Part shown: positions 1-29,057 of the stretch, piece by piece
How positions within the stretch are numbered: position 1 is the stretch's first letter
Layout of the letters: each line of letters opens with the position of its first letter
Source of the DNA: Candidatus Iainarchaeum sp.
GTDB lineage: Archaea; Iainarchaeota; Iainarchaeia; Iainarchaeales; JAZDFD01
Assembly (NCBI GenBank): GCA_043808155.1
Contig: JAZDFD010000011.1
Location: 1-29,057, forward strand
DNA length: 29,057 nt
Direction of reading: 5' to 3'
Program-made: the position numbers and the translations under genes
Notes under the pieces: generated by a model
What the model saw: only the letters and a program-made list of their open reading frames with translations
Told to the model about the DNA's origin: nothing
Database searches by the model: none

Positions 1-1
1 C

Positions 2-919
2 ACATATCCTATGATTGGGAATTATGGTGTTCCAAGTAAGGAAAAAAAAGATGGAATGCTTAAAAATTTTGAATCTGATAAAATTCAGGTTGCGGGAGTG
101 GTTGTTCTGGAATATTCATACAATTACTCACACAGCTCTGCAGTTAGGAGTCTTGCAGACTGGTTAAAGGAAGAAAATATTCCTGCAATTACTGGAATTG
201 ATACAAGAGCACTTACACAGAAATTAAGGGATAAAGGTGTGATGCTTGGAAAACTGATTATTGGTGACACAGATTCTGAAAAAGTGAAATTAGAAAACCC
301 TAACAAAAGAAATTTAGTTGCAGAAGCAAGCTGTAAAAAAGTTACAGAATATAAAGCAGGGAAAAAGAGAATTGCAATGCTTGACTGCGGAACTAAGAAC
401 AATATTATAAGAAGTTTAATCAGAAGGGATGTGACTGTTCTGAAAGTCCCATGGGATTATGATTTACTCGGAAGCAGTGAAAAGTTTCACGGAATTATGA
501 TTTCAAACGGACCTGGGGACCCTAAAATGGCAGATAAAACAATTGAAACAGTTAAAGAAGCAATGGAAAAAGAAATTCCAATATTTGGAATCTGCATGGG
601 AAATCAGATTTTAGGATTAGCAGCAGGGGGAGACACTTACAAATTAAAGTTTGGGCATCGTTCACAGAACCAGCCATGTATTATGGAAGGAACTGAAAGA
701 TGTTATATTACTTCACAAAATCACGGTTATGCATTGAGTGTTGAAAAACTTCCAAAAGAATGGAAGCCGTGGTTTATAAATGCAAATGATGGAACTAATG
801 AAGGAATAATTCACAAAACAAAACCATTTATGAGCGTACAATTCCATCCTGAAGCAACACCCGGAGCAGTTGACACTGAGTTTTTGTTTGAGTTATTGCT
901 AAAGAAGGTGAAATTGTGA
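2..919 (+). CDS. carA: Carbamoyl-phosphate synthase small (glutaminase) subunit, 5'-truncated by the window edge
   Basis: Frame is open from position 2 (TYPMIGNYG). Motifs GIDTRALT, SNGPGDP, FGICMGNQ (catalytic Cys), SQNHGY and VQFHPE; directly upstream of carB. Confidence 0.97.
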   Translation, partial: TYPMIGNYGVPSKEKKDGMLKNFESDKIQVAGVVVLEYSYNYSHSSAVRSLADWLKEENIPAITGIDTRALTQKLRDKGVMLGKLIIGDTDSEKVKLENPNKRNLVAEASCKKVTEYKAGKKRIAMLDCGTKNNIIRSLIRRDVTVLKVPWDYDLLGSSEKFHGIMISNGPGDPKMADKTIETVKEAMEKEIPIFGICMGNQILGLAAGGDTYKLKFGHRSQNQPCIMEGTERCYITSQNHGYALSVEKLPKEWKPWFINANDGTNEGIIHKTKPFMSVQFHPEATPGAVDTEFLFELLLKKVKL

Positions 920-920
920 A

Positions 921-987
921 TTATTACCGTGGATTTGAACAAAGTGAAAATCCACACATAAGTCGGTACGCCCGACCGAAAGCGGGC
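921..987. repeat. Structured two-hairpin intergenic element, copy 1 (unknown ncRNA or REP/MITE-like element)
   Basis: TTATTACC-GTGGATTT(929-936)/AAATCCAC(948-955)-ACATAA-GTCGGTAC-GCCCG(970-974)/CGGGC(983-987); homologous to 18760-18818. Confidence 0.8.
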
Positions 988-998
988 AGGGTGAAACT

Positions 999-3900
999 TT
1001 GAAAATTAAAAAAGTTTTAATTCTTGGTTCAGGTGCATTAAAAATCGGACAGGCAGGAGAGTTTGATTACTCAGGAAGTCAGGCAATTAAAGCACTTAAA
1101 GAAGAAAAAATTGAAACTGTTTTGATAAATCCAAACATTGCAACAGTGCAGACAAGCAAGGATTTTGCAGATATTGTTTATTTCCTGCCGGTTGAGGATT
1201 ATTTTGTTGAAAAAGTTATTGAAAAAGAAAAACCAGATGCAATTCTTCTTTCATTCGGGGGACAAACAGCATTGAATTGTGGCGTGTCGCTGAATAAAAA
1301 GGGAATTTTTAAAAAGCACAATGTACAGGTTATCGGAACACCAGTTGAAACAATTGAAATTACTGAAGACAGAGAATTATTTAAGAAAGCACTTAATGAA
1401 ATTGATGTTAAAACTCCGAGAAGTTTTGCATGCAAAAATATGGAAGAAGCAAATAAAGCAGTAAAAGAAATTGAATTTCCTGTAATGATAAGAGGTGCTT
1501 ACTCTTTAGGTGGAAAAGGTTCCGGAGTTGCAAAAAACAAGAAAACATTCAAACACATTGCAGAAAAGGCTCTTGCTTCCAATCCGCAAATTTTGGTTGA
1601 AGAATACTTAGGAGGCTGGAAAGAAATTGAATACGAGGTTGTAAGAGATTCAAGAGATAACTGCATTACTGTCTGCAATATGGAAAACTTTGATCCAATG
1701 GGAATTCACACAGGAGAAAGCATTGTAATTGCACCAACCCAAACACTTACAAATGAAGAATATCACAATTTGCGGGAACTTTCAATCAGAGTAATAAGAC
1801 ATCTTGGAATTGTAGGGGAGTGCAACATACAGTATGCACTGGATCCGGAAACTTTTGATTACAGAGTTATTGAAGTTAATGCAAGGCTTTCAAGGAGTTC
1901 TGCACTTGCTTCAAAAGCAACGGGCTATCCGCTTGCTTATATTGCAGCAAAACTTGCACTAAACAAATCACTTGTCGAACTGAGGAATTCAGTAACTGAA
2001 AAAACTACTGCGTGTTTTGAGCCTGCTCTGGATTACTGTGTTATTAAAATGCCGAGATGGGATCTTGAAAAGTTTCCAAGAGTTGAATTTGAGATTGGCT
2101 CAGAAATGAAAAGTGTCGGAGAAGTAATGAGTATTGGACGAAACTTTGAGGAAACAATACAAAAAGCTGTAAGAATGCTCAACAATGTTAGGGGCTTGAG
2201 CAATAATATTTTTACATTCAAAAATCTTGAAAGAAATTTAAAGCAGCCAACTGACAGAAGATTATTTGCGATTATAAATGCACTTCATTCGGGAATGACA
2301 ATCGATAAGCTTTACAAACTTACAAAAGTTGATAAATGGTTTTTATATAAACTGAAAAATATTGTGGAAATGGAAAAACATATTAAAAAGAAAGGAAAAT
2401 TATCAGAAATTTCAAAAGAGGAGTTATTAGAGATTAAAAAACTGGGATTTTCTGATAAGCAAATAGGTGAATTTGTTTCTGCAAATGAAAATGAAGTCAG
2501 AACTGCAAGAAAAAAAATGAATGTTATTCCTTATGTAAAACAGATTGATACTTTAGCAGCAGAATATCCCGCAACAACAAATTATCTTTATTTGACTTAT
2601 CATGCAGATAAACACGATATTGATTTTAATACACGGGATGTTGCAGTTTTAGGTTCAGGTGCATATGCAATAGGAACTTCAGTTGAGTTTGGCTGGTGCT
2701 GTGTTAATGCAATCCAAAGTCTGAAAAAGCAGGGATATAAAACAATAATGATTAATTACAATCCTGAAACAGTTTCAACTGATTATGATATTTGTGATAA
2801 ACTTTATTTTGAGGAACTCACATTGGAAAGAGTTCTTGATATTTTCGATAATGAAAACCCAAACGGAGTTATTGTTTCAATGGGCGGGCAGATACCAAAT
2901 ACTTTGGCAATGAAATTAAAAGAAAATAATGTTCAGGTTCTGGGAACTAAACCCGAGAACATTGACAGAGCAGAGGACAGACATAAATTCTCGAGTTTGT
3001 GCGATACTCTTGAAATTGACCAGCCGGAATGGAAAGAATTAACATCACTGGAAGATGCAATAAAATTTTCAAAAAGAATTGGTTATCCTGTTTTGATAAG
3101 ACCGTCTTATGTTTTGAGCGGTGCAGCAATGACTGTTGCTTTTAATGAAAAAGAACTTGAAAAATATCTGGAAAGAGCAACAGATCTTACTGAAAGCTCA
3201 GTTGTGATTTCTAAATTCATAGAAAATGCAAAAGAAATTGAAATTGATGCTGTTGCATGCAAAGGAGAGATAGTTGCATATGCAATTACAGATCATGTTG
3301 AAAACGCAGGTGTGCATTCCGGAGATGCAACAATGATTCTTCCGGCACAGAGAATTTATTTAGAAACATTCAGAGGAGTGAGAAAAATTGCAAGGGAACT
3401 TGCGTGTGAATTGCAGATTACAGGGCCATTTAATATTCAGTTTATTGCAAAAAGCAACAAACTAAAAGTAATTGAATGCAATTTACGCGCTTCGAGATCT
3501 TTCCCTTTTGTTTCTAAAGTTTATGGTGTTAATTTCATTGATTTAGCAACAAAAGCAATTATGACCGGAAATGTGAAAAAATTAGACAACTCAATTTTTG
3601 AACTTGATTATGTGGGGGTTAAAGCTCCCCAATTCTCATTCTCAAGACTTGGAAAAGCAGACCCGATTCTCTCTGTTGAGATGAGTTCAACAGGGGAAGT
3701 AGCATGCTTTGGAGATGACACTGAAGAAGCGTTCCTGAAATCAATTCTTGCAACAGAATTTAAAATTCCAAAAAAAGCAGTTCTTGTAAGCATTAACGGA
3801 GACGCGGGAAAAGTTGAGCTTGAACCATATGTCAGGAAACTCAAAGATGCGGGTTTCAAAGTTTATGCAACTGAAGGCACATCTAAGTTCTACAAAAAGA

Positions 3901-4184
3901 ATGGTCTGCAGAATACATTAGTCTATAAAATCCACGAGAAGAAAGAACCTAACATCAAAACATACCTGAAAGAAGGGAAGATTGACCTTGTGATAAATAT
4001 TCCAAAGGAATTCAATCAGCTGGAATTTGATGACACTTATGAATTGAGAAGGTTTGCAGTTGATTTGTATGTTCCTCTGCTTACAAATATTCAGCTTGCT
4101 CAGCTTTTTATTAATTCAATAATGAATAAGAAATTAGAGGATTTGAAAATCAAATCCTGGACAGAGTATGTTGATCTTCAGTAA
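999..4184 (+). CDS. carB: Carbamoyl-phosphate synthase large subunit
   Basis: 1061 aa; GSGALKIGQAGEFDYSGSQA, two ATP-grasp halves (GIHTGES / GVHSGDA, EVNARLSRSS / ECNLRASRS) and a C-terminal MGS-like domain. TTG start after a GGGTGA RBS. Confidence 0.98.
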   Translation: MKIKKVLILGSGALKIGQAGEFDYSGSQAIKALKEEKIETVLINPNIATVQTSKDFADIVYFLPVEDYFVEKVIEKEKPDAILLSFGGQTALNCGVSLNKKGIFKKHNVQVIGTPVETIEITEDRELFKKALNEIDVKTPRSFACKNMEEANKAVKEIEFPVMIRGAYSLGGKGSGVAKNKKTFKHIAEKALASNPQILVEEYLGGWKEIEYEVVRDSRDNCITVCNMENFDPMGIHTGESIVIAPTQTLTNEEYHNLRELSIRVIRHLGIVGECNIQYALDPETFDYRVIEVNARLSRSSALASKATGYPLAYIAAKLALNKSLVELRNSVTEKTTACFEPALDYCVIKMPRWDLEKFPRVEFEIGSEMKSVGEVMSIGRNFEETIQKAVRMLNNVRGLSNNIFTFKNLERNLKQPTDRRLFAIINALHSGMTIDKLYKLTKVDKWFLYKLKNIVEMEKHIKKKGKLSEISKEELLEIKKLGFSDKQIGEFVSANENEVRTARKKMNVIPYVKQIDTLAAEYPATTNYLYLTYHADKHDIDFNTRDVAVLGSGAYAIGTSVEFGWCCVNAIQSLKKQGYKTIMINYNPETVSTDYDICDKLYFEELTLERVLDIFDNENPNGVIVSMGGQIPNTLAMKLKENNVQVLGTKPENIDRAEDRHKFSSLCDTLEIDQPEWKELTSLEDAIKFSKRIGYPVLIRPSYVLSGAAMTVAFNEKELEKYLERATDLTESSVVISKFIENAKEIEIDAVACKGEIVAYAITDHVENAGVHSGDATMILPAQRIYLETFRGVRKIARELACELQITGPFNIQFIAKSNKLKVIECNLRASRSFPFVSKVYGVNFIDLATKAIMTGNVKKLDNSIFELDYVGVKAPQFSFSRLGKADPILSVEMSSTGEVACFGDDTEEAFLKSILATEFKIPKKAVLVSINGDAGKVELEPYVRKLKDAGFKVYATEGTSKFYKKNGLQNTLVYKIHEKKEPNIKTYLKEGKIDLVINIPKEFNQLEFDDTYELRRFAVDLYVPLLTNIQLAQLFINSIMNKKLEDLKIKSWTEYVDLQ

Positions 4185-4230
4185 TCAGAAATATTGTTGA
4201 AAATATTTTCAAGCGGATTATGTTATGCTG

Positions 4231-5274
4231 CTATTTTCTTTCATTTACAAATGTAAGCCACTTAGAATAATATGGATCTTCACCTTTTACTATGTCAAAA
4301 AATTTGTTCTGAATTAATTTTGTGATTGGCCCTGGTTTTCCATTTCCAATTAAGCGGTCATCAATTGAAATCACGGGTGTAACTTCTGCTGCAGTACCAG
4401 TCATGAAAACTTCGTCTGTAACATAAAGCTGGTCACGTGTCAGTCTTTCTTCCTTAAACGGAATTTCCTCATATTTTGCAATCTGAATTACAGAATCACG
4501 AGTTATTCCTTCTAAAATTGTTGCTTTTGGAACAGTTACTAACTGACCATCTCTAACGATAAATAAATTCTCCGCAGAACATTCAGAAACAAAGCCATCT
4601 GAGCTAAGCATTATTGCTTCATCATATTTTGAATTTGTTACTTCGCGTTTTGCAAGAAGTGAATTAACATAGTTTCCGGAAATTTTTGCTTTTGTCATTG
4701 AAATATTTACTTGTGGACGAGTGTAAGATGAAACTTTTGCTTTTATTCCATTTTGAAGTCCTTTTTTTCCAAGATATGAATCCCATTCCCATGCTGCAAC
4801 TCCGAGTTCAATTGGACAGCCTCGTGGATTGAGCCCCATTTGGCCATAACCCAAAAATACAAGCGGACGTATGTAACATTCTGAAAGTTTATTTACTTTT
4901 ACAAGATCTATTATGATTTGTTTCATTTTTGTTTTAGTTTGAGGGACTGTTCCGCCCAAAATTTTTTCACTGTCATAAAGTCTTTCAAGATGTTCATCTA
5001 ATCGAAAAATTGCAGGTCCTTTTTTTGTTTTATAACATCTTATGCCTTCAAAAACACCTGAACCATAATGCAGTGCGTGCGTTAGAAAATGAACTTTTGC
5101 ATCGTTCCAGTTTACAAATTTTCCATTAAGCCAGATTTTTGAAACAGGTTTAATCTGAAATTTTGGATTTGCAGTTTTTTTAACATTTTTATTTATTTTT
5201 TTTATTGATTTTTTGGCTTTTATTGGTTTCTTGGATTTTGATGTTTTTTTATTTTTTATTTTTGTTAGGGGCAT
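4231..5274 (-). CDS. ilvE: Branched-chain amino acid aminotransferase (class IV PLP) with a Lys-rich N-terminal extension
   Basis: HALHYGSGVFEGIR, YIRP, AKISGNYVNS (PLP Lys), ECSAENLF, ILEGITRDSV, GTAAEVTPV. ATG at 5274 follows a GAGTGA RBS-like site. Confidence 0.96.
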   Translation of the reverse strand: MPLTKIKNKKTSKSKKPIKAKKSIKKINKNVKKTANPKFQIKPVSKIWLNGKFVNWNDAKVHFLTHALHYGSGVFEGIRCYKTKKGPAIFRLDEHLERLYDSEKILGGTVPQTKTKMKQIIIDLVKVNKLSECYIRPLVFLGYGQMGLNPRGCPIELGVAAWEWDSYLGKKGLQNGIKAKVSSYTRPQVNISMTKAKISGNYVNSLLAKREVTNSKYDEAIMLSSDGFVSECSAENLFIVRDGQLVTVPKATILEGITRDSVIQIAKYEEIPFKEERLTRDQLYVTDEVFMTGTAAEVTPVISIDDRLIGNGKPGPITKLIQNKFFDIVKGEDPYYSKWLTFVNERK

Positions 5275-5458
5275 TTTCAATCACTCTCAGCTTTGAATCA
5301 GTTATCAAATAGTCTTCTAAATTAACGATATCTTCATTTTTAAGTTTAATCCCTTAGAAGTGGTAATTTTATGATTTCTACAGAGATTACTAACACATAG
5401 CCCCTCCCCCTCCCAAGCCTTCATAAGTATTATAAGCTTCAGCACACATAGTAATTAA

Positions 5459-6109
5459 GTGGCTCATACAGATGACAGAGACCTGCTATTCACATGGCGG
5501 GTTGGGTTTTTACTTTTCTTAGGTTTACTTATAACTGGGGCTCTGGGTACTGCACTTATTCAGCAATTTTACAATGGAAGTATGGTGCCAATAATCGTGA
5601 TGATTATATTTGGATTTTTTGCATATGTGTTAATGTATTTCAAACTGAAATATATCTGGGAAGAAATAATGAGTGCAAAAAGTAAACGAACATATCTTTT
5701 GAACATATTAACTAATAAAAGAAAATTAGCTATGCAAACATTTCAAAATCACAACATAAAAATAACTGATGATAATAAAGAAGTTGATAAAATAGATAGT
5801 GGAATTTACACTGCAAAACTTGAAAACAAAAAAAAAGTTTCTGTGAAATTCAATAAAGACTATCAAAAATACAGTATGTTCTTTTTTCCTCTAAAAAGTA
5901 ATATTAATACAGACACCGTGGATGAACTTCATTCAATGATAAATTCTTATTTTGAAAAAATTCATGAAAACAGCAAGCTTCAGGTTCCTGCAGTTGGCTG
6001 TAAAACGTCTGTTGTTCATAATGATGTTGATGTTTTAATTCCTTTCCGACTTGATACATTAGATGATGCACTAGAGATTCTAAAAATAGCTTCAGTTCAT
6101 GCAAAATAA
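5459..6109 (+). CDS. Hypothetical membrane protein (two N-terminal TM helices plus a soluble domain)
   Basis: 216-aa ORF with two hydrophobic stretches near the N-terminus; TATA-like TATTATAA about 25 nt upstream, so possibly leaderless. No family recognised. Confidence 0.7.
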   Translation: MAHTDDRDLLFTWRVGFLLFLGLLITGALGTALIQQFYNGSMVPIIVMIIFGFFAYVLMYFKLKYIWEEIMSAKSKRTYLLNILTNKRKLAMQTFQNHNIKITDDNKEVDKIDSGIYTAKLENKKKVSVKFNKDYQKYSMFFFPLKSNINTDTVDELHSMINSYFEKIHENSKLQVPAVGCKTSVVHNDVDVLIPFRLDTLDDALEILKIASVHAK

Positions 6110-6195
6110 TTAGTGATGAATTCTTTTTTCGTAATAATCAGAGCTGAATTATTTTTTTCATAATAATCAGAGATAAAGTCTTTTTTTCGTAATAT
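6110..6195. repeat. Three degenerate tandem copies (28-29 nt) of the nadD 3' end
   Basis: ttagtgatgaattcttttttcgtaataa (6110-6137) / tcagagctgaattatttttttcataataa (6138-6166) / tcagagataaagtctttttttcgtaatat (6167-6195, coding). Confidence 0.8.
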
Positions 6196-6745
6196 ATTTT
6201 TCAATTTCACTGGGAACTAATTCAGAAATGGATTTACATTCTTTAACATATTTTCTTACTTTTGTGCTTGAAATATCAATTCTTTTTGCTTTTTCAATTA
6301 TTATTGGTTTGTGTTCTATAATTGCTTTGTCAGTTAGGTTTGGCATGTTGGGCATTGGCACAATAATTATTTTTATTTGTTGAAGAATTTTTTCAGGTTC
6401 TTTCCATTTGTGAAATTCTTCAGCAAGTCCTGAACCTAAAACAAGATAAAACTCATGTTGCGGGAATTCTTTTTTTAATGCAGGAACTGTGTCTGCAGTG
6501 TATCGGATTTCGTTTTTTATTTCAAAATCAGAAACTTTCAATTTAGGATATTTTGAAAGAGCGATTCGGAGCATTTCTAGTCTTTGTTTTGATTCAATGT
6601 GATCTTTGTTTTCTTTTAACATATTTTTTATGCAGGGCACAAACCAGATTTCTTCCAAATCAGTATATGTCAGAACTTCCAGTGCTGCATTTATGTGCCC
6701 ATTGTGAAGAGGATTAAAACTCCCGCCAAAAATACCTATTTTCAT
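6167..6745 (-). CDS. nadD: Nicotinate-nucleotide adenylyltransferase (bacterial NadD type)
   Basis: KIGIFGGSFNPLHNGH (HxGH), RLEML, VSDFE, YTADT, FHKWKEPE, ISSTKVR; in an operon with nadC and nadE. Confidence 0.93.
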   Translation of the reverse strand: MKIGIFGGSFNPLHNGHINAALEVLTYTDLEEIWFVPCIKNMLKENKDHIESKQRLEMLRIALSKYPKLKVSDFEIKNEIRYTADTVPALKKEFPQHEFYLVLGSGLAEEFHKWKEPEKILQQIKIIIVPMPNMPNLTDKAIIEHKPIIIEKAKRIDISSTKVRKYVKECKSISELVPSEIEKYITKKRLYL

Positions 6746-6746
6746 A

Positions 6747-6840
6747 AAATCAACTTTTTAATTTTCAAAAATCACTTTTTAATTCTCAAAAATCATTTTT
6801 TTAAAATTCATTTTTTCTAAATCACTTTTTAATTCTCAAA
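6747..6840. repeat. Direct repeats of the nadC 3' end (22 nt, two perfect copies and one degenerate copy)
   Basis: aaatcactttttaattctcaaa at 6769-6790 and 6819-6840 (the latter spans the nadC stop); aaatcaactttttaattttcaaa at 6747-6769. Confidence 0.85.
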
Positions 6841-7646
6841 GAGAAATCAATACTCTTTGCATTTGTTGTTAAAGAACCCATTGAGATAATATCAGCGCCA
6901 AGTGAGTTATAATTTCGAAGGTTTTTCAGTGAAATACCACCAGAAAGCTCTATTTTGCATTTGCATACTTTGCGTATTTCTTTTATTGCTTTTTTTGCAC
7001 GCATTTGGGAGAAATTATCAAGCAGTATGATGTCAGGATTTGCAGATGCGGCATTTAGGGCTTCTTTCATGGTTTCTGTTTCAATTTCAATTAATTTGTT
7101 TTTGTGTTTCTTTTTTGCAGAAAGGACTGCTTTAGCAGGTGAATCAAAAAATTTCAGATGATTTTCTTTTATGAGGAAAGCTTCATTCAGATTTTTTCTG
7201 TGGGGCCAAACACCTGCGGATTTAGCAGCTTTCTTGTCAAAATCATTAAAGCCAGGCATTGTTTTTCTTGTGACTGCAATTTGGGTTTTTGAAGTTCCAA
7301 TTATTTTTTTTGCGTCTGCACAGTGGGAAGTTACAGATGACATTCTTCCGAGAATGTTAAGTGCGGTTCTTTCAGCAGAGAGAATGTTTCTGTTCGTTCC
7401 TTTCAAAACCATTATTACTTGTCCCTTTTTTGCGTAAGTTCCATCTTTCATTTTTGAAACTGATTTTACTTTCATTTTTGAAAACAAAAAGTTTGCTTCT
7501 TCCGTACCTGAAACATGAGCAGTTTCATTAAGGACAATTTCCGCAGTTGTTTTTTTGGATTTTAAAAGTGCTGATGTTATGTCACCTTTGGAGATATCAT
7601 TCTTTAAAATTTGTAAAAGTTGCTTTTTCATTTCAGAGCTAAGCAT
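6822..7646 (-). CDS. nadC: Nicotinate-nucleotide pyrophosphorylase (quinolinate phosphoribosyltransferase)
   Basis: GDITS, ERTALN, TRKTMPG, HR, LIKENH, ILLDNF, SGGI, ISMGSLT. Start placed at ATG 7646 (GAGGT RBS, just after the nadE stop) rather than 7706. Confidence 0.92.
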   Translation of the reverse strand: MLSSEMKKQLLQILKNDISKGDITSALLKSKKTTAEIVLNETAHVSGTEEANFLFSKMKVKSVSKMKDGTYAKKGQVIMVLKGTNRNILSAERTALNILGRMSSVTSHCADAKKIIGTSKTQIAVTRKTMPGFNDFDKKAAKSAGVWPHRKNLNEAFLIKENHLKFFDSPAKAVLSAKKKHKNKLIEIETETMKEALNAASANPDIILLDNFSQMRAKKAIKEIRKVCKCKIELSGGISLKNLRNYNSLGADIISMGSLTTNAKSIDFSLRIKK

Positions 7647-7656
7647 TTCAAAAACC

Positions 7657-8421
7657 TCAAATTTTGCATATGTATGGAAAGTTACCTTTGTGTGAGTTTT
7701 GCTCATAACGTTTCAGTATTTCATTTACTAATTTTGGATTGAATTTCTTTTTCAGAACAGAAACACTTTGTTTTTTGTCAAAGCGTGATTTAAGAATCGG
7801 GTCAATTTCTGCGTATGTTGCACCCAAATCATTTGCATCAGTCTGGCAGGGCATTAATTCTGCAGTTGGTTCTTTTTCAATTATTTTTTCAGGTATTTTT
7901 AGATATTTTGCAAGTTCAATCAAATCAGTTTTGTAAATATTTCCAATGGGCATAATGTCTGAACCAAGATCACCATACTTTGTGCCATATCCCAATAACA
8001 ATTCACTTTTGTTTGAGGTTCCCAAAACTAATGCTTTTTTTGTGTTAGCATAGCTGTAAAGATAAATCATTCTAATGCGGGGTTTCATATTAAGCTCAGC
8101 CCATGAACTAGGTTTCCAATCTGCTTTTCGGAGATGTTTTAATGCAGTGTTTATTGGCTGAATTGAATAAGATATTCCTAATTTTTTTGCCCAGTCAACT
8201 GCATCTTTAGTATTTTGATTTTTAGTAAGTCCTTTTTCAGGCATTAAAATAGCAAAAACATTCTGTTTTCCTAAAGCGTCAACAGCAAGCTTTACAGTGA
8301 CTGCAGAATCCAGTCCACCACTTAAACCCACTACTGCTTTCCTGAAGCCTGCCTTTTTGAAGTAGGTTTTCATTTCTTTAGTGATTTTGGAATGTGTCTT
8401 CTTTATGTCCCCTGAGCGCAT
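7657..8421 (-). CDS. nadE: NH3-dependent NAD+ synthetase
   Basis: VVGLSGGLDS, NMKPRIRM, GTSNKSE, GYGTKYGD, PTAEL, QTD; no glutaminase domain. Start is 8421 or 8430; 8421 fits a leaderless transcript from the TATA at about 8443-8450. Confidence 0.95.
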   Translation of the reverse strand: MRSGDIKKTHSKITKEMKTYFKKAGFRKAVVGLSGGLDSAVTVKLAVDALGKQNVFAILMPEKGLTKNQNTKDAVDWAKKLGISYSIQPINTALKHLRKADWKPSSWAELNMKPRIRMIYLYSYANTKKALVLGTSNKSELLLGYGTKYGDLGSDIMPIGNIYKTDLIELAKYLKIPEKIIEKEPTAELMPCQTDANDLGATYAEIDPILKSRFDKKQSVSVLKKKFNPKLVNEILKRYEQNSHKGNFPYICKI

Positions 8422-8485
8422 AGGATACATATATGGTGCTTATATTTAAAAAGGTTAAAAAGGAGAAATGCATTAAATAAATAAT

Positions 8486-9055
8486 ATGCCTAAAAAAAGA
8501 ATTGATATCTGGAATCATCCTATTAATTGGGTTGGTTTTAGACATAAAGACAGAATGAGAATCTGGCCGTTTAAATATAGAGATATTAAAAAGGTTGATG
8601 AAACCGCAGGTGGCAGAAGACTGACTAATGCTGAACAGACTTCCTTGAGCTTTTTTAATAAACTTATAGGTGAGTTTCCAGAAGAAACTGGATCAAGACT
8701 TAGAAAAATGTTTAATCAAGCACTTATTGAAAAAGGTCAGCACGAAGGAGAAATTTTACATTTGACAGGTGATTTGAAAACAGACAGAGTCATCCATGAA
8801 GAGACACAGAAAATTAGACTTTTAACAGGGGAAATCGACAAAAAAAAAGCAAAAATTAAAGATTTTCTCAGAAAAAAAGAATATTTGAAAAAAGAACAAA
8901 CAATAATATCCGGAAACTCGCTTCGGGGGAACCTTTTGGATGTTTCAAATTTAGAGGCACAAATTAGTGTTTTAGAAGCTGAGATATTGGAACACGAAGG
9001 AAAGGTTGCTCAACACAAAGAAGAAGTAATTATTGCATTAACAAGTTATCTTTAG
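8486..9055 (+). CDS. Hypothetical protein with a basic N-terminus and predicted coiled-coil C-terminus
   Basis: 189-aa ORF filling the gap between nadE and RuBisCO; heptad-like C-terminal region; no family recognised. Confidence 0.7.
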   Translation: MPKKRIDIWNHPINWVGFRHKDRMRIWPFKYRDIKKVDETAGGRRLTNAEQTSLSFFNKLIGEFPEETGSRLRKMFNQALIEKGQHEGEILHLTGDLKTDRVIHEETQKIRLLTGEIDKKKAKIKDFLRKKEYLKKEQTIISGNSLRGNLLDVSNLEAQISVLEAEILEHEGKVAQHKEEVIIALTSYL

Positions 9056-9071
9056 AAATAACAGACTTAAC

Positions 9072-10313
9072 TTAATTTTTCCATTTCTTCAAAGCGGATT
9101 TTAATTCAGGATGCACTAATGCATATTTCTCCAGAGGCACTTTGTTCATTGCTGCGTGAACTGCTTGGAGCATTGCTTTTGCGCCTGCTGTGGTGCCCTG
9201 CGGATGTCCATGAATTCCTCCGCCTGCCTGAATTGCAATATCATTTCCCATTAGTTTCATCATTTCGGGAACGAGTGTCGGATAAACTCCACCCGATGCA
9301 ACAGGAAGTGTTGTTTTAATTCCGGGCATGTTTATTTTTGAACGCATAGCATTATTGATTTCAATTACTTCATCACGCGAGCCTTCCATTTTTCCTAATA
9401 CAGTTCCAGTGTGAAGCTGGTCCATTCCGCAAAGTCTGCAGAATTTTGCAAATACAAGCATTGAAATGCCGTGGTCTTTGCTGCGAGTGAATGCAGCGTG
9501 CCCTGCTCTGTGCGCATGGAAAACTAATTTGAAATTTTCATTGCGAAGTGATTGTAATGCAGAAAAACCAACTGTTACAACATCAACCATCAAATATTTT
9601 CCAGAGTGTGATTTCACAAACTCTGCGCGTTTAATCATCTCATCATAAGGTGCGGAAATATTTGGCATGTAAACTTTTACATCACCAGTTTTTGTTTCTG
9701 CTTTGTCAAGTAAATTCAGAGTTTTTGAAATTCGGGAATTGAATTCATTAAATTTCATTGAAGTAAGGTTTTCATCATCCTTTACAATGTCACAGCCACC
9801 AATCCATGCATCATAGGCAACTTTTGCATGCTTTGCAGGATTTAAACCAAGCTTTGGTTTTACAATTGTTCCAACTAATGGGCGTTCTTTAATTTTCAGT
9901 AATTTTCTGATTCCTTCAATCCCATAATAAGGACCTTTGAATTTTTTTAAATAATTTTTTGGGAAAGTAATGTCTTCAAAACGCAGACCAGAAACTAATT
10001 TCATTCCGTAAATATTTCCTGCAATTGAGGAAAGCGTTTGAGGTATGTTTCCTGCTTCAAAAAGTTCTTCAGGATAAGCAATTGAAATGAGTTTTGTTTT
10101 CGGATTTTGTTTGAAAATTGTAGGTTTGAGTTTTTTTGCCATTTTTTTGTCTTCAGTGTAAACTTCAGTCCAGGTTCCGATTGAAGATTCACCTGCAACT
10201 GCATTTGCAGCTTCTGAAAAAGAAACCCCTTTTGAAGAAACTCTGAAAGTCGCAACTAAATCCCGTGAAGTTGGTTTGTATTTGGTATTTGTAAATCCCG
10301 AATAAGTTGACAT
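9072..10313 (-). CDS. rbcL: Ribulose-1,5-bisphosphate carboxylase, form III (archaeal type)
   Basis: AGESSIGTW, IAGNIYGMK, GTIVKPKLGL, DIVKDDE (carbamylated-Lys motif), HAHRAGHAAFTR, LHTGTVLGKMEG, SGG, GGGIHGHP; 413 aa; no small subunit; AGGTGA RBS. Confidence 0.95.
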   Translation of the reverse strand: MSTYSGFTNTKYKPTSRDLVATFRVSSKGVSFSEAANAVAGESSIGTWTEVYTEDKKMAKKLKPTIFKQNPKTKLISIAYPEELFEAGNIPQTLSSIAGNIYGMKLVSGLRFEDITFPKNYLKKFKGPYYGIEGIRKLLKIKERPLVGTIVKPKLGLNPAKHAKVAYDAWIGGCDIVKDDENLTSMKFNEFNSRISKTLNLLDKAETKTGDVKVYMPNISAPYDEMIKRAEFVKSHSGKYLMVDVVTVGFSALQSLRNENFKLVFHAHRAGHAAFTRSKDHGISMLVFAKFCRLCGMDQLHTGTVLGKMEGSRDEVIEINNAMRSKINMPGIKTTLPVASGGVYPTLVPEMMKLMGNDIAIQAGGGIHGHPQGTTAGAKAMLQAVHAAMNKVPLEKYALVHPELKSALKKWKN

Positions 10314-10373
10314 TATTTCACCTGTGAATAATAGGAGTTAAGTTATTTAAAAGAGTTTATACTTTCATATACC

Positions 10374-10973
10374 ATGAACAAAAAAGACCGCGTGATAATT
10401 GTTTCTGGATTAGCTGGTTCTGGAAAAAGCACATTAGCCCAAAATCTTGCGGAAAAATTTGGAATGCGATGTGTTCATGCTTCCGGGATTCTTAGGGAGC
10501 TCATGGAAAAGCATGTTGATGAGATTACAGAAGGCGCGGGAAAAAACACTGGCTGGTGGGAATCAAAGGAAGGAAGGAAATTCCTTGAAAGCAGAACAAA
10601 GGATGGGAAATTTGACAGAATGCTGGACAAGAAACTTCTGGAGATTATTGAGCAGGGAAATGTAGTGCTTGATTCATGGACAATGCCCTGGCTTAGTAAA
10701 AAGGGTTTCAAAATATGGCTGGATGCAAGTGTCAAGATTCGCGCAAAACGCGTATCAGGACGTGATGAGAAATCAATTGACGAAGTAGAAGAATCGATTC
10801 GGGAAAGAGATATAAAAACATCAAAAATTTACAAAAAGTTATATGGATTTGATTTGGGAAGAGATATGACTCCATTTGATTTCGTGTTAAAGACAACCAA
10901 CCTGAAACAGAAGGCTGTGTTTGAAAAATCAGTTGAGGCACTTAAAAAGGCAGACAGCGATAGTTTTAATTAG
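10374..10973 (+). CDS. cmk: Cytidylate kinase, archaeal type
   Basis: IIVSGLAGSGKST P-loop, DRMLD, IWLDASVKIRAKRVSGRD, YKKLYGFD...FD. Confidence 0.85.
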   Translation: MNKKDRVIIVSGLAGSGKSTLAQNLAEKFGMRCVHASGILRELMEKHVDEITEGAGKNTGWWESKEGRKFLESRTKDGKFDRMLDKKLLEIIEQGNVVLDSWTMPWLSKKGFKIWLDASVKIRAKRVSGRDEKSIDEVEESIRERDIKTSKIYKKLYGFDLGRDMTPFDFVLKTTNLKQKAVFEKSVEALKKADSDSFN

Positions 10974-11049
10974 TGGAAATGTGTAATATTGACAACAAGA
11001 ATAGTGACGATAAATTAATGAATGAAAGATGTATAAGTGGTGATTTTGT

Positions 11050-11754
11050 ATGGATAGAGTAAAAACATTAATTCCCGGGCTTGACAGTCTGGTTCAGGGC
11101 GGAATTCCTGAAGGAAGTGCAGTTTTAATTTCGGGCGGTGCAGGAAGCTGTAAAACAATATTTGCACTGCAATATTTATATGAAGGCGCAGTACAGGAAA
11201 AAGAACCAGGCTTATTTGTGACTTTAGAAAGCAATGTGAAAAACATTACATGGAACATGCAGAACTTTAACTGGGATTTTAAGAAACTGCAGGATGAAAA
11301 ATTACTTAATATTTACAGACTGAAACTTGATGCAGACGGAGACATAGATGAACAGATTGAATCAGAATTAGAAATTGTTTCATCAATTGTTAAAGAAATG
11401 GGTGCAAAACGATTGGTAGTTGATTCAACAACTGCATTTGGCGTATGGATTCCTGATCCAGGACAAATAAGAAGTCTTCTTTACAAATTCACAGATGGTC
11501 TGAAGAATATTGGCTGTACAACATTACTGACATCAGAAACAAAAGGTGGCAGAAAAGATTTTTCCGCTTTCGGTGTTGAAGAATTTGTTGTTGATGGTGT
11601 TATTGCATTGTATTTCACTCCGCCCCACAGAAGTATTTTTATCAGAAAAATGCGCGGAACAGATCACAGTAAATCAATACATCCTTTTGAAATAACAAGC
11701 AAAGGAATTGAAGTACGTGGAAAAGAGCAAATTATGTGGGACGCAATACAATAA
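11050..11754 (+). CDS. KaiC-like single-domain RecA-superfamily ATPase
   Basis: RVKTLIPGLDSLVQGGIP, Walker A GGAGSCKT, FVTLE, Walker B LVVDS, EEFVVDGVI, IRKMRGTDHS. Confidence 0.92.
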   Translation: MDRVKTLIPGLDSLVQGGIPEGSAVLISGGAGSCKTIFALQYLYEGAVQEKEPGLFVTLESNVKNITWNMQNFNWDFKKLQDEKLLNIYRLKLDADGDIDEQIESELEIVSSIVKEMGAKRLVVDSTTAFGVWIPDPGQIRSLLYKFTDGLKNIGCTTLLTSETKGGRKDFSAFGVEEFVVDGVIALYFTPPHRSIFIRKMRGTDHSKSIHPFEITSKGIEVRGKEQIMWDAIQ

Positions 11755-11766
11755 AGTGTTGGTTTT

Positions 11767-12402
11767 ATGGCTGGCAAAGGAAGTTCGGAAATTAAGATAG
11801 TTGGCGATAAAGTAAATTCAAACATTAAGATAATGGAAATCGGATTTAACTTAAAGTACAATATAAAAAAATCCACTAAGTCACTGCCGGAAAATTTTTT
11901 GCTTCTTGTTGTTGTGAAAACAAAAAATTACACTAGCTTAGTGTCTGCTTTTTTGGATATTTTTACTAATGATGAGAAAAAGAAGGGCATTTATCTTACA
12001 ACAAATAAAGCATATGATAAAATAAAACACGTTCTTGAAAAAGAAAAGAACCCGATTGATTTCAAAAAAGTTTTTTTCATAGATTGCATGGGCAAAAAAA
12101 TTGCAGAAGAGGATAAAAAAGATGCAATTTCTGCTGCACCTCAGAACCTTACTGAATTGAATCTTATAATTGATTCTGCGATTAAGGACAGAGATGTGTC
12201 ATTCATTATTGTTGATTCACTTTCAACATTTTTCATATATAATCAGCCGAAAGAAATTGAGAAATTTATAAGATCAGTTATCACAAAACTGAATGATAAT
12301 AAAGTTAAGGGTGTTTTTATCACAAACAAAACAAGATCAAATGAATCTGCAATTGATGAAATTTCACTATTTTTTGATGAAACACTTGAAATGAGTGTTT
12401 AA
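11767..12402 (+). CDS. Degenerate (Walker A-less) KaiC-like / DUF835-like RecA-fold protein
   Basis: KGIYLTTNK, VFFIDC, LTEL, FIIVDSLSTFFIYN, FFDE pattern with no GKT; follows the KaiC-like gene. True start may be ATG 11833. Confidence 0.7.
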   Translation: MAGKGSSEIKIVGDKVNSNIKIMEIGFNLKYNIKKSTKSLPENFLLLVVVKTKNYTSLVSAFLDIFTNDEKKKGIYLTTNKAYDKIKHVLEKEKNPIDFKKVFFIDCMGKKIAEEDKKDAISAAPQNLTELNLIIDSAIKDRDVSFIIVDSLSTFFIYNQPKEIEKFIRSVITKLNDNKVKGVFITNKTRSNESAIDEISLFFDETLEMSV

Positions 12403-12609
12403 TTACTTATTTTTCATCGCAAGTTTGATATCTGCATCAGTGATAGTTTTTCTGTTGGCGTGTTTTGCAAATACAGCTGCCTGCTGGGAGATTTTAATTC
12501 CTTCTTCTTCTAAAATTCCTGCAAGTACTTCAACTGCATCTTCACTTACTCTTATTCCGCCAGCTTTTCTTATTATCCTATCAACTGCTGCTAATGGTAA
12601 TTCACCCAT
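12403..12609 (-). CDS. Archaeal histone (HMf family)
   Basis: 68 aa, MGELPLAAVDRIIRKAG..RVSEDA...AKHANRKTITDADIKLA histone-fold signature. Confidence 0.97.
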   Translation of the reverse strand: MGELPLAAVDRIIRKAGGIRVSEDAVEVLAGILEEEGIKISQQAAVFAKHANRKTITDADIKLAMKNK

Positions 12610-12671
12610 AAAAAACCCTCATTCAAGTTTATTTTAATTAATATTCCTAAAATACATTGGAGATTAAATAA

Positions 12672-12686
12672 TATATAAATATTTCG
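12672..12686 (-). promoter_or_regulatory. BRE-TATA promoter of the histone gene
   Basis: Minus strand reads CGAAATA-TTTATATA, about 60 nt upstream of the histone ATG, which has a TGAGGG RBS. Confidence 0.65.
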
Positions 12687-12822
12687 CCTTTTTAAGAGAA
12701 AAAAGGCCTTTTTAGGGCTTCCTTTTGAGTTAAAATCTGAAAAACAGGATATTTGTGAGTTCAGGGGAAATGCGCTTATGAAAGCTTTAAAATAAACAAT
12801 TCAGGATTTAATTAATAGTAAT

Positions 12823-15162
12823 TTGAGTAATTCACAAATTAATGGTTTGATTCACTTGGAAAAATTTATTTCACACCCGCTTATTAAAGAAAATGTAGTC
12901 CAGAGCAGACTCTATCAGGAAGTTCTTACTGCAAAAATTATTGATAAGGGTAATTCATTAGTTGTGGCTCCGACTGCGCTGGGAAAAACACTTGTTGCAG
13001 TAATGCTGTCCGCATATTTATTGAAGAATGATTCAAAAAAGAAAATCCTCTTTTTAGCTCCGACAAAACCACTTGCTGTTCAGCATGAAAACACATTCAG
13101 GAAATTTATGACAATCCCTGAAGATAAAATTACTCTGCTGACAGGAACTACAAATGCAAAAGAAAGAATCGCAATGTGGGATAATGCAACAATTGTAAAT
13201 GCAACACCTCAGACAATTGAGAATGATGTTCTAAACAGAAGAATCACATTAGATGATGTTGCACTGTGCATTTTTGATGAAGCACACCGTGCAGTAAAAG
13301 ATTACAGCTATGTGTATATTGCGAGAAAATATCAGCTGCAGGCAAAAGACCCATTGATTTTGGGTTTGACTGCATCACCAGGGAGTACTGATGAAAAAAT
13401 TCAGGAAGTTTGTAAGAATCTTTTCATAAAAAATATTGAAATTAAAAGAGCTTGTGATGCAGATGTTAAACCATACACAAACGAAATTGAGATGGAATGG
13501 GTGCGTGTGAATCTTCCTAATGAATTCACTGAAATTCAGAAACATCTGAATTCGTTTATGAGTAAACAGTTAATTGCTTTGAAAAAATTTGGTTTAGTTA
13601 AGACTTCTGATTTGAGATATTACAATAAAGTGCGTTTGCTTGAAATGCAATCACGCATCAGGAGACAGCTTTCATCTGCACCACAGACACAGCCTTCGCT
13701 TTTTGCTGCAATTTCAAAAATTGCTGCTTTACTGAAAGTAAGTCATGCATTAATTCTGCTTGAGACTCAGGGAATTTACGCACTTAAAGATTATTTTGAC
13801 AGAATGGAAGGCAAAGTTGGCAAGGCGGGTTCGCCAAAAGCACTTAATGTTGTAATGAATGATGAGGGAATTAAAAAATCAATTGAGCTAACAAAAGAAC
13901 TTTACGCGAAAAAAGTGAATCACCCAAAAATAGAAGCACTTGGTAAAATTCTGAAAAGACAATTCACACTTCACCCCGAAAGTAAAGTAATTATTTTCAA
14001 CCAGTACAGAGATTCAATAAAAACAATTGTAGAATATTTAGAAGGATTTGAAAACGTAAAACCAAAAAGATTCATAGGTCAGGCAACAAAAGTTAATGAC
14101 AAGGGAATGACTCAGAAGGAACAAACAAATGCAATTGAAGATTTGAAAGACGGAACATACAATGTGTTAGTTGCAAGCTCTGTTGCAGAAGAGGGTCTGG
14201 ATATTCCTTCAGTTGATTTGGTTATTTTTTATGAACCAGTTCCGAGTGAAATCAGAACAATTCAGAGACGCGGAAGAACTGGGAGACTGAAGAAAGGAAA
14301 AGCAATTATTTTAATGGCGCGGGGTACACGTGATGAAGCATATTACTGGGCATCAAATGCAAAGGAAAAAAGAATGCATAAAACACTCGGGTTTTTGAAA
14401 GATGATTTAGCAGGTCAGCAGAGAAAAAGTGACGCTCAGAAAACAGAGACCCGAAAAACAGATACTTCCGGCCAGACTACACTATCCAAATTCGATTCTG
14501 AAAACATGGACAAAGTAATTATTTACGCAGATTCACGTGAGCAGAATTCATCTGTATTGCGTGAACTGGAAGAACGCGGATGTTACATAAAAACAAAACA
14601 GCTCGATGTCGGGGATTATGTTCTGACAAATGATATTGTTGTGGAAAGGAAAACAATTGATGATTTTCTCTCAAGTATGCTTGATGGAAGACTTTTCAAT
14701 CAGATGATTAAAATGACTGAAACCTATGACATGCCTTTGATTTTAGTTGAGGGCGACAAAAATGAAATGTTTTCATTAAGGAATGTGCACAGAAATGCAA
14801 TAATTGGTGCAATGACCTCGATTGCTTTGAATTACCGCGTGCCGATTCTTTTTACAGATAATGCAAAGGAAACAGCAGAGTATCTTTATGTTACTGCAAA
14901 ACGTGAGCAGTTGGGAAAGGGTAAAGACATTAGATTGAGAACAGGAAGGAAAGGTTTAACTCAAAGTGAAATGCAGCAATTCATTGTTGAGAGCTTCCCT
15001 CTTACAGGCCCTAATACTGCAAAAGCTATGCTCAAGCATTTTGGAAGTGTGAAGAATATTGTTGATGCAGATGTGAAGGCGCTTCAGGAAGTAGATAATA
15101 TTGGGGACAAGAAAGCCAAAAAAATAAGGAAAATTCTGGATTCAGGATATAAGGAAAAATAA
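12823..15162 (+). CDS. hef: Hef: FANCM-like SF2 helicase fused to an ERCC4/XPF nuclease and (HhH)2 domain
   Basis: APTALGKT, DEAH, LGLTASPG, EEGLD, QRRGRTGR; nuclease motifs DSRE, GDY, ERKTIDD; C-terminal HhH. Start may be TTG 12856. Confidence 0.95.
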   Translation: MSNSQINGLIHLEKFISHPLIKENVVQSRLYQEVLTAKIIDKGNSLVVAPTALGKTLVAVMLSAYLLKNDSKKKILFLAPTKPLAVQHENTFRKFMTIPEDKITLLTGTTNAKERIAMWDNATIVNATPQTIENDVLNRRITLDDVALCIFDEAHRAVKDYSYVYIARKYQLQAKDPLILGLTASPGSTDEKIQEVCKNLFIKNIEIKRACDADVKPYTNEIEMEWVRVNLPNEFTEIQKHLNSFMSKQLIALKKFGLVKTSDLRYYNKVRLLEMQSRIRRQLSSAPQTQPSLFAAISKIAALLKVSHALILLETQGIYALKDYFDRMEGKVGKAGSPKALNVVMNDEGIKKSIELTKELYAKKVNHPKIEALGKILKRQFTLHPESKVIIFNQYRDSIKTIVEYLEGFENVKPKRFIGQATKVNDKGMTQKEQTNAIEDLKDGTYNVLVASSVAEEGLDIPSVDLVIFYEPVPSEIRTIQRRGRTGRLKKGKAIILMARGTRDEAYYWASNAKEKRMHKTLGFLKDDLAGQQRKSDAQKTETRKTDTSGQTTLSKFDSENMDKVIIYADSREQNSSVLRELEERGCYIKTKQLDVGDYVLTNDIVVERKTIDDFLSSMLDGRLFNQMIKMTETYDMPLILVEGDKNEMFSLRNVHRNAIIGAMTSIALNYRVPILFTDNAKETAEYLYVTAKREQLGKGKDIRLRTGRKGLTQSEMQQFIVESFPLTGPNTAKAMLKHFGSVKNIVDADVKALQEVDNIGDKKAKKIRKILDSGYKEK

Positions 15163-15259
15163 TGGGTGGTACTGTGCAGAAAAGCACCTTAACACAGAAC
15201 ATACCTTAAAAAATCAGAAGGAAATAAAAGCAGTTAATTCATTTATATTCTGTGATTAA

Positions 15260-16720
15260 ATGAAATTTGACAAAGGATTAGTTGCAGTTGTTTTAATCTG
15301 CACTTTGGTGTTCACAACTTTGAATTTTGCTCAGGATACGCTTTTCAATGACGGGTATTATCACATTCAGTTTGCGAATCAGATGAAATCCGAAATTGGT
15401 ATGCTTCCAAAATCACTCCCCAATATTTACTATTCCATATGGAACACAGATTTCACAGATAAACATTATTTATTTCATTTAGCATTGATTCCGTTTACAT
15501 TTTTTGATGATTTGGTTTTTGGGGCTAAAATTGCAAATATTTTCTTTGCGATTTTGATGTTTGTTGCGTTTTATTTTTTGATGAAAAAAATGGATGTTAA
15601 TAATCCTGCAATTGCAACTATATTTCTTGGATTGTGTTCAAGTACATTTATTTTCAGAATGATTCTCCCCCGTGCAATTTCATTTGGAATTCTTTTTCTG
15701 ATTCTGGGGCTTTATTTCATAAAAGATAAAAATTACAAAGCACTGGGAATTACTGCATTTCTTTTTGTATGGGCATACGCTGCTTATCCGATTCTCATTG
15801 TGAGTGTGTTCGTATTACTGATTATTGAATATTTCTTTTTTAGAGAAAAGTATTTTGAAAATGTTGAACATAACAGAAACGTGATAAAATATGTGTTAAT
15901 TGGAACGCTTTTGGGGATTATAATAAATCCGTTTTTCCCTGCAAATATTATTAATGCAGTTAATGTGGATTTGGAAGCATCACTTTTCAGAATTCCTGAA
16001 CTGGGGAATGTTGAATGGTCAAGTACTTCATCAATTGATTTTTTGTCTGGTTCTGCTTTGGTTTTTGGACTTGTGTTTTTTGTTATTTTCATTTATTTGA
16101 AAAGAGGAGAAAAAATGGAATTACCTCAGATGAAATATTTCCTGCTTTGTGTTTTCTTAATAATATTGAGTGCAAAAGCAATAAGGATTGTTGACTTCCT
16201 GATTCCCTTTTTAGTTATTTTTACATTTAGCGCATTAACAAAGTTAGGCTATCATTTTTCAATTGACTGGAAAGACATGAAACAATTATTAGTTGCAGGA
16301 CTTGTGATGGCAGTAATGTTAGTCCCTGCTGGTGCGTCATATATGTATTATCAAAATCTTGAATATAGTGATTTTTCTGAATGCGCAAACTGGATTTCAG
16401 AAAATGTTCCTGAAAAAAGCATAATTTACAATGCAGTTTATGATGATTTTCCCCAGCTTTATTTCTATCTTCCAAATCATTATTTTATTTCAGGAATGGA
16501 TGAGTATTATCTTTACAAATATGACAAGGATTTGTGGCAGCTGCAGAGGGATTTCTGGGATGGAAATGTCAGTGCTGAGAAAATAAGTGAAAATTTCAAT
16601 ACACAAACTATTTTCATAGAGAAATCCCAAAGAAAAAATCTAACTGACAAATTAAAGAAACGAGACGATTATAAACTGGAATTTGAAAATACAGAATGCA
16701 GTGTTTTCAGCATAACTTAA
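15260..16720 (+). CDS. Polytopic membrane protein, probable GT-C-fold glycosyltransferase
   Basis: About 11-13 hydrophobic segments, acidic/aromatic first external loop (DGYYH...DKHYLFH), EW motif and a C-terminal soluble domain. Function is inferred from architecture. Confidence 0.6.
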   Translation: MKFDKGLVAVVLICTLVFTTLNFAQDTLFNDGYYHIQFANQMKSEIGMLPKSLPNIYYSIWNTDFTDKHYLFHLALIPFTFFDDLVFGAKIANIFFAILMFVAFYFLMKKMDVNNPAIATIFLGLCSSTFIFRMILPRAISFGILFLILGLYFIKDKNYKALGITAFLFVWAYAAYPILIVSVFVLLIIEYFFFREKYFENVEHNRNVIKYVLIGTLLGIIINPFFPANIINAVNVDLEASLFRIPELGNVEWSSTSSIDFLSGSALVFGLVFFVIFIYLKRGEKMELPQMKYFLLCVFLIILSAKAIRIVDFLIPFLVIFTFSALTKLGYHFSIDWKDMKQLLVAGLVMAVMLVPAGASYMYYQNLEYSDFSECANWISENVPEKSIIYNAVYDDFPQLYFYLPNHYFISGMDEYYLYKYDKDLWQLQRDFWDGNVSAEKISENFNTQTIFIEKSQRKNLTDKLKKRDDYKLEFENTECSVFSIT

Positions 16721-16781
16721 AAACTAAGATTTATATAGCTCCTAATCCATTATAAATATCAGAACTTAAAGGTGATTTTTT

Positions 16782-17144
16782 ATGGTTGATATTATAGATA
16801 CGGAATTGGGTGCAATAGATGAACTTGTAACTGCATTAACTGCAGAGCATGGAAGAGTAAAAAGCATTAATGCAATAAGGGCAGGAAACTGCGAAAAATA
16901 CATAAAACAGTTAGTGGAGGTTCGCAAATCTGTTGCTGAAGGGACTTCTCTAAAAGAAAATCCTTCATTATGGAGTAGCTTTGAAGGAGTAAGAGCAAAA
17001 ACAATAACTTTAGTTGGAATAACCAAAATTCCTAAAGCTGTTGGCTTAGATACACACTATGAACCACAAAAAGCAACCAGAGTAAAACCAAAAGAGACAA
17101 AAAAAAGGCCAGGCTGCAATCCACTCACAAGACATGTAAAATGA
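16782..17144 (+). CDS. Hypothetical protein
   Basis: 120-aa ORF with an AGGTGA RBS and TATA-like sequences upstream; no family recognised. Confidence 0.7.
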   Translation: MVDIIDTELGAIDELVTALTAEHGRVKSINAIRAGNCEKYIKQLVEVRKSVAEGTSLKENPSLWSSFEGVRAKTITLVGITKIPKAVGLDTHYEPQKATRVKPKETKKRPGCNPLTRHVK

Positions 17145-17220
17145 GTTCTAGGCTTTTTTAAAAAATCCAAAGCTTTTTAATTGTTGCACTGCAGATAATT
17201 ATTCTGAAATAAGTGATATT

Positions 17221-17622
17221 ATGACACAATGGCATAGAAAATCAAAAAGAACTTCAACTGGCGGAAAAAGACATTCCATCAAAAGAAGAGACAAAAGACT
17301 GACCGAGAAAGGCGGAAATCCTTCAATGACACAGGTAGATGAAAATACAGATAAGAGAGTGTCAATAAAGGGACGTGGTCATACCTCCAAAGTACAGCAA
17401 AGACTAGCCAAGTATGCGAATGTTACAGACCTTAAAACAAAGAAAACACACAAATTAGAAGTTATTTCAGTATTGAAAAATGATGCTAATAGACAATATG
17501 CCAGAACCAATATCATCACAAAAGGCGCTGAAATAGAGGTTAAAGACAAATCAGGGGTTAAAACTGCAGTTGTGACCTCAAAACCAGGACAATCAGGTAT
17601 TGTTTCAGCAGTATTTAAATAA
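17221..17622 (+). CDS. rps8e: 30S ribosomal protein S8e
   Basis: QWHRKSKRTSTGG, NDANRQYARTNIITKGA, AVVTSKPGQSG. Confidence 0.95.
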   Translation: MTQWHRKSKRTSTGGKRHSIKRRDKRLTEKGGNPSMTQVDENTDKRVSIKGRGHTSKVQQRLAKYANVTDLKTKKTHKLEVISVLKNDANRQYARTNIITKGAEIEVKDKSGVKTAVVTSKPGQSGIVSAVFK

Positions 17623-17670
17623 TTCAAAGAGAGTCTTTTTTTTGGGAAAATAATTATGTAGAAGAAAGGG

Positions 17671-17707
17671 GAAACATTTATAAAGGTGGCGTGAGGCTAT
17701 TTATATA
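17671..17707 (+). promoter_or_regulatory. Candidate tfb promoter with two TATA-like boxes
   Basis: GAAACA-TTTATAAA (17671-17684) and a second TTTATATA (17700-17707). Confidence 0.5.
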
Positions 17708-17802
17708 TCTTACCACAACACATCTAATTTCTTTTATTTGGGGAAAGGGAATGAAATTTTTTGTGTGACTGGATTATACTAATTTATGTTGGAGGCGATG
17801 AA

Positions 17803-18711
17803 ATGAGCGAAACAAAATGCCCCGAATGCGGAAGTAAAAATGTAAGAAGAGATACAGAGAAAGGTGAACTTGTTTGCCAAGCATGCGGCATGGTTATAAG
17901 TGAGGACGATGTTGATTTAGGCAAAGAATGGAGAAGCTTTGATTCTGATCAGTTTGAAACACGAGCAAGAACTGGAAGCCCAATGAAATACGTGAAATTG
18001 AATAAAGGGCTTGTAACAATGATTGACAGACGCGGTACTGATTTAAGAGGAAACAAACTGTCAAGCAAAAGCAGAGCTCAGATGTATAGACTTATTAAAT
18101 GGCACAAACGTGCTTCAATTAGCAGCTCAATGCAAAGAAATCTTTCAATTGCATTAACAGAAATGAGAAGAGTTGCATCATACCTTAACATACCGGAATC
18201 ATTAGTTGAAGCAGCAGCATTGCTTTACAGAAAAACTGTGAAGAAAGGATTAATTAGAGGAAGATTGATTGAAGCAGTTGTTGCAGCAGTTCTTTACACA
18301 GTCTGCAGAACATATCATGTTCCAAGAACCTTAAACGAGATGGCAGAAGCATCTGGTTTGACTAAAAAGGAAATTGGAAGAACATACAGATTCTTAGTTA
18401 GAGAATTGAAATTAGATGTCCCCTTAACAAACCCAATTCATTACATCCCAAGATTTGCATCTGAATTAAATCTTTCAGGTGAAGTTCAGGAAGAAGGAAG
18501 AAAGATTTTGGAAGAAGCAATTGAAAAAGGTTTGATTTCAGGAAGAGGGCCAACAGGTGTTGCAGCTGCAGCAGTATATATTGCAGGTCTTCTGAAGGGT
18601 GAAAGAAGAACCCAAAAAGAAGTTGCAAACGTTGCTGGTGTAACTGAAGTCACAATCCGAAACAGGTACAGAGAATTAAAGAAAAGACTTGACATTGAGG
18701 TTTCTGCTTAA
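17803..18711 (+). CDS. tfb: Transcription initiation factor IIB
   Basis: Zn ribbon CPECG...CQACG, B-reader EWRSF...RTG, two cyclin repeats ending GVTEVTIRNRY. ATG 17803 follows a GGAGG RBS. Confidence 0.98.
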   Translation: MSETKCPECGSKNVRRDTEKGELVCQACGMVISEDDVDLGKEWRSFDSDQFETRARTGSPMKYVKLNKGLVTMIDRRGTDLRGNKLSSKSRAQMYRLIKWHKRASISSSMQRNLSIALTEMRRVASYLNIPESLVEAAALLYRKTVKKGLIRGRLIEAVVAAVLYTVCRTYHVPRTLNEMAEASGLTKKEIGRTYRFLVRELKLDVPLTNPIHYIPRFASELNLSGEVQEEGRKILEEAIEKGLISGRGPTGVAAAAVYIAGLLKGERRTQKEVANVAGVTEVTIRNRYRELKKRLDIEVSA

Positions 18712-18738
18712 AGCAGAATCCCCCCTTATTCTTTTTTT
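18702..18738 (+). terminator. Hairpin over the tfb stop codon followed by a T-tract
   Basis: TTCTGCT-TAA-AGCAGAA, then CTTATTCTTTTTTT. Confidence 0.45.
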
Positions 18739-18759
18739 AATTATTTAATTCATTCTTAT

Positions 18760-18818
18760 TTATTACCGCGGGTTTGAAAAATCCGCACATAACTCGGACC
18801 AGCCGGACGAAACCGGCT
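18760..18818. repeat. Structured two-hairpin intergenic element, copy 2
   Basis: TTATTACC-GCGGGTTT(18768-18775)/AAATCCGC(18779-18786)-ACATAA-CTCGGACC-AGCCGG(18801-18806)/CCGGCT(18813-18818); homologous to 921-987. Confidence 0.8.
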
Positions 18819-18857
18819 TTAGAAAGCTATTTATTTCCTTCACAAGGATAATATATT

Positions 18858-19163
18858 ATGGACAGGGAAAATAGTATGGTTCAGGGCTTCATTAAGGATG
18901 CTAAAAGGAGTTGTATTCACTGCAGTGGCAGAAGAATGTTAAGAGACAAAACCGAAGAGCGAGAAAGAGCTTTCAGTGCAATAAAATCACTATACAACTA
19001 CTACTTGGATTTATTTGATTCGCTAAGAAGAGATGATGCACCAGCTTCAGAAATTGAAAAAGCAAGATTAAACAAAACTCTTTGTTTAGATACAATGGAT
19101 GAATGCAGAGCATGCAACAAAGAAGTCGACAAAATCAACAGATCAGTTGGAAAGTTACGTTAG
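18858..19163 (+). CDS. Small hypothetical protein with two CxxC motifs (possible Zn binding)
   Basis: 101 aa; CIHC and CRAC; ends 8 nt before rnhB. Confidence 0.7.
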   Translation: MDRENSMVQGFIKDAKRSCIHCSGRRMLRDKTEERERAFSAIKSLYNYYLDLFDSLRRDDAPASEIEKARLNKTLCLDTMDECRACNKEVDKINRSVGKLR

Positions 19164-19171
19164 GTTTTGAG

Positions 19172-19840
19172 ATGCTTATTGCGGGAATTGATGAAGCAGG
19201 CAGAGGTCCCGCCTTGGGCCCGCTTGTGATGGCTGTTGCCTGCATTGCAAAAGAAAACGAAGAGAAACTAATTGAAATCGGAGTTAAAGACTCAAAACTT
19301 CTGAGTTTACAGCAACGTGAGATTCAGCTTCCGCAGATAAAAAAGGTGCTTAATGAATTTGAGATTGTTAAAATAGAAGCAGCTGAAATTGACGAACTTA
19401 GAAACAGACAAAGTCTGAATGAGATTGAAGCAATGAAAGCTGGGGCGCTTTTAAATTCATTGAAAGTCAAGCCAGATGTGGTTTATGTTGATGCACCAGA
19501 TGTTATTGCACATAGGTTTGGGGCGAGGATTGCAAAATACATTTCATTTCCAGTGGAAATAAAATCCGAACATAAAGCAGACCTTAATTACCCCATTGTT
19601 AGTGCAGCATCTGTGATTGCAAAAACTACAAGAGACGATGAAATAAAAAAATTAATTAAAAAATACGGGGAAATGGGTTCGGGATATCCGCATGACCCAG
19701 TTACAATTAATTTCATCAATAAATGGACTGAGGAGAAAGGTGGACTTCCGCCATTTGCAAGAGCGTCATGGGATACAAATAAAAAAATATTGGATAATCA
19801 GTTTCAAAGCAAGTTAGGTGAATATGATACTTCAAAGTAA
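19172..19840 (+). CDS. rnhB: Ribonuclease HII
   Basis: AGIDEAGRGP, DSK, VDA, HKAD...VSAASVIAK, GSGYP, and a C-terminal PIP-box-like QSKLGEY. Start is ATG 19172. Confidence 0.97.
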   Translation: MLIAGIDEAGRGPALGPLVMAVACIAKENEEKLIEIGVKDSKLLSLQQREIQLPQIKKVLNEFEIVKIEAAEIDELRNRQSLNEIEAMKAGALLNSLKVKPDVVYVDAPDVIAHRFGARIAKYISFPVEIKSEHKADLNYPIVSAASVIAKTTRDDEIKKLIKKYGEMGSGYPHDPVTINFINKWTEEKGGLPPFARASWDTNKKILDNQFQSKLGEYDTSK

Positions 19841-19858
19841 AATAGGTGAATATGATGG
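19803..19858. repeat. 28-nt tandem duplication at the rnhB/hsp20 junction
   Basis: ttcaaagcaagttaggtgaatatgatac / ttcaaagtaaaataggtgaatatgatgg (23/28 identical). Confidence 0.85.
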
Positions 19859-20346
19859 ATGATGATAAAAAAAATCGCAGGAAATCATTTTTTGATAATG
19901 ATGATTTCTTTTTTGATTTCGGTGAAATGGATGATATGATAAACAAAATGATGGGCAGCTTCTTCAGCTCAGATAATTTTAAAATGCGGGGAAAGCCCAT
20001 GGTTTGGGGAAGAACTGTAAGACAGGGTCCTGACGGAAAAATAAGAATTGAAGAATTTGGGAATATGAAATCAGAGGGTGGAAAACCCGTTGTTTCTGAA
20101 AAACGAGAACCATTAGTTGACGTAATAAATACTAAAAAGGACATTACGATTACTGCTGAACTTCCAGGGGTTAATGAAAATGAAATCAACATCAAAACCA
20201 CGGGAAATCACACAGTAACAATTTCAGTTGATTCCAAAGAGAAACCATATTACAAAGAACTCGAATTAAAAGATTCACTGGATATGAAAAGTAAAAAAAT
20301 TAATTTCAAAAACGGGATTTTAGAAATCTTTTTAAAGAAGAAGTGA
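19846..20346 (+). CDS. hsp20: Archaeal small heat shock protein (Hsp20)
   Basis: GPDGKIRIEEFGN, REPLVDV, AELPGV, YYKELEL, FKNGILEI. Start is GTG 19846 or ATG 19852/19855. Confidence 0.93.
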   Translation: MNMMDDDKKNRRKSFFDNDDFFFDFGEMDDMINKMMGSFFSSDNFKMRGKPMVWGRTVRQGPDGKIRIEEFGNMKSEGGKPVVSEKREPLVDVINTKKDITITAELPGVNENEINIKTTGNHTVTISVDSKEKPYYKELELKDSLDMKSKKINFKNGILEIFLKKK

Positions 20347-20402
20347 TTTTGGAAACTTAAAAAAAGTAATTTCTTAAACAACTCACTGATTTTTCTAAGA
20401 GT

Positions 20403-20951
20403 TTACTGATTTTCAGTGAGTGTTTTTTGTTCTTTTTTCTGACCACCGAAATATTCCAGAAATTTTCTTGTTGTTCTGAGAATGTAAGTTCTGCCAGTTC
20501 TTTGCCGTGAAATTAATTCTTTTTCTAAAAGTAATTTGATGTGGTCATACGCTTTTGTATTTCGGTATTTTATTACAAGCGATTGTTTTACCGGCTGTTT
20601 GAATGAAATTAATGCAAGGGTTTTTGTGACGCTTTTGCTGAATTCACTTTCAGATGCCAAGTGAGCGACTTTATCATCATACTCTGAATTCACTTGCATT
20701 AGGTAACTGTCGCCCAGAGTGAAAACCTCAATACTGGAATTTCTGTCAGCATATTCTTGCTTTATTTCCAAAATAGTGTTTCTTATGTTATCTTTATTCA
20801 GGTTACCAGTAAGCTCTACAAATTCATCCATTGTCATTGGTTTTGGAGACATAAAAAGAGCAGCCTCAATTAGCTTTTTTTCTTTTGGGACTTTTTTAGG
20901 AGATACTTTTTCTTCAGGTAGATCCTCTTCAAGTATTATTTCATCTGACAT
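20403..20951 (-). CDS. scpB: SMC-Scp complex subunit ScpB
   Basis: IEAALF, TLALISFKQPVKQS...R, HIKLL, TTRKFLEYFG. Confidence 0.92.
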   Translation of the reverse strand: MSDEIILEEDLPEEKVSPKKVPKEKKLIEAALFMSPKPMTMDEFVELTGNLNKDNIRNTILEIKQEYADRNSSIEVFTLGDSYLMQVNSEYDDKVAHLASESEFSKSVTKTLALISFKQPVKQSLVIKYRNTKAYDHIKLLLEKELISRQRTGRTYILRTTRKFLEYFGGQKKEQKTLTENQ

Positions 20952-21000
20952 CTATTTACACCTAATAAGAAAGAAAGAAAAAGATTTTAAAAGTGAAGTA

Positions 21001-21366
21001 TTAAGCCATTGCGAAATTTATAATATGATCTTTGTTTACATCAGACTTTCTGATTCCGCTGACACTAAGACCAACAGTCATTCCTTTCTTAGCAATTTTT
21101 GCGTGGGGATATTTTGAGTCGATTTCCTGTATCTCAAGAGGTTTGCCTTCGCATTTTCCAATCATTTGTTCAGTGATTGCTCCTGAGATTACCTCGCAGA
21201 CCAAATATAAATTTGGATCTCCAAGAAATTGGCAAATTTTTCTTACTTTAACAGCACTTTCCTCAGTAGGATCAACTTCCATTCTATCGAGGGGGGTCGA
21301 AATGGACGTCAGTTCTGTTGAATAAGATTGTTTTTTGTCACCAAAAGTTAATGAAATCAAACTCAT
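21001..21366 (-). CDS. Small stand-alone EF-Tu domain II-like beta-barrel protein
   Basis: V..I....LVCEVISG...I..I......AKKGMTVGL pattern; ATG 21366 follows a GGGTGA RBS. Confidence 0.55.
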   Translation of the reverse strand: MSLISLTFGDKKQSYSTELTSISTPLDRMEVDPTEESAVKVRKICQFLGDPNLYLVCEVISGAITEQMIGKCEGKPLEIQEIDSKYPHAKIAKKGMTVGLSVSGIRKSDVNKDHIINFAMA

Positions 21367-21538
21367 TATATCACCCGTGATTTGCAGAAGGCAAATTGTA
21401 GAATAATAAAACAATTTGAGATTAATAACTCTTGAGAGTAGGAAATCTAAACCGATTTTTATGTAGAAATTAGGAATGTAAACAAAAACACAAAAAATAA
21501 GACGCTTAAAAAAATGAAAAAATTAAAAAATGAGGAAA

Positions 21539-23282
21539 TTAATCCTCAATTGTTGAAATATCACCGATTGGCATACCTAATTCTTTTGCTTTTAGAACTC
21601 TTCTCATTATCTTTCCTGATCTTGTTTTTGGGAGTGAGTCTACGAATTCAAGTTCACGGGGATATGCGTGTCCTGCGTAATTTGCTTTTACAAACTGCTG
21701 GATTTCTTTTTTGAGTTCTTCGCTAGGAGTATATCCTTTTGCAAGAACAACAAATGCTTTGATTATTGCGCCTCTTTCTGCATCTGGTTTTCCAATTACA
21801 CCCGCCTCAATTACTGCTTCGTGATCAATTAATGCAGATTCAACTTCAAAAGGACCTACACGTTCACCTGCAGTTTTGATTACATCGTCATCTCTGCCAA
21901 TAAACCAAAAGTAACCGTCTTCATCCATAAAAGCATTGTCACCGGAAACATACCAATCTCCAATGAAACATTTGTCATAGCGTTCTTGGTTTTTCCAGAT
22001 TCCGCGCATCATTGACGGCCATCCTTTTTTAATTGCTAAGTGGCCTTCAGTTTTTGCAGGAACTTCATTGCCTTTGTCATCAATAATTCCTGCAGTAACT
22101 CCGGGAATTGGTTTTCCCATTGAGCCCAATCTTACAGGCATTGATGAATAATTTACAATCATCATTGCACCTGTTTCAGTCTGCCACCAATTATCATGGA
22201 AAGTTAAACCAAACAATTCTTTGCCCCATCTGATTGCTTCAGGATTTAATGGTTCACCAACTGAAAGCATGTGTCTTAATGCAGGATACTTGAATTTCTT
22301 TACTAAGTCATCACCTGCTTTCATTAACATTCGGATTGCAGTTGGTGCAGTATACCATACTGAAACTTTTTTATCCTGAAGAATTTCATACCATTTTTCA
22401 GGATTGAATCTGCCGTCATGAACAATTGAAGTTGCACCAACTGACCAGATTCCTAAAATCCCATAAGCAATTCCCGTAACCCAGCCAGGGTCTGCTGTGC
22501 ACCAGTAAACATCTTCATCATGTAAATCAAGAACCCATTTTGCAGTCATATGCTCCTGAAGAATTGCTTTGTGCGCATGCATAATTCCTTTTGGTTTTCC
22601 TGTTGTGCCTGAAGTGTAAAGAATGAATGCAATGTCTTCTGCATCTGTTTTTTCAATTTCTAATTCATCAGAAGCAGAATTCATTTCGTCAATGTAATTT
22701 ATTTCTCCTTTGCTTGCATCAACACCTTTCCCGTCTACAATGATTATGTGTTTCAACGCAGGCAAATCAGCACGTACTTCATCAACACGGTCTTTCATTG
22801 ATGAGTGTGTTACTAAAACTGAAGTTTCTGAATTTCCTAATCTGTCAGAAAGTGCAGCTGATTTAAATGCCTGAAACAAAGTTCCTGCAATTGCACCAAT
22901 TTTCAAAGTACCCAAAAATGAAATATAGCATTCAGGTATTCGCGGCAGGAACATGAAAACTCTGTCCCCCTTTGCCACGCCTAATTTTTTTAAAACATTT
23001 CCAAATTTGTTTGTTTCTTTTGCAAGCTCTTCAAATGTGAAGGTTTTTTCCCCGTCTGTGTCTGAAATCCAGTGTAATGCTACTTTATTTTTTTTTATCT
23101 GTTTTTAAGTGCCTGTCAATTGCATTATATGCGGCATTTAATTTTCCATCCTCAAACCATTCAAGTTCGTTGTGAACAGAAGCCCAATCAAAATCAGCAT
23201 AAGTTTTATCATAATTTTTCAAATTAGGTTCCAATTTGTATTGTTTCTTTGTTTTTTCATGAATTTCAATTTTAGCAGCCAT
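21539..23282 (-). pseudogene. acs: Acetyl-CoA synthetase (AMP-forming) interrupted by one extra base in an A9 run (slippage site, recent mutation or sequencing error)
   Basis: ATG 23282 with an AGGTGA RBS gives ...NAAYNAIDRHLKTDKKK*. Removing one A from the run (T9 at 23088-23096 on +) reads DKKNKVALHWISD...KLGVAKGDRV into the 479-aa ORF with YTSGTTGKPKG, WCTADPGWVTG, WWQTETG and PKTRSGKIMRR; 580 aa when restored. Confidence 0.9.
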
Positions 23283-23419
23283 TAGTATCACCTTTTTTAA
23301 GAATATAAAAATTAGAGGCAATGAAATTATAAAAGTATTCGCAATAAATGGCTTCTTAAATTCCAAAACTTAGCCTTGGAAGAGGTAGTAATTTAAGGTT
23401 TTTTCATTTACTGAATAGC

Positions 23420-24235
23420 ATGAGCTCATTAAAAAATCAGATTTTTAATCTTCTTGAAAATACAGCCTGTTCTCTGCCAACAGATGTGGAAAATTCACTG
23501 AAAAAATCAGCTTCAAAATCAAAAGGTAATGAAAGAAAAGTTTTGAATGAGATTTTGGAGAATGTGCAAATCGCACGTGATGAAAAAGTTCCTATTTGCC
23601 AGGATACGGGGACTGTTATTTTTTTTGTTACTTATAATCCAAAAAAGCACAATGAAGAATTCTTACGAAAAGAAATTAATTCTGCAGTGAGAGAAGCAAC
23701 AGAAAAATCAATTCTGAGACCCAACTCAGTTGATTCTTTAACTGATAAAAATTTGGGAAATATTCCCGAAATTCATTTCATGCAAGGGAAAAAACTTAAA
23801 ATTGATTTGCTTCTGAAAGGAGGGGGTTCTGAGAATTGTGCAAGAATTTACAAATTACCAAACTCAGATCTTAAAGCAGAGAGAAATTTTGATGGCGTTA
23901 AAAAATGTGTTATTGATACAGTTGAAAAAGCTCAGGGGAAAGGCTGCCCGCCTTATGTTGTGGGAGTTGCAATTGGCGGAAGTGTTTCAAGTACTGCTTT
24001 TGAATCAAAAAAACAATTAATGCGTAAATTAAATGACAAAAACAAAAATAAGAAACTTAATGATTTTGAAAATTCACTTTTAAAAGAAATTAATAAATTA
24101 AAAATTGGTGCAATGGGTTTTGGGGGAAGTGAAACTGCACTTGCAGTTAAAGTTTCAACACTTCCGAGGCATCCTGCATCATATGTTATTGCTGTTTCAT
24201 TATCCTGCTGGTGCGATAGGAGATGTTCACTTTGA
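23420..24235 (+). CDS. Class I (Fe-S) fumarate hydratase / tartrate dehydratase, alpha subunit
   Basis: PICQDTG, LRPN, KGGGSEN, GCPP, GAMGFGG, RHPAS, SCW. Confidence 0.93.
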   Translation: MSSLKNQIFNLLENTACSLPTDVENSLKKSASKSKGNERKVLNEILENVQIARDEKVPICQDTGTVIFFVTYNPKKHNEEFLRKEINSAVREATEKSILRPNSVDSLTDKNLGNIPEIHFMQGKKLKIDLLLKGGGSENCARIYKLPNSDLKAERNFDGVKKCVIDTVEKAQGKGCPPYVVGVAIGGSVSSTAFESKKQLMRKLNDKNKNKKLNDFENSLLKEINKLKIGAMGFGGSETALAVKVSTLPRHPASYVIAVSLSCWCDRRCSL

Positions 24236-24741
24236 AACTTAACACTCCTTTGGGCAAAAAAGAAATTTTGAAATTAAAAGCAGGTGACTTTGTAGAATTA
24301 AGCGGAACTGTATTTACTGCACGTGATAAAGCACATGAATTTCTTCTGAAAAATAAATTTCCAAAAATTAAAAACAAAATTATTTACCACTGCGGGCCAA
24401 TTGTGAAGCAAAAAGGAAAGAAATTTGAAATTGTGTCTGCTGGGCCGACTACAAGTTCAAGAATGAACAGTTACACACCTGCACTTATTAGCAAATATTC
24501 AATTCCTGCAATTATTGGAAAAGCAGGTATGGATGATAATGTGAAAAAAGCATTGAAAGGGAAAGCAGTTTACTTTGCAGCAATTGGCGGGCTTGGTGCA
24601 AAATACGCAAAGTGCATTACACAGGTAAAATCAGTTTATAAGAAAGAATTTGGAATGCCTGAAGCAATCTGGGAACTGGGAATTAAAGACTTTCCTTTAG
24701 TTGTAGGGATGGATGCAAAAGGAAAAAGCATTTTTAAGTGA
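24223..24741 (+). CDS. Class I fumarate hydratase / tartrate dehydratase, beta subunit
   Basis: FTARDKAH, YHCGP, AGPTTSSRM, IIGKAGM, GMPEAIW; overlaps the alpha-subunit stop. Confidence 0.93.
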   Translation: MFTLKLNTPLGKKEILKLKAGDFVELSGTVFTARDKAHEFLLKNKFPKIKNKIIYHCGPIVKQKGKKFEIVSAGPTTSSRMNSYTPALISKYSIPAIIGKAGMDDNVKKALKGKAVYFAAIGGLGAKYAKCITQVKSVYKKEFGMPEAIWELGIKDFPLVVGMDAKGKSIFK

Positions 24742-24787
24742 ATTAAGGCATATATTAAAATTGAAAAATGAAACTTAAAGTGATTAA

Positions 24788-25168
24788 ATGAAATACGAAT
24801 TTTCTGAAGAATGGACTAAGAAAGCACGCGGAGTTGCAATGATTCTTGGTTTTGAACACGTAGAGTTGCACAGGATTGCATGTGTTGTAAGCAAAGGGAC
24901 AAAAACACGCAGAACGATTGCAAGAATTCACACAATCAGCAAAGCCATACAAACAGGTATGCAGGATAAAGCATTCTATTCGATTGAATTAATTTCCGAA
25001 AAATTTGACAGACTTAGCGAAGAAGAAAAAATGAAAACTCTTATTCACGAATTAATGCACATACCTCATTCATTTGGCGGAGGATTCAGACATCACAAAA
25101 ATTATGTGACTGCCACGAAAGTGAATGATGAATATCAGAAATATTTGAAACAAGTCAGACCTTTTTAA
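24788..25168 (+). CDS. Small putative metallopeptidase (HExxH) of a conserved archaeal type
   Basis: ARIH, YSIELISEKFDRL, LIHELMHIP...GGFRHH. Confidence 0.75.
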   Translation: MKYEFSEEWTKKARGVAMILGFEHVELHRIACVVSKGTKTRRTIARIHTISKAIQTGMQDKAFYSIELISEKFDRLSEEEKMKTLIHELMHIPHSFGGGFRHHKNYVTATKVNDEYQKYLKQVRPF

Positions 25169-25827
25169 TCCTCTAAATCAACGTCTTTTGCTACAAAGCC
25201 TACTAATTGAAATGGGTTTACAACTGTGGATGCAATATTACTTAAGTGTGATGAGAATCTTTTGAAATATCTCATTAGAAGAATTGAAACTAAAGTTTCA
25301 CTAGTTACATTTTCCTGATTAATCATTTCTGCGATTGCATTATTCAGTTCTTTTGAATGGCCAAGATGCATTTTCATAACTTCTTTTGCAGTTTTTTCAT
25401 CATCTTCCATAAATGCTTTTTTTGTTAAATCAAACATTTTGATTATATCTTGTTTATATTTTATAAACTGAATTTTTTCAATGTGATGTTTGTTGGAAAT
25501 TTGTTCTGTGATGTCTGCAATATTTTTTGAGAAGTCTCCGATTCTTTCAAGGTCTTTTGACACACCTAAAATAACAAGAGATGATGTCACGTCTTGCTCA
25601 GGAGTAAATGCCAAATGTTCTAAAACTTTTGTTCGGATAGTAATTTCATTTTGATTGATTATTTTGTCTTTTTCCACGATTTTTGCTCTTATAGGTGTCT
25701 TGTGTTCTAATGCTTCTACTGCCATGATGAACATTTCTCTGTTAGTGTCAAACATTTCGTCAATTAAATCTAAAGACTGCTTTAGCAAATCTTTTCTTTT
25801 CCAGATTTCAAAAAAACCATTTTTCAT
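25165..25827 (-). CDS. phoU: PhoU-family phosphate uptake regulator
   Basis: DKIINQNE, KDLERIGDFSKNI, second repeat RYFKRFSSHLSNIA; directly downstream of a Na/Pi transporter. Confidence 0.88.
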   Translation of the reverse strand: MKNGFFEIWKRKDLLKQSLDLIDEMFDTNREMFIMAVEALEHKTPIRAKIVEKDKIINQNEITIRTKVLEHLAFTPEQDVTSSLVILGVSKDLERIGDFSKNIADITEQISNKHHIEKIQFIKYKQDIIKMFDLTKKAFMEDDEKTAKEVMKMHLGHSKELNNAIAEMINQENVTSETLVSILLMRYFKRFSSHLSNIASTVVNPFQLVGFVAKDVDLED

Positions 25828-25831
25828 AACA

Positions 25832-26920
25832 TCACCTTAAGAAAATTATTACTAATAATGGAAGTATATAAAATGCAAAGATAATATAAGCAATTGCAGC
25901 AGTTCTGGATTTATATGCAATTTCTCCCATTTTTTCAGCTGCTTTAATAGGTAATTCTTTGAACGGATATATTAAAAGTATCCCGAATAAATTGAACATT
26001 AGATGTCCAAATGCTACTGTCAGAGCAGCAACACTCCCTGTGACAAGAGCAGCCATCAATGCAGTAACTGTTGTTCCGACATTTGCACCTAATGTGTAAG
26101 GGAAAACTTTTCTTATTGTAAGAACTCCTGCGCCAAGTAAAGGAACTACAATTGAGGTTGTAACAGAAGAACTCTGAACAATCGATGTCAAAATTAAACC
26201 AGCCACAAAGGCAGTAAAAGCAGTTCTGAAAAGATAGGCATCTAAAAATTTCTCTATTTTCCCCAATATTAAAGATTTCATTATTTTAACTATCAGATAT
26301 AATGAAGTGAACATCATAATTAACGCAAAAACAATTATAATCCATGGATTGTGCATTGCAAATTCTGAAATAAACTCAACTGCAGGAGTTACAATTATTT
26401 TAAGAGGGGAAACAAATGTGAATCCCCCTATTCCTTCAAAAGCCCCTGCCAAAAATGTTGCGGAATATGCAATTGGATGAAATAACATTTCTAACGGAAG
26501 TAAAATTAAAATTGCAAATACATTAAAAAAATCATGAACAGTTGAACCTGCGAAGGCTCTTCTGAATTCTACTTTTCTTAGAATATGTGCCATTGATGCA
26601 AGTGTGTTTGTTACGCTTGTGCCGACATTTGCACCCATTATCATGTAAATTGCAGTTGTTATGCTCAGGGCATCACCAGCTACAAGTCCGACAATCAATG
26701 CAGTGGTAGTAGATGAGCTCTGAAGAATAGTGGTTGCAAGAAGACCTATTGAAACTGCAACCAGAGGGTTTGTTGTTGCCTGAATCAGTGCTTCTGCAAA
26801 TTCAGAACCAAATAATTTGAATCCGTGCCCCATTAATTTAATTCCGACCAGGAACATATAGAGAATTAACGCCAAAAAAACCATTTTCATTATGTCTGGT
26901 AGCTTGCCTGTAGTAGTCAC
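25832..26920 (-). CDS. nptA: Na+/phosphate cotransporter (NptA / SLC34 family)
   Basis: Two QSSS repeats (LQSSSTTT, VQSSSVTTS), GANVGTS / GANVGTT, TVHDFFN, HLMFN. Confidence 0.93.
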   Translation of the reverse strand: MTTTGKLPDIMKMVFLALILYMFLVGIKLMGHGFKLFGSEFAEALIQATTNPLVAVSIGLLATTILQSSSTTTALIVGLVAGDALSITTAIYMIMGANVGTSVTNTLASMAHILRKVEFRRAFAGSTVHDFFNVFAILILLPLEMLFHPIAYSATFLAGAFEGIGGFTFVSPLKIIVTPAVEFISEFAMHNPWIIIVFALIMMFTSLYLIVKIMKSLILGKIEKFLDAYLFRTAFTAFVAGLILTSIVQSSSVTTSIVVPLLGAGVLTIRKVFPYTLGANVGTTVTALMAALVTGSVAALTVAFGHLMFNLFGILLIYPFKELPIKAAEKMGEIAYKSRTAAIAYIIFAFYILPLLVIIFLR

Positions 26921-27051
26921 TAAGTCTCACTTTAGATATCACGTTAGATTAAAAAATATAATTAGATTGATTTGGAATATGAACGTTTTTAAAAACCTTT
27001 CCTGAAAAAATGAGGTGATGCTTGCTTTGAAATAATAAGAAAATAATTGCT

Positions 27052-27930
27052 TCACTTTAGTTTTCTGCTTAATTTGAGTTTTCGAATTGTCTCATTATGT
27101 GTTTTGAGATTGCATCTTAAAATTAAATATTTCCATCTTTTTGATTCGGGAATATTTAAATAAATCCACTGCCCAATTCTGAATCCTGTTCTGTAAGCCC
27201 ACTTTGATTCGTAAAAAATAGTGTCAGATCCTTTTTCCATTCTAGGTTTTTTGTTAAAATCTTTTTGTCTTGGAGTTTTTAATTTTAAATTAATTTTAAA
27301 TAATCCCTTTTCCAATCCGTAAAGACATTCAGCAACTGATGCAAAAGGAACATCACTTTTAATTATGCCCTCATGTTGAAGTCCGTGAATTGCCTCATGG
27401 AAGGGAGCACAGACTGCATCTTTATCATTTTGCCAGCCTTTTGCGAAATAAATTTTTCCGTTTGTATCCAGCATCAATGCAGGATAGGTTTCTCCTTTGA
27501 ATTCTTTTAATCTGTAATAAAGTTCTTTTGCCTGCATAAGCATCTGGTCATAATTGTCATTTGTTTTTTCTCTTAAAGCAACATTAACTGAAAGAAGATC
27601 TCCTGTTATTGATTTTTGAATTTTTGATTTGATTGCAGGTCTTTTTTCTTTTGGAACAAAAATTGTTACTGCGTCATTAATTTGTTCATTAATTCCATTA
27701 AGGTCTTTTTTTGGAAGTTTGCCTCCGCTAAGCATTTGTTTCCGGCTGGGCAAATTCTTTTTTGCAGTGCCTCCGTAATGTTTTGCTTCTTTTTCCCAAA
27801 ATTCACAGAGAAATTTCACAACTTTAGAAATGCCCTGCTTTTTGTCAGTGCCCAAGGGGAATTTCCCTTTCTTAATAAAAAATTCAGCGGAGTAAACTCT
27901 TAGAGAGATTTTACTTTTCTTTAGTGTCAT
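27052..27930 (-). CDS. Hypothetical basic protein with HExxH motif, paralog A
   Basis: 292 aa; FHEAIH; colinear similarity to 28104-28988. Confidence 0.8.
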   Translation of the reverse strand: MTLKKSKISLRVYSAEFFIKKGKFPLGTDKKQGISKVVKFLCEFWEKEAKHYGGTAKKNLPSRKQMLSGGKLPKKDLNGINEQINDAVTIFVPKEKRPAIKSKIQKSITGDLLSVNVALREKTNDNYDQMLMQAKELYYRLKEFKGETYPALMLDTNGKIYFAKGWQNDKDAVCAPFHEAIHGLQHEGIIKSDVPFASVAECLYGLEKGLFKINLKLKTPRQKDFNKKPRMEKGSDTIFYESKWAYRTGFRIGQWIYLNIPESKRWKYLILRCNLKTHNETIRKLKLSRKLK

Positions 27931-28103
27931 AGTCTCAGATTAAAATAGTGTAAATTCAAAAAAGCATAGAACAGTTTTTTAATTAGTATCTTAAATTTCT
28001 TCAAAAGACGCATCACTGTTCAAAAAAAACCTCAGAAAAAAGTAGCCTGAACCAAATATTGAAAGCATACTTATTTTAATATCTGAAAAGTACTTGGTAT
28101 TAC

Positions 28104-28988
28104 ATGACACGTAATTCAATGAAAAAACGCAGATCAGTAACAAAAGACAATTATTCGGATGTTCGCGGATTTCTACTGCACAAACGTAATCTAGATAAAA
28201 TTAAATCAAAAAGATTTCAGCTCAGGGTTGAAAAGTTCTTAAGCAATGTCTGGAAAAAATCATATGAAAAGCACCACAAAAAAAAGGGTCTTGAGCTTCC
28301 TACAAAAAAACAAAGAATGTTTGGCTCGTCACTCCCAAAAAAAGATTTGCGCCATATAAAAGAACAGACTCATTTTGCAGTTTCAGTTTTTGCCCAGCAT
28401 CTTTCTAAAACCGAACAAAAAAAACTCTTATTAAAAATTAATCACTTAATCAAAAAAAAGAATTTGAATATTTGCACATTTATTAATTTTTCAAAAAGTC
28501 CCAAAGAGATACAGCGGGAACTTGCCATGCTTTATCATTATTTCAAAAGATATGGCGAGTCATATATTGCGTACATACCAACTAATTCATGCAATATTTA
28601 TTTTTCAAAAGGATGGTCACAAGACAGATGTGCGACAGGAGTTCCTCTTCATGAATCAATACATGTCCTGCATAAATTAGGTGTGATAAAAATTGACATA
28701 CCATTTGCACAGGCAGCTGACAAGTTATATGGTTTGGAAAAAGGTAGTCTCAAAAAAAAGCATCCTTTCAGAAAACTCAATGTAAAAGATTTTGACAGGA
28801 AACCTTCAGTAAAAAAAACAATTAACGGAATCGAATATTACAAAGAACCTTACTGGAGTTATGAAGTCGGGGAAAAGATGGGATACTGGATATTTGAAAA
28901 TCTGTCAGGAAAAAAAAGATGGAAATATCTTGTTCATAGGTGTGATGGGTTAAGTCACAGAGCGACACTAAAAATGATAAAAAAGTAA
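28104..28988 (+). CDS. Hypothetical basic protein with HExxH motif, paralog B
   Basis: 294 aa; LHESIH; colinear similarity to 27052-27930. Confidence 0.8.
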   Translation: MTRNSMKKRRSVTKDNYSDVRGFLLHKRNLDKIKSKRFQLRVEKFLSNVWKKSYEKHHKKKGLELPTKKQRMFGSSLPKKDLRHIKEQTHFAVSVFAQHLSKTEQKKLLLKINHLIKKKNLNICTFINFSKSPKEIQRELAMLYHYFKRYGESYIAYIPTNSCNIYFSKGWSQDRCATGVPLHESIHVLHKLGVIKIDIPFAQAADKLYGLEKGSLKKKHPFRKLNVKDFDRKPSVKKTINGIEYYKEPYWSYEVGEKMGYWIFENLSGKKRWKYLVHRCDGLSHRATLKMIKK

Positions 28989-29057
28989 TTAGACAATGAG
29001 TCCCGCGGATTTTTTTATTAACTGCTTGTACGGGGAGAGGAGGGATAGAACTGAGGC

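Follow-up and report, generated by a model that had tools for sequence, protein, structure and literature searches.

A two-hairpin element repeated in two intergenic spacers of an archaeal genome fragment, with compensated changes in its stems

The window, by which we mean the whole stretch of 29,057 nt that was analysed, is AT-rich, with 34% GC overall and 29-39% in each kb, and a Pfam family was found for 23 of its 32 ORFs, the other nine being without any. Among the encoded proteins are TFB, S8e, a Hef-type helicase-nuclease, a form III-like RuBisCO large-chain homologue and KaiC-like ATPases, and by the TFB, S8e, Hef and form III-like RuBisCO genes the window is archaeal; TFB and RNase HII were confirmed also by NCBIfam. 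The genes carA (2-919) and carB (999-4184), between which an earlier note on this DNA had placed a structured element, are both confirmed by Pfam, and since the Pfam matches show so (that of carB begins at residue 3), the end of carA and the start of carB are natural. Elsewhere in the window an acetyl-CoA synthetase gene on the minus strand is split at 22979-23100, between ORFs 21539-22978 and 23085-23366, where the N-terminal piece (ACAS_N) and the AMP-binding piece are read in two frames whose overlap falls on an A-run; this may be a frameshift, due to slippage, to pseudogenisation or to an error of assembly. Three direct repeats, each of about 34 nt, overlapping and 74-85% alike, occupy 6757-6840, in the spacer that has the lowest GC of all (0.13) and lies upstream of a minus-strand nucleotidyltransferase gene. 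After the last ORF follows a GC-richer stretch (28997-29057), which opens with GAGTCCCGCGGATTTTTTT, short and hairpin-like, and runs off the end of the window; it gave no match to Rfam, the best E being 0.84.

The element itself is GC-rich, 61-69 nt long and built of two small hairpins, and it occurs as two copies on the plus strand of the window, at 919-987 and 18758-18818, 17.8 kb apart. Both copies were found where the earlier note had described them, and every statement that it made about their sequence proved correct. The order of the parts is a TTATTACC box, an 8-bp hairpin, ACATAA-N-TCGG, three bases and a 6-bp hairpin with an xCGAAA loop. Copy 1 has the TTATTACC box at 921-928, hairpin 1 at 929-955 (stem 929-936/948-955, GTGGATTT/AAATCCAC, with an 11-nt loop at 937-947), the linker at 956-969 (invariant ACATAA at 956-961 and TCGG at 963-966) and hairpin 2 at 970-987 (stem 970-975/982-987 with five standard pairs and one A.G, loop CCGAAA at 976-981), all on the plus strand. 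On the same strand copy 2 has the same box at 18760-18767, hairpin 1 at 18768-18786 (8-bp stem 18768-18775/18779-18786, GCGGGTTT/AAATCCGC, with one G.T and the 3-nt loop GAA), the linker at 18787-18800 (ACATAA at 18787-18792 and TCGG at 18794-18797) and hairpin 2 at 18801-18818 (6-bp stem 18801-18806/18813-18818, loop ACGAAA). Hairpin 1 thus measures 19-27 nt and hairpin 2 18 nt. The length of loop 1 does vary as had been reported, 11 nt in copy 1 against 3 nt in copy 2. Bases capable of the tandem G.A pairs that had been suggested for it are there in copy 1, but copy 2 has no such tip, and the tip is therefore not a feature of the family. A stretch of 10-11 bases in each copy (923-933 in copy 1, 18762-18772 in copy 2) is complementary to what we take to be the universally conserved 530 loop of 16S rRNA (the 515F/518R primer site), with one G.U in copy 1; by a rough estimate the chance of so short a match is of the order of 0.1.

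Both copies are intergenic. Copy 1 lies between carA and carB, with its first base 2 nt past the carA stop (917-919), and it fills the spacer almost exactly, as 67 of the 79 nt are element (921-987) and the rest is 1 nt after the stop and the stretch from the ribosome-binding site to the start codon. A Shine-Dalgarno-like AGGGTGA (988-994, plus strand) begins 1 nt past copy 1, and its GGTGA recurs before many starts in the window; carB starts with TTG at 999 on the plus strand. Without the element this spacer would be about 12 nt, as at the other operon junctions of the window (4-12 nt), and therefore copy 1 looks, by its sequence surroundings, like an insertion into a tight operon junction; any carAB transcript must include it. 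No promoter-like box was seen in the 79-nt spacer.

Copy 2 lies between the TFB gene and ORF 18858-19163, and begins 49 nt after the TFB stop (18709-18711), beyond a run of seven T (18732-18738) that is presumably an archaeal terminator. Downstream of it, ahead of the ORF, comes a putative promoter-like box on the plus strand (18822-18838), consisting of GAAAGC and a T/A-rich run, and the pattern of AAAGC followed by a T/A-rich run is found also upstream of the S8e, Hef and TFB genes. If the predicted terminator and promoter work as usual in archaea, copy 2 would be outside both neighbouring transcripts, and since it is placed between the T7 run and the promoter-like box it is no obvious 5' leader or 3' UTR. 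Such a position fits an insertion that has been tolerated, and argues against a leader or riboswitch. The promoter-like box, in the form of AAAGC or GAGGC and then a T/A-rich run, recurs at 12780-12822, 17175-17220, 17690-17760 and 18822-18838, and these four sites precede the Hef, S8e, TFB and ORF 18858 genes. ORF 18858-19163 encodes 101 aa directly upstream of RNase HII and has two CxxC pairs, one at residues 19-22 and one at 83-86; neither Pfam nor NCBIfam gave a family for it.

The two spacers that bear the copies have the highest GC of the 26 in the window (0.47 and 0.36, the others 0.13-0.34), and when islands of at least 60% GC in 40 nt are counted there are nine, seven inside ORFs and two intergenic, the latter being the copies. 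In archaea of AT-rich genome, GC-rich intergenic islands are the classic mark by which structured RNA genes are told, and genes for small guide RNAs are known from very narrow spacers in archaea. The copies might accordingly be paralogous genes for small trans-acting non-coding RNAs of about 60-70 nt, of which copy 2 would have its own promoter and copy 1 would be cut from the carAB transcript, and a T/A-rich stretch 15-30 nt upstream of copy 2 would suit this. The region upstream of copy 2 is however without the AAAGC-type box seen at four other promoters of the window, and what lies upstream of copy 1 is only carA coding sequence with nothing promoter-like. No C/D box, H/ACA pocket or K-turn is common to both copies, there is no Rfam match, and the variable parts are the stems and not a guide-like single strand. 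We regard such RNA genes as improbable.

The alignment of the copies is gap-free except for an 8-nt indel in loop 1, and 14 of the 61 aligned columns differ (23% divergence), nine at the 28 stem positions and five at the 33 unpaired ones. The unpaired boxes had been described as unchanged, and the four of them (TTATTACC, ACATAA, TCGG and CGAAA) are indeed identical at 23 of 23 positions. Standard pairing is kept in 27 of the 28 stem cells of a 14-pair structure, with three double compensatory changes and one G.U. The changes reported for stem 1 were found again, one of them double (U-A to C-G) and the other a wobble (A-U to G-U). For stem 2 the reported change from C-G to G-C stands, but the register in which it had been read needs two indels and gives only that single change; the gap-free register has six pairs around a 6-nt loop (CCGAAA / ACGAAA) and shows two double changes (G-C to A-T and C-G to G-C), plus a change from A.G to G-C. 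RNAalifold, unaided, recovered both helices with 13 pairs, three of them with both sides changed. As a control the 3' partners were moved by 1-3 columns, and these slid registers gave 14-50% pairing and no double change.

A column shuffle reached the observed covariation in 55 of 500 cases and is nearly powerless with two rows, and therefore unconstrained substitution was simulated, by placing 14 random substitutions on copy 1 with uniform rates and no phylogeny. At least three canonical double changes appeared in 0.15% of the runs (P = 0.0015), and all 13 canonical pairs of copy 1 were kept while at least five pairs were touched in 0.025% (P = 0.00025). When the changed columns were kept in place and only the new bases were drawn at random, 0.98% of the runs had nothing but canonical pairs among the 14 (P = 0.0098). 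The view of the earlier note that the structure is under selection is well in line with the pairing in 27 of 28 cells, the three double changes, their absence in slid registers and the null P of 0.00025-0.0015; on two copies and a simple substitution null, the stem pairing looks selected. The copies could still be a fossil, that is a duplicated or once-mobile sequence that has no present function and whose compensated changes are luck, and the shuffle, indecisive at n = 2, leaves room for it. The simulations (P = 0.00025-0.0098), the boxes that are intact after 23% divergence and the lack of double changes in the slid controls all go against it, and we find it quite improbable. Two other accounts of the similarity were rejected. 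One is that the copies are coding: the indel of 8 nt would break the reading frame, no start codon is found in the frames that are open over the copies, and the changes are mostly non-synonymous. The other is a dimeric DNA-binding site, as the spacing of the half-sites differs by 8 bp between the copies.

When RNA folding was compared with shuffles, the plus strand gave z = -2.72 and -2.21 for the two copies and the minus strand -1.34 and -1.85, whereas folded as DNA the strands are about equal (z = -2.38 and -2.49 on the plus strand, -2.96 and -1.67 on the minus strand). The single wobble is a G.T on the plus strand and would be an A.C on the minus strand, and the orientation matches that of the flanking genes in two of two copies. 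The sense strand is thus modestly favoured by RNA folding, wobble and co-orientation, while RNA and single-stranded DNA are not separable. In a context of 161-169 nt the pairs of stem 1 have probabilities of 0.92-0.95 for copy 1 and 0.65-1.0 for copy 2, so that this stem is predicted to be stable in each, and those of stem 2 have 0.85-1.0 for copy 2 and 0.22 for copy 1. The low value in copy 1 goes with a rival hairpin, GUCGG/CCGAC at 962-966/972-976, which has a probability of 0.61-0.63 against 0.22 for stem 2.

This competition is switch-like, and both copies have a gene downstream on the plus strand, so that a riboswitch or a leader responsive to a ligand or protein might be imagined for carB and for ORF 18858 with RNase HII. 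The rival hairpin is predicted in copy 1 only and has a probability of 0.0 in copy 2; it is therefore not common to both copies, and a switch hairpin as a family feature was rejected. Copy 2 comes before the promoter-like box of the gene that follows it, the genes after the two copies have unrelated functions, the carB Shine-Dalgarno is outside the element, and no riboswitch family matched at E<=10. The earlier note had thought a pathway riboswitch the less likely because the neighbouring genes are unrelated; the position of copy 2 upstream of the next promoter-like box adds to this, and we hold a riboswitch or leader to be very unlikely indeed.

The main rival of the reading that we favour below is a cis-acting RNA module selected by the host, a protein-binding, processing or stability signal in mRNAs or at their 3' ends, which would be kept by purifying selection at each locus and for which any mobility would be ancient or irrelevant. 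The identity of the boxes next to stems that changed at 9 of 28 positions and yet are paired would be expected from it, as would the sense orientation at both sites and a wobble that reads as G.U in the sense direction. If carA and carB form one operon, transcription must pass through copy 1; the spacer has no promoter-like box and the Shine-Dalgarno follows directly. The GAAA-containing loop of copy 1 is closed by a C-G. Against this, transcription of copy 2, after the T7 run and before the promoter-like box, is doubtful, the neighbouring genes have no common pathway, the probability predicted in context for stem 2 of copy 1 is just 0.22, and no candidate binding protein is known. Our judgement is that a module of this kind is on the unlikely side, while still deserving to be taken seriously.

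Relatives of the element were sought in several ways. A 19-nt central pattern has two exact matches in the window and one match with three mismatches inside the RNase HII gene (expected 0.04), and 0 of 100 shuffles gave three matches. A covariance model built from both copies scores the copies themselves with 98.0 and 85.4 bits. The earlier note had looked to a covariance search for further copies, and with filters off and E<=10 this model gave 23 matches in the 29-kb window, two of which are the copies; there is no third copy or half-copy among them, the other 21 having at most 12.6 bits and no stems, with an AT-rich stretch lacking stem 1 as the best. A loose motif (TTATTACC with at most one mismatch, then ACATAA with at most one mismatch, within 60 nt) matched nine times in the window, and hairpins were found at the two known sites only. 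That no known family had been recognised agrees with Rfam 15, which at gathering thresholds has no match in the whole window; permissive scans at both copies gave only noise (E 1.5-9.1, the best values being 3.5 and 1.5, at 10-14.5 bits) and no family common to both. ARAGORN found no tRNA or tmRNA gene in the window.

In 185,579 species genomes, a collection evidently without the source genome, we scanned for a pattern with the boxes and a closing G-C pair fixed and with seven of eight stem 1 pairs and all of hairpin 2 free. Five loci were found, all in bacterial MAGs. Four of them (L001-L004) match only the fixed letters of the pattern and form no hairpin, and the fifth (L005) scores 18.6 bits with a 5-bp hairpin, is without hairpin 2, and lies in the last codons, at the 3' end, of an RHS-like ORF. 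We judge that all five look like chance, the fifth only probably so, the odds for five matches being roughly 0.02-0.1 by a rough estimate. The contig of the fifth locus has at 500-4043 three tandem RHS-type ORFs that resemble C-terminal toxins, whose N-terminal parts are almost the same and whose tails differ, an arrangement known from polymorphic toxin cassettes, and these are unrelated to the element. Searches with copy 1 by blastn met one phage record (23 nt, E = 8) and six plasmid records (22-29 nt, E = 7), neither of them meaningful. A literature search met no description of the element, and was too limited to show that it is unpublished.

The element is thus a real, two-copy and structure-constrained one, its family is unassigned, and the case for it rests on n = 2. 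As to what it is, we lean, tentatively and at somewhat less than even probability, towards a small dispersed REP/MITE-like repeat that is read as a folded single sense strand. A dispersed structured element had been proposed before, and its basis stands in so far as there is a repeat, with helices, at unrelated sites; the nuclease side of the proposal has no counterpart in the window, as no HUH, Y1 transposase, TnpA, TnpB, RAYT or integrase family was found by Pfam in any of the 32 window ORFs. For the small ribozyme that had also been named, nothing speaks. The occurrence in two unrelated contexts 17.8 kb apart, the way in which copy 1 fills a junction where other operon spacers have 4-12 nt, and the place of copy 2 between the T7 run and the promoter-like box all suit a dispersed repeat, and so do the compensated differences with the helices recovered by RNAalifold (null P 0.0015, 0.00025 and 0.0098) and the better folding of the plus strand as RNA, with its G.T wobble and co-orientation. 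Weighing on the other side, two copies are known, with no third or half-copy in 29 kb, the genome scan gave only the five chance matches in bacterial MAGs, no transposase, integrase or HUH family is encoded, no target-site duplication was seen, and the two strands fold about equally well as DNA. A divergence of 23% with perfect boxes fits purifying selection at each locus, for a host function, equally well.

We hypothesize that two independent GC-rich hairpins between short invariant single-stranded boxes would form one module, and that this module may have reached intergenic spacers unrelated to one another, by insertion or by copying, each time pointing the same way as the genes beside it. 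The plus, or sense, strand would be read as a folded single strand, and a trans-acting protein would recognise the shapes of the hairpins together with the invariant boxes (TTATTACC, ACATAA, TCGG and CGAAA); in this proposal stems would change only when compensated, and boxes never, because the protein would recognise shapes and boxes. Within the carA-carB transcript the element could act as an intercistronic stem-loop block, an exonuclease barrier or a processing point, with the carB ribosome-binding site left outside the structure. REPs, REPINs and MITEs are well studied in bacteria, where they shape the expression of operons and reveal domesticated transposases, and to our knowledge dispersed structured repeats are barely charted in the small genomes of uncultivated archaea. 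An element of this kind would be a handle for the search for a partner protein, and would help to show how an RNA structure inserted into a closely packed archaeal operon like carAB is tolerated there or put to use. With two copies it is a lead and not a result.

Some known systems can be set aside quickly. A CRISPR array was rejected, as two copies 17.8 kb apart make no array, and the weak matches to CRISPR direct repeats belong to different families, on the minus strand, with E of 3.5 and 8.2. The att-site repeats of an integrated element were rejected as well, the copies being 84% identical, with no tRNA and with 17.8 kb of housekeeping genes between them. Closer is the archaeal H/ACA guide RNA, with which the element shares a hairpin followed by a single-stranded ACA (956-958 and 18787-18789) and, in the loop of copy 1, the bases for tandem G.A pairs. 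Archaeal H/ACA RNAs have a guide pocket within the hairpin, together with a K-turn or K-loop, and then the ACA. This reading was rejected, since stem 1 is an uninterrupted 8-bp helix without a pocket and the 3-nt loop of copy 2 leaves no shared K-loop, and Rfam H/ACA families gave no match at E<=10 around the copies.

The 5' box of the element contains TTAC, which we take to be the target of IS608. Like the ends of IS200/IS605 and the PATE-type MITEs, the element has no terminal inverted repeats and no target duplication, and it has small hairpins near both ends, for which the parts of the survey used here quote 20-25 nt in IS200/IS605 and 21-65 nt in REPs (PMC6006769), sizes that the hairpins of 18-27 nt match. 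In IS200/IS605 the DNA is recognised single-stranded, by way of a guide tetranucleotide that precedes the foot of the hairpin on the 5' side, according to the same passages (PMC6006769). Unlike IS200/IS605, for which a cleavage tetranucleotide is expected at the right end, the element shows no conservation on the 3' side of hairpin 2, and the copies are alike only as far as the foot of that hairpin (copy 1 has AGGGTGAA, copy 2 TTAGAAAG). It is also only 61-69 nt long, and no TnpA/TnpB or full-length parent IS is present in the window.

The other kind that the element resembles most, beside miniature derivatives of IS200/IS605, is that of REPs and RAYTs. The differences are that the element consists of two different tandem hairpins, not of one REP or an inverted pair of REPs, that high copy number is a feature of REPs and the element has two copies in the 29-kb window, and that no RAYT (TnpA-REP, HUH-Y1) gene is found among the 32 window ORFs of what is an archaeal host. 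The element also lacks the GTAG (GT[AG]G) or CGTC tetranucleotide that, in the portions of the sources drawn on, precedes the hairpin foot on the 5' side; in either copy hairpin 1 is preceded by TACC, and hairpin 2 is preceded by GTAC in the first copy and by GACC in the second. The likenesses, as far as these portions describe REPs, are a short GC-rich imperfect palindrome in intergenic or intercistronic spacers, of 20-40 bp and up to about 65 nt (PMC3733652; PMC6006769), a size into which hairpins of 19-27 and 18 nt fall, a conserved single-stranded stretch 5' of the hairpin foot, and hairpins that are kept as the sequence drifts. REPs are there said to make mRNAs more stable and to bring about termination (PMC6006769). 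The sole TnpA-Y1 subclass observed in Archaea, within the part of the survey that we cite, is of the IS200 type and is not associated with REPs (PMC6006769), and a true REP-like system in this host would therefore, by that account, be new. It is rather unlikely, although not far-fetched, that the element represents an undescribed family. This may be an archaeal counterpart of REPs and REPINs, a two-hairpin single-strand substrate with a nuclease or transposase of its own, REP-associated transposases not being reported in Archaea in those passages, or it may be a new class of structured RNA, in which the four invariant boxes would make up a core for catalysis or protein binding, and two helices that covary freely would hold this core in place.
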